Shown: piece by piece, positions 1 to 64,000 of the stretch | How the letters are laid out: the number at the start of each line of letters is the position of its first letter | Numbering within the stretch: the stretch's first letter is position 1 | DNA from: Promethearchaeota archaeon | Lineage (GTDB): Archaea; Asgardarchaeota; Lokiarchaeia; Sigyniarchaeales; SOKP01 | DNA: 64,000 nucleotides | Direction of reading: 5' to 3' | Assembly: GCA_048937405.1 (NCBI GenBank) | Contig: JBHLNF010000012.1 | Span: 22,002-86,001 of the forward strand | Notes under the pieces: model-generated | Database searches by the model: none | What the model saw: the letters and a program-made list of their open reading frames with translations, nothing else | Told to the model about the DNA's origin: nothing | Program-made: the position numbers and the translations under genes

Positions 1-1
1 C

Positions 2-199
2 CTAGAATTAGATAATAAACTTAGAAGCATGTTTACAAATGAGAAAGAATATGAGGCTATAAAAACAGAATTAATCAAATCTCCTCTTTCTATACCTTCT
101 AATTTTATAAAATCTTATGATGAAATGCAAAAAGAACTGCAGCAGATCTCTAAAGATGAGATGAAATATTTAGATTTGGATTCTGATTTAGATGAATGA
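2..199 (+). CDS. 3' end of a CDS entering from the left edge (hypothetical)
   Basis: Frame 2 is open from base 2 (LELDNKLRSMF...YLDLDSDLDE) to TGA at 197-199. Confidence 0.7.
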   Translation, partial: LELDNKLRSMFTNEKEYEAIKTELIKSPLSIPSNFIKSYDEMQKELQQISKDEMKYLDLDSDLDE

Positions 200-676
200 A
201 GCATCTTCTTAATAAAAATGTTTATATCTTACCTAATTCAATTTTTTTTTAATTAGGAACATTTCCATACGTGTTGAAAATTGGTCCTAATACCTTTAAA
301 TACAGCAAAAGATAAAACATATAATGTAGTTCACTTTATATATCCTCGGGAGAATAGAGTGGACCCTAATTTATTAGAAATTATAAGATATTATTGGGTA
401 GCTCTTTTTAAAATATTCCCATTTGGAATAAGGTTATATTTATCCCACTTTTTTTAAGATATAAGGAAATACTATAGGTTAAATCTTAAATAAATTTCAA
501 ATTTCTATTGCTTTTCTCAAAGCAATTCAATTTGTAAAAATTTGGTCTTTATAGATTTATATATACTTCAAATTTTTCTAGATATAGCTTTTAAATTCAT
601 TAAAGCGAAATTTGATGAAAAAAATAAAAAATAATACATTATTGATGTTTTTTAAAAAATTTTTGGTGAAATCAAC

Positions 677-3600
677 ATGAGAAATTCAATAAAAAATACA
701 ATAGTTTTATTTATTTTGGGATTTATTTTTGGATGTTTAATTCTAACTAACTCTAATTTTAAGATTTGTCAAGAAATGAATTTTAGAAATCTGGAAGGCG
801 ATACTATTGATAATAAATCTCATGAAAATGAACTTTTAAAATCTAGTAATGGAGAAATTAACCTTATCACCCCTGAAGATAAAGTTTATTATAAACCAAT
901 GAGCGGATATTATCCTGGGACTAATAGCTTCGATCATGATGAAGTTGGTACTGAACCGACTTGGTTTCAAAAAGTCGGAACTGAGGGTGGAACTGCACAA
1001 GTTATTGATGCGCTTGATGGACATAAAACAGTCTTGGAACTTCATGATACTGATGAAACTAATAACACCTATGTCAGAAAAGATCTCTTCTCTAATCCCC
1101 AAAGTGGTACAGTTGAATTTTGGATGAGAACTGATAACATTTCTAAGGCGTGTGGTTTTTTTTTAGTGGGGGGAATATTTGACCCAACAATAATAGTATT
1201 AGTGCGAACTTGGTCCGATTCTATTCAATTCTGGAATGGATCAGATTGGAAATACATTGCACTCATCCAAAATGATGAATGGTTTCATGTAAGGATTGAT
1301 TTTGAATGTACTAGCGGAAACTACAGTGGTTTAGATCAATATACTAGCAGGATCTTTATAAATGGCGGTCAATCTCGACTCATTCCATTTAACTCTGACA
1401 AACTTAATGTTGTAAGTACTGTATGGTTTAGTGATTTTTTAATGCCATTTTATGATCATTATTTATATATTGATGCAATAGCATTTTCTTGGATTGAACG
1501 TTGTAATATTGCTGATAATATGAATGATGGATTATTGTTAAAATTTCAAGCACCATCTAACCTAACCTGGATAGGTTATTCACTAAATGGGCTGGATAAT
1601 ATAACAATATTAGGTGAAACCGCAATTCCCAAGCCTGGAAATGGAAATCATTCAATTCAAGTATTTGGCAAGGATTCAGAAGAAACTGTTTACTTATCAG
1701 AATTAAGGATTTTTGAAGTAAACAACCCGACACTCGTATTGATTCCAGGGATTGGAGGTGATAGTAAAGATTTATTAGACGGAATTACTTCATTGAAGCT
1801 TGATTTGGATGATAATGGAATTAACGATTTTATTGATTATTATGGATCTCAAAATATAATCAATATAAGTTATTATAATAGAACTACACCCAGACCAGAG
1901 TTTGACGAAATAAAAAATGCAAGAAAAACTTCAATTAAAGTTATTGCAAATGCTGTCAAATCCTTTATAATAAATGAATTTAATGTAGGTAATATAAAAA
2001 CACATATCGACTTGCTATGCTGGTCATATGGAGGTTTAGTAACTCGAACTATGATAAAAGAACACTATAATGAGCTTGGAAAGACAGGAATTAATATAAT
2101 TCACGTAGGGATATATGGGACTCCAAATCATGGCACATGGGGTTCCAATCGTTGTATCTGGAATTGTATTAATAACGACACTATAGACGATCTGCCTTTA
2201 AATTGGGAAGAAAAAGCAGGTTATAATATGTATACCTTTGGAAAATTTCTAGTAAATCTTAATTCTGGTGATGAAACCCCTTTCAACATATATTATAATA
2301 CGTATAGGGGTGTACTTAGCTATGACCCTGCCTATCGTGGTAAGCCTAAAAGTATAATGAATAACACTGAGGATTATGATATGGCATTAGTTAACCAAGC
2401 CTTTGATATTATTGGTGAATATTTTGATGGGTTGATTACAACAGAGTCAGTGAAATTATCAGGAGCCTTTAATAATAGACTTTATTGGGGTATTGGTCAT
2501 TCTGGTATTGTAAATTTCCCAGAAGTTCAAAAGGATATATTATGGGACCTAAAACATTATCCAGCAGTGGAAATTGATGTAAAATCCCCAATAAATCAAA
2601 CATATTATAAACCATCGGATGGTTATTATCCAGGAACTAATAGTTTCGATCATGATGAAGTTGGATGTCAACCGGCATGGTTTTTAGAAGTCGGAACAGA
2701 TGGTGGAACTGTACATACAATTGATGAGCTTGATGGGCATAAAACTGTTCTGGAACTACAAGATACAAATGAAACTCAAAATGTTCGTGCCATAAAAAAT
2801 ATCCCTATGATTCCCTCTAAAGGTACTGTAGAATTTTGGATGAGAACTAACGACACTTCTAAAGCATGTGGCTTATATTTGAGCGGTGGAATTAGTTTCT
2901 CTACAATTATTTCAGTAGTAACTTGGCTCGATACTATTCGATATTGGAACGGATCAGAATACATAAATATTACAAACATCCAAAACAATGAATGGATACA
3001 TGTAAGACTTGATTTTGAATGTACAATCGGAAATTATAATGGTCTAGATCAATATACTTGGTGTATATATATAAATGGTATACGATATGGAAATTTTCCC
3101 TTAATTGAAGAGGTAGATTTTATAAATAGAATTGTATGGTTAACCGATTGGTTTTTTGGATTTTCAAATTATTATTATTATATTGATGCTATAGGGTTCT
3201 CTTGGGATGATAATTATAACATTGGAGATAATATGAATGAAGGTTTTTTGCTAAGTTTTGATAAAAATTTTGAACATAATTGGATAAGTTACTCATTGAA
3301 CGGAGGGGATAACAATATAATATTAGGAAATAAAAGTATCCCCTTACCAGATGATGGAGTATATTCAATAAAATTATCCAGTGAAGAATGGTCGGGAGAA
3401 GTATACCAATCTGATATTAGGTATTTCTCGATAGATGCGAATGCTCCTGTGATTACTATTAATTCACCAAATCAAAATGATTTATTAGGTATATTACCTC
3501 CAGCTTTCGAATTATCAATTTTTGATTTAAGTTTAGCTAGTACATGGTACACTCTTGATGGTGGAATAACAAATATTACATTTTCTGGGTTGACATTAAC

Positions 3601-4099
3601 CATCAATGAGGTTGAATGGGAAAAAATAAGTAATGGAACTGTAGGTATAAGGTTTTTTGCCAATGATTCTTGGGGAATTGAAGGATTTACAGACATAACA
3701 CTTAGAAAAGATGCTAATGTTCCAGATATTGTAATAAATTATCCACTTTATAATGAAGCATTTGGTCATTCTCCACCAAATTTTAACATTTCTATAGTTG
3801 AGGATGATTTAATTATCTCTAACTGGTATACAATCGAAGGGATTACAGGAAATTTTTACTTTACAGACTTCATAGGAACAATAAATGAAGATGCATGGGA
3901 AGATCTATCTGAGGGAGAAATAACTATAACTTTTTATACAGTAGATAGAGCAGGGAATGAGGGAATTGAAACCGTAGTTGTTATAAAATATTTTCCTTCA
4001 AAACAAGCAGTTTCAGGATACAATTTAATAATTTTCATTAGTATTTTATCCATTGTATCACTAATAATTGATGCGAAAATAAGGAAATATGTTAAATAA
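677..4099 (+). CDS. Secreted, membrane-anchored multidomain protein: two ConA/LamG-like repeats flanking an alpha/beta hydrolase domain, Ig-like repeats and a Loki-CTERM-like anchor
   Basis: N-terminal signal peptide; duplicated YYPGTNSFDHDEVG...GTVEFWMRT...YIDAI module; hydrolase motifs LIPGIGG, CWSYGG, GTPNHG, FDGLI, GIGHSG; C-terminal SGYN + TM + basic tail; GGTGA SD upstream. Confidence 0.8.
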   Translation: MRNSIKNTIVLFILGFIFGCLILTNSNFKICQEMNFRNLEGDTIDNKSHENELLKSSNGEINLITPEDKVYYKPMSGYYPGTNSFDHDEVGTEPTWFQKVGTEGGTAQVIDALDGHKTVLELHDTDETNNTYVRKDLFSNPQSGTVEFWMRTDNISKACGFFLVGGIFDPTIIVLVRTWSDSIQFWNGSDWKYIALIQNDEWFHVRIDFECTSGNYSGLDQYTSRIFINGGQSRLIPFNSDKLNVVSTVWFSDFLMPFYDHYLYIDAIAFSWIERCNIADNMNDGLLLKFQAPSNLTWIGYSLNGLDNITILGETAIPKPGNGNHSIQVFGKDSEETVYLSELRIFEVNNPTLVLIPGIGGDSKDLLDGITSLKLDLDDNGINDFIDYYGSQNIINISYYNRTTPRPEFDEIKNARKTSIKVIANAVKSFIINEFNVGNIKTHIDLLCWSYGGLVTRTMIKEHYNELGKTGINIIHVGIYGTPNHGTWGSNRCIWNCINNDTIDDLPLNWEEKAGYNMYTFGKFLVNLNSGDETPFNIYYNTYRGVLSYDPAYRGKPKSIMNNTEDYDMALVNQAFDIIGEYFDGLITTESVKLSGAFNNRLYWGIGHSGIVNFPEVQKDILWDLKHYPAVEIDVKSPINQTYYKPSDGYYPGTNSFDHDEVGCQPAWFLEVGTDGGTVHTIDELDGHKTVLELQDTNETQNVRAIKNIPMIPSKGTVEFWMRTNDTSKACGLYLSGGISFSTIISVVTWLDTIRYWNGSEYINITNIQNNEWIHVRLDFECTIGNYNGLDQYTWCIYINGIRYGNFPLIEEVDFINRIVWLTDWFFGFSNYYYYIDAIGFSWDDNYNIGDNMNEGFLLSFDKNFEHNWISYSLNGGDNNIILGNKSIPLPDDGVYSIKLSSEEWSGEVYQSDIRYFSIDANAPVITINSPNQNDLLGILPPAFELSIFDLSLASTWYTLDGGITNITFSGLTLTINEVEWEKISNGTVGIRFFANDSWGIEGFTDITLRKDANVPDIVINYPLYNEAFGHSPPNFNISIVEDDLIISNWYTIEGITGNFYFTDFIGTINEDAWEDLSEGEITITFYTVDRAGNEGIETVVVIKYFPSKQAVSGYNLIIFISILSIVSLIIDAKIRKYVK

Positions 4100-4279
4100 A
4101 CCTATTTTTTTTCTTTAAACTTGATTTTTTTGAATTAAAGTTTATTTCAGAATTATTAGAGGGAATAAAGTTATCTCAACAGCTATATCCTCATATTCTT
4201 GAATTAATTAGCCTTTATTTTTCTCTTATAAAGAAACAGAATAGTTATTTTAAAAATATTAAATCTGAATTAAATTATA

Positions 4280-4858
4280 TTATTGCTTTTCTCTAAGATA
4301 AAATCCTTTATCGATTAAATTCTTAGCGATCACTTTATTTGGGTGAACTTTTTGTATAAATTGATAATCAATTTTAGACTGTGCTAAAGCTAGGATTTCT
4401 TCATTTTTATTAAAGATCAAGAGAATATCATTCTGTTCAAAAGAATCAAGAATCGCAAGTATCATCTTTTTTAATAAATTATTTCCATATAGAATAGATT
4501 TTTCTCCATTATTATTGACTTGAACTTTCTTAAAACCAGAAATTATTTTATTAAAATATAAAAATTCTGCTCCTTCTAAGCTTAGATAAAAATTACCTTT
4601 TTTAATAAAACCAAAATACAGACCTACTGAGATAATTTTATTATTATCTAAAGTTGTCAATAATTTTATTTGAGATTCGGGAATTAAATAGATATTTGGG
4701 AATTTATTTTTAGTTTTTAATTTATCTATTGAAATATATAAACGTGTTGTAAGATTTTCTATAATTTTAGAAAACTCTATAGAGATATTAGAATAATTAT
4801 TGATAATTATTTGTTTTTCAATTTCATTTATCCTTCGAAAATAGAGATTATCATTCAT
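4280..4858 (-). CDS. NIP7-like PUA-domain ribosome biogenesis protein
   Basis: SVGLYFGFIKKGNFYLSLEG, GEKSILYGN and C-terminal NLIDKGFYLR match NIP7/UPF0113. Confidence 0.8.
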   Translation of the reverse strand: MNDNLYFRRINEIEKQIIINNYSNISIEFSKIIENLTTRLYISIDKLKTKNKFPNIYLIPESQIKLLTTLDNNKIISVGLYFGFIKKGNFYLSLEGAEFLYFNKIISGFKKVQVNNNGEKSILYGNNLLKKMILAILDSFEQNDILLIFNKNEEILALAQSKIDYQFIQKVHPNKVIAKNLIDKGFYLREKQ

Positions 4859-4988
4859 ATTACAATAGAATAAAAAGAATTAGAAATAAGAATTATTATG
4901 AATATTAATCTATACTGATATTAAAAAATGATTCTCTTTAATTCTAAAAAAAAAAAGAAAACCTTAGATTCGAAAATATTAATCCAAC

Positions 4989-5834
4989 TTATTTTATTTT
5001 AAGTTTTTTAGATTCTTTTATATTTTGTTTTGTTAAATTAAAATGAGTAAGTTGGTTTTTTAAATCCTCTGCTAATGTCCCCAATTTCTGTGCTGTAATT
5101 GATATCTCCTCGATTGAAGTAGATTGCTCCTCTGATGATGCACTTATCTCCTCAATAGAGGAAGATGTTCTAACAATTTTATCAACAATTTCTCTAATTT
5201 CAGAATCTGTATTTTGCACTGCTTTTTTTGATTCTTCAGCTAATTTTCTCACTTCATCTGCTACTACAGCAAATCCTCTTCCATGCTCACCAGCTCTTCC
5301 AGCTTCAATACTCGCATTAAGTGCCAATAAATTTGTTTGTTCTGAGATATTGGTTATGAGTTCCATTATATTTTGAATTTTATTTGAGGAATTTACAACT
5401 TCTTGAGAATCTGAAGCAATTCCATTAGTTTTAGAGGTTATTTCTTCTGAAGCTGCATTTACTTCACTCACGCTTGCTGCCATTTCAGAAGCGATATTTG
5501 CTACTGTTATTGAAGTTTCAGAACTAGTGTTTAATAAATCCTTAATTGTATTCTCTTGACGTCGAATAACTCTAATAACATAAAAAAATGAATAGAAAAT
5601 TAATGAAACAGCAGGAGGGACCAAACATGCAATAATAATAATCTCACCATCAAAAGGATCTAGGGCGATTATCACAAATATCACCAACACCATAATGGAT
5701 GAAGTATTAATTGTAATTACTTTAAAAGATAAAGATTCTCTGTTTAATCTATACTTTCTCTGAAAGAAAATGAAAGCTAAGATAAAAACTACTATAACCA
5801 TTAAGAATTCATATACAAGTGGTAGTTTAGGCAT
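4989..5834 (-). CDS. Methyl-accepting chemotaxis protein (short signalling domain)
   Basis: Hairpin-tip motif [37 protein letters not shown]; three N-terminal hydrophobic segments. Confidence 0.92.
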
Positions 5835-6009
5835 AAGTAATTATTGGAAATTGTTGTAATTATTATATTTTAATTTTTAAAAATAATATTAGAATTACTT
5901 TTTAAGGTTTTTTAAAAACAAATATTAACTACGTTTCACCTCAAAAAGATATTTATTTTTACTTAAAAGATATTTTAAAATGTCGTTTTTAGTTCATCAC
6001 TAATCAAAA

Positions 6010-6038
6010 TAATTCATAACAATTAAATTAAAAAAATA
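6010..6038. repeat. 29-bp direct repeat, copy 1, upstream of MCP 4989-5834
   Basis: TAATTCATAACAATTAAATTAAAAAAATA, identical to 7295-7323. Confidence 0.8.
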
Positions 6039-6110
6039 ACAAGAAAAGGATTTGTCAAGAATTATTACTCAACTTATTTATAATTTTTTGATTAAAATCT
6101 ATTTTCTTTA

Positions 6111-7055
6111 CTAAGCTAACTGAAATTGAGTTAATTTATCTTTCAGATCTTCCGCCATATTACCCAGTTTCTGTGCAGTGGTTGAAATTTCCTCAATTGA
6201 ACTGGTTTGTTGTTCTGCTGATGCGCTAATTCCTTCTATTGCAATTGAATTTTCTTGCACGGCTGACGTAGCACTCTCTATATTCTGAGTAATTGTTGAG
6301 ATTAAATTAACTGTAGTTTTGAGACGTTCGCTAATATCTTGGATTTTTACTCCAGTGTTTCCAACAGCACTTTTAGATTCTTCAGCTAATTTTCTTACTT
6401 CATCAGCAACTACTGCAAATCCACGACCATGTTCCCCTGCTCTTCCCGCTTCGATACTTGCATTAAGTGCCAATAAATTGGTTTGCTCGGCAATCGAAGT
6501 GATAATATCCATTATGTCATTAATATCCTTGGAAGATTGCATAACCTCTTTCGCATAGTTATTAATTTCATTTGCCATACTATTTATTTCTACTAAGGAA
6601 TTTGCTTGAGACTGAGTATTAGAGGAAACTTGTTGTGTTGATGAGCTAATTTCTTCTGATGCTGCATTTACTTCACTCACGTTTGCTGCCATCTCCGTTG
6701 CTATATTCGCTACTATGATTGAAGTTTCAGAACTAGATTTTAGTAGATTATTAATTGTTTCCTGTTGATTCCTAATGACCTTGATAATATAATTGAATGT
6801 GAATAAAAGAAAAGAAAGGCAAGTAGGAATAATAATAAGTAATAAAATTATGTTATTATTAAAAACATCTACAGCAATCACTGCTATTAAAACGAACAAA
6901 GTAATAGAAAATATTATTAATGTCAACACTTTAAAAGCCAAATCATTTTTGCGTAATCTATATTTTCTCTGAAAGAAAAGAAAAGTTAAAACAAATGCAA
7001 TTACCATCATCGATAACTCAAACTCGATTGGAATTTGGAATGAGATTTGAAACAT
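6111..7055 (-). CDS. Methyl-accepting chemotaxis protein, paralog of 4989-5834
   Basis: Same hairpin-tip motif; shared FFQRKYRL N-terminal region; GGTGA SD upstream. Confidence 0.92.
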
Positions 7056-7294
7056 TAATTAAATCACCCAACTTAATATTTGAAATGGAACTTTAATAAA
7101 TTTGAAGAAAAAAAAAAGAGAACATCTTAATAAATTTTTGTAAATCGAAAAAATAGTTTAAATGAAGTTTCAAGATTATTCAACACTTCAGTACCAAAAG
7201 ATATAGGCTTTTAGAAATTTAATTATTTTTTATTTTAATAGAAGTTTATAAAGTAAACCTAAATTACGAAATCTCATTTTAAAATTAATATTGG

Positions 7295-7323
7295 TAATTC
7301 ATAACAATTAAATTAAAAAAATA
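7295..7323. repeat. 29-bp direct repeat, copy 2, upstream of MCP 6111-7055
   Basis: Identical to 6010-6038. Confidence 0.8.
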
Positions 7324-7489
7324 TTATAATATTATAAGAGTAAATAAATCAAATTATATATTAGAATGACTTTTTATATTATTTAAAAGATCTCGTTAAA
7401 ATAGGAATTCAGTTATTCTATTGGGAATAATCATTTTGAAGTTTGCAATATTAATATATAAAATTGTGAAAAATTAGTGATTTACAAAA

Positions 7490-8203
7490 ATGGGCATTCG
7501 TAAAATAGAAGATGAGATTGATTTAAAAGAGGCTATGAAAAAAAAGGCAACAGAGCTCAAAATGAAAGATATGCAAGCAAAAGCTTCTGTTGAGAAATTT
7601 ACTAAAGATAAACTCAGAGAATTAGCTAAACAACATGGTGTTTTATTGGCCCTAACGCCTGAATTAAGAGAAGAAGTTAAAGAATTACAGAAAAAATATA
7701 ACATTCCATCATCTAAAATTGTTACAGAACAAATAACAGAACATGATGTATTAAAAAAATTCTCGAAAATTGATTATCAGAAATTAGGAATGTTAGCGTA
7801 TCAAAGAGTATTAATGAGTAAAGAGGAAACAGGGGGAATTATCCCTTTATCAGAAGTATTTGAATTAGTTAATACTGGTATTTTGAAAGGGAATATTGAA
7901 GTTAAAGATGTTGAGAAAGCATTAAAATCACTTAAAAAAACAAAAGTTATTGAAGATATTACCGAATTAGATACAGGAAGTATCATGGTTAGGTTTTTTC
8001 CAATTCAATATACTGGGGATGAGACGAAGGTTGTCAATCTAGCTAAAGAAAAGGGAGTTCTTACTTTGGAGGATGTATGTAGTAATTTGAATTGGTCTCA
8101 AGATAGGGCATTAAGAGCATTAGAATCACTCGAAAGTAGCGGAACCGCAAAATTTAGGGAAAATATTCTAACAGGGAAACAATGGTATTTTCCATCAATA
8201 TAA
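7490..8203 (+). CDS. ESCRT-II Vps22/Vps36-like (EAP30 domain) protein
   Basis: Helical N-terminus then two winged helices (ETGGIIPLSEV; LNWSQDRALRALESL; QWYFPS); lies in the ESCRT cluster. Confidence 0.85.
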   Translation: MGIRKIEDEIDLKEAMKKKATELKMKDMQAKASVEKFTKDKLRELAKQHGVLLALTPELREEVKELQKKYNIPSSKIVTEQITEHDVLKKFSKIDYQKLGMLAYQRVLMSKEETGGIIPLSEVFELVNTGILKGNIEVKDVEKALKSLKKTKVIEDITELDTGSIMVRFFPIQYTGDETKVVNLAKEKGVLTLEDVCSNLNWSQDRALRALESLESSGTAKFRENILTGKQWYFPSI

Positions 8204-8214
8204 AAAGATATTTT

Positions 8215-9120
8215 TTATTCTAACCTAATTTTAAAAGCGATTTGTCCATTATCTAGTTTTAATACTTTTGCTTTACGGTTCTTGGCTAGGATCTTAAAAA
8301 TTTCTTCTAAATCTTCTAATGGAAGTGAACTAAAATCCTCTTGTTTTACTTCTCTCAATTCATATATCATAATGGGCTCGATCTTTCCATTTTCATATGC
8401 CCAATTATATATTTCATCTGACCATACTTCAAGTGTCTTCCAATAAACTCTTAGCTTATCCTTTTTTTTTGATAACCATTTAGCTTGATTTTGACTTATT
8501 AATTCTTCAGCAATTTCTTTTATATATTGTTCACGTTTGGAGAAAGTTATGAATGGTTTATGAGTAATTATTTCTCTGGTATATATGATATGAAGAACGG
8601 CAAATCTAACATAATCGAAAAGAACTTTTGCCCATTCTACTTTCCAAGAGATATAATCATTTTTATTCTTATTCTTATCAGGCATTGTATACATAAATTT
8701 CTTTCTTTCTTCTTCCAGCCAAGGATATGCCTTTAATAAATTTTCATAAGCAGTTAATTTTTTTTCTAATAAACCCTTCTCTCCAAGAATTTCTTCCTCA
8801 AGAGTTTGTAATTCTGTTTCGACTTGCTCCGCATGTTTTTGATATACTTTTGTATCAATCTCACCCAATTTAGATGATAGTATATCTTCAAGTTTATCAA
8901 ATTGATCTTCAATATAATTTAATTCAGTAGATTTAATGTCATCTTTTTTAATAATTTGTTTTTGAGTCGCCTCAAGTTCTAATTGTTCTTTTTCTTGTTT
9001 TAATTTTCTTAAACGGGTTAATTCTTTCCTTAATTCTTCTAATCCTTTTTCTGCTTTTTCCTTATCTACCTTAGGAATTTCCTTAGGCTTCTCTCTTTGT
9101 TTTTCCATTTTACTCCTCAA
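8215..9120 (-). CDS. ESCRT-II Vps25-like protein with N-terminal coiled coil
   Basis: WKVEWAKVLFDY and YWKTLEVWSDEIYNWA resemble the Vps25 winged helices; directly downstream of vps4. Confidence 0.8.
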   Translation of the reverse strand: MRSKMEKQREKPKEIPKVDKEKAEKGLEELRKELTRLRKLKQEKEQLELEATQKQIIKKDDIKSTELNYIEDQFDKLEDILSSKLGEIDTKVYQKHAEQVETELQTLEEEILGEKGLLEKKLTAYENLLKAYPWLEEERKKFMYTMPDKNKNKNDYISWKVEWAKVLFDYVRFAVLHIIYTREIITHKPFITFSKREQYIKEIAEELISQNQAKWLSKKKDKLRVYWKTLEVWSDEIYNWAYENGKIEPIMIYELREVKQEDFSSLPLEDLEEIFKILAKNRKAKVLKLDNGQIAFKIRLE

Positions 9121-9126
9121 TTTTTA

Positions 9127-10338
9127 TTAAGCTTCTCCAAACTCCACAGCCCAATCATTATATTGCTTTAATAATGCCTTGTTAGTCATTGGTTTTACTT
9201 TTTTAAGAGTTCTTTTAAAATCTTTCAAAGCAATGTCTCTTACTTGTACTTCTCTATCTGAATTCTCTAAAAGGCCACTCATATCTAATTCACGTACAGG
9301 TAACATTATTACTTCACGACATACATTTGCTATATCTCTTCCCGAATATCCCTCAGTTCTTACTGCTAATTCAATAAAATCTTCATCTGTTAATGCTGTA
9401 TTTACACCCGCAGTATGGATTTTAAATATTCCTACTCGTCCTTTTAAATCTGGGAGAGGAACATGCACTCTTTTTTCAAATCTACTTAACATAGCATTGT
9501 CTATATCCCATGGACGATTAGTTGCACCTAATACTAAGAGGGGTTTATCATGAGTCGACTTTAATCCCTGTATTTCACTTAATAGCTGTGTTTTTACCCT
9601 TCGCTCTCCACCACTTTCAGCACCTTCTCCCCGTTTTGTCGCTACAGAATCAATTTCGTCCATAAATATTAAACTAGGTGCTTTCATTCGAGCAACCTTG
9701 AATAAAGAACTTATTAATTTTTCACTTTCTCCTAACCATTTGCTTAGTAAATCAGCCGAGGATGCACTGAAAAATGTAGCTTTGCATTCTGTTGCTGCTG
9801 CTTTTGCTAATAATGTTTTACCACATCCAGGAGGTCCGAATAGAAGTATTCCAGACCAAGGTCTTCTCGCTCCAGTAAACAATTCTGGTTTTGCTATTGG
9901 TAAAACAATCGCTTCTCTAACAGCTTGTTTAACATTTTCTAATCCAGCAATATCATTCCATTTTACATTGGGAGATTCTGTGACGATTGTTCCTGATATC
10001 ATATCAATGAGTTCTTGCTCTTCCGAGGATACTTCTATTTCAGATTTGCTAGCATCACCTGACTTACTAGAACTTATGCTTGGTCTTGTTCCTCTTGGTC
10101 TAGCTCCTCCCAATTGAGATTTTAATACTTTTGCACGTTCAACATATTCTTCAATATTTTTTTGACATAAGAGCCTCATTTGAGGGTTCTTGTTATATTT
10201 CATAAACTGCATTAATATTTCTGCTGCTCGTTGATATTTGTTTATTGCTTGTCTGTATTTACCTTGACTGTCTAAAGCCACCGCCTCCTTAGCAGTTTGT
10301 ACTGCGAATTGATAAAGTTTAGAATCAACTGATGACAT
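9127..10338 (-). CDS. vps4: Vps4 AAA+ ATPase (MIT + AAA)
   Basis: N-terminal MIT domain; Walker A GPPGCGKT, pore loop SKWLGESEK, Walker B FMDEIDS, ATNRPW, C-terminal Vps4_C-like helix. Confidence 0.95.
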   Translation of the reverse strand: MSSVDSKLYQFAVQTAKEAVALDSQGKYRQAINKYQRAAEILMQFMKYNKNPQMRLLCQKNIEEYVERAKVLKSQLGGARPRGTRPSISSSKSGDASKSEIEVSSEEQELIDMISGTIVTESPNVKWNDIAGLENVKQAVREAIVLPIAKPELFTGARRPWSGILLFGPPGCGKTLLAKAAATECKATFFSASSADLLSKWLGESEKLISSLFKVARMKAPSLIFMDEIDSVATKRGEGAESGGERRVKTQLLSEIQGLKSTHDKPLLVLGATNRPWDIDNAMLSRFEKRVHVPLPDLKGRVGIFKIHTAGVNTALTDEDFIELAVRTEGYSGRDIANVCREVIMLPVRELDMSGLLENSDREVQVRDIALKDFKRTLKKVKPMTNKALLKQYNDWAVEFGEA

Positions 10339-10538
10339 ATTAAATATACCAAGATATTTTTACTATTTATAGCTAATGTAATTTATTATTCGGTATAATT
10401 AATAATTTTATCTCTCTCTATCTATTTTGTTGTATAAATAACGAGAAAGTTCTTTTCCTTGACTATATAATTATTGGACTCCAAAAATAATTATATAAGA
10501 CCGAAGTTTTATATATATTATATAATTACTAATAAATT

Positions 10539-11186
10539 TTGATGATTATGGGTTTTCTGAAAGATATCTCAAAATGGTTATCAGGTGGTAAGAGAGGGAA
10601 AGACAATATTCGCTCTGCCGCAGTTAAATTAAAAGTCTTTAATAAAAGATTGATGAGACAGACTAAAAAATTAGAGATGAGTGCAAAACTCGCAAGAGAT
10701 AAAGCTGTACATTTAAGAAAAGAAGGAGATTTAGATGGTTCAAAATTTCAGGCACGCAATTATCTTCAAGTTAAAAAACAAGCAAGAGCAATTGAACAAT
10801 TTCGTACAAACTTGGAAGGATTACAATTTAAATTAGAGCAAGCAACAGCAGTTAAAGATGTATCACAAATTATGACAGGTATTGCTCAATCTCTATCTAC
10901 ATTAAAAAATCAACTTTCTGTGCCACAAATGACTCAAATTATGAGCCAAATTGATATTGATATGGAGGAATTTGCCGTAACAGCGGATATTGCAACAGAA
11001 GGAATGGATAGCATTAGTATTGATACTGCGGTCACAGATTCGGATGTAACTGAGGTTTTAGGAGAAATTGATGCTGAAATTCAGGTAGAAATGGGTGTAG
11101 CTTTACCAAGTGCTGCTTCTGGGGCATCTGATGAGAAAATCGCGGAGTTGGAAAAGGAATTAAATCGATTGAAATCTGACGAATAG
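10539..11186 (+). CDS. ESCRT-III Snf7-family protein (Vps2/24/46-like)
   Basis: Basic N-half and acidic C-half; C-terminal MIM1-like helix ELEKELNRLK; true start probably ATG 10548. Confidence 0.9.
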   Translation: MMIMGFLKDISKWLSGGKRGKDNIRSAAVKLKVFNKRLMRQTKKLEMSAKLARDKAVHLRKEGDLDGSKFQARNYLQVKKQARAIEQFRTNLEGLQFKLEQATAVKDVSQIMTGIAQSLSTLKNQLSVPQMTQIMSQIDIDMEEFAVTADIATEGMDSISIDTAVTDSDVTEVLGEIDAEIQVEMGVALPSAASGASDEKIAELEKELNRLKSDE

Positions 11187-11375
11187 TAAAAAAAATCTTT
11201 TTCTCTGCAAATAACCACATGGTAAAGTCAAGACAAAATCAGATTTAATTTTTAATTAAAACGTAATATCTATTTTTAAAAGAAGAGAAATAAAAAACAA
11301 TATAAATATTTCCTTTAGATTAAATTTAATAATTTATTTTACAATTATAGATTTAATTATAAAAAAAAAAGTAGA

Positions 11376-11933
11376 ATGACTGAGAAGTATTCTTTCAAGG
11401 TTATCATAATTGGGCCAGGTGCAGTTGGAAAAACTAGTTTATTAAATAGGTTTGTTCATAATGAATTCTCTCTTAAATACAAATTGACGATTGGTGTAGA
11501 TTTCCTCACCAAAACTTTAGAATATGAGTCAGATAAATTTGTAAAACTCCATATATGGGATATTGGAGGACAAGAGAAATTTAAATTTCTCCATCGAAGC
11601 TTTTACGATGGTGCATTTGGAGCATTAGTTGTTTTTGATCTTACAAGACACCAGACATTCATTAGTATGAAACAATGGATTTCAGAAATGCATAGCATTA
11701 TAAGCACGGATATTCCTAGTGTAATAATAGGCAATAAAACCGATTTGTTACCTGAAACTGGTCAGATTATAGATAAAAATGAAGTGGAACAATATGCAGA
11801 AAAACAAGGATGTATTTATGTTGAAACTTCTGCTAAAACTGGAGAAAATGTTGAAAAAGCTTTTCTTGATCTTACTTATCATATGATAAAAAAAATGGGT
11901 AAAATTGTTAAAAACAGTAAAGAAAACTTATAA
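11376..11933 (+). CDS. Rab-like small GTPase
   Basis: G1 GPGAVGKTS, TIGVDF, G3 WDIGGQ, G4 NKTD, G5 SAK. Confidence 0.93.
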   Translation: MTEKYSFKVIIIGPGAVGKTSLLNRFVHNEFSLKYKLTIGVDFLTKTLEYESDKFVKLHIWDIGGQEKFKFLHRSFYDGAFGALVVFDLTRHQTFISMKQWISEMHSIISTDIPSVIIGNKTDLLPETGQIIDKNEVEQYAEKQGCIYVETSAKTGENVEKAFLDLTYHMIKKMGKIVKNSKENL

Positions 11934-12063
11934 AAATCATTAAATAAAGCAAAAATTAAAGAAATTTTTTCAATACTCTAACCACCAATTCTTTGCAAAA
12001 TTATTAAAAGATTTATTTCTATTTTCAACTTATTCTATAATTAAAAATTTTAATTATCTATAG

Positions 12064-13089
12064 GTGAGTATTTTGAATAATCCCGAAATTATCACAATCG
12101 GAAGTAATACATTAGATATTATGATTGACATAGATGATATATTAAGATTTGAATTATTTGATAAAGATATAATAAAGAAATATACAGCAATAGAATATTC
12201 TCGGAAATTAAATGTTAAAAACGTTAGATTTGTTCCAGGAGGATCGGGTGCTAATATCGCTGCAAATAGTTCTATGCTTGGATTGAATAGTACATATATT
12301 GGAGTTATGGGAAATGATTTTTCAGCAGAAATTTGTTTAAATGATTTAAAGAAAAGAAAAGTAGATTTATCTCAAATAATTCAAACTGATACTGATACTA
12401 CGGCACTATCAATAATTTTACGAACTCCATGGGGAAAAGATAGAAGTATTCTTGCATATAAAGGAGCTAATAATTTATTGAAACCATCAGATGTTAAAGA
12501 AGAATTATTTAGTCAAGTTAAAGCATTCGCTTGGACATCGTTAACTACTGATAATGCTTGTAAGGCTATTGAAAAAGCAATAACTCTTACAAAAAACAAT
12601 GGAGGGATAGTGTTTGCAGCCCCTAGTATGTCAATTATAAAAAATGCCCCAAATTGGGCAAAAATCTTGATTTCTAATTCTAATGTTGTATCAATGAACC
12701 TTGAGGAAGCCCAAGAGTTCACAGGAGAAAGTAAAAAAACACTTATGATTAAAAATTTTTTAGATATGGGGATAAAACTGATTTCTATTACTGATGGGCC
12801 TAACGGTTCAATTATATCAGATGGTAAAACTATCATTAATAGTGGTATCTACAGTACAAAAAATCAAGTTTCAGATACTACAGGGGCTGGAGATGCTTTC
12901 TTAACAGGAATTCTAGTTTCAATGTTAAATAATTTTCCTTTAGAGAAGATTTCTAAGTTAGCTACAGCAATGTCTTACTTAGAGTGTATGGAAGTAGGAG
13001 TAAGAGAAGGACTTCCACAGAGTTTACGAGAATTAGAAGATTTTGTTAATGATAATGTACTTAAACAAGTTGTTTCGGAAATTGTATAA
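12064..13089 (+). CDS. PfkB/ribokinase-family carbohydrate kinase
   Basis: PGGSGANIA and DTTGAGDAF signatures. Confidence 0.92.
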   Translation: MSILNNPEIITIGSNTLDIMIDIDDILRFELFDKDIIKKYTAIEYSRKLNVKNVRFVPGGSGANIAANSSMLGLNSTYIGVMGNDFSAEICLNDLKKRKVDLSQIIQTDTDTTALSIILRTPWGKDRSILAYKGANNLLKPSDVKEELFSQVKAFAWTSLTTDNACKAIEKAITLTKNNGGIVFAAPSMSIIKNAPNWAKILISNSNVVSMNLEEAQEFTGESKKTLMIKNFLDMGIKLISITDGPNGSIISDGKTIINSGIYSTKNQVSDTTGAGDAFLTGILVSMLNNFPLEKISKLATAMSYLECMEVGVREGLPQSLRELEDFVNDNVLKQVVSEIV

Positions 13090-13157
13090 AACTATAATTC
13101 TAATAATTAAATAATTAAATTTTAATTTTTTAATATATTCTTCTTATTACTAAATTT

Positions 13158-13260
13158 GCGCTCTTAGTATAGTGGTCAGTATGCCAGGTTGCCAATTCTC
13201 TGGTTCTAATAGACTTGAGAGGTGAACCTGGCGACCCGGGTTCAATTCCCGGAGGGCGCA
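13158..13260 (+). tRNA. tRNA-Gly(GCC) with a 31-nt intron in the anticodon loop
   Basis: Acceptor GCGCTCT/AGGGCGC-A; anticodon stem CCAGG/CCTGG, loop TT-GCC-AA; T-arm CCGGG TTCAATT CCCGG; intron about 13196-13226. Confidence 0.95.
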
Positions 13261-13550
13261 TTTCTTTCTGTATATACGTCATCCATACAGATGATATTTT
13301 TTTACCCATGAGGTAAAAAATTCCTTTCCATTAAGCACATGAACGACAGAAAACAAAAATATCATCATATATCATTCAATCTTAAAATTTTAGCTTTAAA
13401 ATGAGATATTCAGGTATAAAGGACTATGATTGTATCATTCAAGAAGGCTTGATTTAAGGATCTTCTTTTAGAAATGTGATCAGAATCTAGAATTTTGATA
13501 ACGAAATCACTAAATTATACCACAATTTTTCTTTATAAAGATCCAGGAGT

Positions 13551-13700
13551 ATGTTTGAATCGATGGAATATTGTGAACTCGATTTTTTAAATCAAGTGAA
13601 GGAAATTGATCCTCATTTCATAAAGTTATATGAAGAAGTAACTGGCCATAAAATTAAAAGAAAAAAGAGTTATCTGGATAAACAGTATTTAAATTGTTAA
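13551..13700 (+). CDS. Small hypothetical ORF (49 aa) or gene remnant
   Basis: ATG to TAA open (MFESMEYCELDFLNQVKEIDPHFIKLYEEVTGHKIKRKKSYLDKQYLNC); AGGAG only 2 nt upstream. Confidence 0.35.
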   Translation: MFESMEYCELDFLNQVKEIDPHFIKLYEEVTGHKIKRKKSYLDKQYLNC

Positions 13701-13894
13701 TAAAATCAATGAATTTGATTATTTTGAAATCTTTATTAAGGACAAAATAAAAAAAAAATTCAAGAAAAAAAATCAAATTACTGATTACAAAATCAAAAGG
13801 CTAGTTCTATCAATTAATTCCCTAGTCACTTATATACAAATGAATCTTTATGTAAATACTAGAACATAAAGTTCTATTCTGGTGGTGGAATTAT

Positions 13895-15511
13895 TTGATT
13901 AAAAATGAATTTAAATATATTCATAAAAGAACTGGAAAAATTTTATTTTGTCTTGTTATTATCGGAATAATGTGCTTTTCGGTTGTTCCATTGAATTCAC
14001 TTAATGCTAACTTGGCAAGTCAAACCGAAGTGAGTGGATTAAATACGAGTTCTACTTATTACTATAGAGATAATTATATAAACGGATTGTCTCCTGCACC
14101 TATAAGTTCATTACTTCTCGAATCTAGTGTTGGTATACCAGGCTTGGGAGAGAGTCGTCCTTATGGTTGGTCACAATATAATGATGGAATCGTCTCCTTT
14201 AGTCAAGCAGGAGCAGTTGATTGGGTAATCTCTAGGGATGTTCACTGTTTTGATAGCAAGTGGTATTTATATAAGGGTTTAGAGATCTTAGATATCACAA
14301 TTAAGCTTAGTGCAGCATTTGGGGGATATTTAGGATGGAGTCAGTTATATATTATAAATCATATAAGAAACAGTGTAGTAAAACTATTAGACTTACAAGC
14401 CGACTCACTAGAACACTATTACGAGCTATCCTTAGCGAGCTTAGTTGGTGGTAATTTAGCAGAGTACATAAGTCCATCTAATACAATAGATTTTTATTTT
14501 CGAAGTTGTTCGAATGGGTATTGGTATTGGTCTTGGATATTTCCATTATGGGCAAATGCATGGCATTTCCTTTCAATTGACTTATTCGATGTGAAAGTCC
14601 AATATAGAGGTATTGAAGATTATAATGCTCCAACCGTTGACATTACAGGAGATTTAGTTAATTTAGATGCAGTTAGAGGAGTTGTTCCCATAAGTGCTGC
14701 AGCAAGTGATAATATAGGAGTATCCCTAGTTGAATTTTATATAGATAATAATCTTATCGGTTCAGATTATGACGCACCCTATAGTTATCAATGGGATTCT
14801 AGATCCGTAAGCGAGGGTAAACATTCAGTTAAGGTAATTAGCTATGATACTTCAGGAAATAGAGGTATAGATGGATGTGAGATAACCGTTGATAATATTG
14901 CTGAAAAAATTGCTATATTTTTCTGGACAAGTGAATATGGTGATGGTATGATAAATTCTTTTATTACTGATATAACAAGGAGGGGATATACTAAATTTTT
15001 CCTATTTAAAGATTTTAAACATATTAAACAAATTAACAATCTTAAACCTGCTTTTGAGTATGTAGACGCTTATGAAGGTGAAAATGATATCATTTTTTTG
15101 TATATATGGGGACATGGAGAAGAAATAAATATACCATACTATTCACATACACTTTTATATTATGATCCTGAGGCGATTGTTAAGTATTATACTCCTTCTT
15201 GGCATGTACGTGATTGTATGGATATATTAGAAGCTAATCGAAAGTGTGTTTTAGTAGAATCTTGTGGTGCTGGTCATTATATTGATGATTTCAATGTAGC
15301 ACCTTATTTGGTGATGACTTCGACGGATTATGAAACTCTAGCTTTGGGTTTATATGATGGAGCTGTACCATTGTTTTCTCGTGAATTCTTTTATAATATT
15401 GGGACTCGTCGTGACAATGCTATAGGAGCTTTTTACCGGGCAGCCTCTACGTGCGGCCAAAATTCGCAAATCGCAGTCAATTCTGACTATATTTTCTTTC
15501 CAATAAATTAA
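13895..15511 (+). CDS. Secreted protein with Ig-like domain and C-terminal clan CD (caspase/legumain-like) peptidase domain
   Basis: N-terminal signal/TM; Ig-like ASDNIGVSLVEFYID...YDTSGN; dyad motifs FLYIWGHG and VLVESCGAG. Confidence 0.78.
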   Translation: MIKNEFKYIHKRTGKILFCLVIIGIMCFSVVPLNSLNANLASQTEVSGLNTSSTYYYRDNYINGLSPAPISSLLLESSVGIPGLGESRPYGWSQYNDGIVSFSQAGAVDWVISRDVHCFDSKWYLYKGLEILDITIKLSAAFGGYLGWSQLYIINHIRNSVVKLLDLQADSLEHYYELSLASLVGGNLAEYISPSNTIDFYFRSCSNGYWYWSWIFPLWANAWHFLSIDLFDVKVQYRGIEDYNAPTVDITGDLVNLDAVRGVVPISAAASDNIGVSLVEFYIDNNLIGSDYDAPYSYQWDSRSVSEGKHSVKVISYDTSGNRGIDGCEITVDNIAEKIAIFFWTSEYGDGMINSFITDITRRGYTKFFLFKDFKHIKQINNLKPAFEYVDAYEGENDIIFLYIWGHGEEINIPYYSHTLLYYDPEAIVKYYTPSWHVRDCMDILEANRKCVLVESCGAGHYIDDFNVAPYLVMTSTDYETLALGLYDGAVPLFSREFFYNIGTRRDNAIGAFYRAASTCGQNSQIAVNSDYIFFPIN

Positions 15512-15687
15512 ATAAGGAATAAATTTAAATTTATTCTTCTTTTTTTTCAAAATGAGAAATAGATACGTAAAATAATAGAAAAGAGAAGAAACAATTACAT
15601 AAAGAAACATCACAAAAAAAAATCTCTCTCTTTAATAAGAGGAGTGAAGAAATAAATTAATTTCTCAGAAAAATATAACAATTATTA

Positions 15688-15930
15688 TTACTTTTTAATC
15701 GTTATAGCATTTTCAGGACATATTGATACACAATTCATGCATAATGTACATGAATCAATAAATCTAACCGAAATTCTATGATTTATTTCATTTATTTTAA
15801 CTTGACTCTCAAAATCTGTCTTAAATTTTTTTTTGGGAACTCTAAGAAAAACACCTGGAATACAAACTTCTAAACATTTTAGACAACTATTGGGATCTTT
15901 GCAATTCTTAGTTTTTATTTTAATCTTCAA
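15688..15930 (-). CDS. Small 4Fe-4S ferredoxin
   Basis: CLKCLEVCIP and CTLCMNCVSICP. Confidence 0.85.
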   Translation of the reverse strand: MKIKIKTKNCKDPNSCLKCLEVCIPGVFLRVPKKKFKTDFESQVKINEINHRISVRFIDSCTLCMNCVSICPENAITIKK

Positions 15931-15934
15931 AATA

Positions 15935-16759
15935 TCACCACATTTGTTTTATTTCAGGAAAGTCATTTCTTCGTTGAAATGAAATTGCTCCTTGAGGGCA
16001 ATGAGTGCTACATAAACCGCACCCGAAACACATGTTTTTATTTATTTGAATTAATCTCTCATTTGAATTCCATTTGATTGCTCCAAATTGACAATATTGA
16101 AGACAAATAGGAACTTTTAGTTCTTCACATCCATCACATTTATTATAATCTAATATACTGATCTCATGACCTTTTACCATTCCCCTCTGAATGCCAAAAT
16201 TGAATCTTAGTTTAAAAGCAGTACAACTATTAGCATCACAATTACATACTACAACAGGATAAGGTAATTTTGCAAAAAGAACCTGATGATAATATCCACG
16301 ATTATCTGATTGTTTAATTAATTCTTTCGCTTGATCAGGTGTTATAACTTCAACTTTTTCGCTTGGTTTTAATTTTTGAAATAATTCTTTAATAGGTCCA
16401 AAATTTATACAGACGCCTTCCTTTGAACCTCTGATATTTTTTCTACACATGCAATCTAGTAAACAAAGATTATCAGCCAAATCCACAATTTTTAACGCAT
16501 CCTCTAATTTTATAACTTGACCAGAATGCTTATTAGGAATAATACGATTACCTACTTTACGAATAAATCTTCCAAGTATAGGAATTTTAGCCTTCTTAGA
16601 AAGTTTAGTCGCATAATCAAGATATTGATCAATTCCCCATCCCGTTATATCATATAAAATTTTCATTCTTTTTTTATCGTCAAGGAAACGATCTGAGTAA
16701 TTCTCAGGATTTAAATACCATCTTAATTTCCCCCCATGAGAGGCACAATAATCGCACAT
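15935..16759 (-). CDS. 4Fe-4S dicluster-domain protein
   Basis: CMCR, CNCDANSC, CFGCGLCSTHCP; 4 nt upstream of the ferredoxin gene. Confidence 0.88.
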   Translation of the reverse strand: MCDYCASHGGKLRWYLNPENYSDRFLDDKKRMKILYDITGWGIDQYLDYATKLSKKAKIPILGRFIRKVGNRIIPNKHSGQVIKLEDALKIVDLADNLCLLDCMCRKNIRGSKEGVCINFGPIKELFQKLKPSEKVEVITPDQAKELIKQSDNRGYYHQVLFAKLPYPVVVCNCDANSCTAFKLRFNFGIQRGMVKGHEISILDYNKCDGCEELKVPICLQYCQFGAIKWNSNERLIQINKNMCFGCGLCSTHCPQGAISFQRRNDFPEIKQMW

Positions 16760-16974
16760 TATAATTTGCTTTAATCAATTTTTTATAGTTGAATAATCCA
16801 AAATTGCTTTAAAAGCATTATTTTACTTTTTTGTTATTTTTTAACTAATAAAAAAAAATTCCAAACTACTAAAAGTTATAGTAATTTCCAAAATTAATTA
16901 AATTCTAAATTTAAAATTATGAAGTTATATATTGTGGATAATACTTAGGAATTATGTAGAAATATATAAAACAG

Positions 16975-16994
16975 CGTGAAATCCACATTTCACG
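16975..16994. promoter_or_regulatory. Perfect inverted repeat CGTGAAAT-N4-ATTTCACG (possible operator or hairpin)
   Basis: 8-bp perfect arms in the intergenic region about 215 nt upstream of the ferredoxin pair. Confidence 0.4.
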
Positions 16995-17139
16995 ATTGAA
17001 CATGTTAACTTATTTAAAAAGACTCTACTATCATTATCTTTTTTATTTTTTTTAATGAAATGTGAAAATTTATTGATATTAAATTGATTTCAAAAAAGTA
17101 TGTTTTTATAATCAATCCACATTTTAAAGTCTAAGGGAA

Positions 17140-17979
17140 TCACAAAAGTTTAGAAAGACCATCAATTTCGGAGATATTAATCTTAAAATAATTATATACT
17201 ACTTCTATTAAAAGGGATAAATAGGACACTTGTATTTTTTCATTATAAAAATCTAACATATGATTTATAAGCATTTTTGTTGTTATTGTTTCTCCTTCAT
17301 TTTTCTTTATGTAATCCGCAATATGTTTTGAAAATTCATATATTTTATTTATCTCATTTTTCATAATGATTAAACCAGACATCAAATCATATTCAGAAAT
17401 AAATTTATGAACTATTGCTTTCTCAATTTCTATTTTTTTAGGATTAATGATTTTATTCTTATCTCTAATAATTTCTGACTTTTTAAAGACAATAAACTCT
17501 TCATATTGGTTTTTTTTTTTATTATACTCTTCTTCAGATATAAAATCCATTTCAAATTCAAAAGACTTTTTAAAAATATATTGAAAAAAATCATTAAATT
17601 GAGCAAATAAAAATTCTTGATCTGATATTACAACAATTCTCTTTCCTAAAAAAATTGCTCTAATGATATACGCTATAAGAATTTCTGGTAGATTTAATCT
17701 AATTAAATCTAATTTTAAAGTTTCGGTTTCAGGATGACTTTCTGTTTTAGTTTCTCTATTAGATATATCTTCCTGAATTTCAACTTCAAAATCTGCAACT
17801 AAACAATTTCTTACATCAAAATTTTTATCAATATATACAATAAATGAATGTTCACATATATCCCCTCCTTCAATATTAATCGCTAAAACACCTTTAGGAA
17901 CATTTATGGGTGCGTCATCAGCAATCTCCACATCTTTCCATTTTTCACAAATTGGACAACGAATTTCAATTTTTGTCAT
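17140..17979 (-). CDS. Hypothetical protein with N-terminal Zn-finger-like motif
   Basis: CPIC...CEH motif; 279-aa ORF. Confidence 0.7.
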   Translation of the reverse strand: MTKIEIRCPICEKWKDVEIADDAPINVPKGVLAINIEGGDICEHSFIVYIDKNFDVRNCLVADFEVEIQEDISNRETKTESHPETETLKLDLIRLNLPEILIAYIIRAIFLGKRIVVISDQEFLFAQFNDFFQYIFKKSFEFEMDFISEEEYNKKKNQYEEFIVFKKSEIIRDKNKIINPKKIEIEKAIVHKFISEYDLMSGLIIMKNEINKIYEFSKHIADYIKKNEGETITTKMLINHMLDFYNEKIQVSYLSLLIEVVYNYFKINISEIDGLSKLL

Positions 17980-18123
17980 GTTAATTTAAAAAAATTATTG
18001 TAGAAAAGACACTTTGTTATTTATATAGGGAGGTTATTTAACATATATACTTTCATTTAATTTTAATATTAATGCTTAATAAATATATTTTAAATTATAG
18101 TCAAGTTAGATTATTGCTTGTTC

Positions 18124-18603
18124 TTAATATCTTTGAATACGTCCATACTTTTTTTCTATAAAATTTGCTATCAGAAGACAAGAAATTGCACTTAGTATTT
18201 CTGCAGTCAAAAATGCCATTGAATTTTGTAAGAATGTAGTACAAATAAAGAAGGTGCTGAAAAAAAATCCATTAAATATAATAAAAACTATTAGTAGTGG
18301 TTTTGTTAAAGGAAATTTCAAAAATTTATAAAGAGTTGAATCTTTTTTAACTTTTTTACCAAATCTGTTCTTTAATTTTTGTCTCCTCTCCACTTGAGCA
18401 TAACTTTCGAAAATAATGAGGCTAGCAAAGAAGATAGCAACCCAAGCTCCAATAGGAATTAAAATTAATACAACATGGTTTCCCATAGCTAAAACATATT
18501 GACCGATAAATATAAAAAATAATTGAAACATACCACTTAGAGCTAATAATATTAAAGTCTCACCAAAATACTCCTTAGATGTCCAACGAATTCTTATTGG
18601 CAT
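18124..18603 (-). CDS. Hypothetical four-TM membrane protein (start corrected to ATG 18603)
   Basis: MPIRIRW...; the longer track ORF (to 18699) runs through the tRNA-Val gene. Confidence 0.8.
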   Translation of the reverse strand: MPIRIRWTSKEYFGETLILLALSGMFQLFFIFIGQYVLAMGNHVVLILIPIGAWVAIFFASLIIFESYAQVERRQKLKNRFGKKVKKDSTLYKFLKFPLTKPLLIVFIIFNGFFFSTFFICTTFLQNSMAFLTAEILSAISCLLIANFIEKKYGRIQRY

Positions 18604-18630
18604 ATCAATCTTATTTCGTTTATTTTTTAG

Positions 18631-18720
18631 TGGGCCCGGCGCGATTTGAACGCACGACCTTCCGCACGTCAAGCGGACGTCATTTCGGGGGTGACCCATA
18701 CCGAGCTAGACCACGGGCCC
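18631..18720 (-). tRNA. tRNA-Val(GAC) with a 16-nt D-loop intron (position 21/22)
   Basis: Acceptor GGGCCCG/CGGGCCC-A; anticodon arm TCCGC TT-GAC-GT GCGGA; T-loop TTCAAAT; intron TGGGTCACCCCCGAAA (18683-18698) inside a BHB motif. Confidence 0.95.
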
Positions 18721-18861
18721 AAATTTTCTAAATTCAAATCAACTTGTATTATTTTATGGAATAAAAAATAAATATTTTATTAGTAGTCCTATAAATTTTC
18801 TTTAAATAATTAGATATAAAATCCAATTTTAATAAAATAAAAAAATATTAAGTTTAACTAT

Positions 18862-20097
18862 TTAAGCTTTTTTCTCTCGTAAAGCTCTAATCATAGGTAA
18901 ATCATTTCCGGAAAGGATTTCTAACATAGCTCCACCTGCAGTTGAGATAAAAGAAACATCATCTGCTTTTCCTGCCATTGAGGCTGCGGCACCCATTTCT
19001 CCTCCTCCTATTATCGTAAGGGCATTATTTTCTTTTGTTGCTCTTACCATAGTATTTACAATTTCATTTGTAGCTTTTCTGAAAACTTCCTTTTCAAAAA
19101 TACCTGGAGGACCATTTGCTACAATAGTTTTGCATTTCATGAGAATTTCATTAAATTTTTTTACTGTTTTCTCTCCAATATCTCCTGTTGTTGTATTATA
19201 TGACCCAGCTTCATCAATTTCTATTGCTTTTCTATTACCATTTTCTTCTATAATTAAATCTTCTGGTAAAATGATTTTATCTTTATATTTATCATATGTA
19301 TGAGTAATCATATCTTTGTTTTCTTCAAGATCTTCTGCTATTATTTTATGATTAGGTTCACCCATATTTTTTCCTAAAGCTTCAAAGATTAAAATAGCGG
19401 TCAATCCTGAACAGAGTGCATAATCCAATTTATCATTGTCAAAATTAAATTTCATAGCTTTAAATTTATCTATAGCCTTTGCTCCACCTATAAGCATTGC
19501 CATTGGTTTATCGGGATTTTGCATGATTTTCTTCAAGGCATCTAATTCTCTATCTGTTATAGGACCAGCCATCATTTTTGGCCATCCTACAATGGAAGCA
19601 TGTGCACGATGAGCTGCTCCAAAGGCATCAACAATAACATAATCCACTAATGGGAAAAGTGTCTTCACCATTTCTGTATTTTCTGCTTCAGAAAAGTCTT
19701 TATATCCTTTCATTTCCCCCTCAAATTTTCGAACATTATTAAGAACTAAAACTTCACCCGGTTTTAGGTCCTTAATCGCTTGTTGTGCTTGTTCTCCATA
19801 AATATCCTTAACAAACTTTACAGGTCGACCAAGATGTTTTTCTATCTCTCTCGCATGAATATCTAAATCTGTAAAATCTTTTTCTCCTGGACGGGATTGA
19901 TGTGCTAATATAATTACAGCACTTTTTTTGAAATATTCATTTAAAGCAGGTACGAGTGCTCGAATTCGAGGAGAATCTCTGATCTCCATTTTGTCTAAAT
20001 CAATATTTGAATTTATATCAACACGCATTAATATTTTCTTTCCCTCTAAATTCACATCTTTATATGATGTATAATCAATTTTCATAAGTTTCTTCAC
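18862..20097 (-). CDS. pgk: Phosphoglycerate kinase
   Basis: RVDIN, AHQSRPG, DAFGAAHRAHAS, ANGPPGIFE, IGGG, STAGGAMLE. Confidence 0.96.
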   Translation of the reverse strand: MKKLMKIDYTSYKDVNLEGKKILMRVDINSNIDLDKMEIRDSPRIRALVPALNEYFKKSAVIILAHQSRPGEKDFTDLDIHAREIEKHLGRPVKFVKDIYGEQAQQAIKDLKPGEVLVLNNVRKFEGEMKGYKDFSEAENTEMVKTLFPLVDYVIVDAFGAAHRAHASIVGWPKMMAGPITDRELDALKKIMQNPDKPMAMLIGGAKAIDKFKAMKFNFDNDKLDYALCSGLTAILIFEALGKNMGEPNHKIIAEDLEENKDMITHTYDKYKDKIILPEDLIIEENGNRKAIEIDEAGSYNTTTGDIGEKTVKKFNEILMKCKTIVANGPPGIFEKEVFRKATNEIVNTMVRATKENNALTIIGGGEMGAAASMAGKADDVSFISTAGGAMLEILSGNDLPMIRALREKKA

Positions 20098-20247
20098 TAT
20101 TAATTGAGATTAATATTTGATAATTTGGTAATTTATAATTATTTTGATTAGTTATTATCTTTTTTGAAATATTAGTAAAATACAAAATTTATGAAATGTT
20201 ATTTAATTTAACTCAACAAAACTATAAAATGATATGGGAAGTATCAA

Positions 20248-21027
20248 ATGAGTGAAATCAGAAAGGTTCTCCTCGAATTACTCGAAAAAAAAATAAGTGT
20301 GGATGAAGCTGAAAAATTATTAAAAGTAAATGTCATTAAAGAAATTGGAGATCTCGCTAAACTTGATATATTTCGTAAAACTAGGACTGGTGTACCAGAA
20401 GTAATTTATGCTCAAAATAAAGACACCAATATATTGATTAATATTATTTCTGGATTTATTAACAGTAAGAAATTTGCCATAATTACACGTTATAATGAAG
20501 AACAAAAAAGAATGATAGTTGAAGAATTTGGAAAAAATAAGGATATTGTAATTGAAATAAATGACCTAGGGAAAATTATAACTGTGAAAGAACAATCATT
20601 CAAATTTACTAAAAAAGAAGGTGTAGTGGGGATTATTACCGCGGGAAGTTCGGATATTCCTATTGCTATTGAAGCGGAGGTAATTGTAAAAGCCATGGGA
20701 TGTGATGTAGTCTCTAGTTATGATGTTGGGATTGCTGGTATTCATAGAATATTCGTTCCTTTAGGTGAAATGATAAAAAAAGGTGTTCATGTCATTATAG
20801 TATGTGCAGGTATGGAGGGAACACTACCCGGAGTTGTAGCATCTCTAGTGGATGTTCCAGTTATAGGTGTTCCAATCTCAAGTGGCTACGGAATAGGAGA
20901 AAAAGGAAAAGGAGCTTTAACCACGATGCTGCAATCCTGTTCTCCAGGATTATTAGTAGTAAATATAGATAATGGATTTGGTGCAGGAATTTCAGCGGCT
21001 CTGATAGCTAATAAAATTGCTGAATAA
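20248..21027 (+). CDS. larB: Nickel pincer cofactor biosynthesis protein LarB
   Basis: RTGVPEV, AGSSDIPIA, DVGIAGIHR, AGMEGTLP, VVNIDNGFGA. Confidence 0.95.
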   Translation: MSEIRKVLLELLEKKISVDEAEKLLKVNVIKEIGDLAKLDIFRKTRTGVPEVIYAQNKDTNILINIISGFINSKKFAIITRYNEEQKRMIVEEFGKNKDIVIEINDLGKIITVKEQSFKFTKKEGVVGIITAGSSDIPIAIEAEVIVKAMGCDVVSSYDVGIAGIHRIFVPLGEMIKKGVHVIIVCAGMEGTLPGVVASLVDVPVIGVPISSGYGIGEKGKGALTTMLQSCSPGLLVVNIDNGFGAGISAALIANKIAE

Positions 21028-21174
21028 TTTCTGTTAAAATATCAATTTTTTTTACTCATCAATAATTTATAAAAAAAATTGAAAAAATCCCTTTATTTGA
21101 TTTAGAAACATAAGTATAAAATTATTTAAAGATTCGAATTTAAATTTTCTGTAGTTAAAAAAAAATTAAAAAAT

Positions 21175-21849
21175 GTGAAATTTATGACACCAACAGCAGC
21201 TTCATTAGAAGCATTATCTAAACTTCGTGAATTGAATTCTGAAAACGGTTGGTACATCATTCCACTACTCGCTATAGTATTATATATTTATGGAACTGAA
21301 ATTAAAAATGCACGAGAAACTGGAAATTGGAGTATTATCTTTGCAGGCCTAACTGTATTAGGTTTGGATTTGATTAATGAAATTTGGAATGGTCTTATAT
21401 TTGTGGCTACTAATTATTCAGCTTTTTGGACTACACCTGGAGCAAGTGCCTATATCATTCTGATTGGATGGAACATTGAAATTGCGTTTATGTTTTCAAT
21501 TGCAGGAATCATATTTGCTAAGTTTTTATCAGATGATAAAAGTAAAAAGATGCTTGGGCTTTCTAATCGATGGGCTATGGCAATTGGATTTTCAATCTTT
21601 TGTGTAATAATTGAGATTTTTTTAAATATTGGAAATTATTTAATTTGGGCTTATTGGTGGTGGAATTGGTATAATCCAATTTTAATCTTTTTGATAGGAT
21701 ATTTTCATTTTTTTGTAATAGCCTTTTATGTATATGATTTGCCAGATAAGAAATCTAAAGTGAAAGTAGTAGGTATTATCTATGCTGTAGGATTTGTATT
21801 ATTATGTATCTTTTTGCCTTTAGGTATTGTTGGAATTATTAATTTTTAA
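21175..21849 (+). CDS. Hypothetical polytopic membrane protein
   Basis: About six hydrophobic segments; GWNIEIAFMF motif. Confidence 0.75.
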   Translation: MKFMTPTAASLEALSKLRELNSENGWYIIPLLAIVLYIYGTEIKNARETGNWSIIFAGLTVLGLDLINEIWNGLIFVATNYSAFWTTPGASAYIILIGWNIEIAFMFSIAGIIFAKFLSDDKSKKMLGLSNRWAMAIGFSIFCVIIEIFLNIGNYLIWAYWWWNWYNPILIFLIGYFHFFVIAFYVYDLPDKKSKVKVVGIIYAVGFVLLCIFLPLGIVGIINF

Positions 21850-22163
21850 TTCAATAAACTCTTTTTTTTTGAAAATTTGATCTTCTTTGATTAAAAATAG
21901 TTAAGAGAGGGCAATTAAATTTTAGTTAAATATCTTTTTATTTAAATAGATGTATTTAAGTGAATTCTTTGCTTTAAGAGTGCATTACCAATTTCCTAAA
22001 TATCATCCCTTTTCAAGAAAAAGTGCGATCTTAAAGTCCAAAATTACATTAATTTTAATATAGATAAGTATAAATATAGAAAATAATATAATAATACTTG
22101 AACTTATTTTCTAATTTATAATATCTTAAAAAAAAATTCCACGAATAAGTAGTTGAGACCCAA

Positions 22164-22706
22164 ATGGTCGCATCTATTGATCATACCGAACTTTTTGAAA
22201 AATCTAGAAAGTTTTTTGAGGATGGTGATATCCTTAAAACATTAGAAAATTACGAACGAGCAATGGAGCGTATTGATCGATCACAGATTAAAAATAAACA
22301 AGAATACATTCAATTTCTTGAATCAATCTTAAATTATTGCAGAGAAAAAAACTTAACCGAACAGGAAGCTCTCGTTCTAAGAGCATTAGGCAGAACATGC
22401 TCAATATTTAAACAATATCCTGAGAGCATGAAGTATCATTATCAGTCATTAAAAATTCAAAAAAGACTTGGTAAAAAGAAAGAAACTGCAGAGGGTTTAG
22501 TTTTTCTTGCAGAAGATTTGGAAGTATCAGGAAACTTCGATAAATGCATTCAAACGTTCCAAGAAGCTTCAGATTTATTTAAAGAAATGGGTAAATTAAA
22601 GAAAGTTAAGGAAATAAAGAAAGAAATATCGAGGCTGGAAGAATTCTCAAGAGAAATGGTCGAAGACGAGTATATGTTACATAAATTTCATGTTGATAAA
22701 TATTAA
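22164..22706 (+). CDS. Tetratricopeptide-repeat protein
   Basis: TPR-like helices ALVLRALG...YHYQSLKI and AEGLVFLA...FQEASDLF. Confidence 0.75.
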   Translation: MVASIDHTELFEKSRKFFEDGDILKTLENYERAMERIDRSQIKNKQEYIQFLESILNYCREKNLTEQEALVLRALGRTCSIFKQYPESMKYHYQSLKIQKRLGKKKETAEGLVFLAEDLEVSGNFDKCIQTFQEASDLFKEMGKLKKVKEIKKEISRLEEFSREMVEDEYMLHKFHVDKY

Positions 22707-22765
22707 GTTTGATATTGAAACTTATTTACCAACTTTATTTTTTTTATATAATTTTTATCTTTGAG

Positions 22766-24055
22766 TTATTTGAAAAATTCCTCATAGATCTGTTTAACTT
22801 TTGCTTGAGCAATAAATTGTATTTTTTTAAGAGGTAATCCTGTTTCTTCACTTATTTTCTTTAAATCATCAAATTCTGGTTTAATATTAACAATTTCTAT
22901 TTTATTATCTGATTCAATGAATGAAATCTTATAGCCTAAATTAAACAAATTTTTATCTACTTCAATGTTTTTTTTCTCAAACTTTCTTTTAATACACACT
23001 CGATTTATCACTTGAAATCTTACCCCTAAAGTCCCTAATTCATATATAATCTTTTCAATTATTTTAAAAATCTGATCAGGTAAACAAAGAATTTTTATAA
23101 TATATCCAGGTCTATTTTTTTTTGTTTGAGTTGGAATAATTTGAACATCTAGGATATTTTCTTTCTCTAATTTACTAATAAAATTACCAAGAATTTCTCC
23201 TGATACATCATCAACGTCAGTTTCTAATATAGCAACTTCTTTAATAAATTTCTGTAAAGGATGATAAAATTCTTTCATGTGAGAGACCTCAATTTTACCA
23301 TAAAAAATTCTCAGGATATTTAAAAAATTTTTGAACTCTTTTTGTCCTGTACTATAGATAGATTTAATAATTCTCATTTCGTTTGGATATTGAAGAACTA
23401 TTGGATCTAAATTTGAAATTAAAGCAGCTCCTGTAGGTGTTACCAATTCAGAATCTATAGGACCCCCAAAGGTAATTAAATTTGAGTTTTGTAAAATCTT
23501 TATTGTTGCGGGAGCAGGAATTGCTAAAGTACCATGTTTAGTATCAACTGTTCCACCACCTAAAGGGATTTTACTACAGAAAATTTGAAAATCTTTCTCA
23601 AAAGCTTTAATTTTATCAAGAGTAATTGCTACTCCAGAAATATCTATAAGAGTGTCAACAGAACTAAGTTCATGGAGATGAATGTTTTCAGTTAATTTTC
23701 CATGAACCTTAGATTCTGCTTGAATTAATGTATTTAAAACATTTTTTGCATAAAGGGATGCATTATTTGAGATTTCGATACCTTCAAGAAAATTATTTAA
23801 TGATCTTTTCAATATTTTAGCATTTCTATGTTCTTTGTTTTCCTTAATTTCAATTTTTAGTTGATTCAATTGAATACCAGAACGTTCAGTGTTAACCAAA
23901 TCTATTTTTAATTTTATAACTCCTGGTAAGTAATTTTTTAAATCCTCCAATTTTATTAAAAGAGCTTCAGATTCTGGAATTAACCCTAATAGAGAACTAA
24001 GGAACATATCTCCTGAAATTCCAGAGTTATTCATGTCGATATATAATGTTCTCAT
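22766..24055 (-). CDS. larC: Nickel pincer cofactor biosynthesis protein LarC
   Basis: SGISGDMFL, IHLHE, HGTLAIPAPAT, ELVTPTGAA, LETDVDD, KKNRPG, KPEFDD. Confidence 0.93.
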   Translation of the reverse strand: MRTLYIDMNNSGISGDMFLSSLLGLIPESEALLIKLEDLKNYLPGVIKLKIDLVNTERSGIQLNQLKIEIKENKEHRNAKILKRSLNNFLEGIEISNNASLYAKNVLNTLIQAESKVHGKLTENIHLHELSSVDTLIDISGVAITLDKIKAFEKDFQIFCSKIPLGGGTVDTKHGTLAIPAPATIKILQNSNLITFGGPIDSELVTPTGAALISNLDPIVLQYPNEMRIIKSIYSTGQKEFKNFLNILRIFYGKIEVSHMKEFYHPLQKFIKEVAILETDVDDVSGEILGNFISKLEKENILDVQIIPTQTKKNRPGYIIKILCLPDQIFKIIEKIIYELGTLGVRFQVINRVCIKRKFEKKNIEVDKNLFNLGYKISFIESDNKIEIVNIKPEFDDLKKISEETGLPLKKIQFIAQAKVKQIYEEFFK

Positions 24056-24186
24056 TTTATTACTTCATAAAAATGGGTAAATTATTCTATAAATTATGTA
24101 ATAACAATTTTATAATTATATTATCTTTTTAATAATATTAAGAATTATTAAAAATAAATAATAAATTCATACTTAGAGTATATATT

Positions 24187-24921
24187 ATGTCAGAACTACA
24201 AACTATAAAATGTTACTTGAATCAATTACCAGCAACTATTTTGAAATTATTAGATGTTGAACCGCCACATGGTACCATCCCAGAAGCAGTTCAACAAATC
24301 TTGGATTTATATCAAGGAATCGAGCGTATTAGTATAAATCTGATAGATAATTTTGGTCTTTTTGAGATCACATATCTTAAACCACATTTTATGATAACTA
24401 ACTCTGAAGTAATGTTATTATTAAGCACTAAAAATCCTTACACATTAGGAGTCTTGCATCAATTAATATATGGAGGTTTTGAGATTGAACCTAATGGATT
24501 TCATCTACTAAAAACGATAGAATCTGCAGGTAAAACATCATGCTTTATTGGTAGAAAAAAGGATTTAGAGAGATATGATGGAGGAACAAAATCTATTCCA
24601 AAAGATACTGATATGGCTACATGGGTGGAAAGTGCAAAAGCTATTAATACCCATCAGCTTTCTTGGATGCATTATTTAGATTTTGAGAATTTACATAAAC
24701 AACAACAACAATTAAAACAAAGAACTCCCGAAGATTTGATAGAAAAATTAATAAATAGAACGGATAAATGGATTTTAAGTAATTACAAGCAACTCAGATC
24801 TAATTCATTGATGATAATTATAGGTGATCATGGTAGGGTAAAGTTAAACCTTGAATATTCTGGCAAAATAGCACAATGGCGTGAAGCTAGTGTACCAATT
24901 GCCATTTTAATAAGAAAATGA
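24187..24921 (+). CDS. Small alkaline-phosphatase-superfamily protein
   Basis: LIDNFG, HYLDFENLH, IIGDHG metal-site-like motifs. Confidence 0.6.
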   Translation: MSELQTIKCYLNQLPATILKLLDVEPPHGTIPEAVQQILDLYQGIERISINLIDNFGLFEITYLKPHFMITNSEVMLLLSTKNPYTLGVLHQLIYGGFEIEPNGFHLLKTIESAGKTSCFIGRKKDLERYDGGTKSIPKDTDMATWVESAKAINTHQLSWMHYLDFENLHKQQQQLKQRTPEDLIEKLINRTDKWILSNYKQLRSNSLMIIIGDHGRVKLNLEYSGKIAQWREASVPIAILIRK

Positions 24922-24927
24922 ATATTA

Positions 24928-26442
24928 TTATTTTCCTGAGAATTTGGAAATAACAAATTTTTGATAGTCATGGAGTTTTTTTAGTACGATTGCAGCTTTC
25001 TCAGGATCTCCTCCAATAAGCATCGTGTTATTTTCATCATATTTATCAAAAGAAAGGCTATCTATACTAGGTGGAATAGCAATATAAATGATCTTTTTAG
25101 CAGGAAATTTTTGACATAGTTCAAATTCCATTTTACTTTCTCTCTCAGACCTCTCAGTTGATCTTTGAATCATTATTTCCGCCATTTTTTTCCCAAATTC
25201 ATTCATAGGCTTTATTCTTTTAATTCGATCAATAGTAGCAGCAGATGCCCTTGTAAGAATTACATCAAAGCAATTAGAATTTAACATTAGTTCAATAATT
25301 TTCCTATAAGCGTTAGGATTTCGAGTAGCGACCATATCAACAGGATTATTATGACTCCAATAAAAAGGAAGATGTTTTGAAATATCTTCTATTAATTTGG
25401 GACCGTTTGGCTCTGCATTTAAATCAACAACATTAATTCCGTGTTTTTCACAAAGATCTGCAAGATGAACAATAAAACCACCTCCCCCGCTAATTATTCC
25501 AACTCTTAGGCGCCCATTAGTAGGAAGCGGTAACAAATATTGTGCTCCCTTCACTAGATAAATAAATTGGTCTATTTGATCCGCCAGAATGACCCCTGTC
25601 TGTTTAAATAAAGATCTGTAAATATCTAATGAACCTGCAATTGACCCAGTATGACTGTTTGCAGCTCTTGCACCACTTTTAGTGGTCCCAGCTTTAAGAA
25701 AAATGATTGGTTTTATTTTTGATGTTTCAGAACAAATTTCTCTAAATCTTTTCCCTGCTCTTAAGCCCTCCGCAAACAAAGCTATTGTTTTAGTTTCTGG
25801 ATCCTGAGAATAATAATCTAAGTAATCCTCTAAAGTAAGGGATGCTTCGTTCCCACTTGAGACAAAATATCGGATATTTTGAAACGCATTACACAATACA
25901 GTTCCCATTGTACCTGATTGAGAAATAATTGATATATTTCCAGGTCTAGGCATCATATATCCAAAACCTAAATGAATAGGAGATGTTTTATCTTCTGATG
26001 AATAAAATCCCATGGAATTAGGGCCTACAAAAATCAAACCTCCTTTTTCAGCCACCTTAATCAATTCCTTATTTTCATCTTGTCTTTCTTCAGTTTTTAC
26101 TTCACCGAATCCTGCGGTAATAATCGCTGCCGTTCTGACTCCATTTTCAATCGCCTGTTTGATTGAATCCACAACAGCATGCGGAGGAACTACAACACCA
26201 ACGAGATCGATAGGTTCTGGACATTTATCCAATGAGGGATATACATCATTTCCTAATATTTTCATATTTTCATATTTAGGATTCTGATTTATACCATATA
26301 TCTTCTTCCTAAAACCACAACTTAAAACATTTCCAAATACCGAATAACCAATTTTTTTTATATTGTCAGTTGCTCCTATAATTGCCACATTTTTAGGATT
26401 TAAAAGAACTTTCATTAATTCTAATTTTTCTTCGATATCCAT
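24928..26442 (-). CDS. Acyl-CoA synthetase (ADP-forming) alpha-like subunit, copy 1
   Basis: CoA-binding domain; GPNSMG, SQSG, SSGNEA, phospho-His motif SHTGS, NNPVD. Confidence 0.9.
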   Translation of the reverse strand: MDIEEKLELMKVLLNPKNVAIIGATDNIKKIGYSVFGNVLSCGFRKKIYGINQNPKYENMKILGNDVYPSLDKCPEPIDLVGVVVPPHAVVDSIKQAIENGVRTAAIITAGFGEVKTEERQDENKELIKVAEKGGLIFVGPNSMGFYSSEDKTSPIHLGFGYMMPRPGNISIISQSGTMGTVLCNAFQNIRYFVSSGNEASLTLEDYLDYYSQDPETKTIALFAEGLRAGKRFREICSETSKIKPIIFLKAGTTKSGARAANSHTGSIAGSLDIYRSLFKQTGVILADQIDQFIYLVKGAQYLLPLPTNGRLRVGIISGGGGFIVHLADLCEKHGINVVDLNAEPNGPKLIEDISKHLPFYWSHNNPVDMVATRNPNAYRKIIELMLNSNCFDVILTRASAATIDRIKRIKPMNEFGKKMAEIMIQRSTERSERESKMEFELCQKFPAKKIIYIAIPPSIDSLSFDKYDENNTMLIGGDPEKAAIVLKKLHDYQKFVISKFSGK

Positions 26443-26685
26443 TATTCATTCTTCCAAGTCTAAATTGTTAATTGAAGATATAATATGTATTAAATAGATT
26501 CGTAAAGGATTGAAAAAATATTAATTTTCTCAATATGGTTAATTAAAAAACTTACAATAAGAGTGAAAATTAAAAATTATGATAAAAATATGAAATTGAT
26601 TAGAAAAATTTTGAAAAAGGAAAGAGTTTATTATATTTCAATTTAAAACTATATATTTCTATTTTTTATAAGGAAATAAACCATA
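26443..26685. repeat. Duplicated upstream region (copy of 28198-28410)
   Basis: Shared blocks such as TAGATTCGTAAAGGATT, AAAAAATATTAATTTTCTCAATATGGTT, ACTTACAATAAGAGTGAAAATTAAAAATTATGAT and TATATTTCAATTTAAAACTATA. Confidence 0.9.
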
Positions 26686-28197
26686 TTATTTTCCTAAGGA
26701 TTCAGAATTAACATATTTTTGGTAATCATGGAGTTTTTTTAGTACTATTGCTGCATTCTCAGGATTTCCTCCAATAACCATCATATTATTTTCATCATAT
26801 TTTTGAAAAGAAGGACCCCCCATATTGGGTGGAATGGCAATATAAATAATCTTTTTACTTGGATATTTTTGATGCAATTCAATTTCTTTTTTATACCCAT
26901 CTTCAAACATTTGACTTGCTCTTTGTCTCATCAGCTCAGCTAATCTTTTTCCAATCTCATTCATAGGTTTTAATTCTTTCACTCTATCGAGAAATGTAGC
27001 AGATGCCATTGTAAGAATTACATCAAAGCAATCGGAATTCAACATTAATTTGATAATTTCATACCCGTCAGCATTACGGGTAGCGACCATATCAACAGGA
27101 TTATTATGGCTCCAATAAAAAGGAAGATGTTTTGATATATCATCTATTAGTTTGGGACCATTTGGCTCCGTTCTTAAATCAACAACATTAATTCCATGTT
27201 TTTCACAAAGATCTGCAAGGTGAACTATGATTCCACCGCCTCCACTAATTATTCCAACTCTTAGGTGCCCATTTGTAGGAAGAGGTAATAAATACTGTGC
27301 TCCCTTCACTAAATAAATAAATTGATCTATTTGATCTGCAGAGATTACTCCTGTCTGTTTAAATAAAGATCTGTAAATATCTAATGAACCCGCAATTGAC
27401 CCAGTATGACTATTTGCAGCTCTAGCCCCACTTTTAGTAGTTCCAGCTTTGAGAAAAATGATTGGTTTTGTTTTTGATGTTTCAGAGCAAATTTCTCTGA
27501 ATCTTTTTCCTGCTCTTAAGCCCTCCGCAAATAATGCTATTGTTTTAGTTTCTGGATCCTGAGAATAATACTCTAAGTAATCCTCTAGAGTAAGGGATGC
27601 TTCGTTCCCACTTGAGACAAAATATCGGATATTTTGAAAGGCATTGCATAAAATAGTTCCCATTGTTCCCGATTGAGAAACTATCGACAAATTTCCAGGT
27701 CTAGGCAACATGAATCCAAAACCTAAATGGAGGGGGGATGTTTTATCTTCTGATGAATAAAATCCCATGGAATTAGGGCCTACAAAAATCAAACCTCCTT
27801 TTTCAGCCACCTTAATCAATTCCTTATTTTCATCTTGTCTTTTTTCAGTTTTTACTTCACCGAATCCTGCGGTAATAATCGCTGCCGTTCTGACTCCATT
27901 TTCAATCGCTTGTTTGACTGAATCCACAACAGCATCAGGGGGAACAACGATTCCGACAAGATCTATTGGTTCTGGACATTTATCCAGTGAGGGATAGACA
28001 TCATTTCCTAGAATTTTCTTGTTTTTATATTTAGGATTCTGATTTATACCATAAATCTTCTTCGTAAATCCACAACTTAAAACACTCCCCAACACCATAA
28101 AGCCAATCTTCATTATACTGTCAGTTGCCCCCATAACTGCCACATTTTTAGGATTAAACATTATTTTCATTAATTCCAACTTTTCTTCAATATCCAT
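26686..28197 (-). CDS. Acyl-CoA synthetase (ADP-forming) alpha-like subunit, copy 2 (tandem paralog)
   Basis: Same motifs; long near-identical DNA blocks shared with 24928-26442. Confidence 0.9.
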   Translation of the reverse strand: MDIEEKLELMKIMFNPKNVAVMGATDSIMKIGFMVLGSVLSCGFTKKIYGINQNPKYKNKKILGNDVYPSLDKCPEPIDLVGIVVPPDAVVDSVKQAIENGVRTAAIITAGFGEVKTEKRQDENKELIKVAEKGGLIFVGPNSMGFYSSEDKTSPLHLGFGFMLPRPGNLSIVSQSGTMGTILCNAFQNIRYFVSSGNEASLTLEDYLEYYSQDPETKTIALFAEGLRAGKRFREICSETSKTKPIIFLKAGTTKSGARAANSHTGSIAGSLDIYRSLFKQTGVISADQIDQFIYLVKGAQYLLPLPTNGHLRVGIISGGGGIIVHLADLCEKHGINVVDLRTEPNGPKLIDDISKHLPFYWSHNNPVDMVATRNADGYEIIKLMLNSDCFDVILTMASATFLDRVKELKPMNEIGKRLAELMRQRASQMFEDGYKKEIELHQKYPSKKIIYIAIPPNMGGPSFQKYDENNMMVIGGNPENAAIVLKKLHDYQKYVNSESLGK

Positions 28198-28415
28198 TTT
28201 TCATTCCTCAAAGTTTAGATTGTCATTTGATGATATAATATAAAATAAGTAGATTCGTAAAGGATTCAAAAAATATTAATTTTCTCAATATGGTTGATTA
28301 AAGAACTTACAATAAGAGTGAAAATTAAAAATTATGATTACAATACAAAATTGAATTAAAAATTTTTATAAGGAAATAATTAAATATATTTCAATTTAAA
28401 ACTATAAATTCCTAA

Positions 28416-28931
28416 TTGCCTAAAATGGAAGAATATAAACGCTTTACAATTTCACTTCCTCAAGATTTATACCAAAAATTTGAGGAATTTAGAAATAAGA
28501 TAGGAATATCAAGATCCGATGCTATTAGAAAAGCTATGCATCTTTTTATGATACAAGAAGAAAATATTTCTATAGCATCTGAAAATGTTGTAGGATGTAT
28601 TACATTAATTATGACTCATGAGCATGTCGATTTAAATCATGAACATTCTCATCACGACTTACATGATTCTGAACATGATCATGATTATAGCTCAAAATCT
28701 TTATATGCTAATGTTCAACAAACAGATGAAATCCTTAAAAATGATATTCAACATCATTTTCACGATATTATTATATCTACAATGCATATCCACTTGGAAT
28801 ATGAAAAATGTCTTGAAATAATAGCAGTTTCTGGTCCTTTCAATCGAGTTAAAAGATTAAAAGATGATCTTCAACGGTTAAAAAGTGTTTTATCTATTGG
28901 ATTCTTCATTATTGATAAAAAAATCGAATAA
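28416..28931 (+). CDS. nikR: Nickel-responsive regulator NikR with His-rich insertion
   Basis: Ribbon-helix-helix RFTISLP...SRSDAIR; metal ligands QH...HIH...C. Confidence 0.88.
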   Translation: MPKMEEYKRFTISLPQDLYQKFEEFRNKIGISRSDAIRKAMHLFMIQEENISIASENVVGCITLIMTHEHVDLNHEHSHHDLHDSEHDHDYSSKSLYANVQQTDEILKNDIQHHFHDIIISTMHIHLEYEKCLEIIAVSGPFNRVKRLKDDLQRLKSVLSIGFFIIDKKIE

Positions 28932-28968
28932 AATATTAAAAAGAGATCCTATAAGGAAGTAATAAAAT

Positions 28969-29041
28969 AAGAATAAATTATTCCATGTACTCTAGAAAGA
29001 GATTAAGGTATAAGGCGATTTAGGTTGGAATATTTATTCTT
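28969..29041. repeat. Imperfect 16-bp inverted repeat between the convergent nikR and histone genes
   Basis: AAGAATAAATTATTCCA (28969-28985) and TGGAATATTTATTCTT (29026-29041), one bulged base. Confidence 0.55.
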
Positions 29042-29180
29042 TATTTTTTTAGGGTCGTGTGTGTTAATTGCATAATTAAATTTTGTAAATTAAAGCATCA
29101 AGAGACAACAAATTTAGTAATTTTACTTTAAGAATTAATTAGATTAAAAAATAAAAAAAAAAAGTATACTTTAACTAGGA

Positions 29181-29378
29181 TTATAAATCTTTTTCTTGGA
29201 CTGTTTTTCTATTATTTGCCTTAGCTCTTCCGATTGCTTTGTCGAGAACTCCAATGATTGCATCATTAAGTGCAGGACCATCAATTAAATCTCCACTTGT
29301 GTTACATCCTTTACTTTTTATATATTCTCGGACTTTACTTTTCACAAAAAGAGCCTCTACAGCAGGTTTTTTAGCCAT
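29181..29378 (-). CDS. Short histone-fold protein (alpha3-truncated, face-to-face/bacterial-type histone)
   Basis: LFVKSKVREY...NTSGD...RAKANNRKTVQEKDL with the RxT..D histone signature; AGGAGG SD upstream. Confidence 0.85.
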   Translation of the reverse strand: MAKKPAVEALFVKSKVREYIKSKGCNTSGDLIDGPALNDAIIGVLDKAIGRAKANNRKTVQEKDL

Positions 29379-29835
29379 TTTTTATTCCTCCTATTAAGTT
29401 TTTAAAAATGTTTTAAATAAATTTATTAATTTAATTATTATTCCGTCTTCCTTATTTTTAAACTTTAAGGTTAGATCATCTTAAACGATGAATAACAACC
29501 TTCTAAATGCAATTTTTTCCAAAAAAAAATCATATAAAAAGAATTACAGATTTTAAAATAAAATGCAAATTCAACAAGATATTATCTTTTCTAAATTGGA
29601 AATAATAGATTTGAATATCAAAGAATGATATATTCATAGAGATGGTCTCTTTAAATGAGAAAATGGAATATGAAGTTTATTTCAAAAATTATATGATTAA
29701 AAATAACTAGCAGGAAATTAAGAACAATACTGAAATTTATAATTATCTAATGATTATTGAAAATCCTAAAGGAATAAATTTTTATGCAGCTTTGAGAACT
29801 TTGAAAAGTATGTGATTTTTATAGTTCATTTATAA

Positions 29836-30645
29836 TTGTGTATTATGGGAATTAAAGATCAATCTCCTATGCAATCAAAGATTCGAAGATCATATGATAA
29901 TACCATTATTCACAATATCTTTATCTTTAATAGATCTGGGATATGTTTCTATGGAAAGAATTTTACAGATTATTTTAATATTGAAAAAAATTTAGTTTCA
30001 CCCTTTATTACTGCTTTAATGTCTTTTTCTAAAGAGATGATTGGAAAAGAGTTTAAAACAATAGAGATGGGAGATGTTAAAATTGTAATTTTTGAAAAGG
30101 GAAAAATAAATTATAGTATTTTATGTGATTCGACTGAGAATAATTTGTTTTTAGGAGATATAATTATCGAAATTAATAAGCGGCTTCAAGCATATATCGA
30201 TAAAGAAAAAATTAACTTTGATAAAGAGGTTGTGTATGATAGCAAATTAATTGAAATTATAGATAATATAATAGATGATACATTAAGTAGTGAATTTGAT
30301 TTAAAATCAGAACAGAAAATTCTGGAATATCTGAAGGAAATCACCCTTATAGATGAAATTGACGGAATTATTCTTTTAACCAACAGGGGAAAAGTAATAT
30401 ATTCATCTTACAACAAATTAAATCTAAGAAATTTTATGAGAGAGGTTGATTTCCGCGTGAAAATATTTAATAATTCTATACTTAAGCTTTTTTATACATT
30501 TAGAGATAAGAGATTTATTTTTTCAGAATATGTACAAAATAAATATTTCCTAATCCTAGTATTTGATTCTTACGTAAAATTTGGAATGGCTGAGCATTAT
30601 TTAACTCAAATTGTAAATTCTGTGAAGAAAATTCTTTCAGAATAA
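29836..30645 (+). CDS. Longin-like plus roadblock-like domain protein
   Basis: IHNIFIFNRSGICFY (longin-like start); EIDGIILLTNRGKVIYS (roadblock-like). Confidence 0.6.
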   Translation: MCIMGIKDQSPMQSKIRRSYDNTIIHNIFIFNRSGICFYGKNFTDYFNIEKNLVSPFITALMSFSKEMIGKEFKTIEMGDVKIVIFEKGKINYSILCDSTENNLFLGDIIIEINKRLQAYIDKEKINFDKEVVYDSKLIEIIDNIIDDTLSSEFDLKSEQKILEYLKEITLIDEIDGIILLTNRGKVIYSSYNKLNLRNFMREVDFRVKIFNNSILKLFYTFRDKRFIFSEYVQNKYFLILVFDSYVKFGMAEHYLTQIVNSVKKILSE

Positions 30646-30805
30646 TTAGTTTTGAATTTAAAAGGCATATATTTAATTATTTAAGGATTAAACTCTTAAT
30701 AAAAATTAGAAATCTTAGATTAAGATTTAAATTTATGATTTATAAAAACTAATTTAAAAAAGCTACAAATATATTCATAAAGTAAAAATTTTGAGTGTTT
30801 TCATT

Positions 30806-31309
30806 ATGTCAAAATCAGAAGAAGGATTAAAAGAAGCATTTGCTGGTGAATCACAAGCAAATCGTAAATATTTAGCTTTTGCTCAAAAGGCAGATCAAGA
30901 AGGATTTTCTCAAATAGCAAAGCTCTTTAGAGCCGCTGCTGCTGCTGAAACAGTTCACGCGCATAATCACCTTAGAGTTCTTGGTGGTGTTAAATCAACA
31001 AAAGAAAATTTAAAAGCTGCTGTAGAAGGTGAGCATTATGAATTTACCAAAATGTACCCCGAGTTTCTCGAAGCAGCTAGAAATGAAGGAAATAAGGATG
31101 CTGAAAGAACATTTAATTATGCTAACGAAGTTGAAAAAATTCATCATAAATTATATTCAGTAGCTCTCAAAGCAGTTGAGAATGATAAAGATTTAGAGAA
31201 AAAAGAAATATACATATGCCCTGTCTGTGGATATACTCATGAAGGAGAGCCCCCAGAAAAGTGTCCCGTTTGTGGAGCAGCAAAAAAAGTCTTTAAACCA
31301 ATTACATAA
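30806..31309 (+). CDS. rbr: Rubrerythrin
   Basis: AFAGESQANRKY, ETVHA, EKIH, CPVCGY...CPVCG; start taken at ATG 30806. Confidence 0.95.
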   Translation: MSKSEEGLKEAFAGESQANRKYLAFAQKADQEGFSQIAKLFRAAAAAETVHAHNHLRVLGGVKSTKENLKAAVEGEHYEFTKMYPEFLEAARNEGNKDAERTFNYANEVEKIHHKLYSVALKAVENDKDLEKKEIYICPVCGYTHEGEPPEKCPVCGAAKKVFKPIT

Positions 31310-31323
31310 TTTTTTTTATTTAT

Positions 31324-32916
31324 TCATAACATAATCCAAGGACTATAACAATTTTTGATCTTTAGCATATATTCATCCATCGAGAACTTCATTTCTTTCT
31401 CGATTTTTTGTAAATTAACAAAATTAGCACCATCATAATAATATTTTAAAAGAAGACCGGAAATTTCTTGATTCCCTAAAGAAATCATTGTTTGAAGTCT
31501 AGCATTTTTGATAATAGTTTTATAATTCTTGAACTTCAGTTTTATCGAAGAAAATTTCTTTAATTCCCTTTCTAAAATCTGATATTTCTTTATTAAACTA
31601 TTGATGTTCTTTTCTAAGTAAAAAAAAATTTCTTTCTCATATGGTGTATTTAATTTTGGAATAAAAGGATTTACATTAATTCTAAGAGTATTTTTCTCAT
31701 AACCCAAATTATTAATTTTTTCTAATAAGTTGATGAGATCTTGAATATTAGCATCATTTTCATTTGGTAACCCTATTAGGAAATACATTTTTACATTCTT
31801 TATACGAGAATCTCTAATTTGAGTTAAAGTAGAAAGAATTTTATCATTTGATATTTTTTTGCCAAGAACATATCTTAGATTTTCTGAACCTGTTTCTGGT
31901 GCAATAGTGATAGTTTTGATATTTCCTTTTTCAAATATTTCTATTAATTCTTTATTAAGATGTTCAATGCGAATCGAAGGAATTGTTAATCTTTTTCCTC
32001 TATTAATTATGAATTCACAGATTTGTTGAAATTTAGGATGAGAAGAAACGCAAGATCCTATAAGACTAATAGTATTAAAATTAGAATATTTCATTCCATT
32101 TTCAATAATATCTATAATTTTATCAAAAGTTCTATTTCTAAATGGAGAATTATGAAACGAAGAAATGCAAAATTTACATTGATAAGGACAACCACGATTT
32201 ACTTCAACAAAAAAGTTTCCCTCAAAAATATTTTTTTCTTCTGAAGTTTTTAACATTAATTGAAAAACTGGATGAGGAGAATCATTTAAGTCTTTTATTA
32301 CTGATCTTTTAGTTTTATTTCTTAATTTGGGAACAAAAATTCCTTCAATTTTTATAACTTTTTGAAAAAATTCATCAAGATTAATCTGATTATTTTTTAG
32401 TTCAAGGTAAACGTTAAAAAACAGTCCTAAATTTGGCTCTGAATCACCAATAAATAGTATATCAAATATCTCATTTAGGGGGATAGGATTTGAAGTAACA
32501 ACTGGACCTCCTCCTATAATCATCGGAAAATGTTTTTTTCTTTGAATCATCGAGTTTTGACGTTCTTGAGAGGTTAAGGGAATGTTTGCCTTCTCCAATA
32601 TCCATAAAATATTTTTAAAATCATTTTCAAAATGTAAAGAAAAACCTAAAATATCAAAATCTTCTGGTAATACCTTAGTTTCAAGGGAACGTAAAATATT
32701 TTTTGAAGAATTATCTTTAGAAGCAGGAAATCTTAGGTATAAATCATTGGGGATAAAAATACGTTCACAGGCAATATTATCAAAAGAATTGATTAAATAA
32801 TATAGTAATCTAATAGAATATGAAGACATACCAAGTGTATATTTATTTGGGTAAATTAATCCAAACGATAATTCAATTTTTCGCCAATCCTTAACTATAG
32901 CATTTTCCCTACTCAT
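31324..32916 (-). CDS. Radical SAM protein (B12-binding-like N-terminal domain)
   Basis: RGCPYQCKFC (CxxxCxxC), IIGGGP, APETGS, YFLIGLP. Confidence 0.88.
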   Translation of the reverse strand: MSRENAIVKDWRKIELSFGLIYPNKYTLGMSSYSIRLLYYLINSFDNIACERIFIPNDLYLRFPASKDNSSKNILRSLETKVLPEDFDILGFSLHFENDFKNILWILEKANIPLTSQERQNSMIQRKKHFPMIIGGGPVVTSNPIPLNEIFDILFIGDSEPNLGLFFNVYLELKNNQINLDEFFQKVIKIEGIFVPKLRNKTKRSVIKDLNDSPHPVFQLMLKTSEEKNIFEGNFFVEVNRGCPYQCKFCISSFHNSPFRNRTFDKIIDIIENGMKYSNFNTISLIGSCVSSHPKFQQICEFIINRGKRLTIPSIRIEHLNKELIEIFEKGNIKTITIAPETGSENLRYVLGKKISNDKILSTLTQIRDSRIKNVKMYFLIGLPNENDANIQDLINLLEKINNLGYEKNTLRINVNPFIPKLNTPYEKEIFFYLEKNINSLIKKYQILERELKKFSSIKLKFKNYKTIIKNARLQTMISLGNQEISGLLLKYYYDGANFVNLQKIEKEMKFSMDEYMLKIKNCYSPWIML

Positions 32917-32952
32917 ATAAAATAACTTTAAACCTTAAACTTTTAAAAATCA

Positions 32953-33759
32953 TTAATTTTGAATTTTAAATTGATTTGTTCCTTTAATTTTTTTAATTTC
33001 TTCTACAATTAATGGCAATACAATCCCAATTTTTTGATTGATTACTATTTCAGCACGCTCATCTAAATAGGTAGGTTCATCGTTAATAATTATTAATTTT
33101 CCTCCTTCCTTTAATGTATAGAGTGGTAAATCACAAATTGGGGCAACCTCGAGGGAGGAACCCGCTATTACCATGATATCTGATTTTTTTGCCAAATCTA
33201 TAGACATATATTTTTCAAAATTGGGAAGATTTTCTCCAAATAAAACAACAGATGGTTTCAAGGGTGATGCGCAGGAATCACATATGGGAGGTAAATCTTT
33301 TTCTTTTTTTGTTTTCTGTAAAACTATTTCTTTATTATAACTTGCACGACATCCTAAACAAGTATATCTATTTATATTTCCATGAACTTCATACACTATT
33401 ATAGATCCTGCTTTTTGATGTAATCCATCAATGTTTTGTGTGATGATTGCTTTAATAATATTCATTTTTTCAAGAGAAGTGATAGCATAATGAGCAGGAT
33501 TAGGATTAGCATTGAGCAAAGTAGGTGCTATATCTTCTGCCATTTTCCAAAATTTTGATGGATCTTTTAGGAACGATTGAATAGTACCATAAATTTCTGG
33601 TTTGTATTTTTTCCAAATTCCATTTTCCCCTCTAAAGTCAGGAATTCCAGATTCTGTTGAAATTCCTGCACCTGTTAATATAATTGCATTTTTAGAATTT
33701 GCTAATAATTCTGAAGCTTTGATAATTTTATTTTTATCAATTGGGGTTAATATATTCAT
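32953..33759 (-). CDS. cobB: NAD-dependent protein deacylase (Sir2/CobB family)
   Basis: GAGISTESGIPDFRG, TQNIDGLH, HG, CxxC pairs, VVLFGE. Confidence 0.95.
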   Translation of the reverse strand: MNILTPIDKNKIIKASELLANSKNAIILTGAGISTESGIPDFRGENGIWKKYKPEIYGTIQSFLKDPSKFWKMAEDIAPTLLNANPNPAHYAITSLEKMNIIKAIITQNIDGLHQKAGSIIVYEVHGNINRYTCLGCRASYNKEIVLQKTKKEKDLPPICDSCASPLKPSVVLFGENLPNFEKYMSIDLAKKSDIMVIAGSSLEVAPICDLPLYTLKEGGKLIIINDEPTYLDERAEIVINQKIGIVLPLIVEEIKKIKGTNQFKIQN

Positions 33760-33957
33760 TTTTATTAGAATAATGTATTTTTAGCTTTTTAAAACTTTAA
33801 GTTTTAATAAAATTTGTACTTATAGATTTAATTATCTAAGATTTACCAAAATTTTTGCATTTTTTTAATAAGAAATCAAAAAAAATTAATATATTCAAGT
33901 ATTTTTTCATCCATAAAGCTAATTTATAACTTTTTACTCCCTTAAAGGCTTGAAGAT

Positions 33958-34854
33958 TTGATCTCTGGTTTTACGATTATTTTAGAAGATGATATTTTAT
34001 TTTGTTCTGATGAAAATAAATACAATGTTTTTGAGATAGTATTATTTGTTGAAAAACTACTGAATTTTTTTCAATGGAGATTAAAAAACATCTGTTTAAA
34101 AAATCGAAAAATGGGCAGAGAAAGGATTATTGTTGATCATATAATTACAAATGCAGGTCAGAATCTATTCTTTTGTTGTGTAGGTAATTTTAGTGTAGGC
34201 TCTAAGGAAGCGTTTAAAATGTTAAAAGAATTTCGTAATCAAGTTAGAAAGCAATATAAAGATCTTTCTCGATTAAAATTTGCTTCAGAAGAGCCAACAT
34301 TTACTCAAGTGATTAATTTGATAGTAGAATATCTATACGACAAATATTTAGAACCATTAGAAGAAGAAATAATTTTTGAAGAATTAATTAATGATATTGA
34401 AAATAATATATTATATGCAGGAATTTCTGCTCAAGGATTACCAATAATTTCTCAACTATATGATGAAAATCTTATAAAAAGTTTTGATAAAGATAAAACT
34501 GATGAAAATATTGAGTTATTTACTTCAGACTTATCCGCTAAATTAGCAACTATATCTATGAATACCCAAATTCGTACAAAAACAAAAATTAAAGAAATTC
34601 ATTTAGAGGACAATAGAGATATTCAAAATAGTATTGCTAAAAAAGTAATATTATTTGGAAATATTAACGGTTATTCAATAGATTTCATAGCAACAGGTAA
34701 TTTTTACAAAATACAATCGGTTTTTAAACAATTTAAATCAAAAATGGCATTAGATTCCGCATTTAAGAATGAATTTTCAGGAGATTTAAGACCATTTAAG
34801 CATTTAAAATATTATCTTAATGAAGTTGTAAAAGAATTTGATCAAATATATTAA
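33958..34854 (+). CDS. Hypothetical protein, possibly tandem longin/roadblock-like domains
   Basis: Two beta-beta-alpha-like starts (ISGFTIILED...; ILYAGISAQGLPII); fold call is tentative. Confidence 0.5.
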   Translation: MISGFTIILEDDILFCSDENKYNVFEIVLFVEKLLNFFQWRLKNICLKNRKMGRERIIVDHIITNAGQNLFFCCVGNFSVGSKEAFKMLKEFRNQVRKQYKDLSRLKFASEEPTFTQVINLIVEYLYDKYLEPLEEEIIFEELINDIENNILYAGISAQGLPIISQLYDENLIKSFDKDKTDENIELFTSDLSAKLATISMNTQIRTKTKIKEIHLEDNRDIQNSIAKKVILFGNINGYSIDFIATGNFYKIQSVFKQFKSKMALDSAFKNEFSGDLRPFKHLKYYLNEVVKEFDQIY

Positions 34855-34869
34855 TTATGCAAATTTTTA

Positions 34870-36174
34870 ATGATTTTGATGAAAGCTGTAATTTTAGCGG
34901 CAGGAGAAGGAAAAAGACTTAGACCTATTACATCCTCCTTACCAAAACCAATGATTCTTTTACTTGGAAAACCTATTTTAGAACATATTATAATGGGATT
35001 GAAAAAAATTGGAATAGATCATATTTTAATAATTGTTGGATATAAACAAGAGATAATAAAGGAATATTTTGATAAAGCAGCGACACAAATTAATGTTAAA
35101 ATTGAATATATTGAACAAGAAGAATATTTAGGTACTGCTAATGCGGCGAGTTATGCTAAAAAATTCGTAAAAGATGATTCTTTTCTGATGATGTATGGAG
35201 ATATTTTCGTTGATACTGAAATTTTTAAAGACATCTTACAAAAATATAACCAAAATAAGGTTGATGGGTTAATTGCCTTAAAAAAGGTAAAAAATCCCCA
35301 AGATTATGGAATTATAACGTTAAATTCTCAAGGGTTGGTAGAAAAAATAATTGAAAAACCAACAATCCAGCAAATGGCTGGAAATTTAGCTAATGCCGGA
35401 ATTTATATCTTCAATCATTTGATTTTTAAAGCAATTGATAAAACTCAGAAATCTCCTCGAGATGAATATGAATTTACAGATTCAATACAGATATTGACTA
35501 ATGAATTAAATGGTAAAATCGTAGGGTTTCCTCTTGAAGACTACTTTTGGAATGATATTGGATTACCATGGCAATTATTTGATACTAATCATTTTTTATT
35601 AGATAAATTAAAAAAAGAAATCAATGGAAATGTTGAGGAAAACGTTAAAATTAATGGAGAAGTATTTATAGGCAAAAATACTATTATAAAATCTGGTACG
35701 TATATTCAAGGCCCGTGTTTTATTGGAGAAAATAACAGAATAGGTCCAAATGCCTTTTTACGTCCCTATACGTCGATTGAAAATAATTGTCATATCGGAA
35801 TGTCTGAAATTAAAAATTCACTGATATTCTCTGATAGCTCTGTTCCACATTTTAATTATGTAGGAGATAGTATTATTTGCTCTAAGGTGAATTTGGGTGC
35901 TGGGACAAAATTATCTAACTTGCGTTTTGATAAAAAATCGATTAAAATGAAGATAAACAATAAATTGATCGATTCAGGTCGGAGAAAATTAGGTGCTATT
36001 ATTGGTCCTAATTCCCAAACAGGTATCAATACAAGTATTATGTGTGGAAAAAAAGTAGGTCAAAATTCTATTATTGGAGCACATACAATAGTTGATGAAG
36101 ACGTCAGTCCTAACACTTTCTACTATCAAGATTCAAATGGAAAAATAATAAAAAAGCCAATTCAGATTAAATAA
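34870..36174 (+). CDS. glmU: GlmU-like bifunctional sugar-1-phosphate nucleotidylyltransferase/acetyltransferase
   Basis: AVILAAGEGKRLRPIT..PKP; hexapeptide repeats; PHFNYVGDS; GRRKLGAIIG. Confidence 0.9.
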   Translation: MILMKAVILAAGEGKRLRPITSSLPKPMILLLGKPILEHIIMGLKKIGIDHILIIVGYKQEIIKEYFDKAATQINVKIEYIEQEEYLGTANAASYAKKFVKDDSFLMMYGDIFVDTEIFKDILQKYNQNKVDGLIALKKVKNPQDYGIITLNSQGLVEKIIEKPTIQQMAGNLANAGIYIFNHLIFKAIDKTQKSPRDEYEFTDSIQILTNELNGKIVGFPLEDYFWNDIGLPWQLFDTNHFLLDKLKKEINGNVEENVKINGEVFIGKNTIIKSGTYIQGPCFIGENNRIGPNAFLRPYTSIENNCHIGMSEIKNSLIFSDSSVPHFNYVGDSIICSKVNLGAGTKLSNLRFDKKSIKMKINNKLIDSGRRKLGAIIGPNSQTGINTSIMCGKKVGQNSIIGAHTIVDEDVSPNTFYYQDSNGKIIKKPIQIK

Positions 36175-36175
36175 A

Positions 36176-36985
36176 TTAATCAGAATCACTTTCTTCTTCA
36201 GAAGAGCCGATTTCTTTAGAATTGGATTCAACTTTTGCATTTACAGGCTCATCTGCACTTTTTGGATGCCATAATTTTTTTACATTAATTCTCTCAGATC
36301 GTTTTATTTCTGATTTTCGAGATCTTTTTATATCAACTTCTACGATATCGAACTCATCATCAGGAATCTCTTTATCCTCTCCTCCTTCTGGAATTGAAAC
36401 TATTTTACTCTTGATTAGTACAGAATTTGATAATGGATAAATAGTTTTAGCAACGCGCTGAATTTGGTTATCGAGTTCTCGTGAAATCATTGCTTTAATG
36501 AACTTTTCATGATTGTATAAAGAAGCAAATTCACGGAGTACTTCATCCATTATTTTTCTTATTAATTCAATTTGAGAACTTCTTGCACGTTTTATTGTTG
36601 TACAAATTCCAGTAACTCGAAAAACATAACCATCTTTTGTTGTTAAATTTTTTATGATTTGTATTTTTGAACTACCCCTTCCAATCAAAGATCTAATAAA
36701 ATCACTAGTATATTGATGTCCATAAAAAATAGAATCCGCTTTTCCATTTTCAAAATTTAGATTAGAAACTTTAAAAAGAAGCTTTAAACTAATATCTGAA
36801 TATTTTCCAGTAAAGTCGTAAAGAAGGTTTTCCACAGTTCTTCCAGCAATAGTATCTTCTAAACCTATTATTTCTCCAATTTCTTTATTATTAAAAATCT
36901 TTGGAGCATAAATCGTAATCCATTTTTTATCTGCCCATTTTACTTTCTTAACTTTAGGTTTTTTTTTTCTCGATTTTGAACTCAA
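36176..36985 (-). CDS. rps3ae: Ribosomal protein eS1 (S3Ae) with long charged C-terminal tail
   Basis: DKKWITIYAP, GRTVE, KTIYPL; follows uS15; GGAGG SD and TTG start. Confidence 0.93.
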   Translation of the reverse strand: MSSKSRKKKPKVKKVKWADKKWITIYAPKIFNNKEIGEIIGLEDTIAGRTVENLLYDFTGKYSDISLKLLFKVSNLNFENGKADSIFYGHQYTSDFIRSLIGRGSSKIQIIKNLTTKDGYVFRVTGICTTIKRARSSQIELIRKIMDEVLREFASLYNHEKFIKAMISRELDNQIQRVAKTIYPLSNSVLIKSKIVSIPEGGEDKEIPDDEFDIVEVDIKRSRKSEIKRSERINVKKLWHPKSADEPVNAKVESNSKEIGSSEEESDSD

Positions 36986-37000
36986 TTAAATCCTCCCTCT

Positions 37001-37459
37001 TTATCTAGCAACTAAAGTTCTAATCTTTTCTGGATCATATTTAAAATCCTGTGCTAAAACTTTCTTCTTTTTGTAATATTTTATCAACCTGTAGATTTTG
37101 GATTCACAACGGTTAAGCCCCTTCTTGGACTCTAAGTCCTTGTGATTTGTTTCAAGATGTTTTCTGATATTTAGAGCTTTTTTTACCAAGTTAGCAAGTT
37201 CCTCAGGTAAAGGGCCTTTAATATCATTTTCTTCAAGAATTTGACTAACTTTCTTACCAGTAACAACTTTAACTAGTGGTACGCCTCGTGCATCTCTCAT
37301 TATAGTTCCAATCATTGATTTTGATTGCCCTTTTCTAGCTAGCTTGACAACTTCATTCTCAACTTCCTCGGGAGATAGCTCTACCCAGACTGGTTTTTCC
37401 AATCTCGCAGGTCGGGTACTTCCCGCCTTTCCTTTTTTTCTTGAATGCATCCTTGCCAT
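37001..37459 (-). CDS. rps15: Ribosomal protein uS15 (S15P/S13e)
   Basis: MARMHSRKKGKAGSTRP...ESKIYRLIKYY. Confidence 0.97.
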   Translation of the reverse strand: MARMHSRKKGKAGSTRPARLEKPVWVELSPEEVENEVVKLARKGQSKSMIGTIMRDARGVPLVKVVTGKKVSQILEENDIKGPLPEELANLVKKALNIRKHLETNHKDLESKKGLNRCESKIYRLIKYYKKKKVLAQDFKYDPEKIRTLVAR

Positions 37460-37617
37460 AATATCTCAGAAAAAAACAAATCTTACTATATTTGATATAA
37501 TTTTTAATGAAATCTCAAAAATAAAATTTTGGAATTTTAAGCTGTAAGTGAGAATTTCTATAAATTTTTATTGGGTTAATAAATTTCGATTATTAATTAT
37601 TTTGCATTATTAAAAAT

Positions 37618-38205
37618 ATGGAAATAAAAGAAATTACAATCTATTTTGTTACTGGAAATATTCATAAATTTCATGAGATTTCTGATCTTTTCTCAAAAGC
37701 AAATATTAATTACACTTTAAAACGAAGTGAGATTAAATCTACTGAAATCCAAGCAACTAATATAAAAGATGTAGCCTCATTTAAGTTGAATAGTATAAAA
37801 GGACAAATTAATAGTTCATATTTTATAGAAGATGCGGGATTCTTTGTAGATATCCCTCTAAATGGTTTTCCAGGTGTATATTCTTCATACGTTATGAAAA
37901 CTATTGGAAATAAAGGGATATTAAATTTAATTAATAATTTTAATGAAAGTCAAGCTCATTTTACTTCCGTAATTGCTCTATACTTTAAACCTCATGATAA
38001 AAATTATTATTTTGAGGGAACGGTTTATGGAAAGGTTTCAAATACAATAAAAGGATCAAGTGGTTTTGGTTTTGATCCTATTTTTCTTCCTAATGCACTT
38101 CCAAATAAAACCTTTGCAGAATTAACAACAGAAGAGAAAAATAAAATTTCTCATCGAGGAGTAGCTTGGAATAAATTTATTAAATTTTTAATTGAAAATA
38201 GATAG
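37618..38205 (+). CDS. rdgB: Non-canonical purine NTP pyrophosphatase (RdgB/HAM1)
   Basis: TGNIHK, EDAG, GFPGVYS, GFGFDPIF, KNKISHRG. Confidence 0.95.
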   Translation: MEIKEITIYFVTGNIHKFHEISDLFSKANINYTLKRSEIKSTEIQATNIKDVASFKLNSIKGQINSSYFIEDAGFFVDIPLNGFPGVYSSYVMKTIGNKGILNLINNFNESQAHFTSVIALYFKPHDKNYYFEGTVYGKVSNTIKGSSGFGFDPIFLPNALPNKTFAELTTEEKNKISHRGVAWNKFIKFLIENR

Positions 38206-38235
38206 AATATTTTTAATTCTTATTTAATCTCATTT

Positions 38236-41205
38236 TTAGAATGTTTGTCGGAAGATATCCATAATACTTTTCTTGTGGAAAAATTTAGCTAAAATTACAT
38301 AAGTTCCGAAAAATGCAAAAGTAATAGAGAGTATAAATACTCTAAATAATATATCCATTGGAACTGCAAAAATTACCGGCATCTCAGTCATAAGAGATAA
38401 ATTAGTCTGTAGAAGATAAGCAGTAAACGTACCTATTATCGTTCCCATAATACCAGCTGCAAGTAAAATTATCATACTTTCTATTAAAAACATATTTCGA
38501 ACATTTCTAGTTTTCATTCCCATTGATCTAAGAATACCAATTTCAAATTTTCTTTCTAAAATTACAGCATACATACTACTAACTAACCCAAAAATACATA
38601 TTATTATCGTAAACATTAAAATTAATTCCATAAGAAAACTCTGTCTTTCTGTCATAGCTTCCATGAAATTAATTTTAGAAATCGCATCATCTATTAATAT
38701 ATCTTTTTCTTGATACATCATACGAATATTCTCCTTAGTTTCTTTAATATTTTCTTCAGATTTTTCTATCAAATTTATAAAAACTTTATCGACAATCATA
38801 TCTCTCTCTCCAGGATTATCAATTTTCATTAATCGTATATAATTCTCTAGAGATACCATAACTCCTCCTCCATTGGCAGACATTTCATTAGTTCGGAAAT
38901 TATAAAATCCAGGAATACCTCCTGAAATTCCAACTACTCTAAATAAAGTAACATTACCATGATCATTTTCAATTTGAGGATCATAGAAAGTAATTCTTAC
39001 ATATTCCCCAACTTCTCTAATATTAAGTAAACTTGCGACAGATTTTGCTATTATACATGTATTATTAAATGCAAATAATTCATTAAAGGAATATTCTGTA
39101 TTACTATCTTCACTTCCCCAAATTAATAAATTTTTATCAATTAGATCAACAAATTCTTCATTAATACCTATAAATCCAGCATTTACTACATCAAAATCCA
39201 TGATATCTCCCACCGTGGTTTGAAGTTTAGTTTCTTCTTGAGCCGTATAAAATTGTATTATATTCATTAATGCTTCTTCTGATGATTCTCCTGAAAACCC
39301 AACCTGTCCCTCACTCACTTCAAATAATGTAGCTAACGTGGCTTGAAAATCGAAAGTATTATGAAGTGATATCGCTAATTTATCTAATCCCGGCATAGTT
39401 TCTAATTCTTCAACCATTTCAAGAGTTAAAGCACCTTCAGGGCTATATATATCTTGATTTATTAATACTAAATCTGATCCATATTGAAACCTTAAATTTA
39501 AAGAGGTATTTTTTGATTGCATTTCAGAAACACTTGTTATAAAAAAGATAAATGAAAAACTAATAGCAAACATGATAACAGTACTAGTATTACGCCTTCG
39601 ATAACGTTTTAAGGAAATTGAAAGTATATTTCTATATTTTCTTATAAAAGGTGAAATCACTCCTAAAAAGATTTTCTGAATTAATGGAATTATACCAACT
39701 GAAGCGAAAACAAGACCGATTACAATTGCAGAAAGTAAACCAACAAATAATCCCATAGTTAACATGAAATCACCAGTAACAAAAATATTTGGCATAAGGA
39801 CAAAAACAATCATCCCAATAGTAGCAACTGCAATACCGGTAAGAAAACTTTTTACATTCATACTCCCTTCTTTCTTAATCTCCCACCCTTCTTCTTTAGT
39901 TTGGAAAGGAGTTATCGATTTTATAATATTCATCTTTGCTGCTTTTATAGCAGGTAATAAAGCTACTGCTAAAGAAGCTATTGTTCCAATTCCAAATGTT
40001 ATTAAAATTGTGTCAGGTTGAATAACCCATTCTACTTCTTCAAATTCAAAAGTAAAACCATACATGGGGAATATTAAACGAGCTATTGGTCTCAGTAAAG
40101 TTCCACCTAAAAGCATTCCAATGACAGATCCGATAAGACCTAGCATTAGACCCTCAAAAATTACCATTTTTATTGGATATGATTTTCTTCCCCCAACAAC
40201 TCTAGTAATTCCAAACTCTCTTTGACGTTCTTCTACTGAAGTAGATAAGATACTATTTATTAATATACCTGTTATTAATGTAGAAAGGATAATAATAACC
40301 CAAAATATTATAGAAATCATCATTAACATGAATTGACCCCCTTCAAGTTCCTCTAATTTCGGGAGATTAACAGTATACTCATCGAGTTCTAATCGATCCT
40401 GAATCCTCATACCTAATATGCGTAATTTTCTAGTTGTTCGATCTACATCACTTGCATCATAAACAGATTTTGGGTTAGCAATAGTCCCTACGATAAAATT
40501 TATTTGTCCTTCTCGCTGTAAAAATAATTGAGCTTGTTGTAAATTAACAAGAATTAAAGATGATTCGAATTGCATAAATTTAAGATCTTGAATGCAAATT
40601 TCTGCAACTGTCAGATTTATTTCATAAGTTTGATATTTTAGATTTATATTGTCACCTTTACTAACGTTAAGAATTTCTGCAGCATTCCATAGGAGAACAC
40701 ATTCACCATTATCTGGCTCTTGATCATAAATCTCATCAGTTTCTTTTCCTTCATCATCTACAATGATCAAATCTCCTATATCTCCATTTGTAGCTTCTTT
40801 TATAAAATCAATACCATATAGTTGCAGAGAACCACTTGTGTTTATTTTATTAGAAGTTGTTGTAACTAGCATTGAAATACGTGGAAATAATTCCTCAATC
40901 CCCTCAATATCCTTCAATTCATTATTAATAATATCTTCTTCAAAGAAGGGATCGAATGTTAAATCAGTTTGAATTGTCCGAGTAATCATAATGTCACTCT
41001 TTCCAGTTGTCGAGGTGACATATAATAAATAATTATAATTTACAGTATCATTTAACATACCAATAACCGTTAATAGAAATAATGAAATTGCAATGCCAGA
41101 TATCCCAAAGATTGCTTTTATTTTATCTCGTTTGAGATCGAGCCAAGAATGCTTAAAGAATTGAAAATTTACTTTTTTTTTTTGCTTCTTTTTAATTCCA
41201 CTCAA
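38236..41205 (-). CDS. FtsX/MacB-like ABC permease (internally duplicated)
   Basis: SVEERQREFGITRVVG and LERKFEIGILRSMG; two large extracellular domains. Confidence 0.9.
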   Translation of the reverse strand: MSGIKKKQKKKVNFQFFKHSWLDLKRDKIKAIFGISGIAISLFLLTVIGMLNDTVNYNYLLYVTSTTGKSDIMITRTIQTDLTFDPFFEEDIINNELKDIEGIEELFPRISMLVTTTSNKINTSGSLQLYGIDFIKEATNGDIGDLIIVDDEGKETDEIYDQEPDNGECVLLWNAAEILNVSKGDNINLKYQTYEINLTVAEICIQDLKFMQFESSLILVNLQQAQLFLQREGQINFIVGTIANPKSVYDASDVDRTTRKLRILGMRIQDRLELDEYTVNLPKLEELEGGQFMLMMISIIFWVIIILSTLITGILINSILSTSVEERQREFGITRVVGGRKSYPIKMVIFEGLMLGLIGSVIGMLLGGTLLRPIARLIFPMYGFTFEFEEVEWVIQPDTILITFGIGTIASLAVALLPAIKAAKMNIIKSITPFQTKEEGWEIKKEGSMNVKSFLTGIAVATIGMIVFVLMPNIFVTGDFMLTMGLFVGLLSAIVIGLVFASVGIIPLIQKIFLGVISPFIRKYRNILSISLKRYRRRNTSTVIMFAISFSFIFFITSVSEMQSKNTSLNLRFQYGSDLVLINQDIYSPEGALTLEMVEELETMPGLDKLAISLHNTFDFQATLATLFEVSEGQVGFSGESSEEALMNIIQFYTAQEETKLQTTVGDIMDFDVVNAGFIGINEEFVDLIDKNLLIWGSEDSNTEYSFNELFAFNNTCIIAKSVASLLNIREVGEYVRITFYDPQIENDHGNVTLFRVVGISGGIPGFYNFRTNEMSANGGGVMVSLENYIRLMKIDNPGERDMIVDKVFINLIEKSEENIKETKENIRMMYQEKDILIDDAISKINFMEAMTERQSFLMELILMFTIIICIFGLVSSMYAVILERKFEIGILRSMGMKTRNVRNMFLIESMIILLAAGIMGTIIGTFTAYLLQTNLSLMTEMPVIFAVPMDILFRVFILSITFAFFGTYVILAKFFHKKSIMDIFRQTF

Positions 41206-41240
41206 TTTCGTATCCTTTTAACATAGTTCTTAAATTTTCA

Positions 41241-44200
41241 TTATAAATCTAAAATACTATATTTATTTTTCTTTGGTTTAAATTCTCTTAACAACTTTCC
41301 TTTTTCCTTTAAAATATTCCTAATTTCTTCTGTTTCACGTCTAATTAATCTCACTCCTTCGCAAGATTTATTTCTACAATAATAATTTTCTCCTGGTTCA
41401 TCAAAAAACTCGAATTTTCCACAATTTAAACAGTTATATGCTGCAAATATTTGATCATATTCGCATTCAGGACATATTATACTAAATTTTGGTGAATAAA
41501 ACCACGATTTGCATGACTTACAGTATAAAATTAAAGGTCGACTTAATTCTTCCTTATTTTCAATTAAATCTATCTGTTTGATGACTTGAATTTTATCTGC
41601 ATCTTTTAGATGTTTATATTCTAAATTTGCATTTTGCAATTTCATAAACCAAAGTTTACCCTTCTTTTTAAAAAGAATGAACAGAAATCCCCCAATTGAT
41701 ATTATCAAAATAAAGCTTATAATATATATACCCCAATCTCGCCACCATTTCAAGTTATTGACATATACAGAAATGAAGGCTTCTGCTTTATTTCCCTCTT
41801 CATCATATGCTATTATCCTTAATTCATACTTACCATCATTAAATTGAAAGGTATTCCAATTAAAATCTAAAATATTTGTGGTACTATTGTAATTGAGCTT
41901 ATTCATGTCGACGCTTTTATTATTAAGAAAAATATAAATTCTTGACTCATCTAATTTTACATTATCAGTTATGTTTGCTTTAACATCTATTAACGATTTC
42001 AAAACTATATCTGGTTCGGGATTAAGTATTTGAATTTCAGGAGCTATAAAATCTGTTGATTTATCATAACCAATATAGATATTTGACAATAACCATCCAT
42101 ATCCTCCTCCAGCTATATTATCATTTGAATATAATGAAAACATTATCATTATGTCTTCATTTGAATATTGAGAAATATCAATTTTTTCACTTCCAATAAG
42201 ATTTTCATCTATATATAGATATTCCCTTAGAATTGTCCAAGTTTCACCAAAATCTTTTGATATTGAAACATAACATTTATCTAACTCATCATCAGGTATA
42301 TAATATTCATTTTGTAATGAAATTTCATAATCAAATTGAAGATAAATATTATATTCATCTTTTAAGCGTAAAGGGTTAGTTATTAATCGTGTATCCCAGT
42401 TTAATCCATATCCTTGATTGGAACTTCCATAACTTTGACCCCTCCCTCCATAAAGAAATGGCTCTCCAAATCGTGTTATTGGATGCCAAGTGTTATCACC
42501 ACCAAACCATAAGGTCATTTCTTTTTGCAAAGGGTTTCCTGTGACATAATAATCAAAAAGACTTGAGTTTGAAAAATAATATCCAATGAACTTACCATCC
42601 TTAAAAATGTCAAATTCGAGGGGATTAGGATTGATAAATTCAAAAAGCGAGTTATTTATATTATACCATTGAGTTTTAATTGTATATTTTCCATCTGAAA
42701 GATGAAATCTGAATGTTTTATTTGAAATCTCCTCTAAAACTAAAGATCTGCTAAAATAGATGCCTGTATCTCCAAAATCATTTGAACTAGAATTCCAATC
42801 ACCATAGAGATTATACATGGTATAATTAGTTCCATCCATTTCCATATAAACAAATTCAGGGTAATTATTATCTAAATCAAAAAACTCACAAGAAAATGAA
42901 TATTTTTCATATTTTGAACCTCGTACTGAAGAAATATCGTTATTTAGGTCAAATATAACTGATGGAGGGTTAATATTTGTATAATTTTCGAAAGCAAAAT
43001 AATCCAAAATAAATCCCTTATAGTTTATAGGATCAAAATTACCATCTATGTCTGTTTCAAATTTAAACTGTATAAAATATCCAATATATTGAGTTAGATT
43101 AATTTCTTCCATATTCCATTCTTGTTCGATATTAAAATATGTTCGCAGTGGTACCCAACCTGTCCAATTTAGATTAATTTGTAAATAAATGGCATCTCCA
43201 GCATTAATACTAACTCTAAAGCCAAATCTTATAAATGGTTGAGTAGTATTTTCATTTAGATCTGTTAAATTAAATAAAGGACTAGTTAAAGAACCATTTG
43301 GATACGGATCTTCTGATATATTGATGGGTTGATATGTATAATTTGTTGGATAGTCATGATCTATGCCAAAATATAATGATTTCCACGAATCTTGATAAAT
43401 TCTTGATCTATCATCATTGATATTTGTTTGCTGTAATAATCCCCATCCTGTTCCAGAATATGTCCAATTTCCGATTCCATTATTGAAATCATGATGATGA
43501 GGAAATTTTATACTGTCAGTTGGAAACTCGATTGTTATATTAAGATATCCTGTTTCTGGATACCTAGTTTTATTTCCATCACTAGCAATAAAGAAGTAGC
43601 TATATGTGCCAGAATTTGGAAATTGAAAATAATTACTCTGAAATATAGCTCCATTTGTGTAGTTATTATCTAATGGATATAATTGTGTTAATGTATAGTT
43701 TTTAGAGATTCCTAAAATTGAAACATAAACTTCTTGAGGAGGAACATTTGATGTATCATTATCAAAATATTCAATATAAAACCTATATCTATCAATACTA
43801 TAATTTTTTTTTGGTTCATAACCCATAAATTCTTGAAAACTCATGATTGTTGTGTTTTTTGAACCAGTTATATAATTAATTTCAGGAATTTTTAATTCTG
43901 GTTTAAAGATATTTTTAATTGTTGAAACATTTAAAGTAAAACTACTTTTTCCTTCAATTGCTTTTATTGTGATAATACAACTAGTCTGGTTATTTTTTGG
44001 AATAAAATAGAAATTGTCAAAATCTTGGAACCCTTCTCTGGAAGATCCTAATAAGATCGGTTCACCATATTGATTTGACTCATTAGAAAAGAGCAAAATA
44101 TCAAAATTAGCATTAGAATCCTTTATTGTTAAACTAAAATTATATTGGACATCCTCAATTAATTTAATTTGACGCGCAAATACATGTGTTCCGAGTGGAT

Positions 44201-46040
44201 CTTCTTGAGAACTAGTTAAATTACCAGTTATTGATTTACCGACACTCATATTTTTAGTTAAAGCATCAACAGCAGCAATAATATTCAATCTTCCATATCC
44301 TTCATGAATATCCTTTATACCGCTTGTTAGTGGGGCTACAGATAAAGAAGGTGAAAGTTCACTCTCATCAAAATTAGTAGAAGGATCATCCTCTCTATCA
44401 AGATTAGTCTCTGAAGCAGTCATCAATAGATAAGCTTTAATATATTTTACCCATTTTGATAAATTTAAATTACTCCATTGACTCCAGTTATTCCATTTTG
44501 CTTCTATTAATATGTTTATAGCAGCTGAAACTATTGCTGTAGCAATTGAGGTACCAAATGCTGCAGTAACTTTATCAACCTCTTTACCAGCACTTATAAT
44601 GGAACGATGACCTGGTAATTTACTCCCTCCAGGTGCAACAATATCTGGTTTGGTTATATTATCAATTTCTTTACCAATACTACTATAAGAGGTAACTTGG
44701 TCCTTATCATTTATAGCCCCTACTATAATTGCATTTTTATTTTGAGCTAATCTATTTAATGAATCCGAATTTTCTACACCTCTGTTTCCAGCAGCAATTA
44801 CCACTAATGTTCCATTTTCTATTACCTCATTTATTATTGTGTTTACTGCTGATATATCTTCTCCTAATGTTCCAACACTTAAACACACACTTACTATATG
44901 AAGTTTACTTTTATTAAATATTACACTCCCTAATGCAGAAATCAAATCAGAAGAATAACCTATCCCAGATTGATTTAAAATTTTATATGCCACAATTTTA
45001 GTTGCATTTGCAATACCTGTGAAATGATTCCTATTACTAATATTAATCTCGGGAAAGAAAGAAATTGTACTATTAAAAGAAAATAGGGGATTACTTTGGA
45101 AATCTCTTTTATATGTTAGACATATATCATAAATTCCTAAATCAACTTGAGAGACGGTATGATTAATGCTGTAATATTCAATTGGATTTTCGTTGTAAGT
45201 ATAATTAACTATTGTATTATTATGATATAGTTCAAACCATAGATTTAGTATTCCATCAGTTTTATTATTCCATGTAGAATTAACTACTATATTTGAATCA
45301 GCTTTTGAAATATTGAAAGAAGCCAGTTTCAAAGTGAAATTTTTCATGGCAGATCCTCCTCCGAATAACTCAGTATGAGAATAATTACCTTCAATTTTGA
45401 TTACTGATGGATTATTTGAATCGTATGATTCAACTCCGGTTCCAGAAATGACTGAACTAATTAGAGTTCCGTGACCATGGTCATCACATATCGATTGAGA
45501 ATCAACAAAATTTTCCCAGCTTAAAATATTTCCGTTTAAAAATTCATGAGTTGGGTCGACTCCTGTATCCAATACTGCAATAGAAGAATTTATATCTCCT
45601 TTTAATCCATTCAAATACCAAGTAGAATTAACTGCCCCAGATTGTATAGAAGCGTAATTCATTTGAGCTTCTAAAATCTCATCAGTTTCAATTATGGCAT
45701 CTAGAAATTGATTTTGAAAAGCAGTTTTATTTATTTCAAGGGGCATAATTCCACTAAATCCTGAAAAAGCGCTAAATGTGTTATTGTTCCATTCTTTATT
45801 GATAGTCCCTCCATAATATTCAAACCAATAGTTTACTGTATCATTATAAGAAGGTTTTTTGAAATAAACAATGATATTTTGTTTATAATCATTTGAGAGT
45901 TTAGGTTTAAATTCATTTAGTTCCTCGTTTCCTAATTCATCAGAATAAGTAATTAATTCCTCTCCTTTAAAAAAGATGTGAATTAAAGGAAAAGTCAGAA
46001 CCAATACAATAAGGAGGGAATATATTTTCTTTTTTCTCAA
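41241..46040 (-). CDS. Large membrane-anchored S8 subtilase with cytoplasmic Zn-ribbon tail
   Basis: VLDTGVD, HGHGT, AAGN, GTS; signal peptide; Ig-like domain; C-terminal TM followed by CKSC/CPEC/CLNC/CRNKSC. Confidence 0.88.
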   Translation of the reverse strand: MRKKKIYSLLIVLVLTFPLIHIFFKGEELITYSDELGNEELNEFKPKLSNDYKQNIIVYFKKPSYNDTVNYWFEYYGGTINKEWNNNTFSAFSGFSGIMPLEINKTAFQNQFLDAIIETDEILEAQMNYASIQSGAVNSTWYLNGLKGDINSSIAVLDTGVDPTHEFLNGNILSWENFVDSQSICDDHGHGTLISSVISGTGVESYDSNNPSVIKIEGNYSHTELFGGGSAMKNFTLKLASFNISKADSNIVVNSTWNNKTDGILNLWFELYHNNTIVNYTYNENPIEYYSINHTVSQVDLGIYDICLTYKRDFQSNPLFSFNSTISFFPEINISNRNHFTGIANATKIVAYKILNQSGIGYSSDLISALGSVIFNKSKLHIVSVCLSVGTLGEDISAVNTIINEVIENGTLVVIAAGNRGVENSDSLNRLAQNKNAIIVGAINDKDQVTSYSSIGKEIDNITKPDIVAPGGSKLPGHRSIISAGKEVDKVTAAFGTSIATAIVSAAINILIEAKWNNWSQWSNLNLSKWVKYIKAYLLMTASETNLDREDDPSTNFDESELSPSLSVAPLTSGIKDIHEGYGRLNIIAAVDALTKNMSVGKSITGNLTSSQEDPLGTHVFARQIKLIEDVQYNFSLTIKDSNANFDILLFSNESNQYGEPILLGSSREGFQDFDNFYFIPKNNQTSCIITIKAIEGKSSFTLNVSTIKNIFKPELKIPEINYITGSKNTTIMSFQEFMGYEPKKNYSIDRYRFYIEYFDNDTSNVPPQEVYVSILGISKNYTLTQLYPLDNNYTNGAIFQSNYFQFPNSGTYSYFFIASDGNKTRYPETGYLNITIEFPTDSIKFPHHHDFNNGIGNWTYSGTGWGLLQQTNINDDRSRIYQDSWKSLYFGIDHDYPTNYTYQPINISEDPYPNGSLTSPLFNLTDLNENTTQPFIRFGFRVSINAGDAIYLQINLNWTGWVPLRTYFNIEQEWNMEEINLTQYIGYFIQFKFETDIDGNFDPINYKGFILDYFAFENYTNINPPSVIFDLNNDISSVRGSKYEKYSFSCEFFDLDNNYPEFVYMEMDGTNYTMYNLYGDWNSSSNDFGDTGIYFSRSLVLEEISNKTFRFHLSDGKYTIKTQWYNINNSLFEFINPNPLEFDIFKDGKFIGYYFSNSSLFDYYVTGNPLQKEMTLWFGGDNTWHPITRFGEPFLYGGRGQSYGSSNQGYGLNWDTRLITNPLRLKDEYNIYLQFDYEISLQNEYYIPDDELDKCYVSISKDFGETWTILREYLYIDENLIGSEKIDISQYSNEDIMIMFSLYSNDNIAGGGYGWLLSNIYIGYDKSTDFIAPEIQILNPEPDIVLKSLIDVKANITDNVKLDESRIYIFLNNKSVDMNKLNYNSTTNILDFNWNTFQFNDGKYELRIIAYDEEGNKAEAFISVYVNNLKWWRDWGIYIISFILIISIGGFLFILFKKKGKLWFMKLQNANLEYKHLKDADKIQVIKQIDLIENKEELSRPLILYCKSCKSWFYSPKFSIICPECEYDQIFAAYNCLNCGKFEFFDEPGENYYCRNKSCEGVRLIRRETEEIRNILKEKGKLLREFKPKKNKYSILDL

Positions 46041-46052
46041 TTAGATTCGCCT

Positions 46053-49000
46053 TTATTCTTTATCTTTTCTCTCTTTTTCTGTTTGAATCTCTTTCCTATC
46101 TATATAATCCTTATTTTCATCCTTATTCCTGAGAATAGTTAATCTTTCTCTCAAATAATGTTCAACCTTAAAAATTGTCTCTCTTGAATCTAATTCGAAA
46201 ATTTCTCTTTCATATCGCTCAAATTCACCCATTTTCTTTTCAGATTTTCGAGTTTGTCTTATGTATACGATGATTATTACAATTACTATCAAATTTGGGA
46301 AACCTATATAAAAAAATTGCGTAATTTTTGGGGTAATAATTTTTATGTCAACACTATTAGAAAATTCTTCATTTTCAAGTAAATAGTAGAATTTAATCCT
46401 AGCAGGATTTAACGTTACAAAGGTTTGTCTTTTCGCTCTAATTGTGTAATTAAAATTAACTTTTTCATTAGGTTCTAATGAGTCAACTAAATTGACTAAT
46501 TTTCCCTCTAATAAAGAAAAATCCGACTGAGAATAACTTATTATATCATTTATTTTTATATCCTCTACAACTATATTTCCTGTATTTTCAACTTCTATAT
46601 TTACAGTAACCAGATCTCCTTTTTCAATTTGATCTCTATTCAGGGATTTTGTTATCGAAAAATTTATTTCACCTAAGATCTGAAAATTGGAACTTTCAAT
46701 TTGTACACTTTTACCTTCTGAACCTTCAATATAATTTATTGAAGGAAAAAAATATCCTTTCCATCCAGTTTTTTTCAAATTAATAGTAGATGAAATAGTT
46801 TCATTATATTCAATATTTTCAAAATATAATGAGTGATTATCAATTTTTCTTAAACCATTATACTGATCATTCATAATGATGCTAACATCTGGAATGATAA
46901 ATTTATTAGGACTTGTATTGTTTAAATTTACTGTCAAATTAAAAACATCACCAATACCAAGGGTATAATTAATAGTGTTAATATCGCTAATATTATAATT
47001 GATTTCAAGTGTTCTCACAAATGGGAAAAAATCTTCGTAATTAACTGCCGCAGATACATAAACCTCATTGGTTAAACTAATTATTTTAGAAGATTCATCT
47101 CCTTGAACATTTTTTGGATTATAATATATAATCGAAATATCCTTTATTGATATGGAGTTAGGTACATAAAATGTAAAATTCAAAGTTTTTTCTTCATAAG
47201 GAGCAAGGGTTTCTAAGTGGTATGATAAATTACTATTTTCAAGAGTGAAATGATTAGCATTATCAATAATCCCTGGTATTGATAAGGAAATGTTCAAATT
47301 TTTGGCAAAATCAGCCCCTATATTCTTAAAATTAATATAGTATGTATTTAATTCTCCAGGATTAGAATTATAATCCGTTAAATATGAATATGCTACTATT
47401 GATGCTGCATCAAAAGTATTTAGGGGAATAGAGTTAGAATGGCTCTCAAATTGAATATAACCCGTTGAAGAGCTATATACAACTCTCGAACCAGAATCAT
47501 CATTAAAATTAAGATCTCTTTTAGAAAATTCAATATCTAAATCATTAATAGATATATTAAAATCTTCTGAATCGATACAAATGATTCTAAAAAGAACTGT
47601 GTAATTATTAAAATCTAAGGGATAAAAAAGCCAATCTAAACTCTCGTTATTATTAACTATTGAGAAGGTCCATGTATTATTTATTACGGAATCCAAATAT
47701 TGACTCATATCTTTAAATTGTTCTGCTTCAAAATCATATATTTCAAAATTTAAAGATTCTAAATTATCAGGAGTAGTAATATTTATTATAATAGAAACCC
47801 TGTCCAATGAGTTTTCAACAAAATCAATATTAGTCTCATTTTTAAAAATGAATTCGAGCTCTATTTTTTGTTCTAAGAATTTTTCAACCGATCCAATTAC
47901 CCAGCTCTCATCATCCGTAGATAATGCCATTTCTGGAGATGTTCCATCCAATTCTACACCCGATATGATTACAGGAGTGGGGGGTATGAAATCAATAGAA
48001 AAGTTATTTGAATAAAATGGAGTAAAGGAATCTAGATTAGCGATAGAATAATTATCAATTTGGTATGATATTATCTCTCCAGGTTCAAGTTTCCAGTTAT
48101 CGTCATTCCAAATACTTTTTTCATTAGTAAAAAGATCTTTTATAATTTCAAGAGTAGGTATTGGAAAATAACCAGGATTTTGATTACTTACTCCTTGAAT
48201 AACCTTATCAGCATTTTCATTATAAGGCCATAGATTAGAGATATTAAAAAAGTCTGGATAGAATGAATCATAAACACCTGTACCAAATGAATCAAAATAG
48301 AAGATTCTAGGGTCTTCATCAAAATTAAAGAAATCTTCTAATGATTCATACTGATTTGGATATAATCGATTAATTTCATTCCACATGCTATTTTTAACAC
48401 TATCCAAATCAGCAGAACTTACTAAAAGAAGAAAATAATCAAGCTGTAGTGGAATATGGGTAGGAACACCCCATGCACTAATATCCCCTACATTCTTTGC
48501 TGTAATATTGTATGAGAAATTACGATATGCTCCATATGAAGCATTTTCCCCTAATAATTCTTTTTTAATTAATATATTAGGATCAGAATAAGAAACATTA
48601 TAAATAACAGAAAATTCCTTAAATGGATTTAATAGACCAGTTGGAATGGAAGAGAAACCCTGAAATCCAACTTGTTGTAGGAAATTAATGTAATCATATG
48701 GGTCATTTAAATTAACAGGTTTCACAAAAGATTGTTTAATTCCTCCATCATCTACCCAATATAAATCAAATGAATAGGCCTCAAGATCTTGAGCATCAAA
48801 ATCACTCCCAGTAAGATAAAATAATAAACCTATTTGTTCTATAAGATAATCATAGAACTCGAAATTAAGGGGAGTTGCATCAACTATCTCAGTACATAAA
48901 ATGTTTATTTTTATATTACTCATGAAAGCACCTGCTAAAGCAATAAAAATTTTCTCACTTGGAGCTAGAGGGTCTCCTTCATAACCTAATGATTGCCATA

Positions 49001-50009
49001 AATCGAATTTATACTGATTCTCTCCAACTTTTTGAATTCCTTTACTTAAACCTTCATATTGAACTGAAATAATTGTATAATGCGAATCGTTTTTAGGTGA
49101 AAATGTCCTAAGAATCTTAATGACTTGTTCTAGTTCACTATCAGACACAGTAATGTTTAAAAAATCTCCGTAAATTTCGATAATATTATCCATTTGTTCA
49201 AACATCTCCTCCATTTCCAAATTTTTTAAAAATGAAAGATCGATTGAGTTTAGATTAAAATTAATCTGATCTGTTGTAATATTGAAATCACCTTCAAAAG
49301 AATCTAAGGAATTTAGTAGAATGAAGGTGGAGGAGATATGATAATTCTCTAAATATTCTTTACTTAATAGACGATTCATGTCTAATGCCTTCCAATATCC
49401 ATCCATTGGAATATTACTTGTAAGGCCATTAAGGAAAACATCCCAATTTGGATAATATCCAACAAAAGGGAAAAAATTCTCTTCTGATGTATTTATCATT
49501 ATTAAATCAATCATAAATTTCCGTCGTATAATTTCAAGTGCTCTTTCTGCTTTTAATTTGGCATCGTCAACATCAACCTCTTTATCATAGTAAAGAAATC
49601 CTACAAAATTATTGAATCCTACTACGTATTGAGTAGGTATTTCACTTTCTGTTAGTATTGTTGGAAAAATATCAGGATTAATTCCATTTGTAGCACTTAT
49701 TATTACATTACATTTAGTGAAAGCAGGATCCGTCGAATCGAATTGCGAAAGAATATTTGTATCATTTGTAAAAAGTGATTGTTTTATTATAGATTTATTT
49801 CCCGCCACAAATGCATTAATACTCTCGGCATAAAGATCTGACCCAGCAATATCTGAGCTCTTTATAGAATTCCCCTCTGTTTTAACTATCTCCATTTCTT
49901 CCTCTGAATATGACACTTTGTTTAACTGATATAATCCTAAACTTAGGGGACTGAGAAAAACTATTGAAAATAAGACAAGAAATATAAATAAAGTATTATT
50001 TTTTATCAT
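46053..50009 (-). CDS. Large cell-surface protein with DUF11/CARDB/BatD-like beta-sandwich repeats
   Basis: Signal peptide; repeated I.akNvG / VENTGN...LEPNEK...YTIRA motifs; many N-x-S/T sequons; C-terminal TM and charged tail. Confidence 0.75.
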   Translation of the reverse strand: MIKNNTLFIFLVLFSIVFLSPLSLGLYQLNKVSYSEEEMEIVKTEGNSIKSSDIAGSDLYAESINAFVAGNKSIIKQSLFTNDTNILSQFDSTDPAFTKCNVIISATNGINPDIFPTILTESEIPTQYVVGFNNFVGFLYYDKEVDVDDAKLKAERALEIIRRKFMIDLIMINTSEENFFPFVGYYPNWDVFLNGLTSNIPMDGYWKALDMNRLLSKEYLENYHISSTFILLNSLDSFEGDFNITTDQINFNLNSIDLSFLKNLEMEEMFEQMDNIIEIYGDFLNITVSDSELEQVIKILRTFSPKNDSHYTIISVQYEGLSKGIQKVGENQYKFDLWQSLGYEGDPLAPSEKIFIALAGAFMSNIKINILCTEIVDATPLNFEFYDYLIEQIGLLFYLTGSDFDAQDLEAYSFDLYWVDDGGIKQSFVKPVNLNDPYDYINFLQQVGFQGFSSIPTGLLNPFKEFSVIYNVSYSDPNILIKKELLGENASYGAYRNFSYNITAKNVGDISAWGVPTHIPLQLDYFLLLVSSADLDSVKNSMWNEINRLYPNQYESLEDFFNFDEDPRIFYFDSFGTGVYDSFYPDFFNISNLWPYNENADKVIQGVSNQNPGYFPIPTLEIIKDLFTNEKSIWNDDNWKLEPGEIISYQIDNYSIANLDSFTPFYSNNFSIDFIPPTPVIISGVELDGTSPEMALSTDDESWVIGSVEKFLEQKIELEFIFKNETNIDFVENSLDRVSIIINITTPDNLESLNFEIYDFEAEQFKDMSQYLDSVINNTWTFSIVNNNESLDWLFYPLDFNNYTVLFRIICIDSEDFNISINDLDIEFSKRDLNFNDDSGSRVVYSSSTGYIQFESHSNSIPLNTFDAASIVAYSYLTDYNSNPGELNTYYINFKNIGADFAKNLNISLSIPGIIDNANHFTLENSNLSYHLETLAPYEEKTLNFTFYVPNSISIKDISIIYYNPKNVQGDESSKIISLTNEVYVSAAVNYEDFFPFVRTLEINYNISDINTINYTLGIGDVFNLTVNLNNTSPNKFIIPDVSIIMNDQYNGLRKIDNHSLYFENIEYNETISSTINLKKTGWKGYFFPSINYIEGSEGKSVQIESSNFQILGEINFSITKSLNRDQIEKGDLVTVNIEVENTGNIVVEDIKINDIISYSQSDFSLLEGKLVNLVDSLEPNEKVNFNYTIRAKRQTFVTLNPARIKFYYLLENEEFSNSVDIKIITPKITQFFYIGFPNLIVIVIIIVYIRQTRKSEKKMGEFERYEREIFELDSRETIFKVEHYLRERLTILRNKDENKDYIDRKEIQTEKERKDKE

Positions 50010-50021
50010 TCAATTATCCCC

Positions 50022-53000
50022 TTAAAGCGTTTCTCTATATATATCAACTATTTTTTTCTTCCTCACTTTTCTTAATAAAACTTTCATTCCAATAAAGATC
50101 ATAACGATTGAGAGTGAATATATAAGGATAATATTAAACCAAGGAACATATATTACAGTTGGCATTCCTATTAAAGTTCCTATCAGCTGACTTGTGACCA
50201 ACCAACTAGTAAGCCAACCAACCAATATTCCTATAGTCCCACTACTAATCATTATTATTAAGGATTCAAGAATAAATAGACGATTTATCTCTTTTCCTTT
50301 TAATCCTAAAGTTCGAATTATACCAATCTCTTTCTTTCTTTCAATAATCGTCGAATAAGATGACGATAATAATCCAAAAATACAAATAAACACTGTAGTA
50401 AGAGAAATAAGAGTAAAAAGAACATCTATTACGAAAAATGCTGATTGCTGTTGTGCTACCATTCTTGCTAAATTTTCTATTACAAAATTATAATCTGCTT
50501 CATATTTATCATCGATAATTTCCTCAATATCACGAGCTTCTGATAATTTATCTTCTCTTAGTTTAATAAAAATTCTATCCAAATAAGGAATTGGTGGAAT
50601 ATTCATAATTTCAATATATGTCTTCTGTGATATTAACACACCACCCATTGAAGCCCCCATCATAGATCCCGAAAATTCTTGCCTGAATCCTGGCATACTT
50701 TTAGCAGTACCAACTACTAGAAATGGAAATACTTCCATCTCATCTCCTCTATGAATAACAATACGAACCCTATCTCCAATTAGCAATGACATCGCTAAAG
50801 CTATTGCCTCAGAAATAATACACGTATATGATTTATTATTCTCAAAAAGTTCTTGAAAAGAAGTATCTATACTTCCAGATGTCATTTCTATAAATTCTCT
50901 TCTTATAGTAAATGGATATTCTTCATCAATTCCAATTAGAGTTATATCTTGTGTGGATAATCCTACATAATCACCAATTTCAGCAATAAATTCTTTATCT
51001 TCTTCAGCATAAATTTGAGTTAATTGATACGGTCTAACCAATACTGATGATACTTTCTCAATACCATCTATAGTCATCAAGTCGTCCTCAAACTCCGTAG
51101 TAACTATTTTTGTTATTTTTAGAGCATTATCATAGTTTTGCTTCATCTGTGGTTCTAATCTTTCAGTGATGGAGTTTCCTCCATTATCCATAAAACCAAA
51201 TCCCCCGCCCCCTACAAGTTCTCCTGTTTCCACTTCTTTCCATCCAGTTGTTTCTATAAGTAAATCTGATCCATACGCTAATTTAGTTGAAGCTGTTGAC
51301 TGTGACGATAATGTATTAATAAGAGCCGAAGTAAAAATAACAAATGAAAAAGATAAAGCAAATATTATAGTTGTACTGGAATTCCTCCTTTGATAACGAA
51401 AAACAAAAATTTTAATGGTGGAATGGAGTTTTCTTGCTAAAGGCCTAAATAATTCGATTACAAATCTTAAAATTACTGGTATTAGACCTAAACCTGCTAG
51501 AGTTAAGCCTATATTAAATATAAGTAAAATAGCAATTAGAGTTCCTGCAAATAACGTCATGTCGGACGAAACCATTATCCTCGGAATTACAGAAAATACA
51601 AAACCTCCATTAAAGGCTAGGATAATCCCAACAAGAATTAATTTATAATTAACTGTAGCCTTTTTTTGTAGATGATATAACGTATCTTCGTGCCGATAAG
51701 GATGAATAGATTCGATTAGTTGAAGCCGCATCACTTTTACTGCAGGTGAAATACTGACTATTAATCCTACACTAATACCCATAATATATGAAATGATAAT
51801 TGACCACCATGTAAAAGAAAAGGGAATATGTCTAAATCCTAAAGTACTTTGTCCAAGAACAAAGTTTGCAAAAGGTATTATAGCAAATCGAGAAATTACA
51901 AATGCAGTTATAATGCCTGAAATGGCTCCAATATTGCATAACAAGAATCCTTGCATTAATACTATAGCTAAATTAAACTTTTTATTCGAACCCAGTGTTC
52001 TAAATATTCCAAATTCTCTAATCCTCTCTTCCACAGAAGTTTTTAATATTCCATTAATAAGAACTCCTGAAATAAGCATAGCTACGATTGAGACAAATAC
52101 AAAAACAATAACTAAAAACACACTTAAAAATTCAGCCCATCCTAATATTCTTAACTTAGGCAGATCAATATTATATTCATTAATTCCTATTGCTATTTGA
52201 ATATCTGAAACGAGATTCTTTACGATATAACTAGTTCCTTCAAGATCTCTGATATCATATAAATCATTACCTTCTTTGAAAGTTAAGATTAAATCACTAC
52301 ACTTTCCAGAAAAATTATTAAAACCAAAATATTGATAAAGCGTATTAATATCAACAACAATTAAATTATCATTACGATATTCTGCTGGCCATTTTAAGTT
52401 AAAATCAAAGATTTGATCTATTATCATAGTTAGTGTACGATTATAGATCTTTCCCTCATGAGTTATGTTCAGTTTTATATCAATTGTATCACCTTCAGAA
52501 TATTTAATATTATAATTAAATCCATAATAAACAGCGCAATGATTCAAGGGGAGTTCGTTTAGATCAAGCAATTCATTGAAATATGGCTCCTTAAAATTTC
52601 CGAAATTAATTCTATTCTCCAAAGTAAAATTAATTGCAGAGATTGTACACCAAATTTCTTCTTTAGTTACATTTTTAGTGTGAAAACCTTCAGAAATATT
52701 GAGGTCTCCAAGTACTTCTAAACGTGGTATATAGTTTTCAACAATATTAGTGGTGTTTTGTATTGTTTGAATTAGAGGATCATAGTCAAAATAGGAGGAT
52801 CTATTTTCAGGTTCTTCATTATAATGTCTTATGGAGATAACAGCATCTTGATTTCCAGAATCTATAGATAAATAATCTACATAACCAGCAGAAATAGAAT
52901 CTGATAAAAATAATACTACTGTAAGAAGTCCTATGGAAATCAGCATTCCTATAATTGCTAAAAAAGATCTTAATCCTTGCTTCCGTAAATCTAAAAATGC

Positions 53001-53030
53001 GTATTTAAAAATCAGCTTAATATGTGTCAT
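50022..53030 (-). CDS. FtsX/MacB-like ABC permease (paralog of 38236-41205)
   Basis: SVEERIREFGIFRTLG and IERKKEIGIIRTLG. Confidence 0.9.
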   Translation of the reverse strand: MTHIKLIFKYAFLDLRKQGLRSFLAIIGMLISIGLLTVVLFLSDSISAGYVDYLSIDSGNQDAVISIRHYNEEPENRSSYFDYDPLIQTIQNTTNIVENYIPRLEVLGDLNISEGFHTKNVTKEEIWCTISAINFTLENRINFGNFKEPYFNELLDLNELPLNHCAVYYGFNYNIKYSEGDTIDIKLNITHEGKIYNRTLTMIIDQIFDFNLKWPAEYRNDNLIVVDINTLYQYFGFNNFSGKCSDLILTFKEGNDLYDIRDLEGTSYIVKNLVSDIQIAIGINEYNIDLPKLRILGWAEFLSVFLVIVFVFVSIVAMLISGVLINGILKTSVEERIREFGIFRTLGSNKKFNLAIVLMQGFLLCNIGAISGIITAFVISRFAIIPFANFVLGQSTLGFRHIPFSFTWWSIIISYIMGISVGLIVSISPAVKVMRLQLIESIHPYRHEDTLYHLQKKATVNYKLILVGIILAFNGGFVFSVIPRIMVSSDMTLFAGTLIAILLIFNIGLTLAGLGLIPVILRFVIELFRPLARKLHSTIKIFVFRYQRRNSSTTIIFALSFSFVIFTSALINTLSSQSTASTKLAYGSDLLIETTGWKEVETGELVGGGGFGFMDNGGNSITERLEPQMKQNYDNALKITKIVTTEFEDDLMTIDGIEKVSSVLVRPYQLTQIYAEEDKEFIAEIGDYVGLSTQDITLIGIDEEYPFTIRREFIEMTSGSIDTSFQELFENNKSYTCIISEAIALAMSLLIGDRVRIVIHRGDEMEVFPFLVVGTAKSMPGFRQEFSGSMMGASMGGVLISQKTYIEIMNIPPIPYLDRIFIKLREDKLSEARDIEEIIDDKYEADYNFVIENLARMVAQQQSAFFVIDVLFTLISLTTVFICIFGLLSSSYSTIIERKKEIGIIRTLGLKGKEINRLFILESLIIMISSGTIGILVGWLTSWLVTSQLIGTLIGMPTVIYVPWFNIILIYSLSIVMIFIGMKVLLRKVRKKKIVDIYRETL

Positions 53031-53077
53031 GCGGTTTAAAATATTTTGGATTCTAATTTGACAACAATTATAAATTT

Positions 53078-54256
53078 TTAATTCAAAATTAATAATTCTC
53101 CTTCAATTCTTCCAAAGAAATTGTTTTCCTCAATTAATTCTTGTACGATATCGTTGAAGTGTTCTGGTAAATTCATTATAATTGAATTTGGAATGCTAGT
53201 TTTAATATCCCCCATATTAATTTCTCTCTTTCCTTGATTTGCATATAAATATTGAAGGATCTTACTCTTACATTTTTCTTTATTCAGTTCAGTCTCCTGT
53301 CTTCTTTTTAATTGCATAATTTCAGTTTCTTTTAAACCTCCTATTTTCCCTTCATGAGTAAGCTTTCCATCTCTCATATGAAAAACTTTCGTAGCAAACT
53401 CAGATACCGCAGCATCGTGACTTACTGCAACAAATGTCGCCCCTCGTCTATTTAAATCTCGAAGGAGATTTAATACCATAACACCCGTTTTTGAATCCAA
53501 ATCACCAGTAGGTTCATCTAATACACATATTGCTGGATCATTTGCAAAAGCTCTTGCTATTGCAACTCTTTGTTGTTCTCCTCCGCTTAATTCAGACGGG
53601 GTGTGATGTGCTCTTTCATCCAATCCAACTAACCTCAATAGATCCATTGCTTTTTTTCTTTTACCTCGACGACTCAATTTTCCAGAAAAATGTAATGGAA
53701 CCATAACATTTTCCATGGCAGTCATTTGGGGAAGTAAGTTATAGAATTGAAATACAAATCCAATCCTCTCTCGTCTGATTTCAGCAAGATCATTATCAGA
53801 AAGCATAGAAATATTCCTGCCTTCCAAAAAGATCTTACCTCTCGTAGGGGTGTCAAGACCTCCAATTAAGTTGAGCAGAGTTGTTTTTCCGGAACCTGAA
53901 GGCCCCATAATATCAATAAAGTCCCCATTATCTATAGTTAAATCAACACCTCGAAGTGCTGCCACGGCTGTAGTTCCTAATAAATATGTCTTGTGAAGGT
54001 TCTCAACAACTATTAAATGTTCATAGTCTTTTCCGGCCATTTTATCCTCTTTTATTTCTTTTTTCATCTTTTTCTTTTCAATCTTCGATTGAGTGAGTAT
54101 TTCTAATTTTTGTTTCTTTATTTCTTCCCGTTTTTTCTTTTTTTCCCAATTTTTAAAATGTTTTGAAACCTCGCCTTTCCAAATAGCTAACTTACCTGTT
54201 TCTTGTTCATATTGCTCCATAAGAGGACTTTTTTCAATTACCGGTGATTTAGTCAT
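53078..54256 (-). CDS. MacB/LolD-type ABC ATPase with extra N- and C-terminal domains
   Basis: GPSGSGKTT, GFVFQFYNL, LSGGEQQRVAIARA, LDEPTGDLD, VSHD. Confidence 0.95.
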   Translation of the reverse strand: MTKSPVIEKSPLMEQYEQETGKLAIWKGEVSKHFKNWEKKKKREEIKKQKLEILTQSKIEKKKMKKEIKEDKMAGKDYEHLIVVENLHKTYLLGTTAVAALRGVDLTIDNGDFIDIMGPSGSGKTTLLNLIGGLDTPTRGKIFLEGRNISMLSDNDLAEIRRERIGFVFQFYNLLPQMTAMENVMVPLHFSGKLSRRGKRKKAMDLLRLVGLDERAHHTPSELSGGEQQRVAIARAFANDPAICVLDEPTGDLDSKTGVMVLNLLRDLNRRGATFVAVSHDAAVSEFATKVFHMRDGKLTHEGKIGGLKETEIMQLKRRQETELNKEKCKSKILQYLYANQGKREINMGDIKTSIPNSIIMNLPEHFNDIVQELIEENNFFGRIEGELLILN

Positions 54257-54466
54257 TTTAGATCTCTTTATAATAATATTTTCTATTTTCTAAATTCTCT
54301 TATCCAATTTTATAAGATCATATCAAAATGGAAAAATAAACTTTTTGAGATAACTCATCGTTTACAGATATGAAAATTTTGAAAATCTTTTAAAAATTGA
54401 TGTTCTAATCGAATAGAACAACCAATAGTTCATACTAAATTATAAAAAAATTGAAATTTGGAATTT

Positions 54467-54694
54467 TTATTCTTCATTACGGAATTTTATTAGGAGTATT
54501 ATTCCAACAATAACTAAAGCAAGTATGGAAACCAAACTAATAATTAATGATATTCTTTGAATTATTTTTATTTGATTAGTTGGAATTCCAATACGTTCAT
54601 AAATTTGTGGAAATATGAACAATGAAACTAAGCCATAGATTAAATCTGCACCTGCTACTCCTAATAAAATAAACCCTATATTTTTTTTTTTCAT
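54467..54694 (-). CDS. Small two-TM membrane protein
   Basis: 75 aa with two hydrophobic helices. Confidence 0.65.
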   Translation of the reverse strand: MKKKNIGFILLGVAGADLIYGLVSLFIFPQIYERIGIPTNQIKIIQRISLIISLVSILALVIVGIILLIKFRNEE

Positions 54695-54927
54695 TTATAT
54701 CGCCCTTAATATAAAAGAGCTCTACTCTCTATTAAGAGATAATTCTTAAAGAAGATTTTTAGTGATGTTAATAATATAAATACTTCAATTCATATATTTT
54801 TTATTTTCCCTTTTCATTACAGAAATATTCAATTTGGGGTTTTAATTCAATCGAACATTACTATTTTGGAATTCCCATAGCTATTTCATTTATTATTATT
54901 TTTTTCTTTTCAAAAGATTATCAAAAA

Positions 54928-55200
54928 TTGAAAACATACTTAAAAATAAAAAAGCAAAAAATCTTTGAATCATTCAAGACAGAATCTTTATTTCAATCTG
55001 ATCTTGTTATTTTGAGTTTATATATTATTTATTGTATTTTTCTTTTAGCTCAGTTTATACGATATTGCATGTATATTTGGAGTGGATTTACAGAAAGTAA
55101 TTTTCACTTAGTTTTAGGGTGGATAATGTTTTTTATCTTTATAGGATATATATGTATCTTTTCAATTTTAGCAATAAATACATTTTTTATTAAAAATTGA
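54928..55200 (+). CDS. Small two-TM membrane protein
   Basis: 90 aa, TTG start, two hydrophobic segments. Confidence 0.5.
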   Translation: MKTYLKIKKQKIFESFKTESLFQSDLVILSLYIIYCIFLLAQFIRYCMYIWSGFTESNFHLVLGWIMFFIFIGYICIFSILAINTFFIKN

Positions 55201-55234
55201 TTTTCATTCAAACTTCTAATTATAGGGTGCCAAT

Positions 55235-55250
55235 AAAAAAGGTTTTAAAG
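55235..55250 (+). promoter_or_regulatory. Putative BRE/TATA promoter of the leader-cimA transcript
   Basis: Purine run AAAAAAGG followed by TTTTAAAG (55243-55250), ending 25 nt before the leader ATG. Confidence 0.6.
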
Positions 55251-55275
55251 TATCTATTATTTTTAGAATCTAATT

Positions 55276-55347
55276 ATGAAATTAAAATTAAAACCAATAA
55301 TAGGTATTATTGCTATCTTCATTATTATTATTGGGATTATTATTTAA
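55276..55347 (+). CDS. Putative isoleucine-rich leader peptide of cimA (MKLKLKPIIGIIAIFIIIIGIII)
   Basis: ATG 55276 to TAA 55345-55347; 12 of 23 codons are Ile (9 ATT, 2 ATA, 1 ATC); 105 nt upstream of cimA on the same strand. Confidence 0.75.
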   Translation: MKLKLKPIIGIIAIFIIIIGIII

Positions 55348-55356
55348 TTTCAATAA

Positions 55357-55415
55357 AGAAATTTTAAACCCTTTTAACCTTTCTTTTGTTTGCCTTTTCT
55401 CGGTTTAAAATTTCT
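55357..55415 (+). terminator. Putative attenuator: 14-bp perfect stem enclosing a 31-nt U/C-rich tract
   Basis: AGAAATTTTAAACC (55357-55370) / GGTTTAAAATTTCT (55402-55415); loop CTTTTAACCTTTCTTTTGTTTGCCTTTTCTC. Confidence 0.6.
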
Positions 55416-55452
55416 CCTGAATATCAAAAAACTATAAAAATTAAAAAAATCA

Positions 55453-57066
55453 TTGGTGAAAAAAGCATTGGTCAATAATAATAGCGTGTCTATATATGAT
55501 TCAACCCTTCGAGAGGGAAGTCAAAAAACTGGAATTAGCTTTTCAGTTGATGATAAAATCAGAATTCTAGAACGGTTAATAAAGGATCTTAATATTGCGA
55601 TGATTGAAGTTGGGTGGCCAGGGTCCAATCCAAAAGATATTTTGCTATTTGATAAGATCAAAACGATGGATATAGATTTAAATGGGACTAAGATTTATGC
55701 TTTTGGTAGTACCAGACGTAAAGATATAAAAGCTGAAGATGACAGTAATTTAAAAGCTTTTTTAGAAGTTGGTATAAAGCATGCTACAATTTTCGGGAAG
55801 AGTTGGGATTTACATGTTGAATCTGCTTTAGAAACTAGTTTAGAGGAAAACCTTAATATGATAGAAGATACAATCACTTTTTTGAAGAAAAACGGGATTG
55901 ACGTGATATATGATGCAGAGCATTTCTTCGATGGATATAAAAATAATAAACAATACGCTTTGGAAACGATTTTACGTGCAAGAAATGCGGGGGCATCATG
56001 GATTGTTCTATGTGATACAAATGGTGGGCTTTTGTTAAATGAATTAGGTCCAATTTTAGAAGATGTTAAAAATTTCTTAGGGGATGATATTGCTTTAGGA
56101 ATTCATCCCCATAATGATTGTGGTTTGGCAAATGCTCTTGCTTTAACAGCTTTTCACCATGGAGTCAGAATGATACAAGGAACAATGAACGGTTTTGGTG
56201 AAAGATGTGGTAATACGGATTTAACAACAATATTGCCTGTTTTGAAATTAAAAATGGGAATTGATTGTATTTCGGATGAAAAATTGGAAAATATCACTGA
56301 AGTTTCACATTTTATTTACGAAATGGCAAATTTGGTTGCATATAACGATCAACCTTTTGTAGGAAGAAATGCATTTTCACATAAAGGAGGTGTTCATATT
56401 TCTGCTATGCGTAAAAATGTAAGAACATATGAACATATAAATCCTGAACTAGTAGGAAATTCTCGAAATATAAAGATTTCTGAATTAGCAGGTAAGAGTT
56501 CGATATTGCATATGGCAAAGAAATTTGGAATACCTTTAGCAGAAGACAATCCTAAAGTTGCTGAAATCTTAAACGTTATTAAAGAAAAAGAGAAAGATGG
56601 ATATGCTTATGATGGTGCAGATGCTTCTTTAGAAATTATTATGAGGAGTATGGATATGAATATTCAAGACCCAGATTATTATACAAAAAAGTTTTTCGAA
56701 TTAGAAGGATTTCGAGTATTAACTGAATTATATAATGATAATTTAACATCTGAAGCAACTATCAAAGTAAAAGTTAAAGGTCAAGAATTTCATACTGCAG
56801 CCGAAGGAAACGGACCGGTAAATGCATTAGATAACGCTCTTAAAAAAGCCTTACTTCACTTTTATCCTAGTATTAATGAAATAAATCTTACTGATTTTAA
56901 AGTAAGAATAATAAATAAAGCAGGTACCGCTTCCAAGGTAAGAGTATTAGTTGAAACTAATGATAATAAAAACTCCTGGGGTACGATTGGAACACATGAG
57001 AATATTATCGTAGCATCATGGAAAGCACTCGTTGATTCCTACATCTTTAAATTATTGAAGAAATAA
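55453..57066 (+). CDS. cimA: Citramalate synthase (isoleucine biosynthesis)
   Basis: YDSTLREGSQ, IFGKSWDLHV, YDAEHFFDG, LCDTNGG, HPHND, GERCGN; LeuA-type regulatory domain GNGPVNALD. Confidence 0.92.
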   Translation: MVKKALVNNNSVSIYDSTLREGSQKTGISFSVDDKIRILERLIKDLNIAMIEVGWPGSNPKDILLFDKIKTMDIDLNGTKIYAFGSTRRKDIKAEDDSNLKAFLEVGIKHATIFGKSWDLHVESALETSLEENLNMIEDTITFLKKNGIDVIYDAEHFFDGYKNNKQYALETILRARNAGASWIVLCDTNGGLLLNELGPILEDVKNFLGDDIALGIHPHNDCGLANALALTAFHHGVRMIQGTMNGFGERCGNTDLTTILPVLKLKMGIDCISDEKLENITEVSHFIYEMANLVAYNDQPFVGRNAFSHKGGVHISAMRKNVRTYEHINPELVGNSRNIKISELAGKSSILHMAKKFGIPLAEDNPKVAEILNVIKEKEKDGYAYDGADASLEIIMRSMDMNIQDPDYYTKKFFELEGFRVLTELYNDNLTSEATIKVKVKGQEFHTAAEGNGPVNALDNALKKALLHFYPSINEINLTDFKVRIINKAGTASKVRVLVETNDNKNSWGTIGTHENIIVASWKALVDSYIFKLLKK

Positions 57067-57098
57067 ATATATGTTTAAAATAATTTATCAAAAATTTT

Positions 57099-57827
57099 TT
57101 AAAGTTCTTTTTTCTCTAAATATTTCAAGATTTTAGCATAAATATCTTTTTCAGCATCTTTTTTATTATTGAAATTGTCTGATTTTAGAGTTCTTGAAAT
57201 TTTTACGAGCTCTTTCTGATTTTGTTCATCAATAATCCTAGGATTCTTCGCTTTCCAGATTGGATCATGTTCAACTCCACTTTTTTCATAATCAAGTTTA
57301 ACAATAGGAGTTATTTTGTATTTTTCCTGTAAAAATTCTAATAATGAATTCTTACTGGAAATTTTCGATTTTTGCTTGATGTAATCCAAATTCTTGATGA
57401 AGGGATCAATCATTTTTTGTTCTACTAAATCTAAATTCCCCTCAGAATCAAGAAATAAAGCACCACAAACAGCTTCAATAACATCAGCTAATATCTTCGT
57501 ATCTTTAACCTGTTGTTTTTCAGCTTTAAATATAAATTCATGCAAATTAATTTTTTTAGCAATTTCTTTTAAGGCTTTATCACTTTCCAAACCTGCTTTA
57601 AGTTTAGTTATTTCACCAGGCTTTTTTATACCCTTATGATATAGTTTTAAAATAAAAATTACTTTAATTATAGCATCTCCAAGAGTTTCTAAAAATTCAT
57701 AGTGAGGTTTTCCAGTTTCATTACCTAACTGCGGAGTAGTAAGGGCTTCTAACAAGAGTTCTTTTTTCTTAAACTCATATTTTATAAGCGTCTGGAACTC
57801 CTTTAGTCTATCGTTTTTAACGTTCAA
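57099..57827 (-). CDS. rnc: Ribonuclease III with dsRBD-like C-terminus
   Basis: EFLETLGD (variant of ERLEFLGD), ADVIEA, KNSLLEFLQ...NKKDAEK. Confidence 0.88.
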   Translation of the reverse strand: MNVKNDRLKEFQTLIKYEFKKKELLLEALTTPQLGNETGKPHYEFLETLGDAIIKVIFILKLYHKGIKKPGEITKLKAGLESDKALKEIAKKINLHEFIFKAEKQQVKDTKILADVIEAVCGALFLDSEGNLDLVEQKMIDPFIKNLDYIKQKSKISSKNSLLEFLQEKYKITPIVKLDYEKSGVEHDPIWKAKNPRIIDEQNQKELVKISRTLKSDNFNNKKDAEKDIYAKILKYLEKKEL

Positions 57828-57886
57828 TTTCTAATAAACTATATTTTCAGTTAAATTTAAAAATTGAGGAAAAACATTATTACAAT

Positions 57887-58318
57887 ATGGAAAGAGGAAA
57901 TAAGGAAAGAATTCTTGAAATGATAAAAGCAATTGAGAATAAAAATATTGAAATGGAAGAATACATCTCAAATTTATCGATCTTGTCAAGGAATGATATG
58001 TTAAAGAAAATTACTCAGGATATTATCAATAATAATTCAATATTGCAAGAAATCATTGGAAGTAATGCTGAAGTTATTTCTAGTGAAGAAATTGGGAAAA
58101 ATTCTTCTGAAATGATAATAGAGACTTATATTAATAAGATCCAAGAGGATTCTCATAAAAAGATTATTATCCTAAGAGATTTTTTAGATCTATTCCAAGA
58201 ACGGATATCTGAGATTGATAAGGAAGTAATTCTTAAATCATTAAAAGATATTAAAAATGAAGAAAAATTAAGAGAAGAAATGCTGTCGTTGGCAAATATT
58301 TTTAAGCTTGACTTATAA
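57887..58318 (+). CDS. Hypothetical helical protein
   Basis: 143-aa ORF, charged and helical, GAGG upstream. Confidence 0.7.
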   Translation: MERGNKERILEMIKAIENKNIEMEEYISNLSILSRNDMLKKITQDIINNNSILQEIIGSNAEVISSEEIGKNSSEMIIETYINKIQEDSHKKIIILRDFLDLFQERISEIDKEVILKSLKDIKNEEKLREEMLSLANIFKLDL

Positions 58319-58720
58319 TTCAAATAATTTAAGTAATTTTAAAACATGTTTTATTCCCCTAATTTTCATTTTTCCAGATAATATTTTTCTAATAGCCTTA
58401 CCCTTTGAAAAATTATCTCTATTTGTTAACATTTCAAGAAATAATGGCATCGTGGCTTCAAAAAATCCATCCCAACCAGCGTTTTTCTTTTTTAAATTCT
58501 TTTTCGGTTCATTTTTTATTCCTTCTACATAGATTTTACTGTTTTCTACTATCAATAATGCTGCCCATTTACCATCTTTAGCATTTAACAGAACCTTAAC
58601 ATTTATATCCTTCAACTTTTCTCTGAATGCCTCCATTTCATTTAAAGGTTCAATTTGCTTGGAAAGCATTCCTGCAAAACCACGTAATTTCTTTTTTTTT
58701 TCTTCAGTCATTTTTATCAA
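58313..58720 (-). CDS. SCP2 (sterol carrier protein 2)-like lipid-binding protein
   Basis: C-terminal KAIRKILSGKMKIRG pattern; start may be ATG 58711. Confidence 0.65.
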   Translation of the reverse strand: MIKMTEEKKKKLRGFAGMLSKQIEPLNEMEAFREKLKDINVKVLLNAKDGKWAALLIVENSKIYVEGIKNEPKKNLKKKNAGWDGFFEATMPLFLEMLTNRDNFSKGKAIRKILSGKMKIRGIKHVLKLLKLFEL

Positions 58721-58880
58721 TATTTTATGATTTCTTTTTTACATTTAATTGTTAATTAAATCTTAACAAATTTAAAGACTTAAAATTAAGTAAATTCTAA
58801 GTTAAATAGTATTATTTTATTTATTTCAAAACTAAAGAAGAAAAAGTGATCTACCCATAAACCCCTAAAAAATGGTATTA

Positions 58881-59135
58881 TTAATAAGCATCACCGTCAG
58901 CTATATCAAAGAGATCCTCATAAGCTTTCCGATCTTCCCCAGAAATTCTATCTTCTCGCAGAGTTTCCTTTACCACAATGGGAGAACTCTCTTTTTCATC
59001 ATGCTTAATTGATTTTTTTATTTTGTAGTCGTCAGTTTTTGAAGTATCTAATTCAAATTCCTCTTCGCATGCTTTGCAGAGTAGTTTTCCATTTTTTGGG
59101 ACAAGCATATTGCCACATTGTTCGCAGAACCTTAT
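58881..59135 (-). CDS. TFS/RpoM (RPA12/RPB9/RPC11)-like protein, N-terminal Zn ribbon only; probable ATA start
   Basis: (M)RFCEQCGNMLVPKNGKLLCKAC; the frame is closed by TAG at 59136-59138, directly before ATA 59133-59135; AGGTGA SD 5 nt upstream. Confidence 0.8.
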   Translation of the reverse strand: MRFCEQCGNMLVPKNGKLLCKACEEEFELDTSKTDDYKIKKSIKHDEKESSPIVVKETLREDRISGEDRKAYEDLFDIADGDAY

Positions 59136-59511
59136 CTACTTCACCTTAAACCTATAATTTCCAATATTTTTGCATTAAAGTATTTAAACTTATCGCTTTA
59201 TGTCATTTCCTAAGAATCTACAGACTATCAGTATAAAAAATATTCCATACTTATAAATTTATCCTTTTATTTGTATTATTTGTTGCCATTTCACACATAT
59301 AAATCTGATGTTTATGAGATAATAAACTTAGTTTTGTATTTAATAGAAGAATCATAAATTAGAAGAACACATAAAAGAATTTATTGATAGATTCTGTTAA
59401 ATTTTTGATAAAAAGTATAGATAAGTATTTGAATAAATTCATAAAAACAGAAAAATAATCAAAAAAACTAATAATCCTTTAGTATAAGTAGTAATAATTA
59501 AACTTAATTTC

Positions 59512-60279
59512 TTGATTTATATAAGTTTCTTGGTGATCTTGAAGAATCAACATAAAATTTTGATAATAGCACATCGAGGAGCAAGTAATGTTGCACCAGA
59601 GAACACATTAAAAGCATTTCAAAAGGCAATTGAATTGAGAGCAGATTATATTGAATTTGATATCCATCAAACAAAAGATAGGGAATTAGTAATCAGACAT
59701 GATGCAAATATTTCTAAATTAGATGGAACAATGAGCCTAATTAGAGATATGACACTTAAAGAATTAAAAGCTATAGATATAGGACAGGGAGAAAAAATCC
59801 CCACATTAAATGAATTAATAGAAATTTCTAAGGGTAATATTGGATTGTGGGTTGAAATAAAAGTTCAAAAGTTAGGAAAAGTTCTTATAGAAATTCTAAA
59901 AAATGAAGATCTTCTAGAAACTTCAATAATTAGTTCTTTTATATTTCGTGAATTACAGGAATTAAAGAAAATAATTTCTGGTTTAAAATTAGGTTTGATT
60001 CTTTCTGAAAAAATGACCTCGCAACGTATGGTGATCAAATTCTGTAGGAAAGCTATTAAGAACAATTTTTTGGCAATTCATTCATATTGGAGGCATATTA
60101 ATAAAGAAATTGTTGAATTTTCACATTCTAATAATCTTAAGGTTAATGCATGGACCGCCATATATGAATCCATAAATGATTCAGACTTGAAAGAATTAGT
60201 AAATTTGGGAATCGATGGATTAATACACAATGATATTCAACAAGCAAGGAGGGTAATAAAAGAAATTTATCAAACCTGA
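59512..60279 (+). CDS. Glycerophosphodiester phosphodiesterase
   Basis: IAHRGAS..APENT, IEFDI, RHD, VEIK; exact start uncertain. Confidence 0.93.
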   Translation: MIYISFLVILKNQHKILIIAHRGASNVAPENTLKAFQKAIELRADYIEFDIHQTKDRELVIRHDANISKLDGTMSLIRDMTLKELKAIDIGQGEKIPTLNELIEISKGNIGLWVEIKVQKLGKVLIEILKNEDLLETSIISSFIFRELQELKKIISGLKLGLILSEKMTSQRMVIKFCRKAIKNNFLAIHSYWRHINKEIVEFSHSNNLKVNAWTAIYESINDSDLKELVNLGIDGLIHNDIQQARRVIKEIYQT

Positions 60280-60355
60280 AATTTTATCTTAAAATATTTT
60301 AGTTTTAACTTATTTAAGTTATTATAAAACTCATTCATACTTGATAATTTTTTTT

Positions 60356-61849
60356 ATGTCAGCAATTAAACAATCCTCAAAGATAAATTTTGAAAAATTA
60401 TTCTTTCCCAAGTCTATTGGGATAATTGGTCTGGGTCAGGACCCTAGTGGAGGTCGTTACTTTTTTCGCTGTATGAAAAATAGATTTAAAGGACCTATTT
60501 ATTTGTTTAATCCTCGCTTAAGTGGACAAGATTTCCATGGATATAAAGTTTTTAGTTCTATTTTAGAAATTTCTGACCCTATTGATTATGTGATTTTAGC
60601 TGTTCCAGCTAGACTATGTCCTAAATTAATGGAAGAAATTGGGAAAAAAGGAGTACCTTTTACGACTATATTTGCTTCAGGATTCCGTGAAGTAGGTAAT
60701 GTAGAATTAGAAGAAGAAGTCTTAACTATTGCGAAAAAATACAATGTAAGAATAATTGGTCCAAATTGCCTAGGTGTATATAATCCACAAGCAGGATTAT
60801 ATTTTGCACTTGAACAATCAGGAAAAGGAGGAAATTTTAGTGGTATTTTCCAATCTGGTGGAATTGCCCAAAATTTATCTCAGTTAGCTGTTTCTTATGG
60901 GCTTTATGTTTCTAAATTTATATCAATAGGAAATTCATTAGATTTATCTCCCGCAGAGTTTTTAGAATATTTTTATAATGATGAATCTACAAAAATTATT
61001 GGATTGTATATTGAAAATTTACGATCAATTCAACAAGGGAGGAAATTTATGAATATGATAAAAGAATGTAATTTAAACAATAAACCAGTAATACTTTGGA
61101 GATCAGGTTATGGTGAAGCAACAAAAAAAGCAATTTTATCTCACACTGGTGGTTTAGCGGGAAATAATGCAATATGGAATGCAGTTGGAAAACAAACAGG
61201 TAGCTGTATTGTAAATAATTCAAATGAAGTCGCAGCATTAGCTTCAGCTTTTAATTTTACTCCTTTACCTGAAAATCGTAATGTCGGTGTGATTGGAATA
61301 GGTGGGGGTTCCACGATTGAAGCTATAGATATTTTTGAACGATATAATCTAAACATTCCAAATTTAACAGAAAAAACAATAGCTAAAATGAACAGATTCT
61401 TACCAGATGTTAATACAAATCTTACAAATCCTCTTGATTTAGGAGGTTCAGGTATAAGACCTAATATTTATTTTCGCACGATTCTGACTTTAGATAAAGA
61501 TCCGAATATATCATCTATAGTTTTTATTAAAGATCCTGAAAGATTTCAGGGATTTGAAGATTTTTTAGAAGATATGGGTTTTAAAGGTATGGATCTTAAT
61601 AAAGAATTTATAAGATATATCTCAAAGGCAATAAGAATTTGTTCTAAGCCTATTTATTGTGTTATGTTAAAAATAAACGAAGGATTTGAAGAATACAAAA
61701 GTAGATATACTTTCAAATTGAAACTTTTGAATTTACATGTACCTGTATTTGAAACACTTGAATTAACAGGTAAAATTCTTGATAACGTTAATTCATATAG
61801 AGAATTCTTACAGAAACATGGAAAATTTTCGAAAAAAGAAGTAATCTAA
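60356..61849 (+). CDS. Acyl-CoA synthetase (ADP-forming) alpha-like CoA-binding protein, divergent third paralog
   Basis: GPNCLG, FQSGG, SIGN, SHTGG, NPLD; start taken at ATG 60356. Confidence 0.88.
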   Translation: MSAIKQSSKINFEKLFFPKSIGIIGLGQDPSGGRYFFRCMKNRFKGPIYLFNPRLSGQDFHGYKVFSSILEISDPIDYVILAVPARLCPKLMEEIGKKGVPFTTIFASGFREVGNVELEEEVLTIAKKYNVRIIGPNCLGVYNPQAGLYFALEQSGKGGNFSGIFQSGGIAQNLSQLAVSYGLYVSKFISIGNSLDLSPAEFLEYFYNDESTKIIGLYIENLRSIQQGRKFMNMIKECNLNNKPVILWRSGYGEATKKAILSHTGGLAGNNAIWNAVGKQTGSCIVNNSNEVAALASAFNFTPLPENRNVGVIGIGGGSTIEAIDIFERYNLNIPNLTEKTIAKMNRFLPDVNTNLTNPLDLGGSGIRPNIYFRTILTLDKDPNISSIVFIKDPERFQGFEDFLEDMGFKGMDLNKEFIRYISKAIRICSKPIYCVMLKINEGFEEYKSRYTFKLKLLNLHVPVFETLELTGKILDNVNSYREFLQKHGKFSKKEVI

Positions 61850-61884
61850 AGCTTTAGAAAAATGTGAATTCTTTTCCTTGTCTC

Positions 61885-62685
61885 CTAGTATTCATCTTCA
61901 ACATTGATAGGACGTCCTGGACTGCCTTGATAATATACTTTTCTAGGTTTACCTCTCCAATTTTTATGCAAAACTGTATTTGGGTATATTACGTTATCAT
62001 CTGTAGTCAAAGCTCCACATCCCATAATAGTTCCGGGATAGAAAGTATTATTTTCACCAATTTTAATTTCCATAATTGTAATTTTTCCAAAAATAGTATT
62101 TACAGCATGACTAGATAGACTGGTAGTTGGATAAAAGAAAGAATTATCACCTATATCTGTGAATTCTAAACCTACATAGGAGTCCGTATAAATTACATTC
62201 TTACCAATTTTGTTATGACTAATTTTCCGAAGAGTCCGGTTAATAAGCCAAGGAAATGGAGATTTAGATGTTAACCACATAGGGAATTTTATAATAAACC
62301 CTCGTTTATGATAATATTTCATCATTTGACCTTCTTTACTTTTCGTATCATCAAGAACACGCTTAAACACCCCCTGCATTGGAGGAGATTTCTTATTCCA
62401 TTTACGAACCCATAAAGCTGTAAATTCAATTAAAATGATGAGATAAATATAGTAGAGAATCAAAAAAAAGATTGGTAAAAGAAAGATATGAATAATGGGA
62501 GGGATTGAAAACAAATTTATAAACCAATATTCAAATATCAAGAAAATTACTAAACAGACATAAAGAGGTACTAAAAAACTAAAAAGATTTATTTTAAAAA
62601 AATCTAGAACAGGAAGTTCAACTGTTTTTTCAAGTTTTTCTTCAAAACTTAAATTTAAATCTTTTTCCTGTTTAAGATCATTCAT
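61885..62685 (-). CDS. Membrane protein with C-terminal left-handed beta-helix (acyltransferase-like) domain
   Basis: Two TM helices, then KIGKNV, DIGDNS, KIGENN hexapeptide repeats and YYQGSPGRP. Confidence 0.7.
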   Translation of the reverse strand: MNDLKQEKDLNLSFEEKLEKTVELPVLDFFKINLFSFLVPLYVCLVIFLIFEYWFINLFSIPPIIHIFLLPIFFLILYYIYLIILIEFTALWVRKWNKKSPPMQGVFKRVLDDTKSKEGQMMKYYHKRGFIIKFPMWLTSKSPFPWLINRTLRKISHNKIGKNVIYTDSYVGLEFTDIGDNSFFYPTTSLSSHAVNTIFGKITIMEIKIGENNTFYPGTIMGCGALTTDDNVIYPNTVLHKNWRGKPRKVYYQGSPGRPINVEDEY

Positions 62686-62848
62686 AATACTATATTTGAA
62701 TATTGTATATAAAAAAATTATCCAAAAATCTTATTTTAATACTCTATTTAATTATTTATAGGATAAAATCCAAACTTTTTAAGTTAATAAATAATTTGAT
62801 TTTTCAAATTAGGAGTTGTTTCAATCTTATTTTATTATAGGGATTGCT

Positions 62849-64000
62849 ATGAAATTAACGATTTTTAAATATCCGAAATTATCACCATTATGGATTGCTG
62901 TCTTTATTGATATCATTGGATTTTCTATGATATTACCAATGGCTCCATTTATAGCAGAAAGTTTTTCTATTCCAATTTTTATTATGGGTATTGTACTTTC
63001 TGTAAACGCAATGTTTTCATTTGTATTTGGTCCAATTTTAGGAAAGCTAAGTGATAAATTTGGAAGAAAACCTCTACTTATAATTTCACAAGCTGGTACG
63101 TTTACGGGATTCCTTTTACTCGCATTTTCATCAAATTCAATATGGTTGTTAATAATCTCTCGGATTGTTGATGGGATCTTTGGAGGTAATTTTCCTATTG
63201 CTAAAGCAATCATAGGTGATGAAGTTCCTCCAAAAGATAGGAGTATTCAAATGGCAAATATAGGAGTCGCCCATGTTTTAGCTTCACTTATTGGTCCTGG
63301 CTTAGGGGGAACACTTTTTAGTATTGGCGGAATATTATTACCTGGATTATTTGCAGCAGGACTTTCTTTATTTACTATGATTATTACAATTACTATTCTA
63401 AATGAAACATGGCCAGAAGAAAAACGTGAATTGAATCAGGAATTAAAGAAAAATATCGTTATTAATATCACAAAAAACAAAAATGCGATGTGGTACTTAA
63501 CACTATGGGGCTTTCATACCGCCTCATTCATGATTACTATGGCTTCACTCTCATTTTTTGCAAAAATAGTTTTTGGTTTAAACGCTGGGGAGATTGGAAT
63601 TCTATTAATGATCTCTGGTATTTTTCGAGCTGGTGTACGATTTCTCCTATTTAAACCAACAATAACTAAACTCGGGGAAAATAATGCTCTAAAGGTTGGT
63701 TTAGCAATTTTTTTAATTTCTTTCTTCTTGATTGGATTCTCTATTAATTTAGTAATGTTTGTTGTTTTGATGTTGGTTATAAGTTTTGCTGCATCATTGA
63801 CTCGTGGACCGTTAAATAGTAAAATAAGTCAATCTGTATCTCCTGCAGAACAAGGAAAAATAAATGGATATTCCTCGGGTTTAGACAGCTTTGCCCAAAT
63901 TATTGGACCTTTACTTGGAACATTTATGCTGAATTTTTTTGAACCATATTTTTTAAGCTTTCTGATTAGTTCTATTGCCCTAGTTCCATTTTTAATGGGA
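62849..64000 (+). CDS. MFS transporter (DHA1/TetA-like), truncated by the window edge; absent from the ORF track
   Basis: ATG 62849, MKLTIFKYPKLSPLWIAVFIDIIGFSMILP...; motif A GKLSDKFGRKP; SRIVDGIFGG; IGPGLGG. Confidence 0.92.
   Translation, partial: MKLTIFKYPKLSPLWIAVFIDIIGFSMILPMAPFIAESFSIPIFIMGIVLSVNAMFSFVFGPILGKLSDKFGRKPLLIISQAGTFTGFLLLAFSSNSIWLLIISRIVDGIFGGNFPIAKAIIGDEVPPKDRSIQMANIGVAHVLASLIGPGLGGTLFSIGGILLPGLFAAGLSLFTMIITITILNETWPEEKRELNQELKKNIVINITKNKNAMWYLTLWGFHTASFMITMASLSFFAKIVFGLNAGEIGILLMISGIFRAGVRFLLFKPTITKLGENNALKVGLAIFLISFFLIGFSINLVMFVVLMLVISFAASLTRGPLNSKISQSVSPAEQGKINGYSSGLDSFAQIIGPLLGTFMLNFFEPYFLSFLISSIALVPFLMG

Follow-up and report, generated by a model that had tools for sequence, protein, structure and literature searches.

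Leader-peptide attenuation is a textbook bacterial mechanism, illustrated in Escherichia coli by ilvL/ivbL, leuL, trpL, hisL, thrL and pheL and represented in Rfam by Leu, Trp, His and Thr leader families. In the tnaC and mgtL/mgtA leaders, the position of the ribosome on the leader ORF governs the access of Rho to an unstructured, pyrimidine-rich site shortly past the stop codon. In the mycobacterial 'Cys ribulon', leaderless short ORFs (sORFs) encoding polycysteine control downstream operons via ribosome pausing (bioRxiv 10.1101/834739). Archaeal transcription termination relies on U-rich tracts and aCPSF1, and a Lokiarchaeota aCPSF1 is functional in Methanococcus (PMC7515710). Full-text literature searches returned no report of leader-peptide attenuation in archaea.

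The present analysis concerns an isoleucine-rich sORF upstream of the citramalate synthase gene cimA in a Promethearchaeota genome. It lies in a 64,000-nt stretch of contig JBHLNF010000012.1 that was analysed as a whole and is referred to as the window. The original prediction had interpreted this sORF as the leader peptide of an isoleucine-sensing attenuator. This interpretation is supported by the conservation of the leader, by the retention of its frame and by the presence of cognate Leu and Trp leaders. The locus was compared with cimA loci of Promethearchaeota (Asgard) MAGs; the 26 assessable loci of its own AT-rich family are hereafter called the family.

The leader ORF and the start of cimA

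The coordinates of the features are collected in Table 1. The leader ORF translates as MKLKLKPIIGIIAIFIIIIGIII and terminates with TAA. The prediction of a 23-codon frame with Ile at 12 of its last 16 codons was borne out. These Ile codons comprise nine ATT, two ATA and one ATC, the longest run is of four, and the local GC content is 0.19. The TATA-like element that had been proposed was also recovered, as the box TTTTAAAG with an A-rich stretch on its 5' side and its end 25 nt before the ATG. Among the aligned loci of the family, an A-run is followed by TTTAAA or TATAAA, ending 22-25 nt before the ATG of the sORF. The position of the TATA-like box suggests that the transcript would start at the AUG of the sORF and would thus be leaderless.

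Table 1. Features of the cimA leader region, in positions of the window
Feature	Position	Strand	Description and basis
A-rich BRE-like stretch and TATA-like box TTTTAAAG (55243-55250)	55232-55250	+	Presumed promoter of a leaderless transcript; sequence
Leader ORF	55276-55347	+	23 codons, 12 Ile, stop TAA; sequence and family comparison
Helix A, 5' strand	55277-55302	+	Start-codon region and Pro-Ile-Ile codons; MFE fold
Helix A, 3' strand	55326-55352	+	Last Ile/Gly codons, stop codon and next 5 nt; MFE fold
Helix B, 5' arm AGAAAUUUUAAACC	55357-55370	+	Starts 9 nt after the stop; MFE fold
Helix B, loop	55371-55401	+	31 nt, U/C-rich, several U3-U4 tracts; candidate archaeal termination/aCPSF1 signal
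Helix B, 3' arm GGUUUAAAAUUUCU	55402-55415	+	MFE fold
A-rich spacer, helix B to cimA ribosome-binding site	55416-55454	+	Sequence
Shine-Dalgarno-like GGTGA of cimA	55455-55459	+	8 nt upstream of TTG 55468
cimA, citramalate synthase	55468-57066	+	TIGR00977; TTG start by comparison with relatives

The downstream gene had been correctly named, as its product matches the citramalate synthase model TIGR00977 with 677 bits for a cut-off of 450. The sORF does precede cimA on the same strand, but the 105-nt gap originally given was counted to the first in-frame TTG (55453) and has to be revised. The start conserved among relatives is the TTG at 55468, replaced by ATG at the equivalent position of one locus, and the true distance between sORF and cimA is therefore 120 nt. 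Most family loci carry GGTGA, GGAGG, GAGGT or GTGAG 6-9 nt before the cimA start, which is often a weak TTG. Since this Shine-Dalgarno (SD) sequence is conserved, cimA has a 5' UTR. The A content of the spacer that separates helix B from the ribosome-binding site (RBS) is 45-68% in most relatives. TATA-like strings in this spacer (e.g. 55431-55441) could serve as a second promoter in the source genome; in one relative the spacer is just ~17 nt long, too short to hold a promoter of its own. An RNase III-like neighbour was considered as a partner and set aside, as it adjoins cimA only in the source genome and in one close relative.

Rarity and conservation of the isoleucine-rich frame

Across the 4.47 Mb of the source genome, only eight of the 53,892 ATG-initiated ORFs of 10-40 codons have at least nine Ile codons and at least 45% Ile. 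Just two of these eight are intergenic, and the cimA leader is the richer of the two. The original prediction implied that cimA orthologs would be preceded by similar frames, and an Ile-rich short ORF was found at all 26 assessable family loci (CimA identity 68-93%). The family leaders have 17-24 codons, 10-13 of them for Ile, and are located 100-140 nt before cimA. The short frame is kept in 25 of the 26 loci, the stop codon having been lost in the remaining one.

The Ile runs do not drift out of frame. The family leaders have eight different lengths, and stops are absent from the frame versus 65 and 26 in the other two; Ile accounts for 251 of the 463 in-frame codons versus 13 and 20 codons in the alternative frames. 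The synonymous variation that had been anticipated was likewise observed, with 186 ATT, 49 ATA and 16 ATC codons in frame and a single ATG. The third position of the in-frame ATN codons discriminates between G and C (P = 1.4e-4), ATG being avoided and ATC kept. Among the 25 distinct leaders, the residue composition is 54% I, 5% L, 3% V and 1% F. The bias is specific to isoleucine and goes beyond mere hydrophobicity. The peptide between the Pro and Gly positions is variable in sequence yet stays Ile-rich.

The family leaders are of the type M-K-x-I-I-P...I-I-I-G-I-I, with a helix B formed by GAAAUUUUAAAC / GUUUAAAAUUUC. In a second family, an Ile-rich ORF of different sequence, whose peptides end in IIC, precedes cimA in four loci. 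The cimA loci of three GC-rich families contain no Ile-rich ORF. When the leader pattern was searched in one genome per species (185,579 species), it was retrieved in 13 Promethearchaeota MAGs, with cimA as the next gene in all of them. A pattern match in a Flavobacterium MAG had neither sORF nor cimA and was discarded as a stray match.

The folded leader RNA

The leader has a minimum free energy (MFE) of -29.6 kcal/mol, with a z-score of -2.7 against dinucleotide shuffles, and its MFE fold comprises two helices. In helix A, positions 55277-55286 pair with 55343-55352 and positions 55294-55302 with 55326-55334. The equivalent pairings in relatives, AUGAA with UUCAU and AAUAAUUCC with GGAAUUAUU, are kept in 91-98% of cells. 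Helix B is the 14-bp stem described in the original prediction, found again with its loop and its distance from the stop codon as given there. Its 5' arm is conserved within the family in both sequence and pairing. In relatives, A-to-G changes in the 3' arm yield G-U pairs, which form only in the RNA of the + strand, together with a few compensatory changes. Over both helices, the 26 base pairs are formed in 95.7% of cells versus 36-60% in slid registers, and none of 500 shuffles reached their covariation score. Double changes affect just four pairs; covariation is thin, as the helices hardly vary and the genomes are related. The AU-rich leader RNA also permits many alternative pairings.

Most relatives have a helix B loop of 46-73% U, and U runs of at least four occur in nearly all loci. 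By its sequence, the U/C-rich loop is a candidate termination or aCPSF1 signal. Two other readings of this DNA were rejected. Helix B is not a repeated genomic element, its perfect inverted repeat being found once only in the genome, and an antisense Asn-rich ORF, starting from the reverse complement of TTCAT, has its frame broken by a 1-nt deletion in two loci.

Cognate leaders elsewhere in the genome

The original prediction proposed a test for cognate ORFs before genes of other amino-acid pathways. In the same genome, leuA is preceded by a Leu-rich leader and trpB2 by one of the form W-x-W-x-W-x-W. In a ranking of 4168 intergenic sORFs, the top Ile match precedes cimA, the top Leu match precedes leuA and the second Trp match precedes trpB2. 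The identity of both genes was verified (leuA, NF002085, 563 bits; trpB2, TIGR01415, 583 bits). All five leuA loci examined have conserved the Leu leader, and 19 of 30 trpB2 loci have conserved the Trp leader. Neither leader locus has a match in Rfam at E values up to 1. These cognate leaders make the amino-acid-sensing reading of the cimA leader much stronger.

For hisG, trpE and an ALS-like gene, the upstream 700 nt contain no ORF of up to 60 aa with more than two cognate His/Trp residues; the His leader sits ~1 kb further upstream, ahead of the first gene of the operon. In the ileS2, His, Arg and Leu leaders of this genome, a hairpin that consists of U-rich RNA or encloses it begins 0-9 nt after the stop codon. 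The ileS2 leader and the second-family cimA leader share the layout of the family leaders with unrelated stem sequences.

How the leader could control cimA

That the cimA leader is an isoleucine-sensing leader peptide, whatever its read-out, is very probable in view of these data. It is also likely that this peptide acts in cis to set the amount of cimA mRNA, most plausibly via termination at the U tracts. Premature termination, considered by itself as the read-out, is a near-even matter tilted slightly against. The model would be as follows. From the TATA-type promoter, a leaderless transcript would begin at or beside the AUG, and one ribosome would load on the nascent RNA, with 10-13 Ile codons to decode in a frame of 17-24 codons. 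The outcome would be set by the position of this ribosome at the time RNA polymerase passes over the U/C-rich tract, which lies 25-55 nt past the stop. With ample Ile-tRNA, the ribosome would reach the UAA right before helix B and depart; helix A would then lock the AUG at the 5' end onto the stop region, the uncoupled polymerase would be left on exposed U tracts acting as an aCPSF1/FttA signal, and most transcripts would end before cimA. With scarce Ile-tRNA, the ribosome would stall within the frame and keep helix A open, helix B would close around the U tract once its 3' arm emerges, and the polymerase would continue into cimA. Read-through of the termination signal would be the regulated step and expression would respond to isoleucine. 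Ribosome stalling on the leader and the assignment of a fold to the ON state are presumptions of this model.

The factor implicated is available, since aCPSF1/FttA is encoded in the genome (TIGR03675, 883 bits). A scan of the leader for bacterial-type terminators returned no site. Helix B followed by a U run was rejected as a conserved terminator, such a run being present 3' of the helix in only ~8 of the 26 loci. As originally remarked, the U tract sits within the loop instead of following the stem, and the bacterial terminator model therefore does not transfer directly. Pairing between the 3' strand of helix A and the 5' arm of helix B, as in a classical 2:3 antiterminator, was also set aside as unsupported (mean z = -0.23 against dinucleotide shuffles); the predicted pairing, of -1 to -6 kcal/mol, is inconsistent between loci. 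An Rfam search around the leader gave no relevant match at E values up to 10. With a 9-nt gap, a ribosome on the stop codon would abut helix B without covering it, and shielding of the U tract is therefore a weaker model at cimA than it is at the leaders for His, Arg and Leu.

The same sensor might be read out in another way, the stalled ribosome altering cimA translation or mRNA stability and not termination, for instance by unmasking the RBS (as in ermC-type or mycobacterial Cys-sORF-type control) or by protecting the 5' end from 5'-3' decay. Leaderless cognate-codon sORFs do unmask a downstream RBS in mycobacteria (bioRxiv 10.1101/834739). The conserved SD and often weak start of cimA, the location of the RNA 5' end within helix A, and the Trp leader, where a conserved hairpin covers an SD-like GAUGUGA immediately before trpB2, point in the same direction. 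However, a switch by SD sequestration was rejected for cimA, since thermodynamic prediction over 25 loci gives its RBS an unpaired probability of 0.47 in the free RNA and of 0.48 when the sORF is masked. No pairing of the leader with the SD region turned out to be conserved, the predicted fold leaves the A-rich spacer unpaired, and a read-out of this kind would not account for the conserved U-rich tract. Control of cimA through translation or mRNA stability is rather unlikely.

Is the peptide the sensor?

The conserved element could instead be a structured non-coding RNA or a protein-binding site in which the ORF is incidental, such as an Lrp-type inverted repeat or an internal promoter in helix B. 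From the last codons through helix B, the nucleotides are more conserved than a leader peptide by itself would require. The CC/GG pairs of helix A account for the Pro and Gly codons, the TATA-like 5' arm of helix B, AAAGAAATTTTAAAC, resembles the promoter upstream of the sORF, and covariation is limited. A non-coding element would nevertheless not be expected to retain start, stop and frame over eight lengths, to tolerate ATC and ATA while avoiding ATG, or to stay Ile-rich in the variable middle of the ORF. The shared layout of the second-family and ileS2 leaders does not depend on stem sequence, the G-U changes indicate an RNA of the + strand, and the Leu and Trp leaders would have no explanation. 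This possibility is quite improbable.

There is very little probability that the product is a small hydrophobic peptide acting in trans, e.g. at the membrane, and merely sharing an operon with cimA. It is conserved and probably translated, with a basic N-terminus followed by a hydrophobic stretch. Yet this stretch spans 10-16 residues, against ~18 or more in small membrane proteins, and is nearly pure Ile in place of the usual I/L/V/F mix, with no conserved sequence between the Pro and Gly positions. The Leu- and Trp-rich counterparts before leuA and trpB2 are not membrane-like, and the peptide was never found away from cimA, either in the genome or in the species-wide pattern search. Finally, although ATT and ATA are common triplets in intergenic DNA of 19-21% GC (0.19 locally), the probability of a chance open frame is practically nil given its genome-wide rarity, the retention of the frame at 25 of the 26 loci and the parallel leaders for Leu and Trp.

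A possible regulon

Tentatively, and leaning somewhat against it, the isoleucine-sensing leader may be extended to a domain-specific, aCPSF1/FttA-dependent form of ribosome-mediated attenuation, used by Promethearchaeota as a regulon-wide amino-acid gauge that, in the source genome, would cover Ile, Leu, Trp and probably His, Arg and Phe. In such a regulon, each leader stop would lie 0-10 nt before a hairpin enclosing or containing U-rich RNA, and the position of the pioneer ribosome would decide whether the U tract is hidden or open to aCPSF1/FttA-dependent termination. If true, it would show for the first time that archaea put transcription-translation coupling to functional use, and it would be a termination switch without a bacterial-type terminator.

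The conserved cognate leader at cimA and its Leu and Trp counterparts imply that, in Asgard archaea, tRNA charging would be read out by a translating ribosome on nascent RNA. The short ORFs of such leaders are absent from gene calls. Archaeal termination operates with U tracts and a CPSF73-type nuclease, and the switch must therefore differ in its build from bacterial ones; this difference opens the way to direct tests of how ribosome, polymerase and aCPSF1 act together. For archaeal genetics, the leaders would also offer compact parts that respond to Ile, Leu and Trp.

Comparison with described systems

The cimA leader shares with bacterial attenuators a co-oriented short ORF rich in codons for the end product, 100-150 nt before the first committed gene, with the regulatory codons near the stop. 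In both cases, several pathways of one genome each have their cognate leader. As for segment 2 of trpL, the hairpin begins a few nucleotides after the stop, and the ORF is embedded in conserved hairpins. Unlike bacterial attenuators, the cimA leader has neither a GC-rich hairpin with a U-run terminator nor a supported 2:3 antiterminator; its U tracts are in the hairpin loop, its AUG is paired in helix A and its transcript appears to be leaderless. Its host uses an archaeal polymerase and aCPSF1 in place of intrinsic or Rho termination, and the leader has no counterpart in Rfam. It cannot be homologous to the bacterial leaders.

The Cys ribulon resembles the present system by a sORF with a run of cognate codons, leaderless in mycobacteria and presumably so at cimA, and by several loci of one design. 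It differs by its translational mechanism of RBS unmasking, the cimA RBS being predicted equally open in both states, by the U-rich, termination-type tract that the cimA leader conserves, and by belonging to another domain of life. The nearest analogue of the favoured model, in which the U tract is shielded from aCPSF1, is provided by the Rho-dependent tnaC and mgtL/mgtA leaders, with the difference that the factor at the cimA leader would be aCPSF1/FttA, a beta-CASP nuclease, instead of Rho.

The leader ORF upstream of cimA

The features of the original prediction, namely an Ile-rich short ORF, a TATA-like box, a stem with a U/C-rich loop and a citramalate synthase gene (TIGR00977, 677 bits for a cut-off of 450), are all present at the locus (see table). 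The leader is located upstream of cimA and on the same strand, as had been proposed. The announced distance of 105 nt is to be corrected: the conserved cimA start is a TTG and the gap is therefore 120 nt. The start codon is TTG in most loci of the family and ATG in the others, with a conserved SD upstream; the mechanically called start, at 55453, overlaps this SD and is unlikely to be used. The stretch 55150-55449 has a GC content of 19% in a window of 28.8%, and the leader RNA folds with -29.6 kcal/mol (z = -2.7). Neither of the two small hydrophobic ORFs preceding the leader has an NCBIfam match. The RNase III-like gene on the other side adjoins cimA only in the window's genome and one close relative.

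Features of the cimA leader locus and other short ORFs (window positions, or contigs C2, C7, C13 and C28 of the same genome)
Feature	Position	Strand	Remarks
Small hydrophobic ORF	54467-54694	-	75 aa
Small hydrophobic ORF	54928-55200	+	90 aa; stops 75 nt upstream of leader ATG
TATA-like box TTTTAAAG	55243-55250	+	A run before box; box ends 25 nt upstream of leader ATG
Leader ORF MKLKLKPIIGIIAIFIIIIGIII, then stop	55276-55347	+	Ile codons: ATT x9, ATA x2, ATC x1
Helix B stem, 14 bp	55357-55370 with 55402-55415	+	Begins 9 nt past leader stop; loop 31 nt, U/C-rich
GGTGA (SD of cimA)	55455-55459	+	Sequence, comparison with relatives
cimA start TTG	55468	+	Placed by comparison with relatives
RNase III-like gene	57099-57827	-	Convergent with cimA; TIGR02191, 101 bits, under 166-bit cut-off
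Leu-rich sORF (L064)	C7:562232-562333	-	33 codons, seven terminal Leu; 87 nt upstream of leuA
Trp sORF MATVRNFCWQWPWRWR (L068/L074)	C7:23743-23793	-	16 codons; 149 nt upstream of trpB2
Ile-rich sORF MIMIISTIIII	C28:237381-237416	-	Before IleS-like gene
His-rich ORF	C7:728512-728703	+	HHWLHHE terminus; ~1 kb upstream of hisG
ORF with RRRL terminus	C7:747294-747392	-	CGN codons; before gene resembling argJ by eye
Met-rich sORF MKKMKMMIGMIM... (L065)	C13:29402-29539	-	45 codons, 16 Met; 81 nt before Hsp20-family gene
Met/Thr-repeat sORF MTMMMTMMMTTMMMMT... (L066)	C2:16449-16523	+	153 nt before CTP synthase gene (pyrG)

The whole genome (4.47 Mb, 28.9% GC) was scanned for comparable ORFs. In eight of the 53,892 ATG-ORFs of 10-40 codons, Ile occurs nine times or more and accounts for 45% or more; just two of them are intergenic, and the cimA leader is the richest. 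It also ranks first for Ile enrichment among the 4168 intergenic sORFs located at most 350 nt upstream of a long ORF.

Conservation and translation

A TIGR00977-type cimA is encoded by 41 of the 153 genomes of the order. The predicted association of an Ile-rich ORF with cimA orthologs was recovered in all 26 loci of the window's AT-rich family with enough upstream sequence (CimA identity 68-93%), where an ORF of 17-24 codons with the consensus M-[KN]-x-I-I-P-x(3-8)-I-I-I-G-I-I(I) terminates 100-140 nt upstream of the CimA match. In a second family (four loci), an ORF of 35-36 codons of unrelated sequence, with 10-12 Ile and a C-terminal IIC, sits between a leuA-like gene and cimA. No Ile-rich ORF was found upstream of cimA in GC-richer families or in a distant cimA-bearing family. 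A DNA pattern for the leader, run against 185,579 species represented by one genome apiece, matched 14 records, 13 of which are Promethearchaeota-type Asgard MAGs with cimA next in each; the last is a stray match in a Flavobacterium MAG, where both the sORF and cimA are missing. The gene itself is patchy within the family, being present in 2/53 other searched genomes of the window's genus and 1/42 in another genus, and in 4/4, 9/10 and 6/7 genomes of three further genera.

The statistics of frame, codons and residues argue for translation of the leader ORF. The 25 distinct leaders come in eight lengths, all with an open frame; this frame contains no stop, the other two having 65 and 26, and 251 of its 463 codons are Ile against 13 and 20; the Ile runs thus do not drift out of frame. 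The expected synonymous variation is found (ATT 186, ATA 49, ATC 16) with a single ATG: C at the third position, which keeps Ile, is accepted, and G, which would give Met, is avoided (P = 1.4e-4; out-of-frame counts 5 and 5). Residue use (I 54%, L 5%, V 3%, F 1%) does not fit a membrane helix, and an Asn-rich frame on the antisense strand is interrupted in two loci. In a natural variant from a relative's genome (L037 in G057), a change of TAA to CAA, plus 3 nt, removes the leader stop and the frame extends through helix B up to 2 nt before cimA; the loop of helix B is there A-rich, not U-rich.

Predicted structure of the leader RNA

An A-run and a TTTAAA box are conserved in the alignment 22-25 nt upstream of the leader ATG, a position that, judging from sequence, fits a leaderless mRNA. 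Two helices are predicted downstream, although such predictions are weak in AU-rich RNA. Helix A pairs AUGAA with the UUCAU directly past the stop, and AAUAAUUCC (Ile-Ile-Pro) with GGAAUUAUU (Gly-Ile-Ile), which accounts for the invariant Pro and Gly of the leader; in the window it is kept in a different register from the relatives. Helix B pairs GAAAUUUUAAAC with GUUUAAAAUUUC around a loop of mostly 46-73% U, with U runs of at least four in nearly all loci, and is followed by an A-rich spacer, then the SD. The perfect inverted repeat of helix B occurs once in the genome. Pairing is kept in 95.7% of the cells of the 26-pair structure, compared with 36-60% when the register is slid; double changes were seen at four pairs, and the covariation score was reached by none of 500 shuffles. 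A-to-G changes in the 3' arm of helix B yield G-U pairs on the + strand only. These data support the structure short of proof, given related genomes and helices that hardly vary. In one locus (L050) only about 17 nt separate helix B from the SD; there, at least, transcription of cimA must pass through the leader.

Candidate leaders of other genes

The top Leu-enriched sORF of the genome precedes leuA (2-isopropylmalate synthase; NF002085, 563 bits), as does a Leu-rich sORF in 4/4 relatives of the genus examined; a U-tract-containing hairpin begins 3 nt past its stop. The sORF ranked second for Trp precedes trpB2, encoding a TrpB-like enzyme (TIGR01415, 583 bits), and a W-x-W-x-W-x-W leader is found in 19 of 30 family trpB2 loci. 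This 150-170-nt leader has a conserved hairpin, CACAUC-UUAA-GAUGUG, overlying an SD-like GAUGUGA a few nt upstream of the trpB2 start. In the IleS-like, His and Arg leaders, re-read individually, the stop is followed 0-6 nt later by a hairpin that encloses or consists of U-rich RNA; over the leaders of this genome taken together the spacing is 0-9 nt. The strongest single-residue enrichment of the scan belongs to the Met-rich sORF (P = 5e-16), which has no obvious cognate logic.

Proposed mechanism and known systems

An Ile-sensing function of some kind, through putative ribosome stalling, is very probable for the cimA leader. Plenty can be distinguished from shortage only by RNA folds that vary with the position of the ribosome. 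Common to the leader types is a stop codon at, or within the ribosome footprint of, a hairpin holding U tracts. Archaeal termination involves U tracts and aCPSF1, and an aCPSF1 from Lokiarchaeota functions in Methanococcus (PMC7515710); FttA has a preference for U-rich nascent RNA, and it and the ribosome may be competitors for Spt5 (PMC13681488, PMC8116511). The window's genome also encodes an aCPSF1. A termination model is therefore favored. A ribosome reaching the leader stop would leave the polymerase uncoupled while a U tract is exposed, and transcription would end; a ribosome stalled on the Ile codons would let helix B close around the U tract, and transcription would continue. Helix A would then seal the AUG, so that only the pioneer ribosome would count. 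The steric part of this model is weak for cimA because of the 9-nt gap between stop and helix B, and termination as the regulated step is put forward tentatively, at slightly less than an even chance. Unmasking of the cimA RBS fares worse, the site being predicted to have the same accessibility whether the sORF carries a ribosome or not. A 2:3 antiterminator pairing is no better than in shuffles, and a bacterial-type terminator scan found no hairpin-plus-U-run terminator at the leader.

Literature searches gave no archaeal case of such a leader, in agreement with the initial view that leader-peptide attenuation is not established in archaea. The cimA leader may work in the same manner as the bacterial ilv, leu and trp leaders but lacks two structural features that define them, and no Rfam model matched it or the Leu and Trp leader loci; it is therefore an analogue of these leaders, not a member. 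Leaders linked to Rho, tnaC for example, and the leaderless Cys sORFs of mycobacteria, whose control is translational (bioRxiv 10.1101/834739), are its closest published analogues.

Follow-up and report, generated by a model that had tools for sequence, protein, structure and literature searches.

What does a short reading frame made up in large part of isoleucine codons, followed by a perfect RNA hairpin, do in front of a gene for isoleucine synthesis in an archaeon? The question is raised by a locus in the window, that is, the whole 64,000-nucleotide stretch analysed here, which comes from a genome of 4.47 Mb in 29 contigs with 29% G+C (G000). The overall best explanation, which we hold with slightly better than even confidence, is that a ribosome-mediated isoleucine attenuator controls cimA in a family of Promethearchaeota (Asgard archaea). 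The parts of this explanation differ in strength. From comparison of the homologous loci, the element is very probably an isoleucine-responsive leader-peptide control element; that its output is premature termination we would put a little above an even chance; and that the hairpin specifically gates the exposure of a U tract is a tentative proposal, which we rate somewhat below even.

The controlled gene can be named with assurance. cimA occupies 55468–57066 (+), with TTG 55468 as its probable start and the frame open from TTG 55453, and its product scores 677 bits against the citramalate synthase model TIGR00977 (cut-off 450), so that an earlier sequence-only reading was right to call the upstream region a cimA leader. 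This enzyme is the first of the citramalate route to isoleucine. The closest named relatives of this cimA are in 'Promethearchaeota archaeon' MAGs, from which the host is taken to be an Asgard archaeon of the Loki type. Immediately upstream, an A-rich spacer (55416–55459, +) ends in a Shine-Dalgarno-like GGTGA (55455–55459), and the homologs carry SD-like purine motifs 5–9 nt upstream of the cimA start codon. The gene is monocistronic, with a convergent downstream neighbour in most loci; here the convergent gene is an RNase III homolog (57099–57827, −; TIGR02191, 101 bits, below the cut-off). cimA is found in 41 of the 153 genomes of the order, but of the 53 other genomes of the genus no more than 2 have it. 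Gene and leader together are present in most of the family's other genera, with varying flanking genes, and promoter, leader and cimA seem to have been gained and lost together as a unit. That the leader arrived by horizontal transfer together with a bacterial cimA was considered and rejected, as an Ile-rich small ORF (sORF) was found upstream of none of 77 bacterial and other homologs.

A promoter-like element lies at 55234–55250 (+) and consists of an A-rich stretch followed by a TATA-like box (TTTTAAAG) that begins 33 nt before the leader ATG. Of 26 homologous loci, at least 20 show the same arrangement, an A-rich run with a TTTAAA-type box 29–34 nt before the ATG, and in none of the 26 does a Shine-Dalgarno sequence precede the leader ATG. 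Since archaeal TATA boxes lie about 26–27 nt from the start site, this spacing suggests that the cimA mRNA is leaderless or nearly so, with transcription probably starting at or near the leader AUG. The leader ORF itself (MKLKLKPIIGIIAIFIIIIGIII; 55276–55347, +) has 23 codons before its TAA stop (55345–55347), and 12 of them encode Ile (9 ATT, 2 ATA and 1 ATC), the highest Ile density among the 43,296 ATG-started small ORFs of the genome.

This frame is a property of the family. An sORF of the form M-K-x-K-I-I-P...I-I-G-I-I-stop stands 103–130 nt upstream of cimA in 25 of the 27 family loci with upstream DNA (27 genomes, about 10 genera), and the ATG and TAA are in frame in 24 of 26 relatives, with ORF lengths of 17–24 codons. 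In the variable middle of the leaders, frame 0 has 54% Ile and no stop, compared with 0–5% Ile and 30 and 12 stops in the other two frames. Over all leader residues Ile makes up 52%, against 10.8% in the proteome, and other hydrophobic residues are depleted (Leu 4% vs 9.9%; Phe below 1% vs 5.4%). By these comparative measures, the leader ORF is shown to be translated and specific for Ile.

A frame with a basic N-terminus and then 17 hydrophobic residues might instead encode a tiny hydrophobic membrane peptide, an independent gene unlinked to cimA, with its own promoter and with the U-rich region, inverted repeat included, as its terminator. The U-rich tract could indeed terminate a short transcript, and the A-rich spacer contains TATA-like strings. 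We nevertheless regard such a gene as very improbable. Unlike those of the proteome, the hydrophobic residues pooled over the leaders are nearly all Ile (239, with 19 Leu, 14 Val and 4 Phe); directly upstream of cimA is the only place where the element was found in the family, the genome of the window has a single copy, and the element accompanies cimA despite differing flanking genes; Leu and Trp counterparts stand upstream of leuA, trpD and trpB2; and the Pro and Gly of the peptide are accounted for by an invariant RNA pair, to which we now turn.

The RNA pairings that had been claimed for this leader were all recovered as described, including the two G-U pairs in one of them. Segment 55294–55302 (CCAATAATA) is the exact reverse complement of 55326–55334 and gives 9 bp, worth −5.1 kcal/mol by itself; 55328–55339 pairs with 55345–55356 over 12 bp, two of them G·U (−7.9 kcal/mol); and 55357–55370 (AGAAATTTTAAACC) forms with 55402–55415 (GGTTTAAAATTTCT) a perfect 14-bp inverted repeat, here called P2, whose arms are 31 nt apart (−11.6 kcal/mol). 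The 9-bp and 12-bp pairings are mutually exclusive, as had been stated, because they have bases in common. In the minimum-free-energy structure the 9-bp pairing sits within a longer helix, P0/P1 (−17.3 kcal/mol), whose 5΄ strand (55277–55302) covers the start-codon region and the Pro-Ile-Ile codons and whose 3΄ strand (55326–55352) covers the last Ile and Gly codons, the stop and UUUCA. The alternative local hairpin (55328–55356; −7.9 to −8.7 kcal/mol) excludes P0/P1, and its 3΄ end abuts P2. All these features are on the + strand. The folding energy of 55260–55460 has a z-score of −2.2, and perfect spaced inverted repeats of at least 13 nt within 60 nt number two in the 64-kb window, P2 among them; the other is at 21042–21082 (TCAATTTTTTTTA/TAAAAAAAATTGA, 15 nt between the arms).

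Conservation was followed in two alignments, A3 with 26 sequences and the model-fitted A5 with 29 matches, 27 of them distinct. P0, which pairs AUGAA with the post-stop UUCAU, is present in 26 of 26 sequences with 98.5% of cells paired; P1 (AAUAAUUCC with GGAAUUAUU) has 95.7% paired, the 10-bp core of P2 96.5–97% (26–27 sequences) and the 6 bp of outer P2 69%, and in 3΄-slid controls pairing falls to 36–60%. The CC of the Pro codon pairs with the GG of the Gly codon in 26 of 26, and this invariant RNA pair explains why Pro and Gly are conserved in the leader peptide. Where only one side of a P2 core pair has changed, the result is nearly always U·G, and A-U to C-G exchanges occur at two pairs of the core. 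Both-sided pair changes number 7, against 3.1–3.2 in shuffles, a value reached by 0 and 2 of 500 shuffles. The covariation is modest because the sequences are related and highly conserved, and we take it as moderate, not overwhelming, support for the helices. A covariance model matches all 27 loci with upstream DNA, one of them cut by a contig end, and has a single match in the genome of the window. A metagenome scan with the pattern TTCAT-N3-5-GAAATTTTAAAC, which is too AT-rich, returned 80 chance loci and no model match.

The three pairings thus fare differently across the family. The 14-bp stem stands as an RNA element, conserved upstream of cimA in 27 genomes with G·U and compensatory changes. 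The 9-bp pairing belongs to the conserved P0/P1 helix, but its exact register is lineage-specific and only its CC:GG core is universal. The 12-bp alternative, offered as a competitor of the 9-bp pairing, is strong only in this lineage: 80% of its cells pair across the family, with no covariation, most relatives lack its two central pairs, its loop is down to 2 nt in short leaders, and we rejected it as a conserved 2:3 helix for lack of covariation. Two leaders depart from the usual spacing of stop codon and stem: in L108 (G057) the leader stop is lost and the frame continues across P2 and ends 2 nt short of the cimA start, and in L103 (G060) the stop lies three codons further downstream, on the P2 left arm. 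A DNA operator for a dimeric regulator, for instance of the Lrp type, was also considered and is disfavoured. One-sided A to G changes occur opposite U, T to C changes are accompanied by a change of the partner, and read on the opposite strand the G·U pairs become C·A; this asymmetry favours an RNA element of the + strand over a DNA operator.

Could the pairings be a functionless by-product of ATT repeats in AT-rich DNA? In a 29% G+C genome AUU and AAU strings pair by composition and T4 runs are common, being present in 73% of the 60-nt stretches that follow long ORFs; alone they are undistinctive, and we rejected T runs as a signal in themselves. The suspicion, already voiced in the sequence-only reading, that the AU-rich pairings may partly be such by-products is favoured by the lack of covariation in the 12-bp pairing and in the exact 9-bp register. 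The P2 loop (55371–55401, +) has 27 pyrimidines in 31 nt, with three U4 and two U3 runs, and 31-nt windows that match it in pyrimidine content and T4 runs are 0.046% of those in the genome. A chance origin for the whole is hardly credible to us: inverted repeats of this kind are rare (two in 64 kb), as is the loop composition, the spacing is fixed in 27 genomes of about 10 genera, and substitutions obey G·U and compensatory rules. Conservation already largely refutes this reading.

Leaders for the same and other amino acids are found in related and in the same genomes. In a sister family the Ile leader is another, unrelated-looking one of 35–37 codons that ends in IIC-stop, followed 6–8 nt after the stop by stems of differing sequence (CUCUUUGC/GCAAAGGG, CUCCUUGUC/GACAAGGA and CUCUUUGCC/GGUGAAGGG), which enclose loops with U5 (two U5 runs) and have no trailing U-run. 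This leader is carried by G042, which we take to be a cultured relative. In the genome of the window a Leu-run sORF ending in LLSLLLLLLL-stop (G000:C7:562232-562333, −; locus L121/L253) stands 87 nt upstream of leuA (NF002085, 563 bits). Such a sORF (LLLLL-stop) precedes leuA in 27 of 29 family loci, and all 29 have a hairpin of about 50 nt within the first 70 nt after the sORF, starting 0–3 nt past the stop; the stems differ widely between genera, many enclose a pyrimidine tract, and none has a trailing U-run. Trp-rich sORFs precede trpD (MANEKIIPFRWHWFWRA; G000:C11:2400-2453, −; L122) and a TrpB2-like gene, trpB2 (MATVRNFCWQWPWRWR; G000:C7:23743-23793, −; L123), each with its stop codon in the loop of a GC-rich hairpin, and the trpD leader and the cimA leader have the start AAAAUAAUUCC (K-I-I-P) in common. 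Taken together, the Ile, Leu and Trp leaders leave amino-acid sensing through leader translation as the only economical reading, and a design with a stem beside the stop codon and a U/C tract inside it recurs among them. A further sORF, of 33 mostly ATG and ACG codons (Met/Thr run), lies 153 nt before the CTP synthase gene pyrG (G000:C2:16422-16523, +; L124); a simple repeat is one possible reading of it, a leader that senses a nucleotide or an amino acid another.

If the leader senses isoleucine, what does the signal act on? P2 begins 10 nt and the U tract 24 nt past the leader stop. No terminator-like site of the bacterial intrinsic type was predicted in 55150–55550; only 2 of the pairs in P2 are G-C and its loop spans 31 nt, and because CCTGAAT (CCUGAAU in the RNA) follows the right arm directly, there is no T-run after P2 in the window. 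At gathering score, an Rfam scan of the window found only a tRNA, and the best score in 55200–55500 was 21.5 bits, as against 41.2. Two tRNAs of the window are seen by one program each: one of 103 nt, probably with an intron (13158–13260, +), is found by Rfam and missed by ARAGORN, and a 91-nt tRNA-Arg(CCG) (18630–18720, −) is found by ARAGORN and absent from the Rfam gathering-score list.

The loop can be compared with archaeal termination signals. U-tract termination in archaea calls for at least one tract of U4 or more, with efficacy rising with the number of tracts, and the termination sites of Term-seq studies have no preceding hairpin (PMC8716108). The factor aCPSF1 binds U tracts, with higher affinity where there are more U4 tracts (PMC8716108), and FttA has been proposed to police transcription-translation coupling in a Rho-like manner (PMC11616081). 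Both the tract and the factor fit here: three U4 runs lie within 31 nt, and aCPSF1/FttA is encoded in the genome (TIGR03675, 883 bits, cut-off 580; G000:C16:29825-31705). We therefore treat the P2 loop as a candidate archaeal U-tract terminator or aCPSF1 site. Of 26 relatives, 20 have a loop with a pyrimidine share of at least 72% and 17 have one with two or more T4+ runs, but in one genus (L108, L112, L116 and L117) P2 is kept around a loop with one T4 run or none. The enclosure of a U tract by a stem, to which the sequence-only reading had drawn attention, recurs in the sister-family Ile leader and in the Leu leader and is weaker in that genus.

The relatives also bear on a bacterial style of attenuation, in which P2 would be the terminator hairpin (3:4) and the stop-proximal pairings the antiterminator: a ribosome at the stop codon would block the antiterminator, be it the local hairpin or an A-tract:AUUUCU helix, P2 would form, and transcription would stop just after it. 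The order of the parts is the classical one, 1:2 (P0/P1), stop codon, 3:4 (P2), and in 7 of 26 relatives a T-run (T4–T8) follows P2 directly, preceded by an A-tract. That P2 is unlike a bacterial terminator is accordingly true of the window, where none is predicted, and less so of those seven. The window and 18 other relatives have no such T-run, the hairpin-free sites of Term-seq (PMC8716108) speak against a hairpin terminator in archaea, and the Leu and sister-family Ile hairpins have no trailing U-run and abut the stop codon, so that a terminating ribosome would block them.

Folding under ribosome constraints adds to this comparison. As long as the right arm has yet to be synthesised, a mid-loop AUUUCU copy pairs in most sequences with the A-tract and left arm, and a ribosome on the stop codon prevents this pairing, as an antiterminator of the bacterial kind would require. 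The decoy helix is a perfect 10–12 bp in several genera, with its G:C positions shifted, yet it beats composition-matched shuffles in 8 of 26 sequences only, the window not among them, and as a universal antiterminator it was rejected for this reason. On balance we consider bacterial-style attenuation unlikely.

The same calculations limit the gating that we favour. It had been suggested that a ribosome at the stop codon would cover the start of the left arm and that its position could thereby decide whether the U tract is available for archaeal-type termination or cleavage. With the stop codon in the A site, the ribosome should reach only to about 55357, the first base of the P2 left arm; it would sit over the 3΄ strand of P0 and the alternative hairpin and only abut P2. 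In thermodynamic constraint folding P2 forms at every ribosome position. Both results weaken that suggestion, and any switch must be kinetic. Moreover, the right arm is synthesised after the U tract, which leaves P2 powerless over instant intrinsic termination in the loop, and the gating model therefore requires delayed or factor-dependent termination.

A stem that forms irrespective of the ribosome is also what a fixed processing or stability module would look like, and stalling might alter the fate of the mRNA rather than its transcription, through burial of the 5΄ end by P0, protection from a 5΄–3΄ exonuclease, cleavage by an endonuclease at P2 or a change in access to the ribosome-binding site (RBS) of cimA. 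P0 pairs the 5΄-terminal AUG with the post-stop UUCAU in 26 of 26 sequences, which would bury the 5΄ end and block re-initiation, and the lack of loop U tracts in one genus suits a post-transcriptional role as well. Its parts fare less well. The mean unpaired probability of the cimA RBS over 26 sequences is 0.49 with the RNA free, 0.48 with a stalled ribosome and 0.50 with one that has reached the stop codon. The SD is placed outside the helix, 40 nt downstream of P2. SD sequestration, that is, translational attenuation of the erm/cat type, was discarded on these grounds. The neighbouring RNase III, considered as the P2 cutter, was likewise dropped, its adjacency to cimA being confined to this genome and its closest relative (G087), and a nuclease site cannot be named. 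A post-transcriptional output seems to us quite improbable.

For the attenuator that we prefer, we infer the transcription start, the stalling, the direction of the switch and the termination output, and we propose the following order of events. Transcription would begin at or a few bases from the leader AUG, giving a leaderless mRNA, and a ribosome would read the frame of about 20 codons, half of them for Ile. Left untranslated, the frame would fold on itself as P0/P1, the start codon pairing with the post-stop UUCA(U) and the Pro CC with the Gly GG, and P2, from 10 nt past the stop, would close around the pyrimidine- and U-rich tract. When charged tRNA-Ile is plentiful, the ribosome would follow the polymerase to the stop codon and keep the P0 3΄ strand, the A-tract and the alternative hairpin from pairing during the polymerase's passage over the U/C tract, which would then lie naked, and termination would occur there by the archaeal U-tract/aCPSF1 route. 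When tRNA-Ile is scarce, the ribosome would stall upstream on the Ile codons and the stop-proximal strand would fold, into the local hairpin here and into an A-tract:U-tract helix in other genera; P2 would then shut over the tract, and the polymerase would proceed into cimA.

If stalling did no more than uncouple ribosome and polymerase, starvation should raise termination and not lower it, which speaks against this gating model. The genus whose loops have at most one T4 run (L108/L112/L116/L117) and the 7 of 26 relatives with a T-run after P2 also count against it. In its most general form, a hairpin-gated U-tract attenuator acting through aCPSF1/FttA or intrinsic release and serving Ile (in two families), Leu and Trp genes, the proposal is rather doubtful, and we put it forward as a possibility only.

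The nearest known systems are the branched-chain leader-peptide attenuators of bacteria, namely the enterobacterial leaders ilvL (of ilvGMEDA), ivbL (of ilvBN) and leuL and that of ilvBNC in C. glutamicum (PMC11857589), which likewise place a translated ORF rich in cognate codons before a committed enzyme. As in attenuators of the ilvL/leuL type, a self-folding leader (1:2) precedes a second helix (3:4), the stop codon stands beside the contested strand, and the genome has matching leaders for further amino acids. Unlike them, the cimA leader belongs to an archaeal host with a eukaryote-like RNA polymerase, has no GC-rich hairpin followed by a U-run, keeps its U/pyrimidine tract inside the hairpin, is probably part of a leaderless mRNA and matches no Rfam leader family; its candidates for an antiterminator (2:3) are weak and not conserved.

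In Rho-dependent attenuators, such as tnaC-tnaA and the mgtA/corA leaders, a leader-peptide ribosome or an RNA structure gates the access of a factor. There too a pyrimidine-rich, unstructured loading region lies 3΄ of a short ORF, although archaea, to our knowledge, have no Rho. In tnaC the stalled ribosome itself masks the site, whereas the cimA tract lies 24 nt past the stop, and masking would need folding.

Leaderless leader peptides are known from Deinococcus deserti, upstream of amino-acid biosynthesis and tRNA synthetase genes, and have, as proposed here, the start codon at the very 5΄ end of the transcript (PMC4007540). That organism is a bacterium with mapped start sites (PMC4007540), and the start in the cimA leader is deduced from TATA-box spacing. 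The archaeal U-tract/aCPSF1 terminators are similar in having several U4 tracts within about 30 nt and in needing no upstream hairpin, but those described are gene-end or intra-operon terminators, for none of which gating by a leader peptide or a surrounding conserved stem is described (PMC8716108; PMC11616081).

In our search of the literature we found no paper describing leader-peptide attenuation in archaea. In bacteria, this form of attenuation is the textbook proof that the coupling of transcription and translation serves regulation, and Asgard archaea are the closest known prokaryotic relatives of eukaryotes. Conservation of the element among them implies that functional coupling serves gene control in this lineage. 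If our proposal is true, this would be translation-coupled attenuation built on eukaryote-like termination machinery, with an output module unlike that of bacteria, and thus a natural substrate on which to ask how termination by the archaeal polymerase and aCPSF1/FttA is regulated; the sister-family leader in a probably cultured relative (G042) makes the idea testable. In its outline the cimA leader looks like the bacterial gauges in which a ribosome reads the supply of an amino acid, with the U-rich tract placed inside the hairpin.
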